Shown: positions 1-64,000 of the stretch, piece by piece
Layout of the letters: the number at the start of each line of letters is the position of its first letter
Numbering within the stretch: position 1 is the first letter of the stretch
DNA from: Verrucomicrobiota bacterium
GTDB taxonomy: Bacteria > Verrucomicrobiota > Verrucomicrobiia > Verrucomicrobiales > Verrucomicrobiaceae
Assembly: GCA_963204975.1 (NCBI GenBank)
Contig: CAUJJC010000275.1
Location: forward strand, 5,893 to 69,892
Reading direction: 5' to 3'
DNA length: 64,000 nt
The notes under the pieces: model-generated
Seen by the model: only the letters and a program-made list of their open reading frames with translations
Told to the model about the DNA's origin: nothing
Databases searched by the model: none
Position numbers and translations under genes: made by a program

Positions 1-177
1 TCATTCACGATGCACGCCGGCTTCATCCACCCACATCATGAAGTGCTCGCCTTGCCTCGTTACGGCAATCCCTCCGAACCCTGGGAAGTGGAAGCCATGG
101 CCTCGGGCCTCATGGAGCGCCTGCGGCAGTTCCGTCGCGGCCTCGGCTTGCGCTGGAAAAAGGAGGTGGCCGCATGA
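1..177 (+). CDS. 3' end of a CDS truncated by the window edge (product unknown; first visible gene of the polysaccharide operon)
   Basis: Frame 1 is open from nt 1 to TGA at 175-177 (...RLRQFRRGLGLRWKKEVAA*). The stop overlaps the next start as ATGA, the coupling pattern used throughout this operon. Confidence 0.4.
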   Translation, partial: SFTMHAGFIHPHHEVLALPRYGNPSEPWEVEAMASGLMERLRQFRRGLGLRWKKEVAA

Positions 178-1370
178 CCGCCGTGTCCGCCATGCCCGTG
201 CCCGAGGTTCGCGATGCCGCTCCCGCGCGAGCACGCAAGGTGCTGCACTTCATCCCAACGGTAGCGGGTGGAGGTGCCGAAAACTTTTTGCTCAACCTCA
301 TGACTCAGGTGCGTGGTTCGCGCTGGCAGCATGTGGTTCTCGCCGCCTGCGTGCATCCTCACGAGGCACGCGCCGAGCAGCTACGCGCCCTCGGCTGCCG
401 GGTCATTGATCTCAACGAGCCTGCACTCATGAGGGCAAGCCTCTGGAAGGCCGTGCGCCGCACCATCGCCACCGAGGCACCCGATGTGCTGCAAACCTGG
501 ATGCATCATGCCGACCTCATCGGTGCCACGGCCGCTTGGTGCGCAGGCGTTCGCAACATCGTCTGGGGCCTGCGCGCCACCGAGGTGCATCGCAATCCTG
601 GGGACAGCGACCTCAAGACCACGCTCTTCCATCAGGCTCTGCGCTGGGGCTCGAAGGTGCTGCCGTCCAAGATCATCGCGAACTCCACGGCAGCCATCGA
701 CGTTCACTGCGGCATGGGCTTCCCACGCTCGAAGATGGTGTGGATTCCCAATGGGGTAAATGCCACGCGTTTCGTGCCCGATCCTGTGGCTCGTGAGCAA
801 ACTCGCGCCTCGCTCGGCCTTGATCCACAAACGCCGGTAGTCGGCTTCGTCGGTCGCTTTCATCCGGTCAAGGACATCGCCTGCTTCTTCCGTGCAGCGG
901 CTCAGGTTCAGGCCGCCCGACCCGATGTCCATTTTGTGCTAGTCGGAGGCACTCGCGAAGAACTCTACCCCGAAGCCCGCGAGGCCTTCGAGCAACTCCG
1001 CGCCCCCTCCGTTGTCCGCTTTGTCCCGTTCGGCTCAGCCACCGAGAAGTTCTATCCTGCCTTCGATGTCTTCACGTTGTGCTCGAAGTCCGAAGCCTTC
1101 CCCAATGTCGTGCTCGAAGCGATGGCCTGCGGCATTCCCAGCGTCACCACCGATGCCGGCGACTGCACGGCCATGCTGCGCGACCTCGGCAAAGTGGTGC
1201 CCGTGGGCGCTGCCAAGCCTTTGGCCCAGGGCTGGCTGGAGATGCTTTCGCTTGGCTCTGACCAACGCATTGCCCTCGCAGCGAAGTGCCGTTCTCGAGC
1301 CGTGAACGACTACAGCATGGAGCGCGCCGCCCACCACTTCGAGGAGGTCTATGACAGCCTGACGCGCTGA
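174..1370 (+). CDS. Glycosyltransferase, GT-B fold, family 4/GT1-like
   Basis: 398-aa ORF. N-terminal FIPTVAGGGAENFLLNL; C-terminal CSKSEAFPNVVLEAMACGIPSVTTDAGD (E-x7-E-type GT4 motif). Confidence 0.85.
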   Translation: MTAVSAMPVPEVRDAAPARARKVLHFIPTVAGGGAENFLLNLMTQVRGSRWQHVVLAACVHPHEARAEQLRALGCRVIDLNEPALMRASLWKAVRRTIATEAPDVLQTWMHHADLIGATAAWCAGVRNIVWGLRATEVHRNPGDSDLKTTLFHQALRWGSKVLPSKIIANSTAAIDVHCGMGFPRSKMVWIPNGVNATRFVPDPVAREQTRASLGLDPQTPVVGFVGRFHPVKDIACFFRAAAQVQAARPDVHFVLVGGTREELYPEAREAFEQLRAPSVVRFVPFGSATEKFYPAFDVFTLCSKSEAFPNVVLEAMACGIPSVTTDAGDCTAMLRDLGKVVPVGAAKPLAQGWLEMLSLGSDQRIALAAKCRSRAVNDYSMERAAHHFEEVYDSLTR

Positions 1371-1380
1371 TCCTTTCGCC

Positions 1381-3126
1381 ATGCCATCCATCACACCCAT
1401 CGCACTGACCTTGTGCAGCCTCGCCCTCACGGTGACGGCAGCGCCCGAGCTGTGGATGACGCACGCGATGGATCGCGTGTTTCGCGGCACCACTCCCAGC
1501 GCCTGGGATGCCAAGCTCCAGGCAGGCCGTGGCGAGTGGGAGGCCTTGCAGATCATCGTCACCGGATCACCCGAAGAAGTCCGCGAGGCAGTGCTCTCCG
1601 CCGGATGTCTCAGGGGACCCAACGACACGCTCATCCCCGCTCCGGTGCTGCTGCGCGAGCACTACGTGGCCATCACGCAGACCTCCGAATCTTCATCCAT
1701 GGCGGGCGGGATGTATCCTGATGCGCTCGTGCCACAGACCTTCCCCACGCAGGCACTGCCCACGCTGGAACGAGTGAGCCAGCCATTCTGGGTGGATGTG
1801 TATGTGCCGCCCGATGCGAAGCCTGGGGACTACTCGGGCACGCTGACGATCACTCTGCCGGACGGGCAAAAACTCACGCGCGATTACTCGCTGCATGTGT
1901 GGGACTTCCAGATGCCTCGCCTGCCCACGCTGAAGTCCTCCATCTTCGTCACCTGGCGTCGCCTGGCGAAGATTCATGGCTTTGACGACAGCGGCTCCAC
2001 GGCTCCGCCGCCGCTTCAGAAGATCCTCAATGATTACTACGATATGCTCGTGGATCACCGGCTCAGCCCGCATGAAGTCTGGGCCACGTATCCCGACGGC
2101 ACTGATCCTCTGAGTGAGGAGAGTTTCGCCCACATGGAGCACGCACTGCGCGAGCATCTGCTGCATCGGCAAGCCGGGACCATCGGCCTGCCCTTGTGGC
2201 TCACCTGGCCCGTCGGTGATCCGTTGGGCAAGGACCGCAAGGCAGCGCTCGCGTATGCAGCACGCTGGTTCCAGATCTGCCAGAAGCTCGGCTGCGCTGA
2301 CCGGCTCTACAAGATCTTCGGCGAACTCGATGAGCCCAATTCCGCCGCGAAGTATGCCGAGGTGCGCGAATGGGGTCAGTTCTTCAAGGAACTCCGCGAG
2401 CGCCACAACGCGAACATCCCGCTGCTCATCACCGAACAACCTTGGCCAGACAACAAAGACTGGGGAACGCTCGATGGCAGTGTCAACATTTGGACCGCGC
2501 ATGTCAGCGATGTGTGGCGGGACCTCGAAGCCCCCAATGCCCCACGTCACATCGCTAAACGTCTCGCCGCTGGTGAGGAGGTCTGGACCTACACCGCGCT
2601 CGTGCAGACGCCGGCGGAGTGGCGCGCTGCTCATGGCAATCCGAAGCGCCTCGCAACGGGTCAACCTCCCGTGTGGCTGACCGACTTCCCAGCGATGAAC
2701 TACCGCATCCTTGGCTGGCTGGCACCGCAGCATGGCATCACCGGATTGACCTACTGGGACACCTCGTTCTGGAAAGGCGACGACTTCGATCCCTGGGCCA
2801 ACAATGGCACCTACCCGCATGACAACGATGAGGTTTACAATGGTGACGGCTTCCTCCTCTACCCCGCACGTCAGGAACGCCACGGACGTGAAGGCCCGGT
2901 CGCCTCGATCCGCCTGAAGTGGATTCGCGAGAGCATGGATGACCACGACTACATCGCGCTGATGGCCAAGCATGGGTTCAAGAAGACCGCCCTCGACACG
3001 GCACAAACATTTGCCCGCGGCTTCGGCGACTGGGATGACCGGCCCGAGGCTCTTTATCAGGCCCGCGAAGAGATCGGGAACAGCCTCGAAAAGCTCGCCT
3101 CCAAACACCTCTCCACCAACCCATGA
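1381..3126 (+). CDS. Secreted DUF4091-like (GH123-like) protein
   Basis: 581-aa ORF with a signal peptide (MPSITPIALTLCSLALTVTAAPE). Has HVWDFQMP and a C-terminal NYRILGWLAPQHGITGLTYWDTSFW pattern that I recall from DUF4091. Confidence 0.55.
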   Translation: MPSITPIALTLCSLALTVTAAPELWMTHAMDRVFRGTTPSAWDAKLQAGRGEWEALQIIVTGSPEEVREAVLSAGCLRGPNDTLIPAPVLLREHYVAITQTSESSSMAGGMYPDALVPQTFPTQALPTLERVSQPFWVDVYVPPDAKPGDYSGTLTITLPDGQKLTRDYSLHVWDFQMPRLPTLKSSIFVTWRRLAKIHGFDDSGSTAPPPLQKILNDYYDMLVDHRLSPHEVWATYPDGTDPLSEESFAHMEHALREHLLHRQAGTIGLPLWLTWPVGDPLGKDRKAALAYAARWFQICQKLGCADRLYKIFGELDEPNSAAKYAEVREWGQFFKELRERHNANIPLLITEQPWPDNKDWGTLDGSVNIWTAHVSDVWRDLEAPNAPRHIAKRLAAGEEVWTYTALVQTPAEWRAAHGNPKRLATGQPPVWLTDFPAMNYRILGWLAPQHGITGLTYWDTSFWKGDDFDPWANNGTYPHDNDEVYNGDGFLLYPARQERHGREGPVASIRLKWIRESMDDHDYIALMAKHGFKKTALDTAQTFARGFGDWDDRPEALYQAREEIGNSLEKLASKHLSTNP

Positions 3127-4319
3127 CCACCGTTCTCACAACGCGTTCGCCAGTGATCTGCCCCGACCTGACCAAGGCCGCCGCCAGTCGCCTGGAGCCG
3201 CGCCTTGTCACCACAGAGGCCGGTCTGCGCGCCCTGCAGCCGCACTGGGATTCGCTGCTGGAGCAGAGCGCCACGCGCACGCCATTCATGACGTGGGACT
3301 GGATCAGCCTCTGGTGGGAGCAGCATCGTGGATCGTGCCAGCTCTGCACCGCTGTGATCGACGATCCCGTCACGGGCAAGCCGCTGGCCATCGCCCCGCT
3401 CATGATTGGCCGACCACGCCAGGGATTTCGCCGCAGCCTGCGTCACCTCAGTTTCATTGGTGGCATCGGCGAGGATGCCTCCCAGGGCATGGATTTCCTG
3501 GTGCCGGAGGGATTGGAAGAAAAGCTCACTCCGCGCCTCTGCCGTGTCTTCCATCGCGCAGTGCTGCGCTGGGATGCCATCGACCTTCCCGCCGTTCACG
3601 CCGAATCGCCAAACCTCCCACACTTCCGCACCGCCTTGAGTCGTTTCGCTCAGAGTGGGGAACGCACACCGCCACAGGAATCACTGCTCATGTCCCTGCC
3701 CGGCACCTGGGATGAGCCCATGAAAACCTGGAAGGCCAAGCGCCGCGCCATGTTCCGTGCGAGTTGGCGCAAGGTGATGGACGAGCACCAGGGACGAACT
3801 CTGCAAGGCGGCATCGATCTGCCCGCAGGCGCTGCATTTGACGAACTCTGGCGTCTGCACTCGCTGCGCTTCGAAGGACGCCACAGCATGTTCCTCAATC
3901 CTAGGATGCGCGCTCTCCACCAGTCGCTGGTGCAGCGCTGGGCTCCTTCAGGACGAGCCATGCTGCCCGTGATCGAAGCCCAGGGCCAAATCGTCGCCGC
4001 CCGCTATGGCTTCGCCTTTGACGGCAAGTTCTGGAGCTATCAGACCGGCTTTGATCCCTCGTTCTCCAAGTATTCCGTGGGCACGCTCTCGCTGGGCTGG
4101 GCTGCTCAATGCGCCGTCCAGCGCGGCCTCACGGAGATCGACCACATGCCCGGTGATGCCCGCTACAAGACCGAATGGTCCACGCATCGTCGAATCGTCC
4201 ACAACCTGGAGGCCTTCAATCGCCTCAGCCTCACGGCCACTTTCTTCCGATTGCTGCGCGCCTTCAGCCGCAATCGCACCCCTGCCACCGCTGCCCCCTC
4301 TTCGGAGGACGCCGAATGA
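3123..4319 (+). CDS. CelD/BioF2/FemAB-like GNAT acyltransferase (Acetyltransf_6-like)
   Basis: 398-aa ORF. Has the LQPHWDSLLEQSATRTPFMTWDW..WW motif typical of CelD-like proteins in EPS loci. ATGA overlaps at both ends. Confidence 0.65.
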   Translation: MTTVLTTRSPVICPDLTKAAASRLEPRLVTTEAGLRALQPHWDSLLEQSATRTPFMTWDWISLWWEQHRGSCQLCTAVIDDPVTGKPLAIAPLMIGRPRQGFRRSLRHLSFIGGIGEDASQGMDFLVPEGLEEKLTPRLCRVFHRAVLRWDAIDLPAVHAESPNLPHFRTALSRFAQSGERTPPQESLLMSLPGTWDEPMKTWKAKRRAMFRASWRKVMDEHQGRTLQGGIDLPAGAAFDELWRLHSLRFEGRHSMFLNPRMRALHQSLVQRWAPSGRAMLPVIEAQGQIVAARYGFAFDGKFWSYQTGFDPSFSKYSVGTLSLGWAAQCAVQRGLTEIDHMPGDARYKTEWSTHRRIVHNLEAFNRLSLTATFFRLLRAFSRNRTPATAAPSSEDAE

Positions 4320-5464
4320 AACCCTCTGTGCCCAACCTCGAAATCATCCGCGACGAAGCCGCCTTCCTCGCGCTCGAACCCCACTGGGAGCGCCTCCATG
4401 AGGCCTCTGCGGTGCATACACCCTTCCGCACCTGGGACTGGAGCCGCCTCTGGTGGAAGCACTACCGTGATCGCTGCCAGCTCCGCATTGGTGTGCTGCG
4501 CGATGCCACTGGCATACCACAGGCCATCGCACCCTTCGTGCTCGGTCGCGAAGAATCGTCTGCACGCCATCACCTGCGCTACCTCTCGCTTCTGGGCGGC
4601 CTGGGCGAAGTCGTGTCCGAGGGGCTCGATTTCTTCGTTCCCGCCGGTCAGGAAGCCGCTTTGATTCCAGCCTTCGCTCCGCTGCTCAAGCAGACTCGCT
4701 CCGAGTGGGATCTGGTAGATCTGCCGATGCTTCAGGAAGACTCGCCGAGCATTCCGCACCTTAGGAAGTTGATTGGCACCACCGGACGCACTGGTGAACG
4801 CTCCGTGCCCCAGGAAGACTTCATCCTCGCCCTGCCTTCGACGTGGGATGAATTGCTCGGCTCGCTCTCTGGCAACCGCCGCAGCGACTACCGCTCCAAG
4901 TGGAAAAAACTCGTCTCCCGTCATGCAGGTCGTGGCCTCATCGTCAGCAGTGAGCAGCCATTGGCTGAAGCCTTCGATGAACTCGTGCGCCTTCACCGCA
5001 TGAGATTCACCGAGGAGGAAAGCAGCTTCCTCTCGCCCACAGCCCTCGCCTTTCACCGTGATCTGTCCGCCCTCTGGCTGCCCGCAGGCAAGCTCATGAT
5101 CACCATGCTGGAAGCCGATGGCCGTCCCGCATCCGTCCGCTATGGACTGATTTTTGGAGGTCGCTACTGGGACTACCAATCCGGCTACGACTCCCAATAC
5201 GGAGCCCTCTCCCTGGGCAATCTGAACGTCGGCTGGACCGCCCAGTGCGCCATGGAACGCGGCCTCACTGAATACGATCACCTCGCCGGTGACCTGCCCT
5301 ACAAGCGCGTGTGGTCCACCCGCAGCCGCCGCCTGCTCCACCTTGAATCCTTCAACAGCCGCAGCCCCCGCTCGCTCGTCTTTCGCCTCGCACGCAAAGC
5401 CAAGCGCCTCGTCGCACGCCGCCAGGAACTGAAGGCCGCCACCCAACTCATTACCCCTGCATGA
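4316..5464 (+). CDS. CelD/BioF2/FemAB-like GNAT acyltransferase, tandem paralog
   Basis: Start set at ATG 4316 (MKPSVPNLEI...), which overlaps the upstream stop as ATGA. About 45% identity by eye to the 3123-4319 product (LEPHWERLHEASAVHTPFRTWDW..WW). Confidence 0.65.
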   Translation: MKPSVPNLEIIRDEAAFLALEPHWERLHEASAVHTPFRTWDWSRLWWKHYRDRCQLRIGVLRDATGIPQAIAPFVLGREESSARHHLRYLSLLGGLGEVVSEGLDFFVPAGQEAALIPAFAPLLKQTRSEWDLVDLPMLQEDSPSIPHLRKLIGTTGRTGERSVPQEDFILALPSTWDELLGSLSGNRRSDYRSKWKKLVSRHAGRGLIVSSEQPLAEAFDELVRLHRMRFTEEESSFLSPTALAFHRDLSALWLPAGKLMITMLEADGRPASVRYGLIFGGRYWDYQSGYDSQYGALSLGNLNVGWTAQCAMERGLTEYDHLAGDLPYKRVWSTRSRRLLHLESFNSRSPRSLVFRLARKAKRLVARRQELKAATQLITPA

Positions 5465-6699
5465 AAATCGTCGTCCTCACCGCTGATGCGAACACGCTCG
5501 TCTATCATCGTGGCGATCTGATCCGCGACCTTGCACACGCTGGTTGCGAAGTGGTCACCAGCGCCGCCGAGGACTACCCGCATGTGCGCCAATTCGTCGA
5601 GAGCTTCGGGGCACGCCATCGTGCCATCCGCATGGTGCGCAGTCGCGTGAACTTGCTCAGCGACATCGACACCTTCATCGACATGTGGCGGCTCTTCCGT
5701 AGCGAGCGCCCGGACGCGCTCTTCGCCTACACGATCAAGTCCGTCGTCTATGGCTGCGTCGTCGCCGCCCTCGCCGGAGTGCCGCGCATTTACGCCCTGC
5801 TGCCCGGCCTCGGCTTCACCTTCGTCAAGCCGGAGACCTTCAAGCAAAAGGTCGTCAGCGCCATCTCCGTGTGGCTGCATCGCTTCGCGCTCAAGCGCGC
5901 CGACGTGATCTTCATGCAGAACGAAGACGATCATCGACTGCTGACGGAACTGAAGATCCTCCCACCCAAAGTGCCCGCCTTCGTCACCGCAGGCTCGGGG
6001 GTAAACGTCGATGAATTTCCCTTCGTTCCGCTCGAAAACGATCCCGCCATTGCCGAAGGCAAAGTGCGCTTCACCCTCGTCAGCCGCCTGCTCATCAGCA
6101 AGGGTGTGGTCGTCTTCGCCGAGGCAGCGCGCCGCATCCGGCAAAAGTATCCCCAGGCCGAGTTCCATCTCATTGGCCCCTTCGATCCCAACCCCAACCG
6201 CGTCTCCGAAGAGCAGGTGCAAGGCTGGGTCGCGGAAGGCATCCTCACCCATCACGGCATGATCCGCGATGTGGCCGCCGCTCTCCGTGACAAGCATGTC
6301 TTCTGCCTGCCCACCTGGTATCGCGAGGGCGTGCCGCACGCCACGCTGGAAGCCCTCTCAATGGGTAAACCCGTCATCACCACCGACAGCGTTGGCGCAC
6401 GGGAGTGTGTTCGGCTCACCTCCGAAGGCGAAGCCCAGCGAGCAGCAAATGCACCACTGCGCGAGGGCAGCAATGGCTTCCTGGTGGAGCCTCGCAACGT
6501 CGATGCCGTCGTCCGCGCCATGGAGTTCTACTTGCAGCATCCAGACCAGATTGCTCCGCACGGACGCGCCAGCCGCGAACTGGCCGAGGAGGTCTTCGAT
6601 GTGAAGATCGTCAATGCGCTCATCCTTCGCGAGATGGGACTCACTCAAAAGTCCTCTCACGCTCAACCATCTACCAGCCGCGTCGTCGTCCCCGCATGA
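5461..6699 (+). CDS. Glycosyltransferase family 4 (Glyco_trans_4_2-like N-terminus)
   Basis: 412-aa ORF. MKIVVLTADANTLVYHRGDLI N-terminus; REGVPHATLEALSMGKPVITTD GT-B C-terminal motif. Confidence 0.85.
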   Translation: MKIVVLTADANTLVYHRGDLIRDLAHAGCEVVTSAAEDYPHVRQFVESFGARHRAIRMVRSRVNLLSDIDTFIDMWRLFRSERPDALFAYTIKSVVYGCVVAALAGVPRIYALLPGLGFTFVKPETFKQKVVSAISVWLHRFALKRADVIFMQNEDDHRLLTELKILPPKVPAFVTAGSGVNVDEFPFVPLENDPAIAEGKVRFTLVSRLLISKGVVVFAEAARRIRQKYPQAEFHLIGPFDPNPNRVSEEQVQGWVAEGILTHHGMIRDVAAALRDKHVFCLPTWYREGVPHATLEALSMGKPVITTDSVGARECVRLTSEGEAQRAANAPLREGSNGFLVEPRNVDAVVRAMEFYLQHPDQIAPHGRASRELAEEVFDVKIVNALILREMGLTQKSSHAQPSTSRVVVPA

Positions 6700-9107
6700 C
6701 CACCGTCCAGCCTCCACCCGCCATGCATTGGGAAAATTCCATCGTCCCCGCCGCTCCCCCATCGGGAGCCCTCGTGCCTATCGAAGCTCAGCGATCCACG
6801 ATGCCCTTGCAGCCCTACGTCCCGCCGCAGCAGCACTACTATATGCCGCCGCCGATGATGCACATGCCTCATCCGGTGCCTCCACCTCCTCCTGCACAGC
6901 CCGAGACCATCGTCAGCGTCGCCGACATCATTGGCTACCTCACTACCTACTGGAAGCGCGGCATCGCCATCGCCATCCCCCTCGCGGCCCTCACCTTCTA
7001 CTTCCTTGGCTTCGGCAAGAAAGTCTATGAAGCCGAGGCCATGCTCCAGGTTTCCATCCAGGAAAACGCCCTGCTCAAAATGGACAAAAATCAGGGCGGC
7101 GGCCTTTCGGAACTCAGCGCCGTGCAGATCATCAACAATCACCGCACCGGCCTCAAGACGCGCCGTTACATCGACTATCTCTACCAGCGCTTCCCCGCCG
7201 AGCAGCGCAGCGCCTACCTCGAAGGCATGGGTGCGCTTGGCTTGCGCGGGCGCATTTTCATCGCGCTTGGATTAAAATCTCCACCGCGCGCTCTGCCACC
7301 TGAGGACATCTTCGCCGACAAGCTCGAAGACCACGTCCGCATTGAGCCCGTCAAGGAATCCCACGTCCTCCGCATCATCGTCACCGATGGCGATCCCCAC
7401 ATGGCCGCAGACCTCGCCAATCGCTACGCGCAGGATTACATCGAATACGTGGCTAATGACAGCGTGCAGGACGCCAGGGCCGCCTTTGAGCAGCTCACGC
7501 TCAAAACTGCGGATGCGAAGGTCAACCTCGACAAAGCGGAGGCCGCTCTTGCGGAGTTCAATCAAAAGGCCGACCTCCTCAAAGGCGGCGACACGAATGA
7601 TCTCTCCACCATGCGCGCCGAGAATCTCGAACGCGCACGCGCCGAGGTGGAAGTCTCCCTGCTCCGCGCCCAGGAGCGTCTGCGCCAGCTTCAAGCTGCC
7701 AAGGCCAGCGGGCAGGACCTCGCAGGCATTCGATCATCGTCAGCGACGGGTGCAGCCGACCAGGGCAACGAGACCCAGCGCAAGCTGATCGAAGCCAAGT
7801 CCAAGCGTGACAGCTTGTTGGAGTTCTGCGGTCCCCGTCACCCCAAGCTGATGCAGGCCACCCGCGAGATTGATCGTCTCGAAACCGACATCATGCAGTC
7901 CGCCGAAGGCGATGAGCAGCGCCTGCGCAGCGAACTTGATCGCCTCACCGAAGCCATGTCAGGAGCCCGTGGCGAGGCCTTCGACAAGAGCGCCAACCGC
8001 ATCCGCCAGAAGCAGCTGCGTGACGAAGTGGAAGGCCTCCGCGCCTTGCACACGGAACTCAGCCAGCATCAGGATCGTGCCCGCCTACTGAGCGAACTGC
8101 GCAGCAATGGCAACCTGAGCGTGAAGGATGTGGCCATCGCACCCGAAGCACCTATCTCACCCAAAAAATCACTCGCACTCGTCGCCGCCATGATGGTCTT
8201 CGGGCTCGCCAGCCTGGGAGTTCCCGTGAGCACCGGCTTGGCCAAAGATCACCTCCTTCCCCACCTCACCAAGGCCGCCGCCACCGCGAGGAACAAGGCC
8301 GAGACAGCTCCGTCCCCAGCCGCACCTCCAGCTCCACCGGCCCAGCCTTCGCCGCCTCCGCAGAACTACGCTCCGCCACCTCAGCCCATGTATGCGACAC
8401 CGCCACCACCGATGCTCTCGGAGCATGGCAGTCACAATGCCCAGGTGCTGGCCTCCATCCCTGAACTCATGGCCGGCGAGGGACCCATCCAGTTAAGCGA
8501 ACTGCTTCATCCCAGCCCGATCAGCGGCGGCAATGCGATTTCACAAATCACCAGCGTGCTGGAGCAGCAGCGTCTTCAGCGTCGCTGCACGGGCGTCATC
8601 CTGATCACCAGCGCTTACACGGGTGAAGGCAAGAGCCTGCTGGCCTCCGCCTTGTCCGCAGCCCTCTGCACGCTCGGCCGCAGTGTCTTCCTCATGGAGT
8701 GCAATCCCGCCGCTCCGAGCATCCAAAACTGGTTCCCCCAAGCCGGTGCCTACAGCTCCTGGTCGCACGACCTCGAGACGCTGCGCTACGGTCACTCCAA
8801 TCTGTTCCTGCTGCCCGCGCACGATCTGCCCTCGTATGAGATGACCGATCTCCTCGACGGCTACCGCGCCTGGATTGGCCGTGCGCAGTCCATGCAGCTC
8901 GACTGGATCATCCTCGACTCGGCCTCGCTCCTGCGCGGCTTCGCCGATGTGGCTCAATTGACCCCGATGGCCACGGACATCTTGTTTGTTCACGACGCCA
9001 CGATCAGCAACGCGGAACAAGTCAAAGCCGCGCTCAACCTCCTGCGTCCCCTCGCCCAACAAGGCCAGATGCGCGGCATGGTGCTGAACCGCGTGGAGTC
9101 AAATTAG
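6696..9107 (+). CDS. Polysaccharide chain-length determinant (Wzz/GumC-like) fused to a P-loop BY-kinase-like ATPase domain
   Basis: Start set at ATG 6696 (ATGA overlap with the upstream gene). Two TM segments flank a long coiled-coil region. C-terminal Walker A SAYTGEGKS and WIILDSAS. Two Pro-rich tracts. Confidence 0.75.
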   Translation: MTTVQPPPAMHWENSIVPAAPPSGALVPIEAQRSTMPLQPYVPPQQHYYMPPPMMHMPHPVPPPPPAQPETIVSVADIIGYLTTYWKRGIAIAIPLAALTFYFLGFGKKVYEAEAMLQVSIQENALLKMDKNQGGGLSELSAVQIINNHRTGLKTRRYIDYLYQRFPAEQRSAYLEGMGALGLRGRIFIALGLKSPPRALPPEDIFADKLEDHVRIEPVKESHVLRIIVTDGDPHMAADLANRYAQDYIEYVANDSVQDARAAFEQLTLKTADAKVNLDKAEAALAEFNQKADLLKGGDTNDLSTMRAENLERARAEVEVSLLRAQERLRQLQAAKASGQDLAGIRSSSATGAADQGNETQRKLIEAKSKRDSLLEFCGPRHPKLMQATREIDRLETDIMQSAEGDEQRLRSELDRLTEAMSGARGEAFDKSANRIRQKQLRDEVEGLRALHTELSQHQDRARLLSELRSNGNLSVKDVAIAPEAPISPKKSLALVAAMMVFGLASLGVPVSTGLAKDHLLPHLTKAAATARNKAETAPSPAAPPAPPAQPSPPPQNYAPPPQPMYATPPPPMLSEHGSHNAQVLASIPELMAGEGPIQLSELLHPSPISGGNAISQITSVLEQQRLQRRCTGVILITSAYTGEGKSLLASALSAALCTLGRSVFLMECNPAAPSIQNWFPQAGAYSSWSHDLETLRYGHSNLFLLPAHDLPSYEMTDLLDGYRAWIGRAQSMQLDWIILDSASLLRGFADVAQLTPMATDILFVHDATISNAEQVKAALNLLRPLAQQGQMRGMVLNRVESN

Positions 9108-9110
9108 CGC

Positions 9111-10238
9111 TCACTCACCCTTCATCGCTGGCCCCACTCGTTTCCAGAAGTTTTCCAGGTAGCGCTTCCGCACAGCGGGAGCCTCCTGGATGTGATCGCC
9201 ATCGGCATACATGTCGAGGGTGAGCGTGTCATCATGGGCCTCATCGGTGAGCACGCAGCCCTCTTTCTCGAGGTAAGCACGAAGCTCTGCCATATAGGTC
9301 TCCACCTCTGGCGGATCGGCTTGCGGAGCGCCATTCGGATGAGGGCGCTGCTTCACGCGATGGAAGTGCATCTTCCATCCCTCTGCACGACCAAGGGCGA
9401 TCATGTGAGGCAGGAACGATGCATCGGGCGAGGGATCAAACTTCTTCGAAGACTGATTGTAGTAAGTGCCGATGTCATCCACTTCATCGGCTGCTGGATC
9501 GCCATGGTTTGAGGGAGCCAGATCAGATGCGAGGTCATGACGGAGATGCGCCATGCCAAAGCGATCATTCATTTCATCACGCCGCTCGCCATTGTTCATT
9601 CGCGTGCCGATGCGCGTGGCTCGCAAGGCGCGATTCTGCCAGGATTGCCGTGTGTTGAGATTCAGGAATCTCGCGGGAAAGAGCCAGTCCATCCGATCAC
9701 GGACCGAGCCCACCACACCGTCCTCACCTCCGGTGCGGGTGCCGAGCACTTGCAGCCACTCGGGCTGCTGCGGTCCCTCCATGATGAGAATGGACTCGCG
9801 CTGCATTTGATTGCGAATGCGGAAGTCAGGCCAACTCAGGTCCATGTTTCGGAAGAACACCGAGACCCACTTGGGCTTCGCCTCGGAGGCAGCCACCACC
9901 TGCTTCAAGATGAGAAACCACACGGCTGACTGCGAGGCCGGCAGATACACTCGCCGCGCCTTGATCCCTGTGAACTCAGACATCTGCTCCTGATCAAGGC
10001 GGGAATTCAGCATCGAATTGCCCACCAGCACCCACTCGGGTTGATCCTTGGACAAGCGTTTCCGCTCGGCAGGCGGATGAATGCCGGCTTCCCGATTCAG
10101 CCACTCATGCGATGGCACGTTGTGGGTCCGGCAGAGGATCGCGCAAAACAAAATGGCCACCGCCATCACGGTCAGCAACTGCAGTGAGGCGATGAGGCGA
10201 GAGGAAGTCATGCTGAATAGATGGGCCGATCCATTCAT
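9111..10238 (-). CDS. Membrane-anchored hypothetical protein, possibly an SGNH-like esterase/acyltransferase
   Basis: 375-aa ORF with an N-terminal TM helix. VLVGNSMLNSRLD (GDS-like block I) and C-terminal DGDHI (DxxH-like). The family assignment is tentative. Confidence 0.45.
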   Translation of the reverse strand: MNGSAHLFSMTSSRLIASLQLLTVMAVAILFCAILCRTHNVPSHEWLNREAGIHPPAERKRLSKDQPEWVLVGNSMLNSRLDQEQMSEFTGIKARRVYLPASQSAVWFLILKQVVAASEAKPKWVSVFFRNMDLSWPDFRIRNQMQRESILIMEGPQQPEWLQVLGTRTGGEDGVVGSVRDRMDWLFPARFLNLNTRQSWQNRALRATRIGTRMNNGERRDEMNDRFGMAHLRHDLASDLAPSNHGDPAADEVDDIGTYYNQSSKKFDPSPDASFLPHMIALGRAEGWKMHFHRVKQRPHPNGAPQADPPEVETYMAELRAYLEKEGCVLTDEAHDDTLTLDMYADGDHIQEAPAVRKRYLENFWKRVGPAMKGE

Positions 10239-10339
10239 TGCCCGTCAAGTGCCGGACAGTGATGACTGCCACTTGATTGTCAAACGTTCCACCTCCGTGC
10301 CGCAATCAAAGGGACAAGCTGCGCAGCATCCGGGCAATC

Positions 10340-11380
10340 TCAGAATCGCCAGACGATGCCTGTGTGAACAGCCACATCGGAGGCCTCGGGTGTGATGCCA
10401 ATGCCAACTCCTACCTTCAAGGCAAGCCAGTCAACAGGCGACCAGTGAGCCGCCACCAACGCCTGATGCTCCAGCGACGCATCGAAGTCACCCACGGCCT
10501 CCACGCTCATGGCGAAATCATGATGAAACGCGTGCCTTAGCCCGACGCCATAACCCCAGGCTCCCTTGCCATGCTCGGGCGTGAAGTTGATGAGGTTCGC
10601 GACGATCTTGTCGTGCTTGCCGAGATCGGCCTCAATGATCAGGCGCGAATGCAAGCCGCTCTGGCCATGCCGGTGAATGCCCTCATGAATATGAACGGGC
10701 TCAGCAATGGGAATGATCACCGGTTCCACCACCACTTGCTGTGCCTCATCGTCTTGTCTCGGTGCCGGGGCCGCTGCTGCTGGCGCAGCCACAGGATGAT
10801 CATGCGTGCCCGTGGTAGGAGCGTCCGGCCCGCCGCCGCCCGTGGTGCCGCCCGTGTGACGCGAGCGACTGGCACTAGGGGCTGATTTTCCTTTGGTTGA
10901 GGAGCTTGTTGAAGAAGCAATCGCTGCCGCGGCTGGCGTTGTCACCGCCTTGGTGGAAGTCTTGCGGCTGGTGGTGCGTGTCTTTGTCTTTGAGGGACGC
11001 GTAGCGCTATGAGTTTCCTCCTCGGAAGCAAACTCGTAGCCCGTCCACAGGGCCACCCGCACACCCTTGATTTCGACAGGCAAAAGATTGATCACCACGT
11101 AAGGCGTTGTGGAAGAGTAGGCCCAGCCATCGCCCATGTCTGCGAAGTGAGCCATCCCCCCCACAGCCAGCCCCGGCAGCACGCCGAGGTGCAGGCCCGG
11201 TTCCGTAGCATACTCATCGAGTGCCCGCTCACGAGTCCACTCCGAGTTATTGAAGAACGATCCACTCAGTGGCTGCGGAAAAGTCGCGTCTTGAAGCAAC
11301 AAAAAGTCGAGCCCGTGATGAGCACGAGCAGATGTGGCTAGTGCCAGCACAATGATCGGGATCAGGAGAATGCGTGTCAT
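10340..11380 (-). CDS. His-rich putative outer-membrane beta-barrel protein with a low-complexity insert
   Basis: Signal peptide MTRILLIPIIVLALATSARA. His clusters (HHGLDF, HIHEGIHRHGQSGLH, HAFHHDF). About 110 aa of S/T/K/A/P-rich insert. Ends in an aromatic ...GIVWRF. Confidence 0.6.
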   Translation of the reverse strand: MTRILLIPIIVLALATSARAHHGLDFLLLQDATFPQPLSGSFFNNSEWTRERALDEYATEPGLHLGVLPGLAVGGMAHFADMGDGWAYSSTTPYVVINLLPVEIKGVRVALWTGYEFASEEETHSATRPSKTKTRTTSRKTSTKAVTTPAAAAIASSTSSSTKGKSAPSASRSRHTGGTTGGGGPDAPTTGTHDHPVAAPAAAAPAPRQDDEAQQVVVEPVIIPIAEPVHIHEGIHRHGQSGLHSRLIIEADLGKHDKIVANLINFTPEHGKGAWGYGVGLRHAFHHDFAMSVEAVGDFDASLEHQALVAAHWSPVDWLALKVGVGIGITPEASDVAVHTGIVWRF

Positions 11381-11444
11381 GTATTGAATCAGTTTGAAAG
11401 CGAGGCACGGAGATGAATCCGCGCCTCGCCGAATTGAAAAGATG

Positions 11445-14400
11445 TTACGGAGCCGGTGTCTGCGCCTCCAGCAGCACGCTGCCGCTGAGTTTCTTCGAGG
11501 TCAGGATCGTGGTCTTCGGAGGACCAACGACAGGCATCTCAGGCAGCAGGAAGCAGCCGTAGCCCTTCGTCGTCGTTCCATCGTTCACGATCATGCCATT
11601 GAAAGTCACCAGACGATCCAGGGACTTGTTGGGCGTCACCGATGTGTCCGTGTCAGTCAGCTTAAAGGTGCCAGTGAAGGAACCCGTGGCGCCCACCGCG
11701 AAGACCGTGCCCGCTCCAGGCGTGATCTTCAGCGTCGCTTTGCCAGGATTGAAGTTCGGATCAATGGTCGCGATCTTGGGCGATCCCGCCGTGATCGTGA
11801 CTTTGCTCGTGTTGAGCCGCGTCGAAGGGCTCGGTGCTCCACCTTCAGCAAAGATCAGCTTGGCATTGTTGGTGCCAGCCGTCAGCCAGGACGAGAGTGT
11901 GGTGACAGTGGCAGGAATGATATACTGACGACCGATGACGATGGGATGGATCGGACCGAAGCCATCTTTGTAAACCCGGTCCACGCCAGTGGTGGTGCCT
12001 GTCTTGAACCAATCCACCTTCGAATCATCCAGAGCGAAGCCTGCGGCACTATCGATGTGCAGCACAGCAATCACCGAACCAAGGTTCGTATACAACAGCT
12101 TGAAGATGCCAAGGTTGCCCATGTGCTCGATCGGAGCCGAGAAGGAAACTTTGGTTTCATCAGCCAGCGTGATAACACCCGTGGTGATGCCCGTGGGTGC
12201 CACGATGAATGCACCGAAGCCGTAGCCCTGGGGCTTGCCCGCCACGCTTTGGTCGCCCACGTCCAGCTTGAGAGCCAGCGTGTAATTGCCTTTGTAGGTA
12301 GCCGGAGTGGCCGAAGGCTGAAGAGCCATGAAGTCGAGACTCCAGGGACCATCCACCACGGTGCCCATGGCCTGCCTGTTAGCTGCATCAATGGCAAACG
12401 AGACCACGAGCGGTGTCTGACCGACACGCGTGATCGTTTGCGTGCCCGTCGGCTTGGCCACCAAGGTGTCGAGCAAGCCGTTGAGCGGATAGGACTTCGT
12501 TCCCAGAACCAAGGTGCCCGTGAATCCGCCGACCGCCGTGGTGGTGATCTTGATGCTGCCGCCGAGGAACTGGTTCATCGTGGAGGAACGACCGAGCACA
12601 CCTGTGAAGCTGCGCACCACGCCATCGCCGAAGAGCTTGGCAACTGTGATGGTGTCCCCTTGCGCAAGGGTGCTGGTGCCCGCGCGATTGGTGGCCTTGA
12701 ACGACACCGCGAAGTTCCCCACTGACAGCGCACGTCCCGTGATGGCTCCAGTCCGCGTGTTGAACGCCACACCAACTGGCAGACGTCCAATCATGAGGAA
12801 TGAAGTTGGATTGTTGGTTGCGGATACTGTCGCATTGATCACCTGACCGATGCTCACATCCGGGAGCGTCACCGTGTTCATCACCGGAAGGGCAGTCACG
12901 CTGAGCACCGCTGGAGCGCTCATCACGGCCCCAGCAGCATTGCGCACTTCCACTTTGTAGGTGCCAGCATCCGCCAGCGTAACCGCATTGACAGGCGGGA
13001 AGGTGCTGGCGATTGCGCCATCGACTTTCACACCGTCCTTGAACCACTGATAGCTCAGCGAAGGACCCACAGCAGTCACCGAGAAGGTCGCCTTCTGCCC
13101 TACATTCAAGGAAAGGCTGGCAGGCTGCTTCGTGATCACTGGCGAGACAAACTGCGGAGCGCTCGTGCTGTAGCTGAAGCTGAAGCCCTGGCGCAAGGTG
13201 TTGGTCGCCGGTGCATTGCTGCCCAATGCAAAGGTGTAGAGACCAGCGGGCAGTGTCCATGAGCGGGTAATCGAGTTTTGAGTGCTGTTATCGATGTGCT
13301 CGATGTAGCCCAGATCCTCGGCCCAGCCCACACTGCCATGGTTGTTATAGGTGTGGTCCTGCATGCCATCCTGATCCCAACCGCGCCAGATGGTGAGCGA
13401 AGGGAACATGCTGCTTGTATCGGCAAGGCGGTCCGGTTCAGCCACTGATGGCCAGGGCACCGTGGCATCGCGAGCCATCGTCACATTGAGCGTGACTGTG
13501 TCTTTCAGCATGACGGCCACCCACTTTGAAGTGTGCGTCCAGCCCACGGGATCATCACCAGGACTGAACAAGGAATTGTCCTCCCAGCTCCACGCGCCGA
13601 CGTGATCTTTGATCGAGCCCGAGTCTCCGGCTCCCACGATGAGCGTGTAGGTGTAAGGTGCTCCATTTCCGCTCTGAGCAATCTGGGTGACAGGAGCAAC
13701 CGCTTGCGCGGACCAGTTGAAGTTGAAGCCCTGGCGCAATGGATTCGTCGCAGGTGCATTGCTGCCCAGCGCGAGCGTGTAGTCGCCCGCAGGGAGACGG
13801 AAGGTGCGCGTGATCGCGGCATCGGTGGAGTTGTCCACATGGTCGATGTAGTTGATGTCTTCCGCCCAGGCCACACGACCCTTGTTGTTGTAGCTGTGGC
13901 TGTCTGCACCGTCTTGGTCCGCACCACGAAACAATGTGAAACTGGGGAACATGCTTGTCGTGTCCGCTAAGCGGCCAGGTTCTTCCGTCGAAGGCCATGG
14001 CACCGTGGCATCGCGGTCCATCTTCACCGTGAAGAGCGCTTCTTGCAGCAGCTTCACCTGCACCCACTTCGAGGTGTGCGTCCAGCCCACAGCGGGCTGG
14101 CCAGGGCCGAACAAAGCATTGTCCTCCCAGCTCCAGGCACCGACGTGGTCTTTGAACGAACCGCTGCCGCCTGGCTGAGCGACCACGGTGTAGCCATAGC
14201 CAATGCCACCACTGGCGGGCGGGCCGACCAGGTTAGGCACGAGGTCGGCAGCGGCTGTCTGCGCGGTGGTGAAGGTGAATGAGAAGCCCTGGCGTGGCGG
14301 GCTCGTTTCCGAAGGCGAGTTACTGCCCAGCACGATCGTGTAGTTGCCCGCAGGCAGTATCCACGAGCGCGTGATGGTGGTCGCCGTCGTGTTGTCAATG

Positions 14401-14912
14401 TGATCGCGATAGGCGAGGTCTTCCGCCCAGATCACATTGCCACGGTTCGCGTAGGTGTGGTGATCGTGTGCTGTCGTCGGCTCATACTCGAGCGTCGTCG
14501 CCACATCTGCGGGCATGAGGTCATTGTCCCAGTTGCTCCACAACGTGAGCGAAGGAAACATGTGATCCACGGCGGCGAAGCCACCGACATTGCCCGTGCC
14601 CGTGTAAGGCACCGTTTCATCGCGGCTCATTGTCACCGTGAGCACTGTGGGTGCTTGCAAGGTGAGTGCCACCCAACGTGAGGTGTGTGTCCAGCCCTCG
14701 CCACCAGCGGGCGCGATGCCTTGATCCTCCCAGCTCCATGCACCGGTGTGGTCCTTGAAGGTGCCGGAATCATTGGCCGTGGCGTCAATGGTCCAGGCGT
14801 AGCCAATGCCGCCCACTTGCGGGTCGCCATTGGTGATGGTGGATGCCTTTGCCGTGAGGCTCGCACAGAGCAGGAGGGCGCAGGTCATCGCTCGATTCAG
14901 TCGTCGTATCAT
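11445..14912 (-). CDS. Giant secreted protein A: 3x unknown ~170-185 aa domain + Ig I-set + cadherin-like Ig + ~385 aa C-terminal module shared with protein B
   Basis: 1155-aa ORF with a signal peptide. Three internal repeats (KDH[TV]GAWSWED...GWTHTS[RK]WV...). An Ig-like SYQWFKDGVKVDG segment, then NPTSFLMIGRLPVGVAFNTRTGAITG. Confidence 0.85.
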   Translation of the reverse strand: MIRRLNRAMTCALLLCASLTAKASTITNGDPQVGGIGYAWTIDATANDSGTFKDHTGAWSWEDQGIAPAGGEGWTHTSRWVALTLQAPTVLTVTMSRDETVPYTGTGNVGGFAAVDHMFPSLTLWSNWDNDLMPADVATTLEYEPTTAHDHHTYANRGNVIWAEDLAYRDHIDNTTATTITRSWILPAGNYTIVLGSNSPSETSPPRQGFSFTFTTAQTAAADLVPNLVGPPASGGIGYGYTVVAQPGGSGSFKDHVGAWSWEDNALFGPGQPAVGWTHTSKWVQVKLLQEALFTVKMDRDATVPWPSTEEPGRLADTTSMFPSFTLFRGADQDGADSHSYNNKGRVAWAEDINYIDHVDNSTDAAITRTFRLPAGDYTLALGSNAPATNPLRQGFNFNWSAQAVAPVTQIAQSGNGAPYTYTLIVGAGDSGSIKDHVGAWSWEDNSLFSPGDDPVGWTHTSKWVAVMLKDTVTLNVTMARDATVPWPSVAEPDRLADTSSMFPSLTIWRGWDQDGMQDHTYNNHGSVGWAEDLGYIEHIDNSTQNSITRSWTLPAGLYTFALGSNAPATNTLRQGFSFSYSTSAPQFVSPVITKQPASLSLNVGQKATFSVTAVGPSLSYQWFKDGVKVDGAIASTFPPVNAVTLADAGTYKVEVRNAAGAVMSAPAVLSVTALPVMNTVTLPDVSIGQVINATVSATNNPTSFLMIGRLPVGVAFNTRTGAITGRALSVGNFAVSFKATNRAGTSTLAQGDTITVAKLFGDGVVRSFTGVLGRSSTMNQFLGGSIKITTTAVGGFTGTLVLGTKSYPLNGLLDTLVAKPTGTQTITRVGQTPLVVSFAIDAANRQAMGTVVDGPWSLDFMALQPSATPATYKGNYTLALKLDVGDQSVAGKPQGYGFGAFIVAPTGITTGVITLADETKVSFSAPIEHMGNLGIFKLLYTNLGSVIAVLHIDSAAGFALDDSKVDWFKTGTTTGVDRVYKDGFGPIHPIVIGRQYIIPATVTTLSSWLTAGTNNAKLIFAEGGAPSPSTRLNTSKVTITAGSPKIATIDPNFNPGKATLKITPGAGTVFAVGATGSFTGTFKLTDTDTSVTPNKSLDRLVTFNGMIVNDGTTTKGYGCFLLPEMPVVGPPKTTILTSKKLSGSVLLEAQTPAP
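13161..14813 (-). repeat. Three tandem coding repeats (aa 34-216, 235-402, 415-584 of protein A)
   Basis: Repeated blocks GGIGY..T, FKDH.GAWSWED, GWTHTS.WV, MFPS.T, WAED..YI.H.DN, LP.G.YT..LGSN.P, RQGF.F. Confidence 0.8.
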
Positions 14913-14936
14913 GTGTCTTTGTTTGTGGTCTTATGG

Positions 14937-14954
14937 TTCAACGGGTCAGTTGAA
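14937..14954. other. Small hairpin in the B-A spacer that carries the same 10-mer core as the leader hairpins
   Basis: TTCAAC-GGGTCA-GTTGAA. Its complement contains AACTGACCCG, identical to the loop core of the hairpins at 19293-19330 and 24390-24427. Confidence 0.4.
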
Positions 14955-14970
14955 AGGGTTCAAAACTTCA

Positions 14971-17900
14971 TCAAGGCGTCGCCTCCAGCGTGGCACTGCC
15001 GCTCAGCATTCGAGACGTGCTGATCGTGGTCTTCACCGGCAGCAATGCGGGCAGCTCGGGAAGTTGGTAGAAACCGTAGCCCTTCGTGCTCGTGCCATCG
15101 TTCACGATCATACCAGCGACGACCCCTGTGCGTGTGATCGGCTTGTTAGGCACCACCGTGGTATCGGGATCGAGCAGAATGAAGGTGCCCGTGAACGAGC
15201 CCGTGGTGCCAGCCGTGAAGATCGTGCCAGAGCCTGGCGTGAGTGTGACGGTCACAATACCCGGATTCGGTGCCATAATCTTGCCGATGACCGACATGCC
15301 TGGGACCAGCTCAATCGTGTTCAAGTTCAATCGTGTAGCGGGACTTGGAGCCGCCCCACCGAAGAAGGTCATCTTGGCGTTGTTGGGTCCAGCAGTCAGA
15401 CCCATCACAATCGAGCCTGTCGCAGGTATCGCATAAGGTCCTCCACGAACCTCAAGATCAAGCGAGGGGAAGCCCGCCTTGTAGCTGCGCGTCGTGGACT
15501 TGACCGGCTGGGGCTTCTTCAGCCAGCTCAGCACCGATGCTCCCATTCGGAAGCCACCCGTAGGATTCACGTTCAGCGTGCCAAGCAGCGATCCTGTGTT
15601 GGCGTAGAGCAGCTTGAACATGCTCATCGAACCATCCGCTTCGATCGTATTCGAGAACGTCACCACGGTGGCATCGGACAACTTGAACAAGCCAGTCGCC
15701 ACGCCAGTGCCCGCTACTTTGAACGCTCCAATACTGTGACCCTGAGGCTTGGCATCGTCACTTTGGTCAGCAGGCTTGAGCAGCATCGCAAAGGTATAGT
15801 GACCAGCGTAGGAACTCAGCGCTGTGGAGGGCTGGCGTGCCGTGAAGCCTGCGGTGGCAGCACCATCACTCACACTGCCACTGAGCGCACGCGTGCCCGG
15901 AGTGACGGTGAAATTGACGGTCAATGCTGGCAGTCCGGTGCGTGCAATCGTCATGCTGGCGGTCGAGTCCACCGTCAGTCCTGAAGGGCTCAGGGTGCCG
16001 CTCAGCGGATAGGACTTCAGCCCCAGGGTCAACGTGCCTGTGTAGGTGCCTGCCTGCGTCGTTGTAATCGTGACTCTTCCCCCGAGTTCATCATTGAGCA
16101 CAGCACTGCGGCTCACCACGCCTTGATAGCTCCCCACTGTCCCAGCCGCGAGGCCAAAGACCTCCATCGTATCGCTCACCTGCACACTCGGGCCTGCCGC
16201 ATTAGTGGCGATCACGGTCACGTTGGATGTTCCCACCGTGGTGGGGTTGCCCTTGATCAAGCCGGTCGTCGAATTGTATGTCAATCCCAGAGGTAGATTG
16301 GAAATCGTGAACGATGTCGGGTTGTTCGCAGCCGTGACCTGCTTGCTGTAGTTTTCACCGACTCGTGCATCGGCCAAGTTAAGAGGATTCACGACCGGAC
16401 GCACCGGCACCTCCAGTTGCGCGACGTGACTCGTGACCTTTCCCGAGGCGTTCGAGATCACCACGGAGTATGCGCCCGTGTCAGTGCTCAGCACATTATT
16501 CATCGTCAGCGTGGCAGTGGTCGCACCGATGAGCGCGTTGCCGTTCTTCAACCACTGATAAGACAAACCCGCGCCAGTCGCAGTCACGCTCAAGGTCGCA
16601 ATGGCATTCGGCGCGACGATCTTCGACACGGGATGCACTGTGATCGTTGGCGCGGCTGTCACGGTGAGTGTCGCGGTGTTGCTTGTCGCACTGCCGTTCG
16701 TGTTGGATACCACCACGCTGAAAGTGCCTGCCACTGCGGGATTCACCGTGAGCGTCGCTGAGTCGGTGCCAACGTTTGTCGTGCCGCGTTTCCATTGATA
16801 ATGCAAACCTGATCCCGTGGCTTCGACCGTGAACGTGGCACTGCCGCCTGTCACCGCGCCTGCATTCTTCGGATGTCGCACAATCATCGGCGAACCCGCC
16901 ACTTCATCGCCATCCAGCACGCCGTCGCCATCGTGATCAATGGACATCACCTCACCCATGCCCGGCAGCACCCCCATGAAGGTCACGCTGTCTGAACCCG
17001 TGATCTGCGCGAGCAAGGCCGTGCGTGTCACGCCCCCGTTCGATGCCTTGTCGAACTTGTAATTCGTGCCCGTCCACAGCAACGAACGCTGCTGGCCTCC
17101 AATCAGGCCGCGCGCGATCACACTGGTCTCGCCAGTAGCTGCGCGAGCTTCGAGCAAAGCGATGTCCGCTAGCACACCCGTGTCGCTCTTATTCGTCGCC
17201 GTTACTGTTGGCCCATAGCCCACGATCAATCCGACTCCGGTATCGAAGCACATCATGAACGCAGTCATGTTCGCAAAGTCCGCAGGCGTGGTCAGCGAAT
17301 CGAGCACATAAGGATGCACCGTTGGCAGCGCGAAGCCCGTGCCATCGCTCAACATGCCAAAGCCCGAGACGCTGGTGTTGCCAGCGCGTGGATCAAACTT
17401 CTGCTTCTGATACACTAGCCGCAGCGATGGATTCTTGATGGGCTGCACTCGGCCAACTTCCTGAGGCAGGTCGATGTTGTTGTTGCTGCCTCGCGGCAGC
17501 TCGTGGCACAAGGCACAGTGGTTGATGTGAAGATTGAACAAGTCACGCCCGGTCGAAGGGCTCGCCCCGTTGAAGGTGGTAGGCAGCGAGCGCTCCAGGG
17601 TGCGGTTCGGGTTCGGGTGCAGCACCAGCGAAAACAGGTAGCCAGCCAGCAAGTCCATGTCCTCGGACGTTTGCAGCTCTCCGCCCATCAAGTTCTCGAA
17701 GGTGCCGTTGAAGCTCTGCAAAGTCGGCTTGTCACCACGCCAGTGGAAGGGCGCACTGCTTTGAAGATCGCGCAGCGTTTGAGTCACCATCGGTCCTTTC
17801 ATCGGATGCATGGTGCGAGTGCGTGTTTTTGAGTCGTGAATGACCGCATTGATCGCCAACGCCGTGGCCATGTCCCCACCGGGATCACCAAGATCCCAGG

Positions 17901-19242
17901 CAAGGCCATCTCGATCCGCATCAATGTGACAGGTGCCGCAGGACATCGTGCCATTGCCGCTCAGACGTGCATCGAAGAGAAAGCCACGCCCGTCCTTGAT
18001 CTCCATGGGAGTCGGATCATGTGAGCCATTTTTCACTTCGCTCGACACCGTCAGCGTGTTCGTATCCACGACGCTGATCGTGTTGGCTAACTTGTTCAAA
18101 ACAAAGAGCCGACTGCCCGCCTCATCCAGTGCCAACCCGCGAGGACCGCGCATGTTCTTGGTGCTGCCACTCGTGCGCACATCCACACGCGAGAGCACTG
18201 CGCCCGTCGCTGGATCAATCTTCGCCACACGATCCGATGCGAACGCTGCCACCCAAGCCGAAGCACCATCGCTGCTAAAGATCATGCTCATCGGCTGAGC
18301 GAGCGCGGTTGCCTGAGCTGTCTGGTTTGGCAGCGTATTGTAGTCCACGCCAGGATTCAAATCGAAGGGCGTCGTTGTCGCTGTGGTCAAGGCAATGCGA
18401 GTGACGCGATTGTCCGCGAAGTGGCCGTTGAGCATCGGTTCGAAGCGCGTGCGATTCAGCGCCTCCGTGTTTGGAATCCAGAGTTCTTCAGTGCCTGGTC
18501 GCACTGCGACATCGAACAAGTTCGTGCCCACATCGCTGAGGTAGCGAGTCACGGTTTGCGTCGTTGTGTCGATCTCAGCGACGTCGTTATCGAGCACGGT
18601 GTAGCTGATCCGTGAGTCACTCGCATCCACGATCAGAGCCGTCTTCGGAGGCGCGGGCAGATTTGCATTCGTTGGTGCGGGCTGATCGGGCGCTAGGCTC
18701 GCAGGCAGCACGGTGGTGCGATTACCAGAGAAAAGGAAGGCAGCGAAGAGCTTGGTTCCGTCCTCGCTCACGCACAGAGCGCGTGGATAGTCGCCCGTCA
18801 GTGTGATGGTGCCGAGATCAGCACGCGTGCTAGCATCAAAAACTCGAATCAAACCAGCACGAGCGCACGAGATAAACGCCTTCCCGTTCGCGAACACCAC
18901 ATCCGCCGGTTCATCGTTCACCTTGAGAGTGGCGATCACGCTGCCTGATGAAAGCGATACGACCGTCACCGTGTCCGACACTTCATTCACCACCCAGGCT
19001 TCGTCATTGGTGCGAGCACGCACGCTGACGGGATCAAGACCCACGGGCACCTCGGCGGTCAGAGCCATCGTTGAGGCATTGAAAATGGAAAGCCGTGCAT
19101 CTGGCGAATTGATCGCGAGCAGCTTCGAGTTGTCAGGCGTGAGCGCGATGGGATGCACCTGACGTGCTTCGAAGTGCGTGAACGTGGACTGCGCTGCGAG
19201 CGATGACGCGAGCGTGATACTGAGGACGAAGATGCGTAGCAT
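14971..19242 (-). CDS. Giant secreted protein B: YVTN-type beta-propeller + di-haem cytochrome c peroxidase/MauG-like domain + Ig I-set repeats + cadherin-like Ig + shared C-terminal module
   Basis: Start set at ATG 19242 (MLRIFVLSITLASSLAAQ signal peptide). Two CXXCH motifs (SCGTCH, HCALCH) plus FHWRGDKPTLQ (CCP-like). DHDGDGVLDGDE Ca-binding-like motif. HYQWKRG and SYQWLKNG Ig repeats. Confidence 0.85.
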   Translation of the reverse strand: MLRIFVLSITLASSLAAQSTFTHFEARQVHPIALTPDNSKLLAINSPDARLSIFNASTMALTAEVPVGLDPVSVRARTNDEAWVVNEVSDTVTVVSLSSGSVIATLKVNDEPADVVFANGKAFISCARAGLIRVFDASTRADLGTITLTGDYPRALCVSEDGTKLFAAFLFSGNRTTVLPASLAPDQPAPTNANLPAPPKTALIVDASDSRISYTVLDNDVAEIDTTTQTVTRYLSDVGTNLFDVAVRPGTEELWIPNTEALNRTRFEPMLNGHFADNRVTRIALTTATTTPFDLNPGVDYNTLPNQTAQATALAQPMSMIFSSDGASAWVAAFASDRVAKIDPATGAVLSRVDVRTSGSTKNMRGPRGLALDEAGSRLFVLNKLANTISVVDTNTLTVSSEVKNGSHDPTPMEIKDGRGFLFDARLSGNGTMSCGTCHIDADRDGLAWDLGDPGGDMATALAINAVIHDSKTRTRTMHPMKGPMVTQTLRDLQSSAPFHWRGDKPTLQSFNGTFENLMGGELQTSEDMDLLAGYLFSLVLHPNPNRTLERSLPTTFNGASPSTGRDLFNLHINHCALCHELPRGSNNNIDLPQEVGRVQPIKNPSLRLVYQKQKFDPRAGNTSVSGFGMLSDGTGFALPTVHPYVLDSLTTPADFANMTAFMMCFDTGVGLIVGYGPTVTATNKSDTGVLADIALLEARAATGETSVIARGLIGGQQRSLLWTGTNYKFDKASNGGVTRTALLAQITGSDSVTFMGVLPGMGEVMSIDHDGDGVLDGDEVAGSPMIVRHPKNAGAVTGGSATFTVEATGSGLHYQWKRGTTNVGTDSATLTVNPAVAGTFSVVVSNTNGSATSNTATLTVTAAPTITVHPVSKIVAPNAIATLSVTATGAGLSYQWLKNGNALIGATTATLTMNNVLSTDTGAYSVVISNASGKVTSHVAQLEVPVRPVVNPLNLADARVGENYSKQVTAANNPTSFTISNLPLGLTYNSTTGLIKGNPTTVGTSNVTVIATNAAGPSVQVSDTMEVFGLAAGTVGSYQGVVSRSAVLNDELGGRVTITTTQAGTYTGTLTLGLKSYPLSGTLSPSGLTVDSTASMTIARTGLPALTVNFTVTPGTRALSGSVSDGAATAGFTARQPSTALSSYAGHYTFAMLLKPADQSDDAKPQGHSIGAFKVAGTGVATGLFKLSDATVVTFSNTIEADGSMSMFKLLYANTGSLLGTLNVNPTGGFRMGASVLSWLKKPQPVKSTTRSYKAGFPSLDLEVRGGPYAIPATGSIVMGLTAGPNNAKMTFFGGAAPSPATRLNLNTIELVPGMSVIGKIMAPNPGIVTVTLTPGSGTIFTAGTTGSFTGTFILLDPDTTVVPNKPITRTGVVAGMIVNDGTSTKGYGFYQLPELPALLPVKTTISTSRMLSGSATLEATP

Positions 19243-19292
19243 AGAGTGCTTGGATTTTTGGAGATAGTGATCCCCTGAGTTGAGTTGCTGTT

Positions 19293-19330
19293 GCCCGCCC
19301 GTTGAAACTGACCCGAAACAACGGGCGGGC
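19293..19330 (-). promoter_or_regulatory. Conserved leader hairpin, copy 1 (12-bp stem, 14-nt loop), 51 nt upstream of the protein B start
   Basis: GCCCGCCCGTTG-AAACTGACCCGAAA-CAACGGGCGGGC on the + strand. 35/38 identical to the copy at 24390-24427, including one compensatory pair. Confidence 0.6.
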
Positions 19331-19507
19331 TTTGCAAGGCTCGTGCGAGCGGATACCGGCCGCGCACACAAACCGCGCCCCAGCGCAACCACGAGGGTGC
19401 GTTGGGGTGCAAAGTAGTCTTGGGCTTCAGCCCGTGGGAGCGAGGCAGTCTTGTCAACTGCCTGCGCGCATGTGCATCTGCGAAGGGCGGGAGCCCATCA
19501 CTGTCTG

Positions 19508-19909
19508 TTAAGCCACGAGCATCGCCATGCCGCATCGTGGCGGAGGCGTGGGTGGCATGATGAAAAGCTCGACAGCGGTTTCATCAGCCGCAGCAAAGGC
19601 TTGCTCAGGCAAGGCAGGGGCAATCACAATCATCATTCGCGCCTGGGCGATGAGTTCGATCTTCAGCTTCGCTGATGCTTCCTTAGGGTCCTTCTTTTCA
19701 GATTCGGTGCCCTTCTTGATCGCACAACACATGCGGCACGGATGCTCGCCATCAAAGGTCTGGCTCAGGCCTTCCGTGATGGATCCTTCCTTGATCGAAT
19801 AGGTCACGGCCATGCTCACCCAGGCTGCCGTCTGAAGCACAGCCCACTGCCCACCGATGGAAATCATCAAGGCGGTGAGCAGTAAGAATCTGGCGAAACG
19901 ATGAAGCAC
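19508..19909 (-). CDS. Small membrane-anchored Cys-motif protein (HPCxxCC), unknown family, paralog 1
   Basis: 133-aa ORF. TM helix FLLLTALMISIGGQWAVLQTAAWVSMAV, then FDGEHPCRMCCAIKKGTESEKKDPK and a C-terminal PPRC. About 70% identical over about 95 aa to the 24683-25063 product. Confidence 0.7.
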   Translation of the reverse strand: MLHRFARFLLLTALMISIGGQWAVLQTAAWVSMAVTYSIKEGSITEGLSQTFDGEHPCRMCCAIKKGTESEKKDPKEASAKLKIELIAQARMMIVIAPALPEQAFAAADETAVELFIMPPTPPPRCGMAMLVA

Positions 19910-20107
19910 GCCTTCGTCGGTAAAGTGTTTTCAAGTGCGATGCAATGAGCAAATTGACGCACGTATTGTTCCTCTTGGAGCCATCACTATCTCATCACTG
20001 CATCCGACCACCACACCAGCTGTCATCGATCTCCGCACAGGCCTTTCCAGCTCTATCGAAGTGCGACCAAATGCCGCATCGCCAGCCATCATTCATTTCT
20101 CATTCTC

Positions 20108-21412
20108 ATGAAATCCCTCCTCGCTCTCCTTTTCACCGCCTCGCTCCATGCCGCTGATTTCCACGGCTGGACCGCCGAGAGCCCGCGAGACGAAATCCGC
20201 CCGCAGTTCAGCAGCGGAGCCGACAACACACTCATCATCACACACGACGAGCGCGAAGGTCTCGACGGCTGGTTTCAAATGAGCTTCGAGGTGAAGGGCG
20301 GCACGTTTTACCGCTTCGATGCACGGCGAAAGACCAACGGCGTCACGAACCTGCGTCAGAGCTGCCTCGTGCGCCTTGTTTGGCAGGACTCGAATGGCAA
20401 CGGCGTGAAGCTCGATGCTGCGCCGGAGTATCTCACGCCCGGCCTGCCAATGCCCAGCGCCGAGCCCGAGTATCCCGCCGACGGCCCAACGGACGCCGAG
20501 GGCTGGACCACCGTCAGCGGTGTGTATCGCGCGCCGTCGAAGGCCGCGAAGGCCATCATCGAGCTACATCTGCAATGGGCACCCGGAGGCCGTGTCGAGT
20601 GGCGTGGAGCTTCTCTCGTAGCCACCGAAGCTCCCACGCCGCGCAAGGTGCGCCTCGCCACCATCCATCACAAACCTAGGGGCAAATCACCGCGCGAAAA
20701 CTGCGCTGAGTTCGCACCGCTCCTCGCCGAGGCAGCGCAAAAACACGCCGACCTCGTTGTGCTCGGCGAGACCGTGCCCAGCGCGAATGTGAAGGCAAAG
20801 CCCGAGGACATCGCCGAGCCCATCCCCGGCCCCTCGACCACCTACTTTGCCGATCTCGCGAAACAGCACCGCCTGCACATCGTGCTCAGCCTTTACGAGC
20901 GCGACGCGCACCTCATCTACAACACAGCGGTGCTCCTCGGCCCCGATGGCGCATTGATTGGCAAATATCGCAAAGTCTCCCTCCCGCCTGGCGAGGCCGC
21001 GAAAGGCATCGCGCCCGGCAAGGACTATCCCGTCTTCGACACCGCCTTCGGCAAAGTCGGTCTCATGGTCTGCTACGACGGCTTCTTCCCCGAAGTCGCC
21101 CGCGAACTCACGAAGAACGGCGCAGAAGTCATCGCGTGGCCCGTGTGGGGCTGCAATCCGCTGCTCGCCCAGGCCCGTGCGTGCGAGAACCACGTCTTCA
21201 TCGTCAGCAGCACCTTCATGAAACCGGAGGACGGCTGGATGTATTCCGCCATCTACGACCAAGGCGGCCGCCCCCTCGCCAAGGGCGAAAAATGGGGCAC
21301 CGTCATCATCACCGAAGTCGATCTCAACCAACCCTACCACGGCCCCTACAACCTCGGCGATTTTCATTCGATGATCATGAGGCATCGGCCTCCGGTGCCG
21401 GGTGGGAGGTGA
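20108..21412 (+). CDS. Secreted carbon-nitrogen hydrolase (nitrilase superfamily) with an N-terminal ~170 aa accessory domain
   Basis: Signal peptide MKSLLALLFTASLHA. E-K-C triad context: VVLGE, YRKVSLP, MVCYDGFFPE. Confidence 0.8.
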   Translation: MKSLLALLFTASLHAADFHGWTAESPRDEIRPQFSSGADNTLIITHDEREGLDGWFQMSFEVKGGTFYRFDARRKTNGVTNLRQSCLVRLVWQDSNGNGVKLDAAPEYLTPGLPMPSAEPEYPADGPTDAEGWTTVSGVYRAPSKAAKAIIELHLQWAPGGRVEWRGASLVATEAPTPRKVRLATIHHKPRGKSPRENCAEFAPLLAEAAQKHADLVVLGETVPSANVKAKPEDIAEPIPGPSTTYFADLAKQHRLHIVLSLYERDAHLIYNTAVLLGPDGALIGKYRKVSLPPGEAAKGIAPGKDYPVFDTAFGKVGLMVCYDGFFPEVARELTKNGAEVIAWPVWGCNPLLAQARACENHVFIVSSTFMKPEDGWMYSAIYDQGGRPLAKGEKWGTVIITEVDLNQPYHGPYNLGDFHSMIMRHRPPVPGGR

Positions 21413-21413
21413 C

Positions 21414-22187
21414 TCAGCGCCCGATGAACACCTCAGTGGCGTAGAGGAAGGTGACGCTGCCGTTTTGCTCGTGATTTTCAAACAGACGCCGCAATTCCTC
21501 AATCATCGGCTTGTGCAAAGGATGGCCCTCAGCGGGCGCATAGGAGCAAGACAGCAATCGTCCGCAGAGTCCGGCAAAGTCGAAACCCTGCTGATTGGCG
21601 AAGACGTGCTTCTCAAAGATGCCATCGGTGAAAAAGGTCGTCAGAGCTTCCGCATCGACGTTTTCATGCCGAACCTGCATGTAGTCGGGTGTGGAGTGGA
21701 GCAGCAGGTTCTCGTAGTCGCGGAGAAACGGCGTGCTGGCTGTCTGACGCACATTCCAGATGAAGACGATCCTGCCGTCTGGCTTGAGCAGGCGCGTGAA
21801 CTCGCTCCGTGCCCGTGTGCGGTCGAGCCAGTGAAAAGCCTGGGCGGAGACGATGAGATCCATGCTGTGGTCCGCCAAAGTTGTTTCCTCACCCGAGGCG
21901 GCGATGGAGTGGAACAAGGCACTCTGCCCCAGCATGGCCTCCGCTGCTTCACGCATTTCGGCATTGGGCTCCACCGCGAAGACCTCCGCGCCTTCATCAA
22001 GCAGGAGACGTGAAAAAATGCCTGTGCCAGAGCCGATGTCGGCCACCCGGGCACCTCGTTTCAGCCAGCCTCGGTCTTGCAACAAGGTCAGCACACCTTC
22101 CGGATAGCCCGGACGATATCGCACATAGTCCGCGACCCGGTTCGAGAAGCGTGACGTGGCGTTTGCGGGAGGATGATGCGGAAGCAT
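21414..22187 (-). CDS. Class I SAM-dependent methyltransferase
   Basis: 257-aa ORF with motif I VADIGSGTGIFSRLLL and EVFAVEPNAEMR. Confidence 0.85.
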   Translation of the reverse strand: MLPHHPPANATSRFSNRVADYVRYRPGYPEGVLTLLQDRGWLKRGARVADIGSGTGIFSRLLLDEGAEVFAVEPNAEMREAAEAMLGQSALFHSIAASGEETTLADHSMDLIVSAQAFHWLDRTRARSEFTRLLKPDGRIVFIWNVRQTASTPFLRDYENLLLHSTPDYMQVRHENVDAEALTTFFTDGIFEKHVFANQQGFDFAGLCGRLLSCSYAPAEGHPLHKPMIEELRRLFENHEQNGSVTFLYATEVFIGR

Positions 22188-22623
22188 CGAAAGGTTGCGT
22201 GTTATGTCGTGAATGATTCACAACCGGATTGGACTCTAAGAGTATGTTATTGATCGACTGATTTGCCAACTCTCGAAGCTCTGTTGGTCTTACAGAAAGC
22301 AAAACCCGCATTCGGACGTCGTCGAAATGTGCGTTCTTTTTTTGCGACAAAAGTCGAGGATCGGATGCGCGTTTGATACCAACTCATGGTCCGTCACCTC
22401 GCCCCGCTTGTGCGAGACATGATGATGTGGCTCGAGAGGTGATGAGTCGGCTGCCGGAGGCACGGGCGAAGTTCACGCCGGAGATCGTCGAGGAGGCGAT
22501 CAAGCATGACAGCCATTACCCGGGTAGGTTTCAGACGTTTTTGCCCGTAGAGGTCGGTGACAAGGCTATCGCGGCGCTGAAGCTGCGGGGCTGAAATCAC
22601 GCTGCGAATAAGGCTGTTGCGCC

Positions 22624-22944
22624 TCACTTGCTGACGAGCTTGAAGCTCTGAATGACATAATAGGCAGCCTTCTCACCGAGCGCCTTGATTGCAGACTCTT
22701 TGGTGAGGTTGGGCGAACTGGAAGTGACTTCGAGACGTGGTGCAGCGCCTTCCTTACCCAGCTTGATTTTTACAGACGTGACGCCATCGAGCTTGGAAAG
22801 CGCGGCCTTCACATTGCTGGCGCAGGCATTGCAAACGACTCCGGCGACTTCGCCTTCATAGGTGAAGACGGGTTTGTCCTCTGCGGCGGGGAGGACTGCT
22901 GTAATGGTGACAATGAAAAGGGTGATAATGGTTTTGATGTTCAT
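22624..22944 (-). CDS. Periplasmic heavy-metal-associated (HMA) domain protein, copper-chaperone-like
   Basis: Signal/anchor MNIKTIITLFIVTITAVLPAA. HMA metal site GVVCNACASNVKAAL. Confidence 0.75.
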   Translation of the reverse strand: MNIKTIITLFIVTITAVLPAAEDKPVFTYEGEVAGVVCNACASNVKAALSKLDGVTSVKIKLGKEGAAPRLEVTSSSPNLTKESAIKALGEKAAYYVIQSFKLVSK

Positions 22945-22965
22945 AGGGTTGGATGTGTTTTCAGG

Positions 22966-23661
22966 TTAGAATTCGGGGTGATCAAGCAGGGTGATCACGT
23001 CGCGCTGGAGCTTCTCACTCATGAGTTGAGCGATCTCGCTCTCGGAGTGAAAGACCTCATAGTAGCCGCGCACCCGCCCCTGCCGATCAATGAGCACGAT
23101 GCGAAGATCGTGCTGGTAGAGATCTAGCGGATTGAGCCGCTCATCGAGAGGGATGGGCTTCGCCGGAGCGAGTTTCAACTGGGTGTCCATGAAGCTCCAC
23201 AAGCGCTTCTGCTCGCCCGTCATCAGCCACCAGGGATCTCTCGGCTGGAGGCCGATTCCTTCCGCATAGGTATTGAGGAAGGCAGGCGTGTCGTGCTCAG
23301 GTGCGACGGTGATGGACACCTGATGGAAGTCCGTCCGGGCACCATGTGCGTTCTGGAGCTTCATCATCTGCCCCACCACCGCCGCGCATCCATGCGGGCA
23401 GACGGTGTAAAGGTAGGCACAGGTGAAGACCTTGCCGCGCAGGGCGGAGAGGCGCACCTCGCTTCCATCTCGATTGGTAGCAACAAGGTCGCCAGCAATT
23501 CGCGAATACACTGGCAACTGCCCCACCGGACGTCTCTTGTCGATGAGCCGTCCCGCCACCACCAGCAATGCTAGAATGCCAATGATGACGCCGATCATGC
23601 CGCCCCAGAAGCGCAAGGGCGAAAAGGGCGGCAGGGGCTCGCTTGTGGTGTCCTGATTCAT
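22966..23661 (-). CDS. SCO1/SenC family thioredoxin-fold copper chaperone
   Basis: N-terminal TM helix. FTCAYLYTVCPHGC (CxxxC) and a downstream His (FHQVSITVAPEHD), typical of SCO1/SenC. Confidence 0.8.
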   Translation of the reverse strand: MNQDTTSEPLPPFSPLRFWGGMIGVIIGILALLVVAGRLIDKRRPVGQLPVYSRIAGDLVATNRDGSEVRLSALRGKVFTCAYLYTVCPHGCAAVVGQMMKLQNAHGARTDFHQVSITVAPEHDTPAFLNTYAEGIGLQPRDPWWLMTGEQKRLWSFMDTQLKLAPAKPIPLDERLNPLDLYQHDLRIVLIDRQGRVRGYYEVFHSESEIAQLMSEKLQRDVITLLDHPEF

Positions 23662-24311
23662 CAGCGGTCAGCGATTTTAAGGAGTTCTGCTTCCGTCCAC
23701 ATCGCTGTGCGAGCCTTCTCCACATCGCGGATGGCTTTGACTTCCTCCGGTGTCACAGCGCTAGCTTTGTTGCCCCAGGAGTTACGGACGTAAGTCAGCA
23801 CGTCTGCGATTTGCTTGTCCGACAACGCCGCTCCCTGCGGTGGCATCAGAGGCGCCGCTGTCGCGAAGGGCTTGCCGTTGATCGAGATCGGTCCCGTCAT
23901 CCCGTGAAGCACGTTGCGGATGATGCGGTCCGGCTTCGGAGCGATCACCCAATCGGAACCCGCGAGAGGTGGAAACATATTGGGCATCCCAAGGCCGGTC
24001 GGTTGATGGCAGGCGAAGCACACCAGCATGTATGTCTTCTGCCCCTCAGCCATCTGTGCCGTCAGTCCATCGCCAGCAGGGGCGGAAGATGCCTCAGGCG
24101 ACGCCTCCGAGGCTGGCGTTGCGATTGCGGGCGAGGCCGTTGGGATGGCACTTGCCTGCACGGCTGGTTGCGGATGGCGAAGGTTGTAGCTGGCCTTGAT
24201 GCCTCCCAAGACAAAGGTGATGGGAAAATAGGCGGCACCTACCGCTAAGACGATGGCGATGACTTTATTGATGACTGACCAGGGTGATGAATGGGGTGCG
24301 GATGCGGACAT
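23661..24311 (-). CDS. Membrane-anchored class I c-type cytochrome
   Basis: Start set at ATG 24311 (MSASAPHSSPW..., TM helix VIAIVLAVGAAYFPITFVLGG). Haem motif CFACHQPTG with distal Met context (PLMPPQG). The stop abuts the SCO1 start. Confidence 0.8.
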   Translation of the reverse strand: MSASAPHSSPWSVINKVIAIVLAVGAAYFPITFVLGGIKASYNLRHPQPAVQASAIPTASPAIATPASEASPEASSAPAGDGLTAQMAEGQKTYMLVCFACHQPTGLGMPNMFPPLAGSDWVIAPKPDRIIRNVLHGMTGPISINGKPFATAAPLMPPQGAALSDKQIADVLTYVRNSWGNKASAVTPEEVKAIRDVEKARTAMWTEAELLKIADR

Positions 24312-24389
24312 AAAAAGCGAGTCTTTGATAGAGGTTTCAGATGCGCGAGATGCCTTTATCCGGGCATCGCGGAATGAGGGAAGAGTGTC

Positions 24390-24427
24390 GCCCGCCCGAT
24401 GAAACTGACCCGAAACATCAGGCGGGC
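24390..24427 (-). promoter_or_regulatory. Conserved leader hairpin, copy 2, 79 nt upstream of the cytochrome c start
   Basis: GCCCGCCCGATG-AAACTGACCCGAAA-CATCAGGCGGGC. The loop is identical to copy 1. The flanking GCGGATACCGGCCGC block is also conserved. Confidence 0.6.
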
Positions 24428-24682
24428 TATGCACGAACTCGACTGCGCGGATACCGGCCGCACATCCGAGTCACAGCATCACACAACCATGACGGTGCGT
24501 GATGGTGCAAAAGGGGCGATGACAGGGCCAGAGGGGTCTGAAGTAGTCGCTCGAAAGGCATCACTCAGAGCACGGAACTGCTCATGATCACAAGGGTCCG
24601 ACAACAACCGAACAAATCGTTAGACACCAATGCGAAGTCAAAGATGACCTTCCGCTCTTTGAACAACTAGGCTGGCCCTGCC

Positions 24683-25063
24683 TCAGGCGCAGCGCGGCGG
24701 CTGATGTGGCGGAGCCTCGGCCCTCGCCTGCGCGACTTGAGTTGCAGCACCGTGGTCCACTTCAGCGTCCGACGGTGCGATCACCACGATGGCTCTGCCA
24801 TGCGTGAAAAGCTCCAGCTTCTTCTTCGCGGTTTCCTGTTTCGGATCCTTTTTCTCAGACTCTGTGCCCTTCTTCACCACACAGCAGAGGGGGCATGGAT
24901 GCTCACCATCGAAGGTCTCGCTCAGTCCTTTTGTAAGGGAGCCCGCTTTGATCGAATAGCTGACGGCCATGCTGATCCATGCTGCTGATTGCAACACAGC
25001 CCACTGAGCACCGATGGAAATCATCAGAGCGCTCACGAGCAGGAATCTGGCGAGGCGGATCAC
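24683..25063 (-). CDS. Small membrane-anchored Cys-motif protein (HPCxxCC), paralog 2
   Basis: 126-aa ORF: FLLVSALMISIGAQWAVLQSAAWISMAV, FDGEHPCPLCCVVKKGTESEKKDPK, C-terminal PPRCA. Confidence 0.7.
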   Translation of the reverse strand: MIRLARFLLVSALMISIGAQWAVLQSAAWISMAVSYSIKAGSLTKGLSETFDGEHPCPLCCVVKKGTESEKKDPKQETAKKKLELFTHGRAIVVIAPSDAEVDHGAATQVAQARAEAPPHQPPRCA

Positions 25064-25103
25064 GCCCTGTTGATAAACAGCTTATGAGTTGAGCGCAAGT
25101 CTT

Positions 25104-25139
25104 TCGAAAACAACACAGCCGGAGATTTCTCTCCGGCTG
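25104..25139 (-). terminator. Intrinsic terminator downstream of the glutathione peroxidase gene
   Basis: Perfect 10-bp stem CAGCCGGAGA-TTTC-TCTCCGGCTG (25116-25139), followed on the minus strand by TGTTGTTTTC. Confidence 0.65.
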
Positions 25140-25168
25140 CGCTCAAATAGAGGTGCAGTGTGCGTGAG

Positions 25169-25717
25169 CTATTTCTTCGCCAGCGCTTTCTCGATAGCCT
25201 CGACCACGGCGGGGTCGGTCACTTTGGTCTTGGGCTCGATCCGCATGATGGGTTTGCCATCGCGACCCACGAGGAACTTGCCGAAATTCCATTTCACATC
25301 CCCTGGGAAGGCCCCTTTCTTGCCGGTGAGCGCTTCATACAGCGGATGCTTGGGCTCGCCCATCACCTGCACCTTGTCGAACATGGGGAAGGTCACGTTG
25401 TATTTGGTCGTGCAGAAGGTTTTCACCTCTTCATTCGAGCCCGGCTCCTGGCCACCGAAGTCATTGCAGGGGAAGCCCATGATCACGAGACCCTGGTCCT
25501 TGTATTTCCCGAAGGCAGCTTCGAGGTCCTTGTATTGAGGCGTGTTGCCACACTTGGAGGCGACATTCACGATAAGCAGCACTTTGCCATCGAAGGCTTT
25601 GAGGGAGGTCTCCTTGCCATCAATGTCCTTCAGCGAGATGTCTTTGAGGGCTTTGTGAGTTTCCGCGCCGATCACAGCGGTGGCGGCCAGCATTAGAGAG
25701 AGGAAGATGTATTTCAT
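25169..25717 (-). CDS. gpx: Glutathione peroxidase (Cys-type), secreted/periplasmic
   Basis: Start set at MKYIFLSLMLAATAVIGA (signal peptide). Motifs NVASKCG, FPCNDFGGQEPG, WNFGKFLV. Confidence 0.9.
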   Translation of the reverse strand: MKYIFLSLMLAATAVIGAETHKALKDISLKDIDGKETSLKAFDGKVLLIVNVASKCGNTPQYKDLEAAFGKYKDQGLVIMGFPCNDFGGQEPGSNEEVKTFCTTKYNVTFPMFDKVQVMGEPKHPLYEALTGKKGAFPGDVKWNFGKFLVGRDGKPIMRIEPKTKVTDPAVVEAIEKALAKK

Positions 25718-25840
25718 GGGCCTCCAAAGACGGTTCCACAGCTCGATACTTTTCAGAACATTCGATGCGCACATCACCCCATGCCAGACGTAAGGGCCTC
25801 TCGAACTGACTCTCTCAACCCACAACTTGAATCCAATCCT

Positions 25841-26554
25841 ATGAACCGTCGCTCCTTCATCACCACCTCCAGCACCGCTGCCATCGGCGCGCTAGTCGCC
25901 GCTCCTCAGGCACACGCTGAAATCACTCTGCCCGCTCTACCCTATGCGCCTGCTGCGCTGGAGCCCCACATTGATGCCGAGACCATGACCATCCATCATG
26001 ACAAGCATCATGCCGCCTACATCGCGAAGCTGAACGATGCGCTCAAAGCACTCAACCAGCCCGACGCCAATCCTCTCGATCTCATCACCAAGATCTCTTC
26101 ACTGCCCAGCGATCAGCAGATGGCCGTTCGCAACCATGGCGGCGGGCATGTGAATCACTCCTGGTTCTGGAACTGGATGGCCCCAGCGGGCAGCGGTCCC
26201 TCAGGCCCGGATGGCAAACTCGCCGCAAAGATTCAAAGCACCTTCGGTAGCATTGATGACTTCAAAAAGACTTTCAATGACGCAGCCACGAAGCGCTTTG
26301 GCTCCGGTTGGGCGTGGTTGATTGTGAAATCCGATGGCTCGGTGGCGATTACCTCCACGGCGAATCAGGACAATCCATTGATGAAAGGGGTGGTGCCGGA
26401 TTCCGATCTCGGCACGCCTGTGCTCGGGCTCGATGTCTGGGAGCACGCCTACTATCTGAAGTATCGCAACAAGCGCCCCGACTACATCACCGCCTGGTGG
26501 AACGTGGTGAACTGGGCCGAGGTGAACAAACTGGCCGCAGCTGCTGGCGTCTAA
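25841..26554 (+). CDS. sod: Fe/Mn-family superoxide dismutase with a twin-arginine signal peptide
   Basis: Start set at MNRRSFITTSSTAAIGALVAAPQAHA (Tat-like RR motif). Motifs HHDKHHAAY and DVWEHAYY. Confidence 0.9.
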   Translation: MNRRSFITTSSTAAIGALVAAPQAHAEITLPALPYAPAALEPHIDAETMTIHHDKHHAAYIAKLNDALKALNQPDANPLDLITKISSLPSDQQMAVRNHGGGHVNHSWFWNWMAPAGSGPSGPDGKLAAKIQSTFGSIDDFKKTFNDAATKRFGSGWAWLIVKSDGSVAITSTANQDNPLMKGVVPDSDLGTPVLGLDVWEHAYYLKYRNKRPDYITAWWNVVNWAEVNKLAAAAGV

Positions 26555-26573
26555 CACACGACTGATCGACAAC

Positions 26574-26603
26574 GCCGGAGGCCGAGCGGTCTCCGGCATT
26601 TAT
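26574..26603 (+). terminator. Possible terminator after sod
   Basis: GCCGGAG-N10-CTCCGGC followed by ATTTAT. The U-tract is weak. Confidence 0.4.
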
Positions 26604-26733
26604 CGTGCTCTCGGGAAGCAAGGGGGTGCTCGGATTGCCTTCTCCTTGGCAAAGACTCCTCACCATCTGCGCATCGGAAGGATCAGGGGCAAGGCGGCGT
26701 AGGTTTGCGCAGCCTCTGTCCCGCCTTTCAAGC

Positions 26734-29733
26734 ATGAAACCACTTCCCGTTATCGGCTGGCTCGCATTGTTGATACCAGCCTCCGTCTCCCTGGCAGGCC
26801 CCGTCGATTTCGCGCGCGACATCAAGCCACTGCTCAACAAGCACTGCACGGCCTGCCATGGCGGCGTGAAGCAGGCGAGCAATCTGTCGCTCGTCTATCA
26901 CAGCAAGGTGCTCGAACCCGCAAAGTCCGGGAAGATTCCCGTCGTGCCCGGCAACCTGGACAAGTCCGAACTCATCGCGCGCATCACGACCACCGATGAC
27001 GACGAAGTGATGCCGCCACCGAAGCACGGCAAACGTCTGCCTGAGCACGACATCCAGCTCTTCAAAGACTGGATCAGTCAAGGCGCTCCGTGGGACGAGC
27101 ACTGGGCCTTCGTGAAGCCAAAGCCGCCAACACTACCCGATCTCAAAGACAAGTCCTGGCCGAAGCAAAGCCTAGATGCCTTCGTGCTCGCGAAGCTGGA
27201 AAGCGAAGGACTCAAGCCATCGCCCGAGGCTGACCGTGCGCAGTGGCTGCGCCGTGTGTCGCTCGATCTGACGGGCTTGCCTCCGACGCCTGAGGAGGTT
27301 TCGTCATTCGCCACTCAGAATTCGTCATTCGAGTCAGTCGTTGATCGCTTGCTGCGCTCACCCGCCTTCGGCGAGCGCTGGGCCAGCGTGTGGCTCGATC
27401 TCTCGCGCTATGCCGACTCCCAAGGCTACGAAGCCGACAAGCCGCGCATCATCTGGCCATATCGCGACTGGTTAATCCGCGCGTTGAATGCGGACATGCC
27501 GTTCGACCAGTTCGCCATCAAACAGCTCGCGGGCGATCTTTTGCCGAAGGCGACACTCGATGACCGCATCGCCACCGCGTTCCATCGGAACACGCCTACG
27601 AACTCGGAGGGTGGCACCGATGATGAGGAGTTCCGCGTGGTCGCTGTCGTTGATCGCATCGCAACGACATGGCGCACATTCCAGGGCGTGACCTTCAACT
27701 GCGTGCAGTGCCACTCACATCCCTATGATCCCATCGAGCATAGCGAGTTCTACAACTTCATGGCCTTCTTCAATACTCAGAAGGACTGGGACTTGCCCGA
27801 AGACGAACCCAAGCTGCGCGTGCCTCTGAAGGACGGTGACTTCGCCAAAGCTCAGCATCTCGACGATCAAATGCTCGCCCTGCGCTCCGCCAAGGTGAAC
27901 GAGATGATGCAACGCAGCGAGTCGGCAAAATGGAAGTCCTTGCAGCCGAGCGCCGTGCAGTCGTCAGGCCAGACAAAGCTGATTACCAAAAAGGCCGAGG
28001 ACGGCATCACGGACGTCGTCGCGCAAGGCACTGTGTCGCACTACTCCGTGTTCACGATTGATGCGCCCGTGCCTGCGGGAACGAAGAAGCTGACCGCGCT
28101 GAAGATGGACGCGCTGCCGCTCGATCCTGTGAAGGCGAAGAGCACCGCTGAGCTGGGCTATGTCGTGTCGCTGCTGCGCGCCATCGTGGTCACCCCGGAG
28201 ACGGAGGCGAAAGTCTTCGCTGCTACGAGTGTCCCGCCAGAGCAGGAATTGGATGTCGCGGTCAATGCGAGTGCAAAGAAGAAAGTATCGTCACCACCAG
28301 CGCCCAAGGGCGTGCCCAATCCGCCGCCGCAGCCCGGCGAGATCACCTTCACCTATGCGCTCGGCGACGAAGCTGATCCAGTCTTCGATGCACAGACCAC
28401 GTTGAACGCCGACAAAGGTGGCTGGGGCGCGAACCCACGGATGACGCATACACGACGCCTCGTGCTCATCCCGTCAAAGCCCGTTGAATTGCCTGCCAAT
28501 GCAAAGCTCCGCATCATCATGCGCCACGATGAAGGCGGCTTTGGCTACGCACCGCTCGTCACGAACCGCAGCCGCTTCGGCATCTCGGACAGCGATGAAT
28601 GGACGAGCTACACAAGCAGCAGAGCCTTCACCGATCGCGAAGCTCAACTCGTGAAGCTCGACAAGGATCGCAGCGCCATCGCGAATGCTTTGATGCCAGT
28701 GATGGAAGAACAAGACGCGCACCTCAAGCGCCAGACCGCGACCTTCGTGCGCGGCAACTGGCTGGACAAAGGCGAGGTTGTTGAGCCGACGATCCCGGCA
28801 GTCTTTGGCACCATGCCGAAGTCGAACGATCCTGCGAGGCTCGCGCTCGCGAAGTGGATGGCGTCGGTGAAGAACCCGCTCACCGCTCGCGTCGCCGTGA
28901 ATCGCTTCTGGGAGCAACTCTTCGGCACCGGGATTGTCGAGACGTTGGAGGACTTCGGCAGCAGCGGTCAGGCACCGTCGAATCAAGCACTGCTCGATCA
29001 CCTCGCCGTGCGCTTCCAGACCGACCTCGGCTGGAGCATGAAGAAGCTGCTGCGCGAGATCGTCCTCAGCGCCACCTATCGCCAGAGCGCGAAGACTTCG
29101 CCGGAACTGCGCGAACGCGACCCGCACAATCGCTTACTCGCTCGTGGACCTCGCACGCGCCTCACTGCCGAGATGGTGCGCGACAACGCCCTGTTCGTTG
29201 CTGGCGTGCTATCGCCCAAGATATTCGGCCCGCCCGTCATGCCCGTGCAACCCGACGGCATCTGGCGAGCAGCCCGCAGCGGTGCGAAATGGAAGAACGC
29301 CACAGGCGACGATGCGCATCGCCGCTCGCTCTACACCTACTGGCGTCGCACGAGTCCGTATCCGAGCAGCCTCACTTTCGATGTGCCGGATCGCTTGCTA
29401 TGCACCGCCCGCCGCACCGCAACGAATACGCCGTTGCAAGCGCTCGTTACGCTCAACGATCCCGTCTTCATGGAAGCCGCCGTCGCGCTCGCCACGCGAG
29501 TCGAGAAGGCTGGCGACTTGAAGCAGCAGATCGCGCAAGCCTACGAACTCGCGACCAGCGCGAAGCCGAGTGCGAGCGACATCACCGATCTCATCGCCCT
29601 GCATGACGCGGCACTCGCTGAATACAAAGCGGACGCGAAGCTCGCCAAGTCGCTCGGCAACACGCCCGAGAAAGCCGCGCTCGCCGTGGTCGCGAATGCC
29701 ATCCTCAACCTCGACACCGTCCTCACCAAATGA
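26734..29733 (+). CDS. PSCyt1 (planctomycete-type cytochrome c) + DUF1549 + DUF1553 protein
   Basis: Start set at MKPLPVIGWLALLIPASVSLA. N-terminal CTACHGG haem motif. RRVSLDLTGLPPTPEEV (DUF1549-like). CVQCHSHPYD and RFWEQLFG (DUF1553-like). Confidence 0.85.
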   Translation: MKPLPVIGWLALLIPASVSLAGPVDFARDIKPLLNKHCTACHGGVKQASNLSLVYHSKVLEPAKSGKIPVVPGNLDKSELIARITTTDDDEVMPPPKHGKRLPEHDIQLFKDWISQGAPWDEHWAFVKPKPPTLPDLKDKSWPKQSLDAFVLAKLESEGLKPSPEADRAQWLRRVSLDLTGLPPTPEEVSSFATQNSSFESVVDRLLRSPAFGERWASVWLDLSRYADSQGYEADKPRIIWPYRDWLIRALNADMPFDQFAIKQLAGDLLPKATLDDRIATAFHRNTPTNSEGGTDDEEFRVVAVVDRIATTWRTFQGVTFNCVQCHSHPYDPIEHSEFYNFMAFFNTQKDWDLPEDEPKLRVPLKDGDFAKAQHLDDQMLALRSAKVNEMMQRSESAKWKSLQPSAVQSSGQTKLITKKAEDGITDVVAQGTVSHYSVFTIDAPVPAGTKKLTALKMDALPLDPVKAKSTAELGYVVSLLRAIVVTPETEAKVFAATSVPPEQELDVAVNASAKKKVSSPPAPKGVPNPPPQPGEITFTYALGDEADPVFDAQTTLNADKGGWGANPRMTHTRRLVLIPSKPVELPANAKLRIIMRHDEGGFGYAPLVTNRSRFGISDSDEWTSYTSSRAFTDREAQLVKLDKDRSAIANALMPVMEEQDAHLKRQTATFVRGNWLDKGEVVEPTIPAVFGTMPKSNDPARLALAKWMASVKNPLTARVAVNRFWEQLFGTGIVETLEDFGSSGQAPSNQALLDHLAVRFQTDLGWSMKKLLREIVLSATYRQSAKTSPELRERDPHNRLLARGPRTRLTAEMVRDNALFVAGVLSPKIFGPPVMPVQPDGIWRAARSGAKWKNATGDDAHRRSLYTYWRRTSPYPSSLTFDVPDRLLCTARRTATNTPLQALVTLNDPVFMEAAVALATRVEKAGDLKQQIAQAYELATSAKPSASDITDLIALHDAALAEYKADAKLAKSLGNTPEKAALAVVANAILNLDTVLTK

Positions 29734-31172
29734 ACGCGCTCCACCACCTCCAGCTCGACACGCTTCATCAAACCACGCGTCGTCACTTCCTACAAAAGTG
29801 TGGCGTGGGACTCGGCAGTGCGTGGCTTGCACAGCAGGACTTGGCAGCACAGCGTGATCCGGCGCGACCGAATGCAGCGCAGGCTCCGGCCTTGCCTGCG
29901 AAGGCGAAGCGGGTGATCTACATGCACATGTCGGGCTCGCCGAGTCAGCTCGAACTCTTCGACTACAAGCCCGTGCTGCAAAAGCTCAACGGCAAGGACT
30001 GCCCGAAGGAGTTCCTCGAAGGCAAGCGCTTCGCCTTCATCCGCGGCACGCCGAAACTACTGGGGCCGTATTTCCCGTTTCATCAGGAGAAGAAGACGGG
30101 GCAGTGGATCTCGGATCGGCTGCCGCACTTCGAGTCAGTGATGGACAAGGTTTGCATCATCAAGTCGATGCAGACCGACCAATTCAACCATGCGCCTGCT
30201 CAGTTGCTCGCACTCACAGGTAGTCAGAACCTCGGCAACGCGAGCCTCGGTGCGTGGACGACGTATGGCCTTGGCAGCGAGAGCGATAACATGCCGGGCT
30301 TTGTCGTGCTGCTCAGCGGCGGACAGAATCCTGATGCGGGCAAGGCGGCGTGGGGCAGCGGCTTCCTGCCCAGTGTGTATCAAGGCGTGCAGTGCCGCAG
30401 CGAAGGCGATCCGGTGCTGTATTTGTCGAATCCTCCGGGCATCAATCGCACCGTGCGTGGTGGCGTGATCGACGCGCTGAAGAAGATCAATCAGCGAACT
30501 TACGAGCAGCTCGGCGACACCGAGACCATCACGCGCATTGCTCAATACGAGATGGCCTTCCGCATGCAGATGTCGGCCAGCGAGGCGATGGACATCACGC
30601 AGGAGCCGAAGCACATCCACGAGATGTATGGCACCGAGCCGGGCAAGGAGAGCTTCGCCAACAACTGCCTGCTCGCGCGTCGGCTCATCGAGCGCGGCGT
30701 GCGCTTTGTGCAGCTCTTTGACTGGGTGTGGGACCATCACAGTGGTCTCGATGATGCCTTCCCGAAGAAGTGCCAGCAGGTGGACAAGCCGATGACTGCG
30801 CTGCTGAATGATCTCGAACAACGCGGCTTGCTCGAAGACACGCTGGTCGTGTGGGGCGGCGAGTTCGGTCGCACGCCGATGCAGGAGAATCGTGGTGGTG
30901 TAGCTGCGAAGTCACCGGGTCGCGATCATCATGTCGATGCCTATTCGCTCTGGCTCGCAGGCGGCGGCATCAAGGGCGGCATCAGCTACGGCGAGACCGA
31001 TGAGATCGGCTACAACGCCGTGCTCGACAAGGTGCTCGCGCGTGACCTGCACGCGACGATCCTGCATCAGCTCGGTATTGATCACTTGAAGCTCACGTAT
31101 CCCTATCAAGGCCTCAACCAGCGCATCGTCGGCGTGAAGCCTTGCCGCGTGATCAATGACATCCTGGCCTAA
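29730..31172 (+). CDS. DUF1501 (sulfatase-fold) protein with a Tat signal
   Basis: RRHFLQKCGVGLGSAWLAQQ; GEFGRTP; SPGRDHH..AYSLWLAGGGIKGG. ATGA-coupled to the upstream DUF1553 gene, the usual partner arrangement. Confidence 0.85.
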   Translation: MNALHHLQLDTLHQTTRRHFLQKCGVGLGSAWLAQQDLAAQRDPARPNAAQAPALPAKAKRVIYMHMSGSPSQLELFDYKPVLQKLNGKDCPKEFLEGKRFAFIRGTPKLLGPYFPFHQEKKTGQWISDRLPHFESVMDKVCIIKSMQTDQFNHAPAQLLALTGSQNLGNASLGAWTTYGLGSESDNMPGFVVLLSGGQNPDAGKAAWGSGFLPSVYQGVQCRSEGDPVLYLSNPPGINRTVRGGVIDALKKINQRTYEQLGDTETITRIAQYEMAFRMQMSASEAMDITQEPKHIHEMYGTEPGKESFANNCLLARRLIERGVRFVQLFDWVWDHHSGLDDAFPKKCQQVDKPMTALLNDLEQRGLLEDTLVVWGGEFGRTPMQENRGGVAAKSPGRDHHVDAYSLWLAGGGIKGGISYGETDEIGYNAVLDKVLARDLHATILHQLGIDHLKLTYPYQGLNQRIVGVKPCRVINDILA

Positions 31173-31399
31173 GTGCCATCCGTCGCCTTCACAGCGATGC
31201 TGGCAGTCAGCTTACCAGCGGCTTTGAGTTCGCCGAACCAGAGCACCTGCTGCGTGGTGTCTTTCCAATTCGATATGCCATGCTCCTTCGAGATACTCAG
31301 GCCGTTCGGATCGGGATCAACAAAGGCGATGAACGCAGGCACACGAAGTTCCGCCATGACGGGCGTGCAGAGGGCGAGGAGAAGGCTGGCAAGTTTCAT
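31169..31399 (-). CDS. Short secreted hypothetical protein, possibly the N-terminal stump of a larger gene
   Basis: MKLASLLLALCTPVMA signal peptide then 60 aa. The stop overlaps the convergent DUF1501 stop. No recognisable complete domain. Confidence 0.3.
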   Translation of the reverse strand: MKLASLLLALCTPVMAELRVPAFIAFVDPDPNGLSISKEHGISNWKDTTQQVLWFGELKAAGKLTASIAVKATDGT

Positions 31400-31449
31400 C
31401 AAGGGGCGGACAGTGGCGGACGTTCGTTGCTGCGCAATGCAGGACTCAG

Positions 31450-32130
31450 TCATGGCACCTCCAGCCGATAGCCAATCCTCGGCTCTGTCTTGATTAAACC
31501 TGTGTGCTCAGGATCAATTTTCTGCCGCAGATGCGTGAAGTGGACGCGCAGGTAGTGGCTTTGGTCCTCGGCCTGCGGGCCCCAGACTTCGCGGAGCAGT
31601 TGCCTCTGCATCACCACCTTCCCGGCGTGCTTGATGAGGAGTCGGAGCAGGGCGTATTCGATGGAGGTAAGTTTTACTTCCTCGCCTTTGAGCTTCACGA
31701 GGCGTGCCGCGAGGTCCACTTCGAGCGCACCGGTTTTGAAAACGGGTTCTTCATCAACATCAGCACTGCGCCGCATGACGGCGCGGAGACGGGCGATGAC
31801 TTCGCGGGCGTTGAAGGGCTTGGTGATGTAGTCGTCGGCACCGAGGTCGAGCGCGGTGATCTTCTCATCGGCGGCATCGCGCACGGAGATCATCACGACG
31901 GGCACGCGGCTCCATTCGCGAATGCGCTTCAGCACTTCGAAACCGGTGATGTCTGGCAGGCCGATGTCGAGCAACACAGCATCGGGCCGCGTCGATGCGA
32001 CCTCAATCAAACCCTGCTGTCCGGCCTCGCACTCGCGCACCTTCCAGCCAGCGTCCTCAAGGCAGAGTCGCAGCAACCGGCGCATGGGTTGCTCGTCGTC
32101 AATGATGAGGATGGTCGGCTGGGCAATCAT
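31450..32130 (-). CDS. kdpE: KdpE response regulator (OmpR family)
   Basis: Start set at ATG 32130 (ATGA overlap with the kdpD stop). Receiver ILIIDDE...LLDIGLPDITG. Winged-helix C-terminus LRQKIDP...TEPRIGYRL. Confidence 0.9.
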   Translation of the reverse strand: MIAQPTILIIDDEQPMRRLLRLCLEDAGWKVRECEAGQQGLIEVASTRPDAVLLDIGLPDITGFEVLKRIREWSRVPVVMISVRDAADEKITALDLGADDYITKPFNAREVIARLRAVMRRSADVDEEPVFKTGALEVDLAARLVKLKGEEVKLTSIEYALLRLLIKHAGKVVMQRQLLREVWGPQAEDQSHYLRVHFTHLRQKIDPEHTGLIKTEPRIGYRLEVP

Positions 32131-34784
32131 GCGTGTGGCGAATCCTTGCAAGGAAAGGTCATCGTGAAAACCGCACCGCCATCGGGTGCATTCGTGGCTG
32201 TGACTTTGCCGCCGAGCGCTCGCGCGAAGCCGCGCACGATACTGAGACCCAGACCGGCACCACCGGCGGGGGATTGACTGGAGCGATAGAACTTGTCGAA
32301 CAAGCGCGGCAAATCTTCTTCGGCGATGCCAGCACCATGATCACGCACAGCAAGGCTCCACTGATCACCTTGCTTTGTCGCGGTGACTTCGATGCGGCCT
32401 TCGTTGGGAGTGTAGGCGAGTGCATTGAGCAACAGGTTGGTCACACAGGCTTCGAGCAGACCGGCATCGGTGTGCACGGGTGGGAAGTTGTCGGGCACCT
32501 GGATCACGATGCGTGATTGTTGAGCGGCAGGCACATGATGATCCACCGCCGCGCGCAGCATTTCCTCGATGTCGCACCAGTCGGCCTGAGGCTTGAGCAG
32601 GCCGCTTTCAATGCGGGTCATGTCGAGCAATTGCGTGGTCACGCGCTCGAGGCGGCAAGTGGCGCTGTCCATCTCGCCGAGCAGCAGCGCGCCACGTTCA
32701 TCGGCGGGCTTGGTTTGCAAATCGAGCGAGGCACGCAGCGCCGCGATGGGTGTCTTCAGCTCGTGCGAGACGCTGTCGAGCAGTGCCTTGTGCAGGCGGT
32801 TGGATTGCTCGGCGATCTCAGCGCGCTGCATCGCGGAGGCGAGGTGCTCCTTCTCCAGCACGAGCCCGAGTTGTGCGCACAGGGCTTCGAGCAGGCTGCG
32901 TTCCTCATGTCGCAAAGTGCGACCGCTCGGCCATTCAAGCACGAGCGCACCCATGATGGAACTGCGCGTCTGCAACGGCAGGCAGGTGACACGGCTTTCC
33001 GGCAGCGTCTCGGTGAATCGTCCGGCGGCCTGACGATGCGACTGCACCCAGGTGGCAACACTCCAATCCTTGTTCGTGATGGCAAGTGATGATCCTGCCA
33101 CGGGCTCGCGCAGCAAGGAGTGATCGTTGTCGTTCCGGCGCAGTAACGCGAGAGGAGCATCGAAGAGTTCATGCAAACGCACGAGCGCACGCTGCATGGC
33201 ATCGGACTCATCCAGCGCGCCCGAAGTGAGCTGCGTAAAGCCGAGCAGCGTGGCGGTGCGTTGCTCGCGCTGACGTTCCAACTGCTGCTGCCTGCGCAGC
33301 TTCGAGGTCACATGCCCGATCACCAGTGCGACGATGAAGTAGGCGGCGAACATGATACCGTCGTGCGTCTCTTTGATGTAAAACGTGAAGCGCGGCGGGA
33401 TGAAGAGGAAGTCCCACAGCAGCGCGCTCACCGTCGCCATCACTAGGATCGGCACACGCCCCAGTCGCAGCGCTGAAAGCACGACCGCGAGCAGATAAAT
33501 CAGCGCCACCGACCAGTAGCCGATCCACGACACGGCGAACCAGCAAGCTGCGGTGAGTGCGGAGACAATGCCCAGCGCGATGCCTGTCTCGGCCAGGCGG
33601 TCTGAAGACGTGGTTGTGTTGGTGGAGATGATCTTCGGTGCCGTCGATTCGCCCCGTCTTGGTCGGACCACCTGCACATCAATGTCACCGCTGCCCGCGA
33701 TCAAGCGATCCACGAGCGAGGGCCGCCACCATGCCCACAAGTCGATACGACGCTCCGGCTTGCCCACGATGATCTGCGTAGCGTGGCGCTCTCGCGCCAC
33801 TGCCAGCACTGCATCGCTCACGCTTTGCCCGCTTGTCTGCACCACCTCGGCACCGAGCGATTGCGCCAGCGTGATGTGGCGTGTGAGAGTAGCGCGTGCG
33901 GCTTCACTCAGCACGTCTCCCGTGTCCACCGTGACCGCGAACCACGTCGCATCCAGCATCCCAGCGGCGCGTCTGGTTCGGCGAATCAGACTCTCCGAAC
34001 TCGGGCTCGGTCCGATGGCCACCAGCAGCTTCTCGTTGGTGCGCAGCGGCCCGGTGCGTTTTCGCTCAGCAGCGAACTCGCGAAAGTCTTTGCCCGCGCG
34101 CTCCGCCGCATAGCGCAGCGCGAGTTCACGCAGGGCAGTGAGATTACCCATGCGGAAGAACTGATCCGCTGCCATCGCCGCGCGCTCACCTTGATAGACC
34201 TTGCCCTCCGAGAGCCGTGCGCGCAGTTGCTCCGGCGGCAGATCAATGAGCACCACTTCATCGGCGCGATCGAGCAAGGAGTCCGGCACTGTCTCGCGCA
34301 CAGTGACGCCCGTCAGCTCTGCGACGATTTCGGCACGGCTTTCCACATGTTGAATGTTCAGCGTGGTCCACACCGAGATGCCTGCATCCAGCAGTTCGGC
34401 CACGTCTTGATGCCGTTTCGGATGTCGGCTTCCGGGCACGTTCGTGTGCGCCAGTTCGTCCACCAGGGCGATGCTTGGCCGTCGGGCAAGCAGTGCATCC
34501 AGGTCCATCTCACGCACCGTGATGCCACGATGCTCGGAGCACTTCAGCGGCACGACTTCGAGCCCCTCTATCAACGCCGCTGTCTCCTTGCGCCCATGCG
34601 TTTCTACCACGCCGATCACCGCCTCGGAGCCACGCGCTGCTTGCAGCATGGCAAACGTTTTGCCCACGCCCGGACACATGCCGAGGAACACGCGCAGCCG
34701 AGCCACCTCTGCGCGCGGCTCCTGCATCTCGGCAAGGAGCGCATCAGGATCAGGGCGATGATCGTCGTCGGACATCGGGTTCAA
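32127..34784 (-). CDS. kdpD: KdpD sensor histidine kinase
   Basis: 885 aa. KdpD N-terminal P-loop GMCPGVGKTFAML, Usp-like segment, 4 TM helices, H-box SHELKTPIAAL, G-boxes DHGAGI and GGAGLGLSIV. Confidence 0.92.
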   Translation of the reverse strand: MNPMSDDDHRPDPDALLAEMQEPRAEVARLRVFLGMCPGVGKTFAMLQAARGSEAVIGVVETHGRKETAALIEGLEVVPLKCSEHRGITVREMDLDALLARRPSIALVDELAHTNVPGSRHPKRHQDVAELLDAGISVWTTLNIQHVESRAEIVAELTGVTVRETVPDSLLDRADEVVLIDLPPEQLRARLSEGKVYQGERAAMAADQFFRMGNLTALRELALRYAAERAGKDFREFAAERKRTGPLRTNEKLLVAIGPSPSSESLIRRTRRAAGMLDATWFAVTVDTGDVLSEAARATLTRHITLAQSLGAEVVQTSGQSVSDAVLAVARERHATQIIVGKPERRIDLWAWWRPSLVDRLIAGSGDIDVQVVRPRRGESTAPKIISTNTTTSSDRLAETGIALGIVSALTAACWFAVSWIGYWSVALIYLLAVVLSALRLGRVPILVMATVSALLWDFLFIPPRFTFYIKETHDGIMFAAYFIVALVIGHVTSKLRRQQQLERQREQRTATLLGFTQLTSGALDESDAMQRALVRLHELFDAPLALLRRNDNDHSLLREPVAGSSLAITNKDWSVATWVQSHRQAAGRFTETLPESRVTCLPLQTRSSIMGALVLEWPSGRTLRHEERSLLEALCAQLGLVLEKEHLASAMQRAEIAEQSNRLHKALLDSVSHELKTPIAALRASLDLQTKPADERGALLLGEMDSATCRLERVTTQLLDMTRIESGLLKPQADWCDIEEMLRAAVDHHVPAAQQSRIVIQVPDNFPPVHTDAGLLEACVTNLLLNALAYTPNEGRIEVTATKQGDQWSLAVRDHGAGIAEEDLPRLFDKFYRSSQSPAGGAGLGLSIVRGFARALGGKVTATNAPDGGAVFTMTFPCKDSPHA

Positions 34785-35311
34785 TGCAGCGTATCCAGAG
34801 TCTGATTGAGCTTCAACACATTCACCTGGCCGTCGCCAATCAAGGCCGAGACGAGTGCTTCATCGAGGCCGCGAGCAGTGCAGACACGCTTCAACTGAAA
34901 ACGCGCGGCGTCGGCGCTAATGTGCGGATCGAGACCGCTGCCACTGGCTTGCACGAGTTCCGCAGGCACGGGTGCGTTATCAGGGAGGTTGTGAGCTTTG
35001 CGCAAGGCGGCAGCGCGATCACTGATGACTAGCTTCAAGGCGGCACTCGTGGAGCCGAGATTGCTGGCACCGCTGGGCACGGTGGCGAAAGCGGCGGCGC
35101 TCGGCCTGGGCCAGAAATAGCGTGGTGATTTGAACTCTTGAGCGAGTAACTCGGAGCCGAGCAGCTTGCCGTCAGCACCGGTGATGAGACTGCCATTGGC
35201 CTGATGAGCGAAAGCTACTCTGGCGATGCCGGTGACGAGGAGAGGATAACCGACGCCGGTGATCAAAGTCAGCGTCGCGAAGGTTAGAAGAGCATGGAGA
35301 AGTGTTTTCAT
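34781..35311 (-). CDS. kdpC: K+-transporting ATPase subunit KdpC
   Basis: 176 aa with a single N-terminal TM helix. Positioned between kdpB and kdpD. Has the SGSGLDPHIS motif. Confidence 0.9.
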   Translation of the reverse strand: MKTLLHALLTFATLTLITGVGYPLLVTGIARVAFAHQANGSLITGADGKLLGSELLAQEFKSPRYFWPRPSAAAFATVPSGASNLGSTSAALKLVISDRAAALRKAHNLPDNAPVPAELVQASGSGLDPHISADAARFQLKRVCTARGLDEALVSALIGDGQVNVLKLNQTLDTLH

Positions 35312-35367
35312 GAGAAGAACGGCCGTCCCGGTCGTAAGCAGGGTCGCGACCGAAACGGTCGTTCTCC
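35312..35367. repeat. Palindromic element, short copy (56 bp), filling the whole kdpC-kdpB spacer
   Basis: GAGAAGAACGGCCGTCCCGGTCGTAAGCAGGGTCGCGACCGAAACGGTCGTTCTCC. Its termini are an inverted repeat. It aligns to both ends of the 111-bp copy. Confidence 0.8.
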
Positions 35368-37499
35368 TAGCCGAGTTGTGTGAGGGTTAGAAGGAGGTCA
35401 ATGAGCTTGATGCCGACGAAGGGCACCAGCAGCCCGCCGAGGCCGTAGATCAGGAGGTTGCGCCTCAGCACCACGGCGGCTCCTGCGGCACGATAGGCCA
35501 CGCCTTTCAATGCCAGCGGAATGAGCGCGATGATGATCAGCGCATTGAAGATGACGGCGCTGAGAATGGCGCTCTGCGGGCTGTGCAGATGCATCAAATC
35601 GAATGACTTCAGCGGGCCGTCTCCACTGAGCGCATAAAGACCACCAAACATCGCGGGCAGAATGGCAAAGTATTTGGCCACATCGTTTGCGATGCTGAAG
35701 GTGGTGAGCGCGCCTCGCGTCATGAGCAGTTGCTTGCCGATCTCCACGATCTCGATGAGCTTCGTGGGATTGCTGTCGAGGTCCACCATGTTGCCTGCCT
35801 CGCGGGCGGCCTGCGTGCCGGTGTTCATCGCCACACCCACATCGGCCTGTGCAAGCGCGGGGGCATCGTTGGTGCCATCGCCAGTCATCGCGACGAGCTG
35901 CCCCTTCGCCTGCTCATCGCGAATGCGGCGTAGTTTGTCCTCGGGTGTCGCCTCGGCCATGAAGTCATCCACGCCTGCTTCGGCGGCGATGCTTGCGGCG
36001 GTCAATGGATTGTCGCCCGTAATCATCACGGTGCGGATGCCCATCTGGCGAAGCTGCGCAAAGCGCTCGCGGATGCCGCCTTTGACCACGTCTTTCAGCT
36101 CGATCACACCCAGCACCTGCGCGCCATCGGCGACGACGAGCGGCGTGCCACCGGATTGCGCGATAGACTTCGTGCATTGGTCCACGAGTTCGGGGAATGC
36201 GCCGCCGTTCGATTTCACCCAGGCCTTGATCGCTTCGCCAGCGCCCTTGCGCAGCGAGCGCGTGCCAAGATCCACTCCGCTCATGCGCGCCTGCGCGGTG
36301 AACGGAATAAAGGTAGCATCAAGCTCATGCAGCTCACGCCCGCGCAAGCCATGACGCTCCTTCGCCAGCACGACCACGCTGCGTCCTTCCGGTGTTTCGT
36401 CCGCGAGCGACGAAAGCTGTGCGGCCTCAGCAAGCGTCTTCTCATCAACGTCCGGCGCAGGATGAAACGCGACCGCCATGCGATTGCCGAGCGTGATCGT
36501 GCCTGTTTTATCCAGCAACAGAACAGAGATGTCGCCCGCCGCCTCGACCGCACGACCACTCGTCACGAGCACATTGCGCCGCACCAAGCGATCTATCCCA
36601 CTGATGCCAATCGCACTGAGCAAGCCGCCAATGGTGGTAGGAATGAGACAGACAAACAACGCGATCAGCACTGGCAGACTTGTGTCCACTAGAGAACGAT
36701 CAGTCTCAGTCGTTATCTGGGCCTCGGGGCGTCTAGCCCCGACAGCATCTGAAGCGTGATCGAGACGATCACGATCCCAGTTTACGACCGGGACAGATCG
36801 TTCTCCAAAATTCACAAACGATGGCAGCGTGCCGACGGCGAACACAAACACCAGCGTGAGACTTGTGAGCAGGATACTCAAGGCGATCTCGTTCGGCGTG
36901 CGTTGACGACGCGCGCCTTCAATCAATGAGATCATGCGATCCACGAAGGATTGGCCGGGCTCGCTGGTGACACGTATGAAGATTCGATCACTGAGCACAC
37001 GCGTGCCTCCAGTTACCGCGCAGCGGTCGCCACCACTTTCGCGGATCACCGGAGCGCTTTCACCTGTGATTGCCGACTCATCAACGGTCGCAATGCCAAG
37101 AATGACCTCTCCATCCGCTGCGATGATCTCTCCGGCCTCGCACACAATGGTGTCCCCCTTCACCAGATCTGCGGCAGCAACGGCATCAATCACATCGCCC
37201 TGAACTCGGCGTGCGGACTGAACCTCCCGCAGCTTACGAAGCTCCGCTGCTTGCGCCTTGCCGCGACCTTCAGCGATAGCTTCGGCGAAGTTGGCAAACA
37301 GCACCGTGAACCACAGCCAGGCCGTGAGTTGAATGTGAAACAACGTTGGCTCAACAGTGGTGACAATGGTCGTGGCGATGCTGCCGAGCCACACAGTGAA
37401 CATCACCGGATTGCGCCATTGCCAGCGTGGATCCAGCTTCCGCAAGCTGGACCAGAACGCGGGAATGAGAAGTTCTTTGGAATAGAAGGATGAGGTCAT
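35367..37499 (-). CDS. kdpB: K+-transporting P-type ATPase subunit KdpB (carries an in-frame ~38-codon repeat-element insert)
   Basis: 710 aa. [44 protein letters not shown]. Confidence 0.93.
36691..36806. repeat. Palindromic element copy inside kdpB, inverted relative to the kdpA copy
   Basis: AGAGAACGATCAGTCTCAGTCGT...ACGACCGGGACAGATCGTTCTCC. Its reverse complement aligns along the full length of 38791-38901. Confidence 0.8.
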
Positions 37500-37501
37500 G
37501 A

Positions 37502-37583
37502 GGAGAACGACCTTCTCGGTCGCGTTGCAGTGCGCGAGCTAGACGCCCGCTTGCCCAGAGGACGACCGGGACGGTCGTTCTCC
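37502..37583. repeat. Palindromic element copy (82 bp) in the kdpB-kdpA spacer
   Basis: GGAGAACGACCTTCTCGGTCGC...CCCAGAGGACGACCGGGACGGTCGTTCTCC. It occupies most of the 94-nt spacer. Confidence 0.8.
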
Positions 37584-37593
37584 GGGTGTGAAA

Positions 37594-39348
37594 TCAAAAG
37601 GTGCGACCATTATTCATGAGCATGTGCTCCACGATGGGGCCGAGCGTAAGGGCGGGCAGGAAGGTGAGGCCGCCAACGATGAGGATGACGCCGAGGAGCA
37701 GCACGATGAACAAGCCGCCATCAGTGGGAAAGGTGCCGGGACCGGGCTCAGCGATGCGCTTCTGCGCCATGCGACCAGCCAGCATCAGTGTCGGCACAAT
37801 CACGCCGAAACGTCCGACGAGCATCGCGAAGCTGAGGCCGTAGTTGTAGAAAGGAGTGTTCGCATTGAGCCCACCGAAGGCGCTGCCGTTGTTGTTTGCG
37901 GCGCTGGCCCAAGCATAGAGCGCTTCGCTGAAAGCATGCGGACCAGCATTGGTGAGGGACGCTCTGCCCGCCTCAGAGAGCACGCTCAACGCGGTGCCGA
38001 TGAGCACCACCAGACTCGGCAAGATCACGGCGACAGCAGCACAGATCACTTCGCGTGCTTCGATACGCTTGCCCAAATACTCTGGCGTGCGTCCGACCAT
38101 CAGGCCCGCTAGGAAGACGGTGAGCACGACGAACATGATCATGCCATAAAGCCCCGAGCCAACACCGCCGAAGATGATCTCGCCCAGCAGCATGTTCACC
38201 AGTGCGACGAGTCCACTCAGCGGCATGAGGCTGTCGTGCATCGCGTTGACCGATCCGTTGGAGGCAGCAGTGGTCGCGGTGGCCCACAGCGCGCTGTCTG
38301 CGATGCCAAAGCGCGTCTCCTTGCCCTCTAGCATGGTTAGCACACCGAGCGATGGATTACTCTGATGCTCTGCCCACAAGGCCGCACCCAGCCCGGTGAG
38401 CAACAGCACGAGCATGGTGGCAAACAAACACCAGCCGTGTCTGCGATGGCCGGTCATGCGGCCAAACATGAACGGGAAGCCAGCAGCGAGCGCGAGGATG
38501 GCAAAGCATTGGAGGAAGTTCGAGAGACGCGTCGGATTCTCGAACGGATGCGCCGAGTTCACGCCGAAGAAGCCGCCGCCATTGGTGCCGAGCTGCTTGA
38601 TCGCGATCTGTGAGGCCGCCGGTCCAAGAGGGATCACCTGCGCAGAACCTTCGAGCGTAGTCGCACTCGCAAACACATCAAAGGTCTGCGGCACACCCTG
38701 CTGCACGAGCACAAGCGACAAGAGAATCGAAAGCGGCAGTAGCACGTAGATCGTGGCCCGCGAGACGTCGCGCCAGAAGTTGCCCAGGCCGGAGAACGAC
38801 CGTCCCGGTCGTAAGCTGGGTTCGCGACCATCTCGGTCGCACGGAGAATCAGCGGGCGAGACGCCCACCTGCCCAGAGGACGACCGAGACGGTCGTTCTC
38901 CCAGCCCGCGCACGAGCGCCGCTGCGACTGCCATGCCCGTGGCGGCGCTGAGGAAGTTCTGCACGCCGAGTCCGAGCATCTGCGTGAGGTAACTCATCGT
39001 CGCCTCGCCGGAATAGGCCTGCCAGTTGGTGTTCGTGAGAAAGCTGATTGCCGTGTTCAGTGCCAAAGGGAACGGCACGTTTGCGAGTGACTGAGGATTG
39101 CCGGGCAGTTTCGCCTGCAGCATTTGCAGCAACATCAGCACCACGAATCCGATCCCATGAAACAGCAGCAGCGCCTTCAAATACTGCGGCCAGTTCATTG
39201 AACGCGAGGTATCGCCAGCCATCAGTTTCTCGCCCGGCAGTGGGCGTTCGACCTGGAACACCCAGGCTAGATAGCGACCGATGAACGGCGCGAGACCGAT
39301 CAGCAGTGCAAGATACAAAAGCAGTTCCAGGACATCGTCTGTTTTCAT
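37594..39348 (-). CDS. kdpA: K+-transporting ATPase subunit KdpA (carries an in-frame 37-codon repeat-element insert)
   Basis: 584 aa, polytopic. GTNGGGFFGVNSAHPFENPT selectivity-filter-type motif. First gene of the operon. Confidence 0.93.
   Translation of the reverse strand: MKTDDVLELLLYLALLIGLAPFIGRYLAWVFQVERPLPGEKLMAGDTSRSMNWPQYLKALLLFHGIGFVVLMLLQMLQAKLPGNPQSLANVPFPLALNTAISFLTNTNWQAYSGEATMSYLTQMLGLGVQNFLSAATGMAVAAALVRGLGERPSRSSSGQVGVSPADSPCDRDGREPSLRPGRSFSGLGNFWRDVSRATIYVLLPLSILLSLVLVQQGVPQTFDVFASATTLEGSAQVIPLGPAASQIAIKQLGTNGGGFFGVNSAHPFENPTRLSNFLQCFAILALAAGFPFMFGRMTGHRRHGWCLFATMLVLLLTGLGAALWAEHQSNPSLGVLTMLEGKETRFGIADSALWATATTAASNGSVNAMHDSLMPLSGLVALVNMLLGEIIFGGVGSGLYGMIMFVVLTVFLAGLMVGRTPEYLGKRIEAREVICAAVAVILPSLVVLIGTALSVLSEAGRASLTNAGPHAFSEALYAWASAANNNGSAFGGLNANTPFYNYGLSFAMLVGRFGVIVPTLMLAGRMAQKRIAEPGPGTFPTDGGLFIVLLLGVILIVGGLTFLPALTLGPIVEHMLMNNGRTF
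38791..38901. repeat. Palindromic element, full-length copy (111 bp), inside kdpA
   Basis: GGAGAACGACCGTCCCGGTCGTAAGCTGGG...CCCAGAGGACGACCGAGACGGTCGTTCTCC. Each end holds a mini-hairpin ACGACCG-N3-CGGTCGT. Confidence 0.85.
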
Positions 39349-39419
39349 GACAGGCGATGTGTCGGCCAGCAGGCGATTTTTTGCCTGTAAAGGCTCGACC
39401 TCGGGGCGCTAAGAAGTCG

Positions 39420-39646
39420 CTAAGCCAGAAGGTGATTTCGCTTCGCAAGCACTTCGTCGATCTTCGGCCCGATCACCTTCGCCCAGATCTCGTAACCTTT
39501 CGGACTGAGATGCAGCAGGGCGGGCAGATATCCTTGCTCACGGTGCCGACTTTGTTCATGCGTTTCGTGACAATGACGCTCTCGCTCTGATCACCGAATG
39601 TCTTCCACACCTCCGCAAAGGTGAGTGAAGTCGTTGTGAGGAAGTC
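39420..39646 (-). pseudogene. C-terminal remnant of an SGNH/GDSL (PAF-acetylhydrolase-like) hydrolase, frameshifted and lacking an N-terminus
   Basis: Two frames read ...FAEVWKTFGDQSESVIVTKRMNKVGTVSKDI and then LPALLHLSPKGYEIWAKVIGPKIDEVLAKR*. There is no start codon, and the fragment begins right after the kbl stop. Confidence 0.5.
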
Positions 39647-39648
39647 TC

Positions 39649-40839
39649 TCAGATGCCGAGTTCCTTCTTCACCTCGATGAAGGCGGCGACGGCCTTTTCA
39701 AGGTCATCGCGCGTGTGCGCTGCACTGATCTGTGTGCGGATGCGCGCCTTGCCTTGCGGCACGACGGGGTAGCTGAAGCCGATGACATAGACGCCGCGCT
39801 CAAGCATCGCGTCGGCGAACTTCGTCGCGAGCGCGGCATCGCCGAGCATCACAGGAACAATCGGATGCTCACCGGGCACGATCTTGAAACCGGCCTTGGT
39901 CATCGCCTCGCGGAAGAACTTCGTGTTCGCCTCCAGCTTGTCCCGAAGCGCGGTGGAGTGCTTGAGCAAGTCGAGTGCGCCCAACGAAGCGCCGGCGATG
40001 GTGGGCGCGAGCGTGTTGCTGAAAAGGTAAGGCCGCGACCGTTGGCGCAGCAGTTCGATGATTTCCTTGCGACCACTGGTGTAGCCGCCACTCGCACCGC
40101 CGAGCGCCTTGCCCAGCGTGCCGGTGAGGATGTCGATGCGGCCCATCACATCGCAGTGCTCGTGCGTGCCGCGACCTGTCTTGCCCATGAAGCCGACGGC
40201 ATGCGAGTCATCAACCATGACCAGCGCTTGATACTTGTCCGCGAGATCGCAGATCGCCTTCAGTGGCGCGATGAAGCCGTCCATGGAGAAGACGCCGTCC
40301 GTGGCGATGAGTTTGAAGCGCGCACCCTTCGCATCGGCGGCGATGAGCTGAGCTTCAAGGTCAGCCATGTCGCAGTTCTTGTAGCGGTAGCGCGCGGCCT
40401 TGCAGAGTCGGATGCCGTCGATGATCGAGGCGTGGTTCAACTCGTCACTGATGATCGCGTCCTCGGGGCCGAGGATGGTTTCAAAGAGGCCGCCGTTCGC
40501 ATCGAAACAGGAGCCGTAGAGGATCGTGTCCTCCGTGCCGAGGAAGTCGGTGAGGCTGTCCTCCAGTTCCTTGTGAACGCCCTGCGTGCCGCAGATGAAA
40601 CGCACGCTCGCCAGCCCATAGCCCCAGTGCTCCAGCGCTTCGTGTGCAGCCTGCCGCACCTTGGGATGCTGCGCGAGACCGAGGTAGTTGTTCGCGCACA
40701 GGTTGAGCACTGGCTTTCCGCCATTCGTGCGAATCACCACCCCCTGCGGCGTGGTCAGCTTGCGCTCGCGCTTGTAGGTGCCTGCGGCACGGATGGCATC
40801 GAGTTGCGCGGTGAGGTAGGATTGGAAGGCGGTGTTCAT
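39649..40839 (-). CDS. kbl: Glycine C-acetyltransferase (2-amino-3-ketobutyrate CoA ligase)
   Basis: Start set at MNTAFQSYL (ATGA overlap with the upstream stop). PLP-Lys context [25 protein letters not shown]. Confidence 0.92.
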
Positions 40840-42014
40840 GTCGTCAAAGAAGGGTCCAGCTCGCGCCAGCAATACCAAAGCATTCGGGGCAGATGGAACG
40901 GGCCCTTATAAATCGTGCCCTTCGCACGCGATGAGATGCGCCCATCGCGATGCAGGTAGCCATACCACTCGCCGTGCTCGGGATCAGAGAAGTGCTGGAA
41001 GCTCCAGTCATGCACTAGGCGATGCATCTCGGTGTAGCGTGCGTCGCCAGTGAGCTTCGCTGCGAGCAGCATGGCGATGATCGCTTCGTTGTGCGGCCAC
41101 CAGAACTTCATGTCGTGCCAGTATTCCTGCACCGGCTTGCCAAAAACATCCGTGAAGTAAAGCAGCCCGCCATGCTCCGCATCCCAGCCGCGCTGCCACA
41201 TGCAATCGAGGATGCGCGTGCCCAGCGTGATGAGCCGCGCATCGCCCCGATGCTGGCCTTCGTGCATGATGAACCACGCGCATTCGATGGCGTGGCCAGG
41301 GTTCAGCGTGCGGCCTTCGTGATGATCGATGACACTGCCATCAGGCGCGACGACCTCCATCAACGCGCCGAGGTCCGGCTTGAAGAAGTCGCGCTCGATC
41401 TCGGCGATGCTGGCGTCGATCCACTCTGTGCAAGTGCGCTCACGCACGCGCACGTCGCCCAGGTTCTCGCGCAGTTCCTGCGCCGTCATGATCGCGATCA
41501 TCAGTGGCGCGATGCCTTTCATTGGACGTGTCGCCTCAAACTTCGGCGGCATCACACCAGACGTGAAGCTGTGGTGCAGATACGTGTCGAAGCACTTCAC
41601 CGCGTCGTCCGCCGCACGCGATTCACCCGTGGCCTTGGCATACGCAGCATACGAGACGGCAGCGAAGGCTTCGCTGAAGACATAGCGCCGCATCCGCAGT
41701 GGTGCGCCTTCACGCGTCACGCTGAAATACATCTTCCCCTCGGGTGAAAAGCAGTGCGCACGATTGAACTCCACACACGATCTCGCCGCCTCCAGCCACT
41801 CGCTGCGTTGCTCCACGGTGTTGTAGAGCGTCGCGAACATCCAGCCCGCGCGACCTTGGAACCACACGCTCTTGTCCGTGTCGATCAGGCTGCCATCGCG
41901 ATCCACGCAGGTCATGATGCCGCCGTGCTCGCGGTCCATGCCGTGCTTCAACCAGAACGGGATGACATCGTTGAGCAACGTGTCGCGATAGAGCGTGGCG
42001 TAGTTTGTCATCAT
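40836..42014 (-). CDS. N-acylglucosamine 2-epimerase (AGE) superfamily protein
   Basis: 392 aa. [44 protein letters not shown]: (alpha/alpha)6-barrel AGE-like motifs. Confidence 0.75.
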
Positions 42015-43039
42015 GATGCCCAGTCGAGCACGACTTTACCACACTCGCCACTCTCCATCGCCGCGAAGCCCTTCTCGAACTCGGTGTAGTGAAAGCGATG
42101 AGTGATGACCGGCTTAATATTGAGGCCGCTCTCCAGCATCACGCTCATCTGATACCAGGTTTCATACATCTCGCGGCCGTAGATGCCTTTGATCATGAGC
42201 ATGTTGAAGATCACCTTGTTCCAGTCGATGGCGATCTGCTCGCTGGGAATGCCGAGCATCGCGATCTTGCCGCCGTGGCACATGTTATCAATGAGGCTGC
42301 GGAAGGCGCTGGCATTGCCACTCATCTCCAGGCCCACATCGAAGCCTTCCTTCATGCCGAGCTGCCGCTGCACATCCTCGATCTTCTCATGCTTCACGTT
42401 GACCGCGCGCGTGGCACCCATTTGTCGCGCGAGGTCGAGACGATACTCGTTTACATCGGTGATGACGACGTGTCTTGCTCCCGCATGCTTCACTACTGGG
42501 ATGGCCATGATTCCGATAGGACCAGCGCCCGTGATGAGCACGTCCTCACCCAGACATTCGAACGCGAGCGCCGTGTGAACGGCGTTGCCAAAGGGATCGA
42601 AGATGCTCGCCACTTCTTCGTCCACGCCGTCGCGATGATGCCAGACATTCGTCATCGGCACGCTGATGAATTCGGCAAAGGCACCCGTGCGATTCACGCC
42701 GATACCCACGGTGTCTTTGCAGAGATGGCGGCGTCCTGCGAGGCAGTTGCGACAGCGACCACACACGACGTGCCCCTCGGCGCTGACAATTTCACCTGGA
42801 TGGAAGTCGTTCACATTCGATCCCACGCTCACCACTTCACCGACGAACTCGTGGCCCACCACCATGGGGACGGGAATCGTCTTCTGCGCCCAGGCATCCC
42901 ATTTGTAGATGTGCAGGTCGGTGCCGCAGATGCCGGTTTTGTGAACCTTGATCAGCACATCGTTGATGCCGACTTCAGGCTCAGGCACATCTTGCAACCA
43001 GAGACCTCTTTGAGAGTGGGCTTTGACTAGAGCTTTCAT
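42011..43039 (-). CDS. tdh: L-threonine 3-dehydrogenase
   Basis: 342 aa. [28 protein letters not shown]. Sits in one operon with kbl. Confidence 0.92.
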
Positions 43040-43653
43040 CGTTTATGGGGAGGGAAGATGGGAAGGGCAATTCGATACCGGATGGCGCTGAGCCGAAGGA
43101 GCAGTGTGAGGGCGACGCCCAGCCACATCACGACAGGATTGCCGATCACTGGCACGAGCAAACAATAGCCAAGCGCACCCACGAACGCGGCCGTGGCATA
43201 GAGGTAGATTTCAGGCTGGAATACCATGGGCACACGGCTGGTCAGCATGTCGCGAATGATGCCCCCGGCGACTCCGGTGATCACCCCAAGTGCAATCGCC
43301 GGCACCATGGCAAATCCCAGAGCCAGACCCTTTTGTGTGCCGGCGATGGTGAAGAACGCGAGCGAGAAGGCATCCGCAATCTGTAGCAGGTTGGCCGGTG
43401 GCTCCCAGGTGCGGCAGACGAAAAACGCCATGATCGCAGTCGCACAAGCCGTGTAGAGATAGGGAGGCGAACGAAGCCAGTTCACAGGCGTGTCTCCAGC
43501 GATCACATCACGCAACGATCCGCCCCCCAGCGAGGTGACAAGCGCGAGCACGAGCACTCCGAACAGATCGAGACTCCGGCCTCGGGCCGCGAGGACGCCC
43601 GACAGGGCTCCCACAGCAATGCCGAAGTGATCGAGAATGGAATGAAGCTGCAT
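43036..43653 (-). CDS. Trimeric intracellular cation channel family protein (UPF0126/YadS)
   Basis: 205 aa, 7 TM helices. Duplicated GGGSLRDV / GGIIRDM motifs. Confidence 0.8.
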
Positions 43654-43662
43654 GAGTGCGGA

Positions 43663-43684
43663 ATAATGGACTCCAATCCATTAT
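43663..43684. promoter_or_regulatory. Inverted repeat in the divergent promoter region (candidate XRE operator)
   Basis: ATAATGGA-CTCCAA-TCCATTAT (perfect 8-bp arms) in an AT-rich spacer. TTATATCGG / ATATATCGG direct repeats lie nearby. Confidence 0.3.
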
Positions 43685-43746
43685 ATCGGCAAGTAAATAT
43701 TTTTTGTTTACCGCACGTCGATTCAATATATCGGAATCAACTCCCC

Positions 43747-44337
43747 ATGCCCGCCCCCAAAAAGACCGCCAAGAATGCCGCCGACGCCATCAATGAAAAC
43801 CTGGGCCGCCGGGTGAAGAAGCTGCGTGGTGATCGCGGCTGGTCGTTGGAAGAGCTGTCCAAGGTGAGCGGCGTGAGCAAGTCGATGCTCAGCGAGATCG
43901 AGCGCGAAAAGGCCAACCCTACGCTCAGCGTGACCTATCGCATCGCCAACGCCTTCGGCTTGAATTTGCAGGAGCTGATCGAGACCTCGGAGTCTGCCTC
44001 CGCCATTCAGGTCATCCGCAGCACTGAACGCTCGCAGGTTTATCGCTCGGACAAGCAATGCGAGATCCGCACGCTCTCGCCGCTGAACCTGGAGAAGGAA
44101 ATCGAGTTCTACCAAGTCACGCTCAAACCCAAAGGTGAACTCCGCAGCCAGGCGCACTACGAGGGCACGCGCGAGTTCCTCACCGTCGAGCACGGGGCCA
44201 TCCGCATCGAGTCCGGCAAAGACACCGCCGACCTCGCCAACCACGACTCCGCCACCTACCGAGCCGACATCCCGCACGCCATTGTGAACACGGGCAACCA
44301 GGAGGCTGTGGTGTTTCTGGTGGTGATTTATCGGTGA
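43747..44337 (+). CDS. XRE-family HTH transcriptional regulator with a C-terminal cupin domain
   Basis: Start set at MPAPKKTAKN. HTH LRGDRGWSLEELSKVSGVSKSMLSEIEREKANPT. Cupin C-terminus ...YRADIPHAIVNTG. Confidence 0.85.
   Translation: MPAPKKTAKNAADAINENLGRRVKKLRGDRGWSLEELSKVSGVSKSMLSEIEREKANPTLSVTYRIANAFGLNLQELIETSESASAIQVIRSTERSQVYRSDKQCEIRTLSPLNLEKEIEFYQVTLKPKGELRSQAHYEGTREFLTVEHGAIRIESGKDTADLANHDSATYRADIPHAIVNTGNQEAVVFLVVIYR
44208..44337 (+). repeat. Direct repeat copy 1: the 3' end of the XRE-cupin gene currently in use
   Basis: 130 bp. Matches 45137-45257 except for 6 substitutions and a 9-bp in-frame indel (GACCTCGCC). Confidence 0.9.
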
Positions 44338-44630
44338 ATGTAGAACTCAATCACAGGCTTGCGGCGTTCGATTCAGGCAGTAATCTGGCCAATATGATCG
44401 GGGCTTATGAAGAAACTGTCGCCTTTCTTGCGCGGGGAATGACTTCTGCGGAGTTGCTCGCGTTCAAGCCGTCCGAGGATGCATCAGCCCGCTTCGAGTG
44501 GCTGGTCCAAAAGGAGAAGGCGGAGGGCCTTCTCCCCGATGAGCAGGATGAACTTGATCGCACCATGGAGGTCGAGCGGGTGTTAAGTCTGGCCAAGGCA
44601 CGAGCGCGGGCATCATTAGCACATCGATAG
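44334..44630 (+). CDS. Small acidic hypothetical protein, partner of the HNH endonuclease
   Basis: 98-aa ORF with a GTG start overlapping the upstream stop (GTGA). Helical, with LLAFKPSEDASARFEWLVQKEKAEGLLPDEQDELD. Lower GC than its surroundings. Confidence 0.55.
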   Translation: MNVELNHRLAAFDSGSNLANMIGAYEETVAFLARGMTSAELLAFKPSEDASARFEWLVQKEKAEGLLPDEQDELDRTMEVERVLSLAKARARASLAHR

Positions 44631-44633
44631 TCC

Positions 44634-45068
44634 ATGAGTCGGTCGCACATTCCGGACTTACTTCGGGAATTAGTTCGACGACGTGCCGGGTGTGTCTGTG
44701 AGTATTGCCTGCTTCACGAAGACGACATCGTCCATCGTTTTCATGTCGATCATGTAATCAGTGAAAAGCACGGCGGCCCCACCGAGGATCACAATCTGGC
44801 CCTCTGCTGTCCCTTTTGTAACCGAGCCAAGGGCAGCGACGTCGGCAGCTTGGAAGGTGGCGAGTTCGTGCGCTTGTTCAATACACGCATCGACCGCTGG
44901 TCCGATCACTTCTCCCTGAAAGGCGATCTGATTACGCCGCTCACCACTGTGGGTGCGGTGACAGTGCGGGTGCTGTGCATCAATGCCGCCCATCGCCTCA
45001 CGCTGCGACAATCCTTGAAGGAAGCGAGCTTGTTTCCGAGTGAACAGGCGCTGGCTACCATGAAGTAG
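44634..45068 (+). CDS. HNH endonuclease (small, stand-alone)
   Basis: 144 aa. CEYC...HVDHVISEKHGGPTEDHNLALCCPFCNRAKG (Cys4 zinc + H-N-H core). Confidence 0.85.
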   Translation: MSRSHIPDLLRELVRRRAGCVCEYCLLHEDDIVHRFHVDHVISEKHGGPTEDHNLALCCPFCNRAKGSDVGSLEGGEFVRLFNTRIDRWSDHFSLKGDLITPLTTVGAVTVRVLCINAAHRLTLRQSLKEASLFPSEQALATMK

Positions 45069-45136
45069 CGAATTCTTGCTCGTAACCAGCTAAGTTGGAC
45101 GGCGAGTTTGGCCGCATTTTCTCCTGAAAATGTGCC

Positions 45137-45257
45137 CGAGTCCGGCAAAGATACCGCCAACCACGACTCCGCAACCTACCGAGCCGATATCCCGCACGCC
45201 ATTGTGAACACGGGCAACCAGGAGGCTGTGGTTTTCTTGGTGGTGATTTATCGGTGA
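45137..45257 (+). repeat. Direct repeat copy 2: displaced 3' end of the XRE-cupin gene, now without a start
   Basis: Encodes ESGKDTANHDSATYRADIPHAIVNTGNQEAVVFLVVIYR* with a TAG in frame upstream. Followed by the terminator hairpin. Confidence 0.9.
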
Positions 45258-45265
45258 AAATGAAG

Positions 45266-45296
45266 AAGGCGGTGAAGCATTGCTCCACCGCCTTTC
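45266..45296. terminator. Bidirectional terminator hairpin between the XRE-cupin remnant and rpiB-glyA
   Basis: AAGGCGGTG-N11-CACCGCCTT (9-bp perfect stem). T-rich on the minus-strand side (CTTCATTTTC). Confidence 0.6.
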
Positions 45297-45320
45297 GATG
45301 TGACTGCTGGACGGGGTGAC

Positions 45321-47000
45321 TTACGGCACCGGGAAGCGCTTGTTCACTTCGTGCACTTCGGCGCGGATGGCGGCGAGGACTTCGGCGTTGTCTTTGTTGT
45401 CGAGGGCGCGCGCGATCCAGCCAGCGATGGTCTGCATCTCGGCTTCCTTCATGCCACGCGTGGTGACGGCAGGGGTGCCGAGGCGGATGCCGCCGCCGAG
45501 GGTGTTCTTCTCGGTGTCGTAGGGGATGCCGTTCTTGTTGCAGGTGATCGCTGCCTTGTCGAGCGTCTCGCTGGCGATCTTGCCGTTGAGACCCTTTGGA
45601 CGCAGGTCCACGAGCATGAGGTGATTGTCCGTGCCGCCGCTGACGATGCGGAAGCCATGGCTGGTCATCGCAGCAGCGAGCGCCTGGGCGTTCTTCACGA
45701 CCTGCTTCTGGTATTCGATGAACCCAGGCTGCAGCGCTTCGTGGAAGCACACCGCCTTGGCTGCGATGACGTGCATGAGTGGGCCGCCCTGCACGCCGGG
45801 GAAGACCTGGCTGTTGATCTTCTTGATGAGTTCCTCGCTGTTCGTGAGGATCATACCGCCGCGAGGTCCGCGCAGGGACTTGTGCGTGGTGGTAGTGACG
45901 AAGTCCGCGTATTCCATCGGCGAGGGATGCACGCCTGCGGCCACGAGACCGGCGATGTGCGCCATATCGACGAAGAGGTAAGCGCCCACGCTCTTGGCGA
46001 TCTCGCTCATCTTCTTGAAGTCGATGATGCGCGGATAGGCGGAGGCACCGGCGGTGATCATCTTCGGCTGCTCGCGCTTGGCGACTTCGGCGAGTTCATC
46101 GTAGTCGATGAGTTCGTCGGACTGGCGGACGCCGTATTGGCAGAAGTTGTAGAAGCGGCCCGAGAAGTTGGCCAGATTGCCATGAGTCAAGTGACCGCCG
46201 TGGGCAAGGTTCATGCCGAGCACCTTGTCGCCGGGCTGGAGCACGCTGAAATAGACAGCGGCGTTGGCTTGCGAGCCGGAGTGCGGCTGCACGTTGGCGA
46301 ACTTCGCACCGAAGAGCTTGCAGGCGCGGTCGATGGCGAGTTGCTCGGCCTTATCGACTTCCTCGCAGCCGCCATACCAGCGCTTGGCGGGATAGCCTTC
46401 CGCATACTTGTTGGTCAGGCAGGAGCCCTGAGCGGCCATGACGGCGCGCGAAGTAAAGTTCTCGCTCGCGATGAGTTCGATGTGGTCCTGCTGACGCAGC
46501 GCTTCGCCACGCACGATGGCGGCGATTTCGGGGTCGGTGGCTTCGAGGATGTCGTTGGGGGTCTTGTTCATGTTCATCTTGTCAACTCTGCGTCCATGGC
46601 GTCCGCCGCTGAAGCTCGCGCTCAGCCAGGCATCGGCGATGGCATTTCCTTGTTCGGGGGAAGTGGCTTTGGCACCCATCACCAGCACGTTGCTGTTGTT
46701 GTGCTCGCGCGTGATCTTGGCGGTCTCAACATCGGCCACAAGGCTGGCTTGGATGCCTGGGTGGCGGTTCGCCGCGATGCTCATGCCGATGCCCGTGGTG
46801 CAGAAGAGCATGCCTGCATCTGCGCTGCCATCGAGCACGCGCGAGGTCACGAGATCAGCGAAGTCCGGGTAATCCACAGACGCATGACCATGCGTGCCCA
46901 GGTCATCCACGGCATAACCTTTCTCACGGAGGTAGGCGACAACGCTGTCCTTCAGATCAACGGCACCGTGATCGGCACCCATGGCTATGCGCTGACTCAT
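45321..47000 (-). CDS. rpiB-glyA: Fused ribose-5-phosphate isomerase B / serine hydroxymethyltransferase ORF
   Basis: Single 559-aa ORF. N-terminal RpiB ([33 protein letters not shown]) runs without a stop into GlyA ([22 protein letters not shown]). Confidence 0.85.
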
Positions 47001-47479
47001 GCTTCTTCGCTCTTCGGTTTGGTGGTTTGTTCGATGTAGGCGAGCACCGTGGGCAGGAGCTTTTCCAGCATCCAGCGCGTGTCGTCATAGATGCGGCGCG
47101 GGCCGCCGAAGGGATCGGTCACGTCCGCGTTGCGCAGCATGTCCTCGGCGGCGAACTCGCTCACGAGATACGCTTTGCCGTCGGCCTCGGGGAACTCATC
47201 GACCACGGCCTCCAGGTGATGCTTCGCCATGGTGAAAATGTGCGTCGCTTGCTCGACCAGATCGCGAGTCAGCGGACGGCTCTTGAACCCGCTCACGTCC
47301 ACGCCCTTTTCCTTCAAGATGTCAGCGGTGTGCTTGCTCGCATTGCCACCGGGCATCGCGGCGACGCCTGCTGAGCCAACCTGGTAGTCGCTGCGGTCCT
47401 TGACCAGTTCGCGGAAAAGCCCCTCAGCCATCGGGCTGCGGCAGGTGTTTCCGGTGCAGACAAAAAGGACGTGTTTCAA
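46997..47479 (-). CDS. Low-molecular-weight protein tyrosine/arginine phosphatase
   Basis: 160 aa. CX5R(S) loop [16 protein letters not shown] motif near the C-terminus. Confidence 0.9.
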
Positions 47480-47588
47480 GGCGAAGACCGGCGGGCTTGC
47501 CGGGCGTTCAGAGTGCCCCGCTGGCTGCCCTTGTCAAAAGGGGAATCGGAGCGAAGTGCCGGGCGCGGCATTGCCATTTCGCAGATCG

Positions 47589-50500
47589 CTATTCGATCTT
47601 GGGTGACCTCGGCTCGGGTAGCACGGTGTCGATGGTGTCCGGCAGTTTGGGGAGTTCCACCGGCTGAAATTTCTCCCCTGAGGGCACGAGGTGCGGCTCG
47701 GTAGAGCTGGTAGTCGTCTGTGTAGGCGAGGCGAGGCTGTCGAGCAGCGGCGAGCCGGGATGGAACACTCGGAGCAGATTGCGGATGACGTTGGCGTTGG
47801 CTTCAGGCGTGTATTCAGTGCTGAACTTGGGTTCCGCGTATAGGGGCTCGAACTCGACCCGCGCGGTGCTAGCGGGTATGTCCACTGGCGGCAAACTGGA
47901 ACCTCGACCGGGCACGTAATCGTAGCTGCGGCCATCGCTGGAGACGATGATGTCGGCGGGCTTGAAGCTGCCGAGCGGCCAGGGATTGGGGTAGCGACGG
48001 CGGGGTGGCCCTTGCGTAATTTGGGTTAAGTCACTGAGCCGTGAGTTCACCTGCTCAAGTTTCGCAAATATTGCCGGCGTGGCCTTAACCTGGTTCTGCG
48101 GAATGCCGGACATGATCTTCTGTGCCGCTCCTTGTGTCATCGCCAAGACTTTTAGAAACTCAACAGTGCGAACTCGAGCCCTGCCATTCGCAACCACCTC
48201 TCCCCCAGCGGACAGTTGCACCTCGACATCTGGATCGATTGCGTCCCAGGTGGTCTGCTTGTTCCGATGAAAAATGGCGGGACCACGCAGGATGTAGAAA
48301 TCGCCCCGGCTCTCCAATTGCCCACTGTGCCGGATGTTGGTGAGATGGACCTTGTCAGATCGTGAGTTCAACAACCAGTCCACAGTCAACCACGAGGGCA
48401 ACGCCGACGCATCCGCAGATGTGGAGCCCTTGTCGGGCATGACATGCTTTGGCGCGCTGGGACGCAGCTTGGTGAGGGCCGCATCGAGTGCGGGCAGTTC
48501 ACCGGGTTTGATGAAACCGAAGTGCACGGGGCCGTGGAAGGACATTTTACCGGTGTTCGAGACCATGACGTTCGCTTTCTGCCCGCTGATCAGTATCTGG
48601 CCGTTTACCACGACCACGTTGCCGGTGAACATGGTGACCCCTTCGGCATCCGGTTTCTCGTGGCGCTTCATTTCACCATCATAGAAGAAGCAAGCGGGAC
48701 CTGGGGAATCCATGAGCGGATCGTTGGGAAGCAATTTGAAGGGCACGGAGGTGGACTTCGCAGACTGGAGCCACTCGGCATTGATCCAGGCAGGTGGCGG
48801 GTCGGGTTTCTTGGGCTGGCCTTTGACCGCGCGTTGCCAGTGCTCAGGCAGCACGTCGAGGCTGGTGACGAAAGTGGCTTCGTCAGCGTCGATGGTTGCT
48901 TTGCCGTTCTTGCCAACGGTGATCCGCCCGTCGCCATGGAAGAACTGGACGCGAGTGGGATGCTTCGTGTCGATCAACGCGATGTCGGTGGCGCGTATCG
49001 GGCCAGCTGAAAGGTTCTGTGCGTTGGGCTGATAAAGGATCGTGGTGCCTGGATCGGCGGGCACGCTGAGACGGCTGGCCGTGTCGAGCCACTGCTGATC
49101 GAGCGCTTCGATCCAGCTCACGGCTTTCAGCTTCTTGAGCGCGCCCTCCATGATCTCTTTGGCGATCAGTGCGGCGACGGCTCCTCCGCTGACGCTTTCG
49201 CCGAAGCTGCCTTCATAAACGACGGTGACGACGAGCTTGGGGTTGTCAGCAGGCGCGAAGCCGGTGAACCAGGCGAGGGATTTGCTCCTGTCGGGATCTT
49301 CGTTCACCACCCATTGCGCGGTGCCGCTTTTTCCAGCGACGGTGACGCCTTCAACCATCGCGTTATGGCCGGTGCCGCCGTCGCCTTGCACGCTCTCGAT
49401 CATGCCGCGCTTCACGAGGTCGAGGTGCTCGGGCTTGAGCCCTTTCGCGATGAGGTCGGTGCGCACCTGGGCGGGCTCGCGGGTCTTGAGCAGGCGGGGT
49501 GTGAGCACCTTGCCGCCATTGCTGATCGCGGCGGTGGCCACAGCGACTTGCAGCGGTGTGGCGGTGGTGATTTGCCCGATGGCGATGCTCGCGAGGATGC
49601 CGGGCGGTATCGGGCGGTCCAATGTTTGTAGGTAGTAGGCGTCGGTGGGGAGGAAGGTTTTGCCTTCCACCAACGGAATGCCGGTGGGTGAGCCGAAGCC
49701 AAGGTCGCTGGCCATGCTGGTGATGGGGTCGGCTCCTGTCTTGAGCGCGGCCTGGTAGAACCAGGTGTTGCACGAGCGCTTGATGGCCGTGACGAGGTCG
49801 ATGGAGCCTTCAGGATACTTGTGCCAGTTGCGAAAGGTGCGGTCGCCGATCTTAAACTCGGGCGAGCCGTCGAAGATCGTCTTCTCGTCGATGGCTCCGC
49901 TCTTCAATCCGGCGAGCGCGGTGACGAGCTTGAACGTGGACGCGGGGAAGTAGACAGACTGGAAGGCGCGGCCAAAGAGGGGGGTCTTGGTGTCCTTGAC
50001 TAGCTCCTCAAAATGTTTGACCGAGATGCGTGGCACGAAGTCGTTCGGGTTGAACATGGGATTCGAGGCGAGGGCGAGGATGTCGCCGGTGTTCGGATCG
50101 AGCACGACGGCGGCTCCGCCTCTGGGGGAGCGCTTCTGGAGTATGCTCTCTGCAAGGGCCTGGATTTCAGCATCGAGCGTGAGCTGCACGTCTTGCTTTG
50201 CAGCGAGTGTGGCTTCTTGCGACAGCTCAATGCCAGAGCGGCCGAAGAGTTCGGGTTTTCCACGGTTGACCTGACCTGCGAAGCCGAGCACATGCGCGGC
50301 GAGAGTTTGCTTCGGGTAACGTCGCTCGCCGATGCTGGGGCTCTCGGCGTGGACAACGCCGTTGCGGTCGTGGATTCGACCGCGCGGCGGGGCATCGGCT
50401 TGGGCGCGAGGCTGGATGCCAAAGCCAGAGGCAAGAATGATCAGGGTAATCAAGGGCCAGGCATTGAGCCGCATCGGGGCGGGAGGAGGCAGGAGCAGGC

Positions 50501-51467
50501 GGCGGATGCGGGTGAGCACGGGCATGTGTCCAGTGGCGGCGAGGGCGAGCGAAGGACTGCCATCAAGGGCAAGCCGACCAAGTGCCTGCGCCAGCGTGTG
50601 GCGCTCGATGCCGCGCGCGGTGGCGAGATCGTCGGCACATAGTTCGCGGTCCTCGCGAGCGCGACGGCTGATCCACCACACGGCGGGATGGAAGAAGAGA
50701 AGCGTCTCGATCGCGCACTGGAGAAGATTAAGCACGTCGTCCCAGCGGCGGAGGTGCGCGAGTTCGTGGGCGAGCAGGGCTTCGACTTGATCGGGTGAGA
50801 AGCCGGTGAGCACACTGGCAGGCAGCAGCACCACGGGCCGCAGCGTACCGATGACCATGGGCGCGAGCGCTCTGGCGGAGACGATCACCCTGTAGCCGCG
50901 CCGCAGGCCAAGGCGTGAGGCGATGCCGCGTGCGACGGCGAGGAGGGCATCGGGCGCAGGCTCCGTGTCGCGAGTGCGCAGACGATGCAGCCACCACAGG
51001 GCTCCGGCATGGCGCAGCGTGAGCAAGATCACGCCGATCAGCCATGCAGCCGCCAGGGCAGGCAAGGCACGGCGTGACTGCGTGAGCGCCTGGAGATGGG
51101 GCATATAGGGCGTATAAGCCGTATAGGACATAGATGTCCTATACGCAGCACCCTGGACCTGCGCGCCTGCCTCCTGGCCACTCGCCGAAGAACCCAGTGC
51201 CTCCGCATCGCCCACCTCCCCCTCGACCGAAGGGCTGACCACCTGCGTCTGCATCCGTGGCACCGCTTTCTCCGCCCACAGGCCTGCCACTGGCCACGCG
51301 ACGCACGCCACCAATGCGATCATCGCCAGCAGGTGCCGGGCCTGCGGACTGCGGAAGAACCATCGGCTAACGATCAGCACGACGGCGATGGCGGTGATAT
51401 GCCAGAGCGAGTGCAGGAGCATCCAGCCGATGCGTTCAGCAAGCGGGGAGCTGAGGAGCGTGTTCAT
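47589..51467 (-). CDS. BlaR1/MecR1-type M56 peptidase fused to a PBP2-like transpeptidase domain and a ~500 aa C-terminal extension
   Basis: 1292 aa. M56 domain with HELAHLRRWD. PBP dimerisation-like RIHDRNGVV...RRYPKQTLAAHVLGF. Transpeptidase boxes STFK, SCN, KSGTA. Unknown beta-rich C-terminus. Confidence 0.8.
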   Translation of the reverse strand: MNTLLSSPLAERIGWMLLHSLWHITAIAVVLIVSRWFFRSPQARHLLAMIALVACVAWPVAGLWAEKAVPRMQTQVVSPSVEGEVGDAEALGSSASGQEAGAQVQGAAYRTSMSYTAYTPYMPHLQALTQSRRALPALAAAWLIGVILLTLRHAGALWWLHRLRTRDTEPAPDALLAVARGIASRLGLRRGYRVIVSARALAPMVIGTLRPVVLLPASVLTGFSPDQVEALLAHELAHLRRWDDVLNLLQCAIETLLFFHPAVWWISRRAREDRELCADDLATARGIERHTLAQALGRLALDGSPSLALAATGHMPVLTRIRRLLLPPPAPMRLNAWPLITLIILASGFGIQPRAQADAPPRGRIHDRNGVVHAESPSIGERRYPKQTLAAHVLGFAGQVNRGKPELFGRSGIELSQEATLAAKQDVQLTLDAEIQALAESILQKRSPRGGAAVVLDPNTGDILALASNPMFNPNDFVPRISVKHFEELVKDTKTPLFGRAFQSVYFPASTFKLVTALAGLKSGAIDEKTIFDGSPEFKIGDRTFRNWHKYPEGSIDLVTAIKRSCNTWFYQAALKTGADPITSMASDLGFGSPTGIPLVEGKTFLPTDAYYLQTLDRPIPPGILASIAIGQITTATPLQVAVATAAISNGGKVLTPRLLKTREPAQVRTDLIAKGLKPEHLDLVKRGMIESVQGDGGTGHNAMVEGVTVAGKSGTAQWVVNEDPDRSKSLAWFTGFAPADNPKLVVTVVYEGSFGESVSGGAVAALIAKEIMEGALKKLKAVSWIEALDQQWLDTASRLSVPADPGTTILYQPNAQNLSAGPIRATDIALIDTKHPTRVQFFHGDGRITVGKNGKATIDADEATFVTSLDVLPEHWQRAVKGQPKKPDPPPAWINAEWLQSAKSTSVPFKLLPNDPLMDSPGPACFFYDGEMKRHEKPDAEGVTMFTGNVVVVNGQILISGQKANVMVSNTGKMSFHGPVHFGFIKPGELPALDAALTKLRPSAPKHVMPDKGSTSADASALPSWLTVDWLLNSRSDKVHLTNIRHSGQLESRGDFYILRGPAIFHRNKQTTWDAIDPDVEVQLSAGGEVVANGRARVRTVEFLKVLAMTQGAAQKIMSGIPQNQVKATPAIFAKLEQVNSRLSDLTQITQGPPRRRYPNPWPLGSFKPADIIVSSDGRSYDYVPGRGSSLPPVDIPASTARVEFEPLYAEPKFSTEYTPEANANVIRNLLRVFHPGSPLLDSLASPTQTTTSSTEPHLVPSGEKFQPVELPKLPDTIDTVLPEPRSPKIE

Positions 51468-51853
51468 GATTTGCCACGGGTTTGCTGGTTGAGGAGCTTC
51501 TGAATCTCGGCGGCCTCGGCCTTGCTGAGCTTCGTGGTGCCGAGCGCTTGCAGCACGAGTTCGCTCACACTGCCCTGGAAGAGCCGGTCGAGCAGATCGC
51601 CCACCATTTGCTTCTTCGTCGTGTCTGGCGACACGGCCGGGCTGTAGCTATGGGTGCGGTCAGCGTCGTCGCGAGTGACGAGACCCTTCTCCGTCATGAT
51701 CTGGAAAAACTTGAGCACCGTGGTGTAGGCGAGCGGTGGATCGCGCTCCTCGTTCAAGGTCTCCATCACCTCGCGCACGGTGGCGGGATGCTTTTTCCAG
51801 AGCGCGCGCAGGATGGCGAGTTCGGACTCGGTCGGCTTGGGCAGATCGGACAT
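51464..51853 (-). CDS. blaI: BlaI/MecI/CopY-family transcriptional repressor
   Basis: 129 aa. Winged helix ESELAILRALWKKHPATVREVMETL...AYTTVLKFFQIMTEKGLV. ATGA-coupled to the M56 gene. Confidence 0.88.
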   Translation of the reverse strand: MSDLPKPTESELAILRALWKKHPATVREVMETLNEERDPPLAYTTVLKFFQIMTEKGLVTRDDADRTHSYSPAVSPDTTKKQMVGDLLDRLFQGSVSELVLQALGTTKLSKAEAAEIQKLLNQQTRGKS

Positions 51854-51862
51854 GGCGCGGTT

Positions 51863-51903
51863 CTACTAATTTCTTCGTTTTTAGTCAACGAATAATTTAG
51901 TAG
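51863..51903. promoter_or_regulatory. Candidate BlaI operator (17-bp imperfect inverted repeat)
   Basis: CTACTAATTTCTTCGTT-N7-AACGAATAATTTAGTAG (15/17 complementary), starting 10 nt upstream of the blaI ATG in an AT-rich stretch. Confidence 0.55.
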
Positions 51904-52052
51904 ATCGCCACGAACGAGTTTGAAGAGGAGTTTGCGCGGTGCAGCTTCAGCGCTCGTTCCGATCCGCAAACCTCGCTCCATCAAGGGCTGGCACAAGAAA
52001 GCCGCACTTCCTGGCTGCATGAATGGACGGTGATGCTTTAATCGCCGCTCCC

Positions 52053-53057
52053 ATGACTTACCCCCAAGTCCAAGACTCCCTTCGTTCGTCTCCTCGCGCC
52101 TGGCTTGTGACCGGTGCTGCTGGATTCATCGGTTCCCACGTTGTCGAAAAACTCCTCTCCCTCGGCCAGCGCGTGCGAGTGATGGACAACTACTTCTCCA
52201 GCACGCCGCGCAATCTGGAGATCGTGCGCGGCATCGTGGGCGACGAGGCCGCCGGACGCCTTGAGTTTGTCCAGGGCGACATCCGTTCGGGAGCTGACTG
52301 CGCCCATGCGGTGCAAGGCATGGATCAAGTCATTCACCTCGCCGCGATGGGCAGCGTGCCCATGTCGATGGACAAGCCGCTGGAGTGCAATGAGATCAAC
52401 GTGACAGGCACGCTGAACATGATGCAGGCCGCCCACTCGTCAGGCATCCGGCGCTTCGTCTATGCTAGCAGCAGCGCGGTGTATGGTGACGATGCCTTGC
52501 CCACGAAGGTGGAGCACAGCCTGGGCCGGCCTTTGTCGCCGTATGCGGCGAGCAAGTTCATCGACGAGGTCTATGCACGCACCTACCTGATGGCGTATGG
52601 ATTGCAGACCGTAGGCCTGCGCTTCTTCAATGTCTTCGGCCCCCGGCAGGACCCCAAGGGAGCCTACGCCGCCGTCATTCCCTGCTGGATCAGCCAGATG
52701 CAGAACAACGAGCCGGTTTACATCAACGGCACGGGCGAGAACACGCGCGACTTCTGCTTCGTGCGCGACGTGGTGCAGGCCTTGATCCTGGCCAGCATGA
52801 CAACGAACGAGGAAGCCTTCGGCAACGCCTTCAATGTCGGCCTCGGCAAGGCCACCGACCTCAACGAACTGTTCTCAACAATCCGCACGCTGGTGCAGGA
52901 GCAATCGGGCAAAGCGGTCCCCGACGTGATTCATCGCGCGCCTCGAGCAGGCGACATCCTGCACTCCTGCGCGAATACGGATCGAGTGCAAAGCGTGCTG
53001 CAGTTTGCGCCTGAATACTCCGTGATGGAAGGCCTGCGAATCACCGTGGCGAACTGA
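52053..53057 (+). CDS. NAD-dependent sugar-nucleotide epimerase (WbpP/UDP-GlcNAc 4-epimerase-like SDR)
   Basis: TGAAGFIGSH Rossmann motif and YAASK catalytic motif. The start could instead be ATG 52023. Confidence 0.8.
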   Translation: MTYPQVQDSLRSSPRAWLVTGAAGFIGSHVVEKLLSLGQRVRVMDNYFSSTPRNLEIVRGIVGDEAAGRLEFVQGDIRSGADCAHAVQGMDQVIHLAAMGSVPMSMDKPLECNEINVTGTLNMMQAAHSSGIRRFVYASSSAVYGDDALPTKVEHSLGRPLSPYAASKFIDEVYARTYLMAYGLQTVGLRFFNVFGPRQDPKGAYAAVIPCWISQMQNNEPVYINGTGENTRDFCFVRDVVQALILASMTTNEEAFGNAFNVGLGKATDLNELFSTIRTLVQEQSGKAVPDVIHRAPRAGDILHSCANTDRVQSVLQFAPEYSVMEGLRITVAN

Positions 53058-53060
53058 ACC

Positions 53061-53649
53061 ATGAACGCACTCGACACGCTCAACGCGATCATCCGCCATC
53101 GCCGCACGATCAAGCCACAGAGCATGGATGCGGCGAAGCCCGTTGATCGCGCCTTGCTCATGTCCTTGCTGGAAAACGGCACCTGGGCACCCACGCATGG
53201 CGTGACGGAGCCGTGGCGGTTCCGCGTCTAATGAAGGCGACTCACGAGCCGCGCTGGCGAAGGCACTCGGTGAACTCTACCAGGCGACCACACCACCGAA
53301 CGAGTTTCGTGACGACAAACTGATCAAGCTCAGTGAGAACGCCCTCCTTGCACCCACGGTCGTGGTGGTGTCGATGCAGCGCAGCGTGGGACACAAGGTG
53401 CCCGCCATCGAAGAACTCGAGGCCGTGGCCTGCGCGATGCAAAACATCATGCTCAGCGCTGCGGCGGTGGAGCTGGGTTCCTTCTGGAGTTCACCTCCGC
53501 TGATCGAGACGAATGAATTCCGCCAGTGGCTGGGCATCGGAGCCGAAGACCAATGCCTGGGGCTGCTCTACCTTGGCTGGCCGAAGAGCGGATTCGAGTG
53601 GCCCAAAAGCCAGCGCAAACCCGTCGAGAGTTTCGTTTCCTGGGCGTGA
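53061..53649 (+). pseudogene. Nitroreductase-family gene interrupted by a +1 frameshift
   Basis: Frame a: MNALDTLNAIIRHRRTIKPQS...THGVTEPWRFRV*, with the stop at 53229-53231. The reading continues in the next frame: EGDSRAALAKALGELYQ...SFWSSPP...LLYLGWP. Deleting one A in GTCTAATGAAGG restores VYEGD. Confidence 0.7.
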
Positions 53650-53650
53650 T

Positions 53651-54658
53651 TCACTGACCAAAGCCGGTGCCCTTGACGAGCGTCTTCACGCGCAGCAGGA
53701 ACATGTCTGCCGTGATGTAAATCGTGGAGCCGTCATCACCGAAAGCGCAGTTGCCCGTGGCCTGTCCGGTGAGGATGGAGCCCAGGTGCTTGCCTTCTTT
53801 GGTGATGATGAGCACGCCTCCTGGACCAGTGGTCCAGATATTGCCCTGGGTGTCCACCTTCATGCCATCGCACAGGCCTTTGCGAGTGGGTGATTTCAGC
53901 GGCTGAGCATCGAACAGCACGCGACCGTTCTTCGCCTTGCGGATGACGTCGCCATTGTCCACCATCGCAATTTCGTTGAGATCATAGGCCATGATGCGCG
54001 TGCTCACGGGGTCGGAGACCGCGAGGTAGAGGGTGTTCTGGTCGGGGCTCAAGGCGATGCCATTGGGGAACTTCACGTCCTCGATAAGAAGCACCGCCTT
54101 GCCTGACTTGCCCACGGCATACACGCCATGGAATGGCAGCTCGGCCTTCGTCTTGTCCTTCAATCCATAAGGCGGGTCGGTGAAGTAAATGATGCCCTTC
54201 TTGTCGATGACGAGATCATTGGGACTGTTGAAGCGCTTGCCGTCGTAGCGGTCGGCGAGCGAGGTGAAGCTACCGTCCTTTTCGAGGCGGGCGATGCGAC
54301 GCTCGCCATGCTGGCAGAGGATGAGATTTCCCGCTGCATCCACCGCGAGACCATTGGAGCCCTGACCATCATTGCGAAGACTGCCGCTGGGCTTGAGCAC
54401 GACGGAGGCTGCGCTGTCGCCTTCCTTCCAGCCGAAGACGGTGTTCTCCGGCACATCAGAGAACACGATGCGACCATCACGCCAGACGGGGCCTTCGGAC
54501 CAATTGAAGCCCGTGGCGAGGACTTCGATCTTCGCATCCTTGGCGAGCAAGGCATCCAGGGCGGGATCGAGGCGCTCGATGCTGCCATCGAAGGGCGGCA
54601 CGGGTTCAGCAGCGAGGGCGGGCAAGGCGGCGACGAGGAGCAAGGACAAGGCTTTCAT
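53651..54658 (-). CDS. SMP-30/gluconolactonase/LRE-family beta-propeller, secreted
   Basis: Start set at MKALSLLLVAALPALAA. FNWSEGPVW, SNGLAVD, FNSPNDLV, PNGIALSPD. Confidence 0.85.
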   Translation of the reverse strand: MKALSLLLVAALPALAAEPVPPFDGSIERLDPALDALLAKDAKIEVLATGFNWSEGPVWRDGRIVFSDVPENTVFGWKEGDSAASVVLKPSGSLRNDGQGSNGLAVDAAGNLILCQHGERRIARLEKDGSFTSLADRYDGKRFNSPNDLVIDKKGIIYFTDPPYGLKDKTKAELPFHGVYAVGKSGKAVLLIEDVKFPNGIALSPDQNTLYLAVSDPVSTRIMAYDLNEIAMVDNGDVIRKAKNGRVLFDAQPLKSPTRKGLCDGMKVDTQGNIWTTGPGGVLIITKEGKHLGSILTGQATGNCAFGDDGSTIYITADMFLLRVKTLVKGTGFGQ

Positions 54659-54750
54659 GCGGTCCCGAGTATGGGAAGTGGGTCTGCGGGACACAAGCCA
54701 GATTCGCGACCCGTGCTCGACAAGCCAAGCCTCACAGCCTAGATGCACTC

Positions 54751-55920
54751 ATGGCATCATTGATCATTTTCCCTCGCGCACGCATTTTTCACGGACACGA
54801 CTGGGTTTACGCCAGCGACGTGCGCAATGCTTCGGGCGCCCCCCAACCTGGTGACGTGGTGATGCTGAAGGACTTCAAGCTGCGCCCGCTCGGCTCCGCG
54901 ATTTACAATCCCAAGTCCCAAATCATCGCCCGCCGCATCTCGTTCCGTGCCGTGGACTTGGACCAGGAATTCTTCCTCCGCCGCATCGAGCGCGCGTGGG
55001 AACATCGCAAATCGCTGGGCATCGACACCACCGTCTGCCGCGTCGTCTGGAGTGAGGCCGATGGCCTGCCCGGCCTTGTGGTGGATCGCTACGGCGATCA
55101 TGTGGTGTTTCAGACGCTGACCCTCGCCTTTGGCATGAGAGAGCACCTCATCGTTCGCGCCATCGAAGAGGTGCTCAAACCCAAGAGCATCACCGCCCGC
55201 AACGAAGGCAACATCCGCCTGGCCGAGGGCATGGAACTCGTGAAAAAGACCGTGGTCGGCGAGACTCCCCCACCTTTCCCGATTCAAGTCGCTGGCATGA
55301 CCTTCCAAATCGACGTGATGGATGGCCAGAAGACAGGGCTCTACATTGACCAGATCGACAACTACGTCGGTGTTGGCCGTATGGCCAAGGGCCGCCGCAC
55401 GCTGGACTGCTTCTGCAATCAAGGCGGATTCGCGCAAGCCGCCGCCCTCGGTGGTGCCTCGGAAGTGACCGCCATCGACGTTAGCGAGCCCGCGCTCAAG
55501 CAAGTGCAGGCCAATGCGCAGGCCGCCGGTGTGACGATCAAGACCATCGCGGAGAACGCCTTCGATTTCCTCAAGCGCAATGAAGCGGCGGGCGAAAAAT
55601 ACGATCTCATCATTCTCGATCCGCCATCCTTCACCCGCACCAAAGCCTCAGTAAATGATGCCCTGCGCGGCTACAAGGAAATCCACCTGCGCGCGATCAA
55701 GATGCTGGCTCCCGGTGGACGACTGGCCACCTTCAGCTGCTCGCATCATGTGAGCCTGGGTGAATTCTACAAGACGGTGCTTGATGCCGCCGTGGACGCG
55801 AAGCGCACGCTCCGCCTCGTAGAGCGCTTCGAACAGCGGCGCGATCATCCGATCATCGCAGGGCTTTCGGAGACAGAATACCTCCGGGGTTATGCGTTTG
55901 AATTGATGGCTTCCTGGTAG
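54751..55920 (+). CDS. rlmI: RlmI-like class I SAM-dependent rRNA (m5C) methyltransferase
   Basis: 389 aa. PUA-like N-terminus. QKTGLYIDQ, LDCFCNQGGF, IILDPPSF. Confidence 0.8.
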   Translation: MASLIIFPRARIFHGHDWVYASDVRNASGAPQPGDVVMLKDFKLRPLGSAIYNPKSQIIARRISFRAVDLDQEFFLRRIERAWEHRKSLGIDTTVCRVVWSEADGLPGLVVDRYGDHVVFQTLTLAFGMREHLIVRAIEEVLKPKSITARNEGNIRLAEGMELVKKTVVGETPPPFPIQVAGMTFQIDVMDGQKTGLYIDQIDNYVGVGRMAKGRRTLDCFCNQGGFAQAAALGGASEVTAIDVSEPALKQVQANAQAAGVTIKTIAENAFDFLKRNEAAGEKYDLIILDPPSFTRTKASVNDALRGYKEIHLRAIKMLAPGGRLATFSCSHHVSLGEFYKTVLDAAVDAKRTLRLVERFEQRRDHPIIAGLSETEYLRGYAFELMASW

Positions 55921-55929
55921 CCATTCCCC

Positions 55930-56928
55930 ATGAGCACGACCGCCTATCTTCAATTCTCGACCACTGGCGCTCCGCAGGATGTGCTGGAACTGTTGCACCG
56001 TGAAATGCCCGCTCTCGGGCCTCACGATGTGCGAGTGGCGATGCGCTACGCACCGATCAATCCAGCGGATCTCAACTTCATCGAAGGCAACTACGGCCGC
56101 CCATCGAATCCGCCCGCTGTTCCTGGGCACGAAGGCAGTGGAGAGGTGGTGGAAATTGGAACGGAAGTGGAATCTCTGAGCATCGGTGACTTCGTCATTC
56201 CTCTGCATTCGGGCGGCACCTGGACGCAGCAACTCGTCGCACCGGAAGGCTACTTCGCGAAGCTGCCGGATCGCATCGACCTCATGCAAGCGAGCATGTT
56301 GCGAATCAATCCGGTGACGGCGTGGCGCTTGCTGGAGGATTACGTGGAACTCGTGCCCGGTGACTGGATCGTGCAAAACGCGGCGAACTCGGGCGTGGGA
56401 CGTGCCTTGATCCAGATCGCCAAGCAGCGAGGCATCCGCACACTGAACTTTGTGCGCCGCGCGGAACTCATCAATGAACTCAAGGACCTCGGGGCTGATG
56501 AGGTGCTCGTCGATGACGATGCAGGCGTGGACGCCGCACGACAAATCCTACAGCACAACACACCACGCCTCGCCGCGAATGCGGTGGGTGGCGATAGTGC
56601 GGTGCGGCTGATGGAGGTGCTCGCCGCGCATGGCACGATGGTGACCTACGGGGCGATGAGCCGCCGCAGCCTCAAGGTGCCCAACAAGTTCCTCATCTTC
56701 AAAGATCTGTCCCTGCGCGGCCTGTGGGTGACAAAGTGGTTCGAAAGCGCCAGCCACGCGGAGATCACTGAGGTGCTGCGTCCGCTGGCAGCCATGGTGG
56801 TCGAGGACAACCTCGTCACCGCCGTAGATGCGGTGGTTCCGCTCAAGGATTATCGCCGCGCCGTGCAGCGTGCGATGGAAGGCGGACGTAGTGGGAAAGT
56901 GGTCATCGACTTGGCCGCCGCAGATTGA
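55930..56928 (+). CDS. MDR-family NADPH-dependent enoyl reductase / quinone oxidoreductase (MECR/Etr1-like)
   Basis: 332 aa. INPADLNFIEGNYG, PGHEGSGEVV, QNAANSGVGRALIQIAK. Confidence 0.75.
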   Translation: MSTTAYLQFSTTGAPQDVLELLHREMPALGPHDVRVAMRYAPINPADLNFIEGNYGRPSNPPAVPGHEGSGEVVEIGTEVESLSIGDFVIPLHSGGTWTQQLVAPEGYFAKLPDRIDLMQASMLRINPVTAWRLLEDYVELVPGDWIVQNAANSGVGRALIQIAKQRGIRTLNFVRRAELINELKDLGADEVLVDDDAGVDAARQILQHNTPRLAANAVGGDSAVRLMEVLAAHGTMVTYGAMSRRSLKVPNKFLIFKDLSLRGLWVTKWFESASHAEITEVLRPLAAMVVEDNLVTAVDAVVPLKDYRRAVQRAMEGGRSGKVVIDLAAAD

Positions 56929-57040
56929 GGCAGATGCACCAAAGAACCAGGGAACGTCAGGCGTTCACTCAGACGCAGACGGTGAACACGGGCGAAAGTC
57001 CAGTTTGCGCCGTTCTGTTTCACACATTATCAATCCCCCC

Positions 57041-57310
57041 ATGAACACACACCTTCTTGCCATCGGACCCCTCGGAACCTGGGAAATGGTCGTCATCGCC
57101 TTGCTCGTGCTGGTTCTCTTTGGCGCGAAAAAACTTCCCACCTTTGCCCGCAGCCTCGGCCGCAGCATGGGTGAATTCCGTCGTGCTAAAGACGAGTTCG
57201 AACAGGAGCTTCATCGTGCCCAGGACGACGCCGAGCGTCCCGCGATCAAGCCTGAAGCCGCCTCCAAAACGGTAGCTGTGGACCGCCAGCGCGATCACGA
57301 AGACGCCTGA
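57041..57310 (+). CDS. tatA: Twin-arginine translocase subunit TatA/E
   Basis: Start set at ATG 57041. WEMVVIALLVLVLFGAKKLPTFARSLGRSMGEFRRAKDEF. Confidence 0.88.
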   Translation: MNTHLLAIGPLGTWEMVVIALLVLVLFGAKKLPTFARSLGRSMGEFRRAKDEFEQELHRAQDDAERPAIKPEAASKTVAVDRQRDHEDA

Positions 57311-57311
57311 C

Positions 57312-58313
57312 ATGATTTCACGCCTGCCATCGCAGCGCATTCAAAGGCGGCCAGCAGCAATGCTCGTCGCCTTTTTTCTGTGCCTCGGAGGAACTGCGAA
57401 CCTCAACGCTCAAGCCGAGAAAACGGAGGCCTCCCGCGAGGACGCCATTGTCTTCTGCTCCTACAATCTGAAGAACTGGCTGATGATGGATCGCACCTTC
57501 AAGAAAACCGGCAAGCTGACGGGCAAGCCGGAGAAGGAGAAGGCCAAGGTGATCGAGTTCCTCAAGGCGATCCACCCCGATGTGCTCGGAGTATGCGAGA
57601 TAGGTAGCGACGACGATGTGGCCGATCTCAAGAAACGCCTCGCAGATGTGGGACTCGACTACCCTTTCACCGAGCGTGCCCACGGCGGTGATCCCGTTCG
57701 TGCCCTTGCTTTGTTGAGCAAGTTCCCCATCACGGCCAGGAATTCCCAGACCAGCCTCAGCTACCAACTGGGCGAACTCACACTGCCGTTTCAGCGTGGC
57801 ATTCTCGACGTGACAATCGAGGTGAATCCTCAATTCAAGCTGCGCTGCCTGGGTGTGCATCTGAAGTCCATGCGCACTATTCCCGAAGCAGACCAAGCCC
57901 TGATGCGCCGCAACGAAGCCTACCTCGTGCGCAAGCATGTGGAGGGGATCATGAAGGCGGAACCAGGAACGAAATTACTGGCCTACGGCGACTTCAACGA
58001 TCATCCCAAGAACGATCCCATCGTTGCCATTCGCGGTGATCGCGCCGTGCCTGAGAATTCACTGAGCGATGTGCCCCTGCGTGATGTGAACGGCCTCGTC
58101 TGGACGCACTCCTATGAATGGGAGGACAGCTACTCGCGCCTCGACTATGCCTTCGTCAACCGGGCGCTGCATCCGCATGTGAGCTTCCGCCGCTCCTACA
58201 TCTTCTGGGACAAGGATTTCGACAAGGCCAGCGATCACCGCCCACTCGTCCTTCAGTTGTCCCTCAAGTCCACGAAAGCCGAGCCGAAGAAGGCGGAGCC
58301 GGTGGCAAAGTGA
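57312..58313 (+). CDS. Secreted endonuclease/exonuclease/phosphatase (EEP) family protein
   Basis: Signal peptide. SYNLKNW, VLGVCEIG, GDFND, C-terminal SDHRPL. Confidence 0.75.
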   Translation: MISRLPSQRIQRRPAAMLVAFFLCLGGTANLNAQAEKTEASREDAIVFCSYNLKNWLMMDRTFKKTGKLTGKPEKEKAKVIEFLKAIHPDVLGVCEIGSDDDVADLKKRLADVGLDYPFTERAHGGDPVRALALLSKFPITARNSQTSLSYQLGELTLPFQRGILDVTIEVNPQFKLRCLGVHLKSMRTIPEADQALMRRNEAYLVRKHVEGIMKAEPGTKLLAYGDFNDHPKNDPIVAIRGDRAVPENSLSDVPLRDVNGLVWTHSYEWEDSYSRLDYAFVNRALHPHVSFRRSYIFWDKDFDKASDHRPLVLQLSLKSTKAEPKKAEPVAK

Positions 58314-58537
58314 GAATCGCAGCTTGCACGACCACTGCGCTGCCCTTACAAACCGGGCGTCTGATGAACCTCAAACCTGCCAGCCTCCATGTGAAGCGAG
58401 CTACCGTCGTAGCCCGCCGAGTTTGGCTTGCCTAGCCCCCTTGGTTTGACGTTCTCCCAGCTCTGTTGAAGCACTCCTCGCCTCCTCATTCAGACGCCAG
58501 CACCTCCCAGGTGGAACATCAAACCCGTTCCACCTCC

Positions 58538-59434
58538 ATGAGCACTGAAACTGCTGAATCCCCTCTGCCAATGAAGCCCCGCATCAACGTGCGCGAGGGC
58601 TCCATCTGGATGCTGGTCTCCCTGCTTTGCTTCACAGCCAATTCCCTGCTGCTGAAATACTTCGCCACCAGCCGCCACATTGATCCCTGGGTGTCGATGG
58701 CCTTTCGCTTCGGCATCGGGCTCGCCTTGACCTGGCTGATCTTCACCCCCAGCGGCACGCTGAATTTGGGGCGAAGCTTCAAGAGCTGGTTGCTCGCCTC
58801 ACGCGGTGTCTTTGGCGGGTTGGGCACGGCGGCTTATTACTTCAGCATCGGGCACATGGGTGCGGGCAAGGCAACGCTGGTGGGCAACACTTGGTGCGTG
58901 TTCTCTGCCATCATGGCCATGTTCGTTCTGGGTGAAAAGCTCACGCGCGGCAAGGCTGCGGGCATTGCCATCACGCTCGCAGGTCTCGCCCTGCTGACGG
59001 GCCTGGCACCAGGCACTCTGGGCACCTTTGGCCAATGGGAGCTGGTGGCCCTCGTCGGCGCACTGCTGGCGGCTGCGGTCGTCGTCATGATTCGGCAGCT
59101 CACCGCCACCGAAACCAGCGCCACCATCTTCGCTTCGCAGTGCATCTATGGCTTGCTCCTGGCTTTACCCTTCGCTGTGCTGAAGGCACCGCATCTCGAT
59201 GCGATTGATGTGGTCCTGCTTATGGTCGCTTCATTGTGCGCCGCTGCGGGACAACTGGCGATGACCGAGGGTTTTCGCTTCCTGACTGTGGCGGTCGGCG
59301 GTGCCTTTCAAATCACGCTTCCGGTGGTGATTTCGATCGGGAGCATCGCGCTATTTAACGAACCTTTCAGTCTGGTGCAGGTCCTCGGTGCCGTATTGAT
59401 CCTGGCGGGCTCCTTCCAAACAGTGCGGAAGTGA
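58538..59434 (+). CDS. DMT superfamily (EamA-like) transporter
   Basis: 10 predicted TM helices across two EamA-like halves. The start is ambiguous (TTG 58466, ATG 58538 or ATG 58571). Confidence 0.75.
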   Translation: MSTETAESPLPMKPRINVREGSIWMLVSLLCFTANSLLLKYFATSRHIDPWVSMAFRFGIGLALTWLIFTPSGTLNLGRSFKSWLLASRGVFGGLGTAAYYFSIGHMGAGKATLVGNTWCVFSAIMAMFVLGEKLTRGKAAGIAITLAGLALLTGLAPGTLGTFGQWELVALVGALLAAAVVVMIRQLTATETSATIFASQCIYGLLLALPFAVLKAPHLDAIDVVLLMVASLCAAAGQLAMTEGFRFLTVAVGGAFQITLPVVISIGSIALFNEPFSLVQVLGAVLILAGSFQTVRK

Positions 59435-59543
59435 CCGAAGAGTGCGCCCGCTGGCCATTCGCAAGCGTTGTTGGCCAAAGGGCTCGCACCAGAAAGAACC
59501 GCTTGCCCCTTCCCGTTCCCTCGCCGCTTTTAATCCTTTCCTC

Positions 59544-60821
59544 ATGAGCATGATCCTCCGTTCCTCCATCGTGCTGGCGCTTAGCGCTGGCGTTGCCCTG
59601 GCAGAATCCAAACCCGGTGAGTGGCCCGCCTTTCGCGGCACCAACAACGGCCTCGCCGTAGCCCCCAAAAGCGTGCGCGACTGGAAGCGTGTGCAGTTGA
59701 AGAAGGTGTGGAAGGAAGACACGCCTGCGGGATTTAGTTCGTTTGCAGTCGCTGGGGGCAAGGCCTACACCATCGTGACGGACGAAGTCGATGGAAACAA
59801 AGGCGAGGTGCTCGTGGCGCACGATGCGAAGACCGGTAAGAAAGCCTGGAGCAAGCCCCTGGGCGTGATCTCCAAGTATGATGGTGGCGGTGATGCTGGC
59901 ACCAATGAGAACAAAGGTGGCGATGGTCCTCGCTCGACTCCCGTGGTCGATGGCGGCCTTGTTTATGCCATTGATGCCAACCTGGGCGTGTATTGCTTCA
60001 ATGCTCTGGACGGCAAGCCAGTTTGGTCGCACGACGTGATGAAGGAAAACGCAGGCGTGCAGATCAAGTGGCAAAACGCCGCCTCCCCGCTCATCGACGG
60101 CAACGTCCTGCTGATGTGCGGCGGTGGTCCTGGCCAAGCGCTAATCGGCTTTGACAAGGCAACCGGCAAAATTCTCTGGAAGGGCGAGGACGACAAGATG
60201 ACCCACGCCACTCCTGTCTCGGCTGACATTCTGGGCGTGCATCAGGTCATCTTCTTCACTCAGAAAGGCTTGGTCGCCGTGGTCCCAGACAGCGGCAAGG
60301 TCCTCTGGCGTGCCGAATACAAGTTCGCCGTCTCCACCGCCGCCTCCCCCGTGGTCTGGAATGACATCGTCTATTGCTCCGCCGGCTACGGCGTAGGCGC
60401 TGGTGCCTTCAAGATCAGCAAGGAAGGCGACGGCATGCAAGCTGCCCCGATCTGGCGCAAGGAAGGCAACGATCTCGCCAATCACTGGAGCACTCCCGTA
60501 GTCAAAGACGGTTTCCTCTACGGCATGTTCAGCTTCAAAGAATATGGCAAAGGCCCCGTCGCCTGCGTGGACATCCGCACGGGCGATGTGAAATGGAAGG
60601 AGGAAGGCTTTGGCCCAGGACAGGTCATCCTCGCTGACAAGACCCTCGTGGCGATCAGCGACAAGGGTGAGATCGTCTTCATCGAAGCCTCGCCAGAGAA
60701 ATACAACGAACTAAGCCGTGACCAAGTCGTGAAGGGCAAGGTCTGGAGCTATCCCGTGCTGGCCTACGATCACCTCTATGCCCGCAGCACCATGGAAGGT
60801 GGTTGCTGGGAACTGAAGTAG
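59544..60821 (+). CDS. Secreted PQQ-like (BamB-type) beta-propeller repeat protein
   Basis: Start set at MSMILRSSIVLALSAGVALA. Repeated G.VY....DG..W motifs (GLVYAIDANLGVYCFNALDGKPVW, GKVLWRA, GDVKW). Confidence 0.75.
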   Translation: MSMILRSSIVLALSAGVALAESKPGEWPAFRGTNNGLAVAPKSVRDWKRVQLKKVWKEDTPAGFSSFAVAGGKAYTIVTDEVDGNKGEVLVAHDAKTGKKAWSKPLGVISKYDGGGDAGTNENKGGDGPRSTPVVDGGLVYAIDANLGVYCFNALDGKPVWSHDVMKENAGVQIKWQNAASPLIDGNVLLMCGGGPGQALIGFDKATGKILWKGEDDKMTHATPVSADILGVHQVIFFTQKGLVAVVPDSGKVLWRAEYKFAVSTAASPVVWNDIVYCSAGYGVGAGAFKISKEGDGMQAAPIWRKEGNDLANHWSTPVVKDGFLYGMFSFKEYGKGPVACVDIRTGDVKWKEEGFGPGQVILADKTLVAISDKGEIVFIEASPEKYNELSRDQVVKGKVWSYPVLAYDHLYARSTMEGGCWELK

Positions 60822-60850
60822 TCCGCCACGAGTCGCTGACGAATCAAATG

Positions 60851-60884
60851 AAAGCCCGGTCCTCGCGGATCGGGCTTTTTGTTT
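60851..60884. terminator. Bidirectional intrinsic terminator (propeller gene / LOG gene)
   Basis: AAAGCCCGGTCC-TCGC-GGATCGGGCTTTTTGTTT. The complement is also followed by a T-rich run. Confidence 0.75.
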
Positions 60885-60899
60885 GAGTGGGATGCTGAA

Positions 60900-61763
60900 T
60901 CAAATCCCTCGTTCGCCCAGCAGCACACTCTCCTTCGGCACGCGAGCGCGTCGGAGCTTGAACTGCTTCACCGCCTTCTCTTCGAGATGGGCGACGGCCT
61001 CGTCGATTGAATCCGTGAAAAGCATCAAATCGAGATCCTCCGGACTGATCGTGCCTCCCGATACCATCTTTTCGAGAAAGTCCCGGAGGTCCGTCCAGTA
61101 TTCCTTGCCCATCAGCACTACGGGGAAGTTCTCTAGCTTGCCGGTCTGGATCAAGGTCAGCGCCTCGAACATCTCATCCATGGTGCCAAAACCTCCCGGC
61201 ATGATCACAAAACCATAGCTATATTTGATGAGCAGCGTTTTGCGGACGAAGAAGTGTTTGATGTCCACTGACCGATCCAGGTAGGGATTCTGCTTTTGTT
61301 CGAAAGGCAGGATAATATTGCAGCCCACACTACGCCCGCCCACGTCCTTGGCCCCACGATTGGCGGCCTCCATGATGCCCGGACCACCGCCCGTCATCAC
61401 CGTAAAGCCCATCTTGGAAATCGCCGCCCCGAGCTTTCTCGTGAGCACATAATATGGGTGATCCTCCTTGTAGCGGGCGGAACCAAACACCGTCACGCAA
61501 GGACCCACAAAGTGGAGCGCACGAAATCCAACCAGGAAATCCTTCACCACGCTCATGAGCAGGCTGAAGTCCCTGGATCGCGGATTAGGACCTGCGAGCA
61601 ACAGGCGGTCTTGAAAAGCCGTCGTAAACTCCTCCTCGGCTTTGATTTCACTCGGGCTGGGGGGAGGCCCACCATGGGGCAATGTTTTTGCGGCGGATTC
61701 GGGGATCATCTGGCTGGAAGCGTTGACTATGATCAGAACCCCACTAAAGGCAAAGCTGCTCAA
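60900..61763 (-). CDS. LOG-family (TIGR00730) nucleotide phosphoribohydrolase
   Basis: GGGPGIMEA and PGGFGTMDEMFE motifs. The true start may be the internal ATG at 61709. Confidence 0.85.
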   Translation of the reverse strand: MSSFAFSGVLIIVNASSQMIPESAAKTLPHGGPPPSPSEIKAEEEFTTAFQDRLLLAGPNPRSRDFSLLMSVVKDFLVGFRALHFVGPCVTVFGSARYKEDHPYYVLTRKLGAAISKMGFTVMTGGGPGIMEAANRGAKDVGGRSVGCNIILPFEQKQNPYLDRSVDIKHFFVRKTLLIKYSYGFVIMPGGFGTMDEMFEALTLIQTGKLENFPVVLMGKEYWTDLRDFLEKMVSGGTISPEDLDLMLFTDSIDEAVAHLEEKAVKQFKLRRARVPKESVLLGERGI

Positions 61764-61843
61764 CGATTTTTGCCTGGAACTGAAAAAAGCGAGATTGACC
61801 TTGCCAACCAGAGGCGATTTTTGCTAACAATGATACCACCCGC

Positions 61844-62263
61844 ATGAAAAAGCGCTTCCTACTTACCCTTACCGCCCTCCTCACCATTGGCAGCATGGCC
61901 ATGGCTGACATCCAATCTCCTCCAGGAGGCCAGTTTAACTGGAGCCGCAAGCTCTCGCGTGCCATCGCCAATCTGGCTTACGCCCCCTTCGAAATTCCTT
62001 CATACGCCATGCGTTCGCTGCGAAGCGAGGGCAACGTGGGCTCCAATGTAATCGCCCCTATCGAAGGCCTCAAGCGCACTGCCGTCCGCATCGGTTACGG
62101 TGTGTTTGAAGTCGTGACTTTCCCAGTTCCTGCTTACAAGGCGACCTACCGTCCGCCGTATTATCGCAAGCAGCGTATCGACCCCTGGTTCGGCTACGAT
62201 GAGTTCCCGCCACAGTTTGGCATTGCGGCTCAATCGACCTACAGCCGCACCCAGAGCTGGTAA
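61844..62263 (+). CDS. Exosortase-system-associated small secreted protein (TIGR04073-like)
   Basis: Signal peptide MKKRFLLTLTALLTIGSMAMA. KLSRAIANLAYAPFEIP...GLKRTAVRIGYGVFEVVTFPVP matches my recollection of TIGR04073. Confidence 0.55.
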   Translation: MKKRFLLTLTALLTIGSMAMADIQSPPGGQFNWSRKLSRAIANLAYAPFEIPSYAMRSLRSEGNVGSNVIAPIEGLKRTAVRIGYGVFEVVTFPVPAYKATYRPPYYRKQRIDPWFGYDEFPPQFGIAAQSTYSRTQSW

Positions 62264-62296
62264 ATTTGGCTTATATACGTTCGTGGTTCTGTGTGG

Positions 62297-62331
62297 GAAG
62301 GCCCAGCCGTGAGGCTGGGCTTTTCTTTTTC
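62297..62331 (+). terminator. Intrinsic terminator
   Basis: GCCCAGCC-GTGA-GGCTGGGC followed by TTTTCTTTTT. Confidence 0.8.
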
Positions 62332-62348
62332 CCGCAAGCTGCCAATGA

Positions 62349-62855
62349 TTGAGGATCATGCTTCCGAAGACTTTGATACTGATGGGTGTATGCGGCTGCG
62401 GCAAAACGCGAGTCGGCGAGATGCTCGCTCGCGAGACTGGAGCCATCTTTGAAGACGCTGACAACTTTCATACTGAAGCGGCCAAAGACAAGATGCGCGC
62501 GGGCACACCCCTCACGGACGATGACCGCTGGCCGTGGTTTGACCGTCTCCGCGCCCGCATGGTGGAAATGCGGGACAAGGTGCCGCTCTACATCCTCGCC
62601 TGCTCGGCGCTGAAGCAGAAATATCGAGACTATCTCCGCGCAGACGATCCAACCGAGGTGCTCCAGTTCGTCTTCCTTGATGGGAGCTTCGAATTGATCG
62701 AGAACCGGATGTCACGCCGCAAGGGGCATTACATGCCGGTCAGTCTCCTGCAAAGCCAGTTCGCGATACTGGAGCGACCGACCGACGCGGTCACCGTTTC
62801 CATCGAGCCGCCGCCAAAGAAGATCGTGGCCGACATCCTGCGCAAGCTAGGCTGA
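62349..62855 (+). CDS. gntK: Gluconokinase (GntK/IdnK family)
   Basis: 168 aa. P-loop LMGVCGCGKT. HTEAAKDKMRAGTPLTDDDRWPW. Confidence 0.85.
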   Translation: MRIMLPKTLILMGVCGCGKTRVGEMLARETGAIFEDADNFHTEAAKDKMRAGTPLTDDDRWPWFDRLRARMVEMRDKVPLYILACSALKQKYRDYLRADDPTEVLQFVFLDGSFELIENRMSRRKGHYMPVSLLQSQFAILERPTDAVTVSIEPPPKKIVADILRKLG

Positions 62856-63854
62856 GTAGCGTCCTTTGCGCGGTCCGCTCATCCACTTCCACGCGCTTTC
62901 AATGTGGCTGCGCGGGTCCTTGAACTGGGCCTCCCAGCCCAGCACAGCCTTGGCCTTGGCGGGGTTGCAGATCAGCTCGCTTGGATCGCCGGCACGACGC
63001 GGGCCGTATTGCACGGGCACCTTCTGGCCGGTGACGGACTCGGCAGTTTGGATGATCTCCTTCACACTGAAGCCACGTCCGGTGCCGAGATTGACGGCGG
63101 TCGTTTCGCCGCCCTGGCGCAGGTAGTTCAGCGCCAGCGCATGGGCCGAGGCCAAATCATTGACGTGGATGTAGTCGCGGATGCAGGTGCCATCAGCAGT
63201 TGGATAGTCAGTGCCGAAGACGGTGATGGCGTCAATTTCTCCCGTGATAGCCATCAAGATGCGAGGAATAAGATGGGTCTCGGGGCTGTGATCTTCGCCG
63301 ATCTCGCCCTCAAGATCACAACCACTCGCATTGAAGTAACGCAGGAAGACACACCGCAGGCCCCAGGCGATGCCGCAATCTCGGAGCACACGCTCCAGCA
63401 TCCATTTGCTTGCACCATACGGATTCACTGGCTGTTGCGGGTGGTCCTCGCTCATCGGCATGAATTGCGGATCGCCATACGTCGCGCAGGTGCTGGAGAA
63501 AATGAACTGCTTGCAGCCGTGCCTCTGCATCGCGTCAAGCAACGTGAGCGGTGCTGCGAGGTTGTTGCGATAGTATTTGAGCGGATCAGTGACGGACTCT
63601 CCGACAAAGGCGAATGCTGCGAAATGCAGGACGGCCTCAATCTTGTGCTGTGTGAAGAGGCTTTCGACCAGGGCAGCATCGCTCATGTCACCACGGACAA
63701 AGGTCACGCGGTCCAATGAAAGTGCCTCTACATGGCCAAAGACGAGGTTGTCGAGCACGATGATGCTTTCGTGCTGCGTGAGCAGATGGCGAACGGTGTG
63801 AGAGCCGATGTAGCCTGCGCCACCGGTAACAAGGAGAGAGCCAGAAGAGGACAT
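62847..63854 (-). CDS. galE: UDP-glucose 4-epimerase
   Basis: 335 aa. TGGAGYIGSH, PYGASKWM, FNASGC, RAGDP. Confidence 0.9.
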   Translation of the reverse strand: MSSSGSLLVTGGAGYIGSHTVRHLLTQHESIIVLDNLVFGHVEALSLDRVTFVRGDMSDAALVESLFTQHKIEAVLHFAAFAFVGESVTDPLKYYRNNLAAPLTLLDAMQRHGCKQFIFSSTCATYGDPQFMPMSEDHPQQPVNPYGASKWMLERVLRDCGIAWGLRCVFLRYFNASGCDLEGEIGEDHSPETHLIPRILMAITGEIDAITVFGTDYPTADGTCIRDYIHVNDLASAHALALNYLRQGGETTAVNLGTGRGFSVKEIIQTAESVTGQKVPVQYGPRRAGDPSELICNPAKAKAVLGWEAQFKDPRSHIESAWKWMSGPRKGRYSA

Positions 63855-63972
63855 CCGCAGACTGTCCCGAAGACACGCCAGGATGCAACACCCTCAAGCG
63901 GGTGGCGACACCTCCATCAGTTCGTTTCCTTGCCTTGACCACGCTCTTGCTACCGCTAGTCTCGCGCCCACT

Positions 63973-64000
63973 ATGGACACCGTCAGACTCGGCATCGTTG
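63973..64000 (+). CDS. 5' end of a CDS truncated by the window edge
   Basis: ATG 63973 then MDTVRLGIV..., which resembles Gfo/Idh/MocA-type N-termini. Only 9 codons are visible. Confidence 0.25.

Follow-up and report, generated by a model that had tools for sequence, protein, structure and literature searches.

The kdpA gene in the stretch of DNA analysed here (64,000 nucleotides, hereafter the window) carries a 111-bp palindrome that is very probably a REPIN of a RAYT-served family, which landed in the linker of kdpA and is tolerated as an in-frame loop. Such an element would be a non-autonomous mobile palindrome with the ends GGAGAAC and GTTCTCC, moved by a REP-associated tyrosine transposase of the Y1/HUH type (RAYT). 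A copy of it would have entered the DNA encoding the D1M2-D2M1 linker of KdpA, displacing about six loop codons, and since this copy happens to be open in frame, the ribosome would read through it as a loop of 37 residues, tolerated by the pump. Members of this family would also have inserted in frame within the M3-M4 loop of KdpB and occupied the two operon spacers (Table 1). The copies likely crowd the kdp operon because a RAYT cassette once stood at its kdpC end, as it still does in a related lineage; from that adjacent RAYT they would have been seeded locally, and the insert appears to be close to neutral.

Table 1. Features of the kdp operon in the window, with the probable REPIN copies (position 1 is the first nucleotide of the window).
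Feature	Position	Strand	Description
kdpA	37594..39348	-	584 aa, K+-binding subunit of KdpFABC; Pfam PF03814 on identical database proteins
Probable REPIN (REP doublet), in frame in kdpA	38791..38901	-	111 bp, 37 aa, D1M2-D2M1 linker
Probable REPIN copy, kdpA-kdpB spacer	37502..37584	-	~83 bp, 28-nt internal deletion, stops 2 nt before kdpB ATG
kdpB	35367..37499	-	710 aa, P-type ATPase subunit
Second probable in-frame REPIN, in kdpB	36691..36806	+	~116 bp; element forward strand antisense to kdpB
Probable REPIN remnant, kdpB-kdpC spacer	35313..35367	-	55 bp, stops 2 nt before kdpC ATG
kdpC	34782..35312	-	176 aa, then kdpD after 5 nt

The palindrome lies wholly within the minus-strand kdpA ORF, stop-free and in frame, and leaves it unbroken, as an earlier note on this DNA had described. 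In the gene frame it reads GERPSRSSSGQVGVSPADSPCDRDGREPSLRPGRSFS, a peptide rich in Ser, Arg, Gly and Pro, flanked by ...AAALVRGL and GLGNFWRDV; the string in the earlier note is offset by one Gly, which makes no difference since the insert has a Gly on either side. A candidate tryptic peptide from the KdpA insert is SSSGQVGVSPADSPCDR. The contig is metagenome-derived and palindromes can cause misassembly, but at least four further samples, assembled independently, have the same insert (L001, L002, L003, L075). Identical inserts were present in ENA ERZ23499452, Logan SRR13957630, ENA ERZ28653834 and JGI Ga0075163, which come from different samples and pipelines, and diverged orthologous copies were found in L077 and L079. 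By its substitution pattern, kdpA is an intact gene under purifying selection (dN/dS of 0.08-0.09 outside the loop), and kdpA, kdpB, kdpC, kdpD and kdpE are all intact. An assembly error, or a kdpA pseudogene with an accidental frame, is thus extremely unlikely.

KdpA orthologues at 78-89% identity (P0007, P0009-P0012) had GLAGRS(A/G)DCLGNFW or close variants at the insert point. In these alignments the insert is lineage-specific and absent from close orthologues, as the earlier note had expected. The nearest insert-free orthologues have a 6-residue loop there, and E. coli KdpA has a short linker of about 8 residues (residues about 155-158), which agrees with the short enterobacterial loop given in that note. 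When GLAGRSADCLGNFW of the insert-free orthologues was set against GL[37 aa]GLGNFW, about six ancestral loop codons proved to be replaced. The net gain in KdpA is therefore 31 aa over the nearest insert-free orthologues; the 37-residue insertion first proposed is correct for what the element encodes, not for what the protein gained. In an AlphaFold2 model, insert residues 153-184 had pLDDT values of 30-38, below 50, and no secondary structure, and they lay between helices 120-149 and 191-216, whereas the KdpA model as such superposed on E. coli KdpA with TM scores of 0.87/0.91. The insert is thus predicted to be a disordered linker within an otherwise normal KdpA fold, and the D1M2-D2M1 linker is presumably cytoplasmic.

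The palindrome belongs to a repeat family. Its terminal 21-mer, GGAGAACGACCGTCCCGGTCG, occurred six times in the window at up to 3 mismatches, compared with 0.01 expected from shuffles, and nhmmer delineated four element copies. In the element, a pair of inverted REP hairpins surrounds two smaller hairpins in the interior. The terminal hairpins (ACGACCG-NNN-CGGTCGT) have G+C-rich stems of 7 bp and loops of 3 nt, and the two element ends pair as a 22-bp terminal stem. The RNA fold of the kdpA element reached -75.9 kcal/mol (z = -8.0 vs shuffles). Among 13 copies compared, 95% of cells were paired and seven pairs were altered on both sides, mostly in the two inner hairpins. The proposal in the earlier note that a mobile palindrome encodes this loop between two helices is supported. 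The exact multiple of three stressed there holds for the kdpA copy but is not built into the family: intergenic copies measured 55, 83, 109 and 110 bp, some having lost 28 or 55 nt from between the hairpin modules, while each of the three kdpA copies was exactly 111 nt. Frame was kept only in coding copies, as expected from selection. This length lock in coding copies, relaxed in spacers, argues that the element is translated, and the kdpA insert probably forms a loop in the product. Intein, intron and translational-bypass readings were rejected in view of the 37-codon size and the coding-only length lock.

A candidate mobilising enzyme was identified in L079, a contig from a related lineage. 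There, a 223-aa ORF (10129-10797) between kdpC and kdpD shows an HVH motif and a conserved Tyr and is bracketed by full copies (111-114 bp) at 10000-10113 and 10862-10972. It matched Pfam Y1_Tnp at 27.7 bits (cut-off 23) and NCBIfam REP_Tyr_transpos at E = 2.8e-17 and 63 bits, below the 80-bit equivalog cut-off, and its homologues carry the name 'REP element-mobilizing transposase RayT'. Three RAYT homologues, in L081, L082 and L083, had elements of the same plan on both sides, namely GTAGAAC-stem-loop-stem-GTAAACTGG...CCAGTTTAC-stem-loop-stem-GTTCTAC, with stem sequences that vary by lineage. Elements in the window end in GGAGAAC...GTTCTCC and cognate elements in relatives in GTAGAAC...GTTCTAC; the outer tag was GGAG in the window, L079 and L082, and GTAG in the RAYT-flanking elements of L081 and L083. 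We infer that a RAYT mobilises the element. Against this explanation stand the sub-threshold equivalog score of the L079 RAYT, the GGAG tag in place of the canonical GTAG, and the lack of any RAYT gene in the 64-kb window.

The long terminal inverted repeats and the length of ~110 bp, like those of many MITEs and of RPE-1, together with the absence of a transposase gene from the window, would also suit an element of classical MITE or RPE type with no relation to RAYTs, moved in trans by a DDE transposase or by none, with the adjacent Y1 gene a coincidence. We consider this very unlikely: four independent Y1 transposase genes were bracketed by the same architecture with lineage-matched stems, and cognate elements were GTAG-tagged. 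In addition, no consistent target-site duplication was found at the ~14 junctions examined, as expected of IS200/IS605-type elements; of the classical MITE features, only the inverted ends were present. No conserved target sequence was seen at these junctions either. RPE-4 and RPE-6 carry a CGTC tag, their stems of 8-9 bp start with A-T pairs and close on loops of 4-5 nt, and no transposase dedicated to them is known (PMC3733652); the kdp element has none of these sequence features.

Copies were also sought in other genomes. L079 contained six element copies and L081 six in 20 kb, and non-kdp copies with the same ends occurred in metagenome contigs L073, L074 and L076. The metagenome scan, made with a 24-base pattern, returned just four contigs, which shows that non-kdp copies exist but is too few to estimate abundance. 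A scan of GTDB representatives with GGAGAACGACCGNNNCGGTCG gave 67 matches, each a single hit in an unrelated high-GC genome, and apparently does not cover the source species; nhmmer on the genomes of those 67 matches detected no real copy, a further point against the REPIN explanation. Peptide searches had low power: the 41-aa insert peptide returned 0 candidates although its parent proteins are in the database (an apparent word-index limit), and the 39-aa kdpB peptide, run against the representative library, retrieved two unrelated repeat proteins.

All four window copies sit in the kdp operon, one in kdpA, one in kdpB and two as spacer remnants, and the remaining 60 kb of the window contains none. 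REPs and REPINs are typically described as having many dispersed copies, which here amount to four in 64 kb at a single operon, and as extragenic, whereas the kdpA and kdpB copies are both intragenic and in frame. The kdpB copy, overlooked by the earlier note, encodes 39 aa in place of 12 ancestral loop residues just before M4 (CLIPTTIGG); kdpB orthologues without the insert are 682-683 aa long. The kdpA-kdpB spacer holds a full 110-bp copy at the same site in L001 and measures 12 nt in L004, whose kdp operon has no element copy anywhere. The kdpB-kdpC spacer holds a full 109-bp copy at the same site in L079 and measures 18 nt in L004. In the window, the final G of the kdpB TAG stop is the first G of the 55-bp spacer remnant. 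No RAYT cassette follows the window kdpC, unlike in L079.

This clustering raises the question of domestication, in which the four palindromes would be cis-acting RNA or DNA structures tuning kdp (for instance by acting on mRNA stability, on RNase processing, on subunit stoichiometry or on the pausing of ribosomes while the protein enters the membrane), or new loops with a protein-level role in the pump. By our own arithmetic, all four copies of 64 kb would fall within the 4.6-kb kdpABC region by chance with a probability of about 4e-4. The window lineage and L079 have copies at the same four sites, though gene dS is about 0.76. Both spacer copies stop exactly 2 nt before the next start, and a hairpin, if formed, would juxtapose stop and start. 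Synonymous change was also 2-3x slower in the insert (dS of 0.22-0.32) than in the rest of kdpA (0.69-0.76). Together with the distribution of variable sites, 9 among 84 paired positions and 10 among 27 unpaired ones (Fisher p = 0.003), the insert dN/dS and dS place the constraint at the nucleic-acid level, not at the peptide level, which we count in favour of the REPIN explanation. Against domestication, the close relatives L004 and L005 run the same operon copy-free with spacers of 12 and 18 nt, intergenic copies decay by internal deletion, and the peptide is weakly constrained (dN/dS of 0.25-0.48 vs 0.09) besides being predicted disordered. No meaningful Rfam match was obtained for the kdp region, and a RAYT cassette next to kdpC, of the kind seen in L079, accounts for the clustering more simply. 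We therefore regard domestication as unlikely and retain the REPIN explanation with a tolerated loop.

The history of the insert appears complex. It is present in P0005 and absent from the sister of P0005, P0007 (91% nucleotide identity), a distribution that calls for recombination or recurrent insertion. The junction in P0005 is the one found in P0006, but the flanks are those of insert-free P0007. In a neighbour-joining tree, insert-free P0007, P0010 and P0011 were nested among insert-bearing lineages, and the L080 copy grouped with the other copy of its own genome. In different lineages the same kdpA codon is filled in either orientation. Short-patch recombination, recurrent insertion or in-situ inversion are possible from these comparisons. 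Insertions were moreover unclean at three of the four sites, each having lost 16-36 nt of the ancestral sequence to the element; peel-and-paste transposition does not predict such replacement. The P0005/P0007 split and these unclean insertions also weigh against the preferred reading. At several independent loci, the palindrome ends 0-2 nt from a start codon, and GGGACGGTCG, present at the empty site, matches the element end exactly, so homing on REP-like sequence could be involved. The use of one kdpA codon in either orientation, the replaced target, the ends near starts and the slow evolution together leave some room for a REPIN-RAYT system that is more than a passive parasite, in which a RAYT cassette within the kdp operon would have saturated this operon with palindromes, with targeted insertion (REP-like homing or replacement) or operon-level domestication of RNA structure, but we hold this to be improbable.

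The in-frame REPIN at kdp is clearly a new example of a phenomenon known from Rickettsia and Opitutus, and it reveals no new kind of element or mechanism. The locus nevertheless brings together most of what is needed to study the entry of REPINs into coding sequence: orthologous sites with and without the element, a single codon occupied in both orientations, a cognate RAYT adjacent in a related lineage, and decaying intergenic copies alongside length-locked coding copies. REPIN-RAYT biology, studied mostly in Pseudomonas and enterobacteria, is extended to genomes apparently of Verrucomicrobiota type. In KdpFABC, the D1-D2 linker of KdpA and the M3-M4 loop of KdpB would be permissive sites that accept 30-40 extra residues, and they could be of use in tagging or engineering the pump.

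Among known systems, intragenic ERIC, BOX and Anabaena MITEs (PMC10969869) are likewise short non-autonomous repeats readable within a host ORF, but they are DDE-derived and have target-site duplications, which the Y1-transposase-linked kdp element lacks. Rickettsia palindromic elements (Ogata et al., 2000, 2002, via PMC10969869 and PMC3733652), to which the earlier note had likened the insert, share a palindrome of ~100-150 bp in frame in housekeeping genes. Translation of an RPE adds a segment at the protein surface that the fold can accommodate; the kdp copies are in frame and stop-free, and would be translated too. RPE hosts are obligate intracellular alphaproteobacteria and the RPE peptide is conserved, whereas the kdp-element peptide is poorly conserved and differs with orientation. 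That likeness was right in kind, but the closer family is the GTAG-type REPIN with RAYT. In-frame intragenic GTAG REPs are already catalogued and are most abundant in Opitutus terrae (PMC3733652), so the behaviour is less unusual than first held.

REPIN-RAYT systems (Bertels and Rainey, 2011, PMC3116915; Di Nocera et al., 2013, PMC3733652) share with the kdp element two inverted REP hairpins arranged as one long hairpin, a terminal tag (GTAG in the L081 and L083 cognates), the absence of target-site duplication, and Y1/HUH transposase genes bracketed by repeats whose stems co-vary with the transposase lineage. The kdp element differs in its GGAG tag, in two extra inner hairpins that give a branched tip, in a RAYT cassette inside the kdp operon in one lineage, and in having two of its four local copies intragenic and in frame. 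In Pseudomonas fluorescens SBW25, only 14 of 1,067 REP 16-mers overlap genes. A close parallel is offered by the intragenic GTAG REPs of O. terrae, apparently of the same phylum Verrucomicrobiota, and other species: REP singlets and dimers interrupt known genes without loss of frame, a few ORFs contain two of them, and a REP end gives one base of a TAG stop (PMC3733652, Additional file 3). The dimers encode 20-30 aa, and O. terrae is also reported to have degenerate tags such as GTGG (PMC3733652). No kdp, potassium or ATPase gene appears in the list of Di Nocera et al. (2013, Additional file 3). The inserts described here are longer (37-39 aa) and sit in two membrane subunits of a single transporter, and empty sites in orthologues are available together with the cognate RAYT.

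The kdp genes of the window lie on the minus strand, with kdpC followed by kdpD and kdpE in the same order as in the near-identical contig L001. A 111-bp palindrome, translated in frame as GERPSRSSSGQVGVSPADSPCDRDGREPSLRPGRSFS, lies wholly inside the intact kdpA ORF between ...AAALVRGL and GLGNFWRDV, confirming the in-frame insertion described in the earlier note. The same insert was found in independent assemblies from several samples and is therefore real, which answers the concern about an assembly artefact.

An alignment of 20 KdpA sequences bore out that the insertion is lineage-specific. The insert is common to orthologues P0005 and P0006, and the nearest insert-free relatives, P0007 and P0009-P0012 (82-89% identity in this alignment, 78-84% by BLASTP), read GLAGRS(A/G)DCLGNFW or close variants. 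E. coli KdpA aligns in two blocks flanking the insert, and a short linker of only residues ~155-158 separates them. The empty site in L004 (the contig encoding P0007) reads GGG CTT GCG GGA CGG TCG GCG GAT TGC TTG GGC and the filled site GGG CTG [111 bp] GGC CTG GGC. Loss of about six ancestral codons brings the net gain down to 31 codons; the proposed ~37-aa loop insertion thus holds for the 37 codons of the element itself and overstates the gain. Unrelated extras of 10-20 residues occur at the same linker in more distant KdpA proteins (P0016, P0038, P0060, P0091), and the linker is therefore a permissive site. The insert-free operon (L004/L005) contained zero element copies and has spacers of 12 and 18 nt and a KdpB of 683 aa. 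The loop codons at the L004 empty site contain GGGACGGTCG, an exact 10-nt match to the terminal hairpin of the element that could be coincidence or target preference.

Searches with nhmmer, using the element alone and later a 13-copy profile, located four copies across the 64 kb, none of them outside the kdp operon. The earlier note was right about the in-frame copy in kdpA and overlooked a second one, in kdpB, where 39 residues replace the ancestral AIKAAGRDGAAA (12 loop residues) just before the transmembrane helix M4 motif CLIPTTIGG, giving a KdpB of 710 aa versus 682-683 aa in copy-free orthologues. At some six independent loci, the kdpB and kdpC start codons among them, the element's outer end lies 0-2 nt from an ATG, more often than chance would predict.

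Coordinates of kdp genes, element copies and other repeats
Feature	Contig	Position	Remarks
kdpA	window	37594..39348	minus strand; 584 aa
kdpB	window	35367..37499	minus strand; 710 aa
kdpC	window	start codon 35312	minus strand
kdpA copy	window	38791-38901	111 bp; in frame
kdpB copy	window	36691-36806	in frame; opposite to kdpA copy; nhmmer
kdpA-kdpB spacer copy	window	37502-37584	83 bp; fills spacer; nhmmer; length compared
kdpB-kdpC spacer remnant	window	35313-35367	55 bp; fills spacer; nhmmer; length compared
Intergenic copy	L001	11766-11875	length compared
Intergenic copy	L079	9368-9476	length compared
Inverted kdpA copy	L080	6276-6390	
RAYT-type Y1 transposase gene and two flanking full copies	L079	10000-10972	
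Outer end near ATG	window	37497-37501, 35310-35314	
Outer end near ATG	L074	~12-16	
Outer end near ATG	L082	~9871, ~10860	
Outer end near ATG	L079	~10858	
Empty kdpA site with GGGACGGTCG	L004	~1780-1800	
Double change in kdpA copy	L001	10456, 10466	
48-nt repeat	window	19289-19336, 24386-24433	
280-nt repeat	window	19617-19896, 24774-25053	
104-nt direct repeat	window	44235-44338, 45155-45258	
543-nt-period repeats	window	13172-14771	

Other repeats also occur in the window. A 48-nt hairpin-forming repeat (90% identical copies) adjoins a 280-nt repeat (74% identical), the copies being spaced ~5.1 kb apart; this is probably a duplicated pair of genes in which a stem-loop is conserved. A 104-nt direct repeat occurs twice at a distance of 920 nt (95% identity), and several families of repeats recurring every 543 nt resemble domains repeated in tandem inside a large ORF.

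The element's terminal 21-mer occurs six times in the window versus 0.01 expected, and its two halves are inverted repeats. The predicted fold of one strand (-75.9 kcal/mol, z = -8.0) has a terminal stem of 22 bp, a CUGGG/CCCAG stem of 5 bp and, at the apex, two small hairpins. Over 13 copies, 95% of cells were paired, with compensatory changes mostly in the inner hairpins. In the kdpA copy of L001, A-to-C and T-to-C changes affect both partners of one stem base pair, producing a C-C mismatch and a Ser-to-Pro substitution; this double change is symmetric, not compensatory. No target-site duplication was found at any junction. The related contig L079 (KdpA 89% and KdpD 92% identical to those of the window) has six copies, four at the window's sites and two flanking a 223-aa ORF between kdpC and kdpD, the downstream one recoding the last residues of KdpC as a tail of 12 residues, AENDRLGRQLGP. 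This ORF has an HVH motif and a conserved Tyr, passes the Pfam Y1_Tnp cut-off of 23 (27.7 bits) and matches the NCBIfam 'REP-associated tyrosine transposase' (RAYT) model at E = 2.8e-17, under the equivalog cut-off. Its homologues are annotated RayT in Verrucomicrobiaceae, Prosthecobacter and Luteolibacter, and three (L081, L082, L083) are each flanked by elements of a common plan, (G/T)AGAAC-stem-loop-stem-GTAAACTGG ... CCAGTTTAC-stem-loop-stem-GTTCT(A/C)C, with the tag GTAG in two lineages, GGAG in the others and lineage-specific stems. Metagenome contigs L073, L074 and L076 also had non-kdp copies, in L073 between convergent genes. Paired inverted REP hairpins, a RAYT gene flanked by them and no target-site duplication are defining features of REPIN-RAYT systems (PMC3116915, PMC3733652), and the element and transposase show them.

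The AlphaFold2 model of KdpA (pTM 0.79) keeps the E. coli KdpA fold (7NNP, 5MRW, 6HRA chain A; TM 0.86-0.87/0.90-0.91, rmsd 2.9 Å). As the earlier note had anticipated, the insert is modelled as a loop: residues 153-184, lying between helices 120-149 and 191-216, lack secondary structure and score pLDDT 30-38. The M3-M4 loop of P-type ATPases is periplasmic. The D1M2-D2M1 linker of KdpA would be cytoplasmic, because the protein follows the M1-P-M2 repeat plan of the K+ transporter superfamily and its filter binds periplasmic K+. The charges of the inserts (6 R/K and 5 D/E in KdpA, 6 R/K and 8 D/E in KdpB) fit cytoplasmic and periplasmic sides, respectively. That the selectivity filter takes K+ from the periplasm is stated in one report (PMC13042032).

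The history of the kdpA copies is not straightforward and may have involved one origin followed by lateral spread, repeated insertion, or in-situ inversion across the terminal repeats. The kdpA genes of L077 (P0005, with insert) and L004 (without) are sisters at 91% nucleotide identity, and those of the window and L079 are each ~83% from this pair. The right junction of P0005, TTCTCC followed by CTCGGTAAC, is common to P0006 and its flanks match P0007 instead, a sequence pattern that suggests short-patch recombination. In the more distant L080 (P0008, 75% nucleotide identity), the element is inverted at identical codon boundaries, encodes a different 38-residue peptide and clusters with the other copy of the same genome; it would reflect either independent insertion or in-situ inversion.

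Intergenic copies shorten via deletions of 28 or ~55 nt between their own near-identical hairpin modules. The kdpA-kdpB copy of the window lacks 28 nt kept in L001 between two CGACCGAGAAGGTCG repeats, and the kdpB-kdpC copy is 55 nt in the window versus 109 nt in L079, whereas kdpA copies are exactly 111 nt in all three cases (window, L077, L079), as reading-frame selection predicts. This contrast in length argues that the kdpA insert is translated. The G+C-rich element has no stops in about half of the six frames. In reversed coding copies, each of the two terminal hairpins contains additional bases (single-base gaps in other copies when aligned), which shift the frame past a TAA in the two examined, those of kdpB and L080. 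Among the same three kdpA genes, dN/dS was 0.08-0.09 (dS 0.69-0.76) outside the loop and 0.25-0.48 (dS just 0.22-0.32) within the insert, where variable sites numbered 9/84 paired versus 10/27 unpaired (p = 0.003). The peptide is therefore weakly constrained, and the palindrome is either itself under constraint or of more recent origin than the gene lineages. We consider it quite probable that the kdpA insert is a RAYT-associated REPIN, which would be read through as a tolerated disordered loop; the main rival, regulatory domestication of the kdp palindromes, appears improbable.

Rickettsia palindromic elements (RPEs) were the first in-frame palindromic repeats described (summarized in PMC10969869), and intragenic GTAG and CGTC REPs were later catalogued by Di Nocera et al. 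(PMC3733652), with the highest count of intragenic GTAG REPs in the verrucomicrobium Opitutus terrae. In that catalogue, intragenic REP dimers encode 20-30 aa, some ORFs have two insertions and TAG stops derive from REP ends; its intragenic-REP list includes no kdp gene. In Pseudomonas fluorescens SBW25, just 14 of 1,067 REP 16-mers overlap genes. The window element is nearer to REPINs than to RPEs: the earlier view of a mobile palindrome inserted in frame stands, but its closer kin are REPINs, with a RAYT in L079, rather than the RPEs to which it had been likened. Since intragenic in-frame REPs were already catalogued, including those of O. terrae, the kdp case is an unusually complete new example of a known in-frame REP phenomenon.

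Follow-up and report, generated by a model that had tools for sequence, protein, structure and literature searches.

The locus studied here raises the question of how two small genes came to lie between two copies of the same gene end. In the window (the whole 64-kb stretch of DNA that was analysed), the end of a regulator gene recurs beyond a gene for a small acidic protein and a gene for an HNH nuclease, with a terminator hairpin just past the second copy, as an initial annotation had noticed (Table 1). That annotation proposed that the cassette had brought a replacement 3' end from an orthologous gene and had displaced the resident end, with an HNH-driven homing mechanism as the alternative. 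Taken as a whole, its interpretation is partly supported by the present analysis.

Table 1. Features of the duplicated gene end, the cassette and its right border (positions in the window).
Feature	Position	Strand	Remarks
XRE-cupin transcriptional regulator gene, 196 aa	43747..44337	+	HTH_3 and Cupin_2 domains; 3' end duplicated
Copy A, terminal 130 nt of the regulator gene including the stop (TGA)	44208..44337	+	functional copy, full ancestral length
Left end of the insert and leader	44338..44393	+	no homology with copy B or the empty sites beyond TGA-A
Gene for a small acidic four-helix protein, 78 aa	44394..44630	+	ATG start; obligate HNH partner; putative antitoxin or immunity/regulatory subunit
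HNH nuclease gene, 144 aa	44634..45068	+	PF01844, E = 3e-11; active site intact
Right-hand spacer of the insert, 68 nt	45069..45136	+	GC 0.50; without homology to empty sites
Copy B, orphan gene end, 121 nt	45137..45257	+	9-bp deletion; abuts the native terminator
Native bidirectional terminator hairpin between convergent genes	45266..45294		13 pairs, 3' of copy B
RpiB-SHMT fusion gene, convergent	45321..47000	-	right border of the insertion hotspot

The duplicated gene end and the empty site

Alignment of copy A with copy B confirmed the duplication (E = 7e-46), with 115 of 121 aligned bases identical in addition to a 9-bp gap. The longest identical run is about 43 nt, the differences are scattered over the whole repeat, and no third copy was found within the 64-kb window. 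The six substitutions are exactly those listed in the initial annotation (GAC/GAT, GCC/GCA, GAC/GAT, GTG/GTT, TTT/TTC and CTG/TTG) and all of them are synonymous. The same structure recurs, at 98.5-100% identity, in at least 15 contigs from independent ENA, JGI, Logan and NCBI assemblies, which excludes an assembly artefact.

The 9-bp in-frame indel, which removes D-L-A, had been taken together with the substitutions as a sign that both versions evolved as functional coding sequence. The indel exists, but it is a deletion confined to copy B. A search with the regulator retrieved 2384 homologues at E<=1e-60, the best 120 of which are Verrucomicrobiaceae-type regulators of 196-231 aa; orthologues are all full length across the indel region, and copy A agrees with its relatives across GAC ACC GCC GAC CTC GCC. 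No homologue shorter than 196 aa was present among these closest 120 of 2384, and a functional regulator allele of 193 aa matching copy B was sought there and not found. Considering that the deletion is found in the orphan only, lies between two CGCC repeats and is shared by no functional homologue, it is not evidence of function.

The empty site that the initial annotation hoped to see in related genomes is found in L001, L195 and L196, where the regulator stop is followed by the hairpin and then by the convergent RpiB-SHMT gene; a hairpin homologous to that of the window was identified in L001 and L195. Both copies map onto one single-copy gene end in these genomes, and the two genes between them are thus an insertion. 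From copy B onwards, the sequence is colinear with the L195 empty site across its gene end, hairpin and SHMT gene. Within the species, the cassette and both copies are present in every metagenome contig (at least 13), and the search for an empty site or an excision product there gave none.

The cassette and its relatives

The unique insert comprises 799 nt and two genes, only one of which encodes an HNH domain. The 144-aa HNH reading frame is intact, as annotated. For the small protein a length of 98 aa, from a GTG at 44334, had been proposed; its homologues are nearly all about 80 aa long and the public call is 78 aa, so that translation probably starts at the ATG in Table 1. The GC content described as visibly lower is indeed lower in the cassette (0.56), but only slightly below that of the regulator gene and the whole window (0.60-0.61). 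No terminator was predicted between the regulator stop and the cassette, hence transcription likely reads through from the regulator into it. The resemblance of the 68-nt spacer to the native downstream region is limited to a 7-mer seen by eye, which we treated as chance.

The small protein has a pI of 5.0 and is all-helical in its predicted model (pLDDT 91). Its fold has no match in the PDB below E 2.6, its family has none in Pfam, NCBIfam or PADLOC, and the single PHROGs match is non-significant (E = 0.07). A relation to TALE repeats was considered and dropped, given that weak sequence matches had been summed and no single stretch was significant. The HNH protein, near neutral in charge, retains both CxxC pairs, D39-H40, N54 and N63, which are invariant in the family alignment; the nearest folds to its model (pLDDT 90) are McrA, Cap5, Cas9-HNH and PtuB, none of them significant. 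Assignment of the pair to a known defence or toxin-antitoxin family was also rejected, since PADLOC returned generic HNH (PtuB-like) matches alone. The insert contains no methyltransferase or recognisable restriction system, the McrA-type resemblance being weak and non-significant. Judged from the genes, the anatomy of the pair is compatible with a toxin-antitoxin-like or restriction-like role.

The HNH family comprises 223 clusters at E<=1e-30 and about 3000 when taken as a whole. At 94 of 96 loci the HNH gene is immediately preceded by the small-protein gene, revealing an obligate module, and the stop and start codons of the two genes overlap in most homologues. The distribution is patchy: grouping 68 loci by their flanks gave 46 independent groups, so that 46 or more unrelated sites are occupied, in contexts that include PIN and Uma2 genes, in Verrucomicrobiota, Planctomycetota and Chloroflexota from metagenomes. 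More distant relatives, with about 44% identity in the HNH protein, reside on cyanobacterial plasmids, and on the three such plasmids examined the pair adjoins site-specific integrase genes. A viral origin was discarded, no relative being present among 2.9 million viral contigs.

Direct repeats of at least 30 bits flank the cassette at 19 of 68 loci, compared with inverted repeats at 1 of 68 and with none in 40 shifted control segments. Counting independent sites, local flanking direct repeats of 20-366 nt occur at 11 of 46, plus the window, in gene ends as well as in intergenic DNA and 5' regions. The initial annotation had held that cassettes in unrelated contexts and lacking flanking repeats would speak against its reading; this applies in part, the contexts being unrelated and about three quarters of the sites showing no detectable flanking repeat. 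No similarity was found between the repeats of different sites, as element-borne repeats would show; they differ from site to site and thus represent local target DNA. Conserved element termini were not apparent either, as neither leaders nor ends could be aligned between distant cassettes, and inspection by eye of the repeat boundaries at 13 listed sites disclosed no target motif. Possible microhomology of 6-9 nt between the cassette ends and the target was noted at two sites (L122 and L133).

Individual sites differ in what they can tell. The repeat at L106 is intergenic and consists of 25 perfect nt, which makes it uninformative on alleles. In L126, the L122-type repeat of about 90 nt occurs once more, as a third copy at a distance of 2.4 kb. 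Two further cases involve gene ends, namely the terminal 202 nt of a gene for an amidohydrolase in the L139 clade and the end of a class-V aminotransferase gene in L189. Three further lineages of the L139 group carry the cassette behind the same amidohydrolase gene but without an orphan copy, which is the donor-type arrangement that a homology-anchored model needs. At L189 both copies are gene fragments, implying a history of several steps.

Allelic differences and the route of insertion

The pN/pS ratio between the copies at the three gene-end sites is 0 in the window and 0.20 and 0.25 at the other two, and the hypothesis that one copy has been neutral since the duplication is rejected at p = 0.003, 0.012 and 0.006, respectively. 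These mostly synonymous differences suggest that two functional alleles were brought together at each site. For the window, the claim that both copies evolved as functional coding sequence is supported by the synonymous-only pattern, which is unlikely if copy B drifted neutrally after an in-situ duplication (p ~0.003), but not by the indel, which is orphan-only; it is weakened by strain L081, whose different orphan allele carries two non-synonymous changes. Of the six synonymous differences, the four codons GCA, GTT, TTC and TTG are missing from the L081 orphan, in which the polymorphic GAC/GAT site reads GAC. Both orphan alleles have the 9-bp deletion and GAT15, the other differences being allele-specific. 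Copy A is polymorphic among strains at synonymous sites only. Copies A and B share the derived states ATT and GCT, absent from all outgroups, so any donor must have been a close relative. TTC, the ancestral codon, is retained in copy B opposite a derived TTT in copy A.

In the same-species population SNPs are clustered in blocks, as is typical where recombination imports are frequent, and a functional foreign allele could therefore have entered the orphan after the insertion. The tree of the L139 clade counts against donor and recipient alleles: the orphan branches off basally within that clade, and two orphans each fall next to the functional copy of their own locus, as fits in-situ duplication followed by gene conversion; about half of the B139-specific changes, polarised by eye from alignments, are non-synonymous.

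The hotspot holds other insertions as well. L081 has a further duplication, that of the last 45-51 nt of the RpiB-SHMT gene, on either side of a second inserted gene of 616 aa that has no nuclease domain and shows the same architecture; by this case, the mechanism may owe nothing to the HNH protein. Around a four-gene insertion in the same hotspot of L190/L194, no convincing long repeat was found.

Our preferred reading, which we hold tentatively and as the likeliest among several rather than as a probable one, is that the two genes form a selfish nuclease module which spreads horizontally and entered by homology-anchored recombination, with no integrase or transposase. The module would resemble a toxin-antitoxin or restriction-type unit, with an HNH DNase restrained by its small acidic partner, and its entry point would be the recombination hotspot between the two convergent genes. 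Donor DNA from a close relative, in which the cassette already stood behind the orthologous regulator gene, would have recombined through the last ~130 bp of the regulator, either by a Campbell-type single crossover of a circular molecule made of gene end and cassette or, equally, by one homologous crossover and one illegitimate join. The left junction in the window lies inside the gene, as homology-facilitated illegitimate recombination (HFIR) needs, and the right junction, where that model would place a microhomology with the recipient, is at 45136/45137. The product would be an intact gene ending in copy A, the cassette, and the displaced orphan end, copy B, on the native terminator. If the copies are donor and recipient alleles, their purely synonymous differences are explained; afterwards the orphan would decay, the 9-bp deletion arising by slippage, while it keeps exchanging sequence with other alleles, as in the L081 variant. 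The proposal that the cassette brought a replacement 3' end is thus favoured by the empty site and by the synonymous bias at three loci, but weakened by the imports and the L081 orphan. The donor arrangement itself, a genome with the cassette behind the window's regulator and no duplication, was found neither in 80 orthologous loci nor in the same-species contigs.

An insertion in situ with a long target duplication is the main alternative, possible although we would not call it likely. Here a staggered break, for instance two nicks about 130 nt apart and perhaps made by the HNH protein, would capture the cassette, and fill-in would duplicate the recipient's own 130 bp; the copies would initially be identical, copy B then diverging by drift and by recombination with alleles of cassette-free relatives. 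Such a process works with no donor-type arrangement. It agrees with the variable length, site-specific sequence and diverse placement of the repeats, with the tree of the L139 clade and the decay of its orphans, with the features common to both orphan alleles of the window's site, with the frequency of imports and with the possible microhomology at L122 and L133. The class is defined by Furuta, Abe and Kobayashi (2010; PMC2853133), who in the available text suspect a double-strand break. However, the low pN/pS values demand a second event, an allelic import that ends within an orphan of 120-370 nt, at each of three independent loci; the ancestral TTC retained by the window's orphan opposite the derived TTT of copy A also argues against it, as does the failure to see a nicking-site-like motif by eye at the 13 sites. 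The two-allele signature at three sites points to homology-anchored capture rather than to a simple staggered cut.

Classical homing appears improbable. A free-standing HNH homing endonuclease would cut the cassette-free interval between regulator and SHMT gene, and repair would copy the cassette with its flanking markers; the nuclease family is one that homing endonucleases use, the active site is intact, the synonymous differences of copy A could be cleavage-resistant markers, and lineages about 80% identical retain the cassette behind the same amidohydrolase gene. Yet the family's many unrelated sites have no common target sequence, and the cassette occupies the window's position in 0 of 80 orthologous regulator loci, drawn from 80 genomes, so that homing to a defined site is not supported. 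A double crossover would moreover leave no duplication, the obligate small partner would go unexplained, and no member of the family occurs in the phage and viral contigs. Integration by an integrase supplied in trans is very improbable. The cassette would then be mobilised as a very small element with an attachment site that takes in the gene 3' end, like islands at tRNA genes and gene ends, and the order of intact gene end, insert and displaced copy does have an attL/attR-like architecture, in keeping with the integrase genes beside the ~44%-identity relatives on cyanobacterial plasmids. Against this, no integrase was found in the insert, its flanks or the metagenome loci examined, the repeats differ in length and sequence at every site, with no common core such as an integrase would need, and the window copies differ along their entire length. 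The absence of an integrase asserted in the initial annotation extends to transposase, tRNA and known RNA genes in or beside the insert: no recombinase domain was detected in the regulator, the small protein, the HNH protein, the glycine-transporter-like neighbour or the other Pfam-annotated neighbours in same-species contigs, and no tRNA or Rfam RNA is available as an attachment site. Least probable of all is that cassette and duplication are unrelated, the cassette having hit a pre-existing tandem duplication by chance or landed between dispersed repeats. Chance insertion between repeats is a class in the available text of Furuta et al. (2010; PMC2853133), and the third copy in L126 would suit it; but no relative has the duplication without the cassette, which the initial annotation had named as a sign of simple tandem duplication, the excess of repeats at real cassettes over control segments is not accounted for, and the window's repeat is single-copy elsewhere.

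A more far-reaching reading is that a protein of ~80 aa and an HNH protein of ~145 aa suffice as an autonomous minimal mobile element of 0.8 kb, in which nuclease breaks and host recombination would produce long variable duplications and could bring a replacement gene end, so that the host gene is kept intact. We consider this unlikely. If true, such an element would have the life cycle free of transposase and integrase that Kobayashi's group proposed for restriction-modification units, and of which we know no demonstration.

Comparison with known systems

How small nuclease, toxin-antitoxin and defence cassettes move with no recombinase is an old question. To our knowledge, insertions with long target duplication have been catalogued for restriction-modification units since 2000 with no mechanism shown. 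The present family offers a smaller and more frequent test case, with two short genes, hundreds of clusters and duplications at about a quarter of the independent sites. If the two-allele signature holds, it would explain both how such cassettes land behind essential or regulatory genes without damage and how orphan gene ends pile up at hotspots between convergent genes.

HFIR and Campbell integration resemble the window locus in that one homologous anchor, here a gene end, suffices and no dedicated recombinase is involved; when a circle integrates by a Campbell single crossover, the homologous segment is doubled and donor and recipient alleles come to lie side by side. HFIR in experiments usually deletes recipient DNA rather than duplicating it, and the missing donor arrangement is a further difference. 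Free-standing homing genes such as seg/mob of phage T4 are likewise small nuclease genes between conserved genes, with linked polymorphisms that could protect, but here there is no conserved target and no phage context, and a flanking duplication and an obligate partner are present. The likeness to type II toxin-antitoxin systems lies in the bicistronic order, with a small acidic gene upstream and a larger enzyme downstream, in the overlapping codons, the patchy distribution and the neighbouring PIN-type systems; unlike them, the pair matches no known toxin or antitoxin family, and its HNH protein is near neutral in charge. In the type VI secretion effector-immunity modules of Vibrio cholerae, incoming modules displace resident ones and the available text mentions homology-facilitated illegitimate recombination five times (PMC5361080), although, as described there, the gene system is another and whole genes are displaced.

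The closest likeness is to the restriction-modification gene units for which Nobusato et al. reportedly described, in 2000, an 'insertion with long target duplication'. In both cases a nuclease unit is inserted with no integrase or transposase, the repeat is single-copy in the insert-free genome, and the repeats are often imperfect and sometimes lie over a gene 3' end. The flanking repeats are long and variable, 46-423 bp with 93-100% identity in the available text of Furuta et al. (2010; PMC2853133) and 121/130 bp here, and DNA breakage is suspected there as the cause, as it is here. That text proposes a cycle of 'invade, amplify via repeats, release', and reports no two-allele signature comparable to the pN/pS of 0-0.25 found here. 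The window locus has direct repeats above 30 bp, a single repeat at the insert-free site and an insert below 20 kb with no integrase, transposase or prophage genes, which are defining features of the class in Furuta et al.; it departs from that definition in that the insert holds no restriction and modification genes. In place of a methyltransferase or restriction system it carries 0.8 kb encoding a helical protein of ~80 aa and an HNH protein of ~145 aa, and the hosts differ as well, being Verrucomicrobiota, Planctomycetota and Chloroflexota. By its sequence, the window locus looks like a variant of the 'insertion with long target duplication', with a smaller unit that is not of the restriction-modification type.

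Duplicated gene end and the interval it occupies

The 3' end of the XRE-cupin regulator gene (copy A) recurs beyond the two cassette genes, beside the native terminator hairpin (copy B, the orphan); the two copies align with E = 7e-46, and a search of the 64-kb window found no third. The initial annotation had described this duplication, and we recovered the same 9-bp gap and the same six substitutions, 6/6 of them synonymous, together with the lower GC content claimed for the cassette (0.56 vs 0.60-0.61 in its surroundings). It had also taken the in-frame gap as a sign of function. It is the orphan that has lost these 9 bp, between two CGCC repeats; the deletion was not seen in any regulator orthologue compared, and none of the best 120 of 2384 regulator homologues is shorter than 196 aa. 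The gap marks decay and not function.

Features of the cassette region and of related loci (window coordinates unless a locus is named)
Feature	Position	Strand	Remarks
XRE-cupin regulator gene	43747-44337	+	HTH_3 and Cupin_2 domains
Copy A, last 130 nt of regulator gene	44208-44337	+	repeat alignment
Regulator-SHMT interval	44338-45320
Small protein, residues 13-38	44430-44507
HNH nuclease gene, 144 aa	between copies A and B		PF01844 match
Antisense ORF, 107 aa	44670-45011	-
Copy B, 121 nt	45137-45257	+	repeat alignment
Hairpin, 13 pairs, 3' of copy B	45266-45294
Convergent RpiB-SHMT gene, 559 aa	45321-47000	-	fusion of ribose-5-phosphate isomerase B (LacAB_rpiB) and serine hydroxymethyltransferase
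L081, two extra genes	4865-7549
L081, SHMT 3'-end repeat copies	5570-5620, 7544-7594		45-51 nt, 90% identical
L189, repeat copies	257-595, 1860-2099		3' fragments of 112 and 75 codons
L122, repeat copies	758-847, 1585-1673
L133, repeat copies	27-130, 863-966
L126, third copy of L122-type repeat	689-768
L007, distant pair copy	2916-3541		38% and 44% identity

Judged by the regulator, its neighbours and the convergent RpiB-SHMT gene, the window belongs to Verrucomicrobiaceae. A cassette at this position was found in 0/80 orthologous regulator loci. The earlier reading of the cassette as an insertion is borne out by related genomes (L001, whose regulator protein is 88% identical, and L195/L196, with 94%) in which the regulator stop is followed by a hairpin of the same type and then by SHMT, without the cassette; copies A and B both map to the one gene end at these empty sites. 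The closest relatives (L190-L194, 96-97%) hold Rieske, ferritin-like and fumarase C genes and a 113-aa ORF in the interval instead, and no clear long repeat was found at this four-gene insertion. Every same-species contig, drawn from independent assemblies at 98.5-100% identity, has the cassette together with both copies. In one strain of the species, L081, two extra genes of 183 and 616 aa lie between the equivalents of window positions 45257 and 45323, neither with a Pfam match or a recognisable nuclease. Around the 616-aa gene the SHMT 3' end is duplicated, an architecture like that of the HNH cassette without a recognisable nuclease. The interval therefore exists in at least four states among relatives (empty; HNH cassette; cassette plus two genes; Rieske/ferritin-like/fumarase C/113-aa ORF), which makes it an insertion hotspot; it contains two separate gene-end duplications.

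The cassette family and its flanking repeats

The HNH nuclease is one of a well-conserved family of stand-alone proteins, about 135-150 aa long, comprising 223 clusters (at 50% identity) at E ≤ 1e-30 and 2948 at E ≤ 1e-10, in which both CxxC pairs and D39-H40...N54...N63 are invariant. Its structural model is confident (pLDDT 90); among solved folds it comes nearest to McrA, Cap5, Cas9-HNH and PtuB, without a significant match to any of them. Residue 84 (44883-44885), a nearly invariant Pro in the family, is Thr (ACA) in the window, which may reflect relaxed selection or an attenuating change; position 44883 varies in L081, L085 and L086, and the L081 codon is CCA (Pro). In public gene calls for most same-species contigs (L081-L089) an antisense ORF overlying the HNH gene replaces the HNH ORF, so that the nuclease is absent from many annotations.

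The two-gene content proposed initially stands, but the 98-aa length of the small protein probably does not: that product is possible from a GTG overlapping the regulator stop, and homologues are about 80 aa long, with a start equivalent to the ATG at 44394. The small protein is acidic (pI 5.0) and is modelled as four helices (pLDDT 91); no solved structural relative or family-model match was found. Summed weak profile matches link its residues 13-38 to TALE repeat proteins (G-M-T-x-x-E-L-x-A-F-x-P-S vs L-T-P-E-Q-V-V-A-I-A-S), no single stretch being significant, and this likeness may be coincidence. At 94/96 loci the gene immediately upstream of the HNH gene is a homologue of the small gene, the remaining two loci being cut by contig ends, and overlap of the stop and start codons is usual. 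The contexts are mutually unrelated, and include a tyrosyl-tRNA synthetase with Uma2, PIN toxin genes and a lipase gene. Distant relatives of the pair (~44% identity) are carried on cyanobacterial plasmids, next to integrase genes in 3/3 plasmids examined. No relative was found in 2.9 million viral contigs. A distant copy also lies about 2.5 kb upstream of the orthologous regulator in the Verrucomicrobiaceae genome H5_VER2 (L007), where no convincing flanking repeat was found. From this anatomy we infer that the cassette functions as a selfish toxin-antitoxin-like or restriction-like module.

When 600 nt on either side of 68 cassettes were searched, direct repeats of at least 30 bits were detected at 19 and inverted repeats at one, compared with 0/40 for same-size segments shifted within the same loci. 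After grouping of loci by flank similarity, 11/46 independent sites have flanking repeats, and the window adds a twelfth; flanking repeats are thus a property of the cassette family. They are 20-366 nt long and 80-100% identical, and since they are unrelated between sites they represent local DNA and not part of the element. Gene ends are duplicated in the L139/L156/L187 clade (an amidohydrolase gene, final 202 nt with the stop) and in L189, where both copies are fragments of a NifS/IscS-like class-V aminotransferase and the 5-kb locus has no full-length gene. Two closely related cassettes at different sites, L122 and L133, are each bordered by 90-104-nt repeats that overlap, at their 5' edge, the final ~9 nt of the HNH gene (CCTAAC), possibly a junction microhomology; in L126 a third copy of the L122-type repeat lies 2.4 kb upstream.

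Origin of the two gene-end copies

Copies were compared by Nei-Gojobori counts against a null in which one copy had been neutral since duplication (effective omega 0.55). The window has six synonymous and no non-synonymous differences (pN/pS 0, p = 0.003), L139 has 14 and 10 (0.20, p = 0.012), and L189 has 27 and 21 (0.25, p = 0.006). Together with the L189 orphan, whose reading frame is kept over 75 codons and whose first 38 codons show by eye ~14 synonymous changes vs one non-synonymous, these values support the earlier proposal that both copies evolved largely as coding sequence. Polarisation with four outgroups assigns one derived state to copy A (TTT) and four synonymous ones to copy B (GAT, GCA, GTT, TTG), which keeps the ancestral TTC; derived ATT and GCT are common to both, so that the two alleles stem from close relatives. 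The L081 orphan complicates this reading: it shares the 9-bp deletion and GAT15 with that of the window, resembles copy A elsewhere, and carries two non-synonymous changes (I>L and T>S).

We tentatively favour homology-anchored capture, in which incoming DNA from a close relative would carry a gene end plus the cassette and integrate through a single crossover, or through a homologous join combined with an illegitimate one, so that the recipient's own gene end is left orphaned next to its native terminator. One such event would explain why the host gene is intact, as well as the architecture and the synonymous bias. The donor-type arrangement, in which the cassette follows a single gene end with no orphan, occurs at the amidohydrolase site (L131, L178, L184) and was not found behind the window's regulator. 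The main rival, in which a staggered break gave rise to the duplication in situ and alleles were exchanged afterwards, seems to us somewhat less likely. Same-species SNPs lie in tight third-codon-position blocks (44010-44028, 45552-45597, 45924-45951), typical of frequent homologous imports from diverged relatives, by which a functional allele could enter the orphan after such a duplication. The L139 clade further complicates the two-allele reading. A single junction in all three genomes makes the insertion old; one orphan is frameshifted, two group with their own functional copy, which indicates gene conversion, and the third falls at the base of its clade.

Classical site-specific homing, akin to the HNH-driven homing-like alternative suggested initially, is disfavoured by the occurrence of the family at 46 or more unrelated sites, and an integrase acting in trans by the lack of a core sequence common to sites. 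The insertion route may be general and not tied to the HNH enzyme, as in L081 a 616-aa gene with no recognisable domain shares this architecture. The initial observation is confirmed and its interpretation partly supported, its coding-sequence component being retained and the functional indel and homing disfavoured.

Relation to insertion with long target duplication

For restriction-modification units, 'insertion with long target duplication' was described by Furuta, Abe and Kobayashi (2010), with repeats of 46-423 bp that are often imperfect and in some cases overlap gene 3' ends; that study gives no known mechanism and suspects double-strand breakage (PMC2853133). Homology-anchored capture fits the 'invade, amplify, release' cycle proposed there for such units (PMC2853133). 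The window agrees with four of the five criteria used there (PMC2853133), namely repeats >30 bp, an insert <20 kb, no other mobility genes and a repeat that is single-copy without the insert; it differs in the fifth, restriction and modification genes, as the cassette has no methyltransferase. The cassette is a new, very small, non-restriction-modification case of a phenomenon already named, to which its family adds a recurring two-functional-allele signature and a compact system for testing the mechanism.
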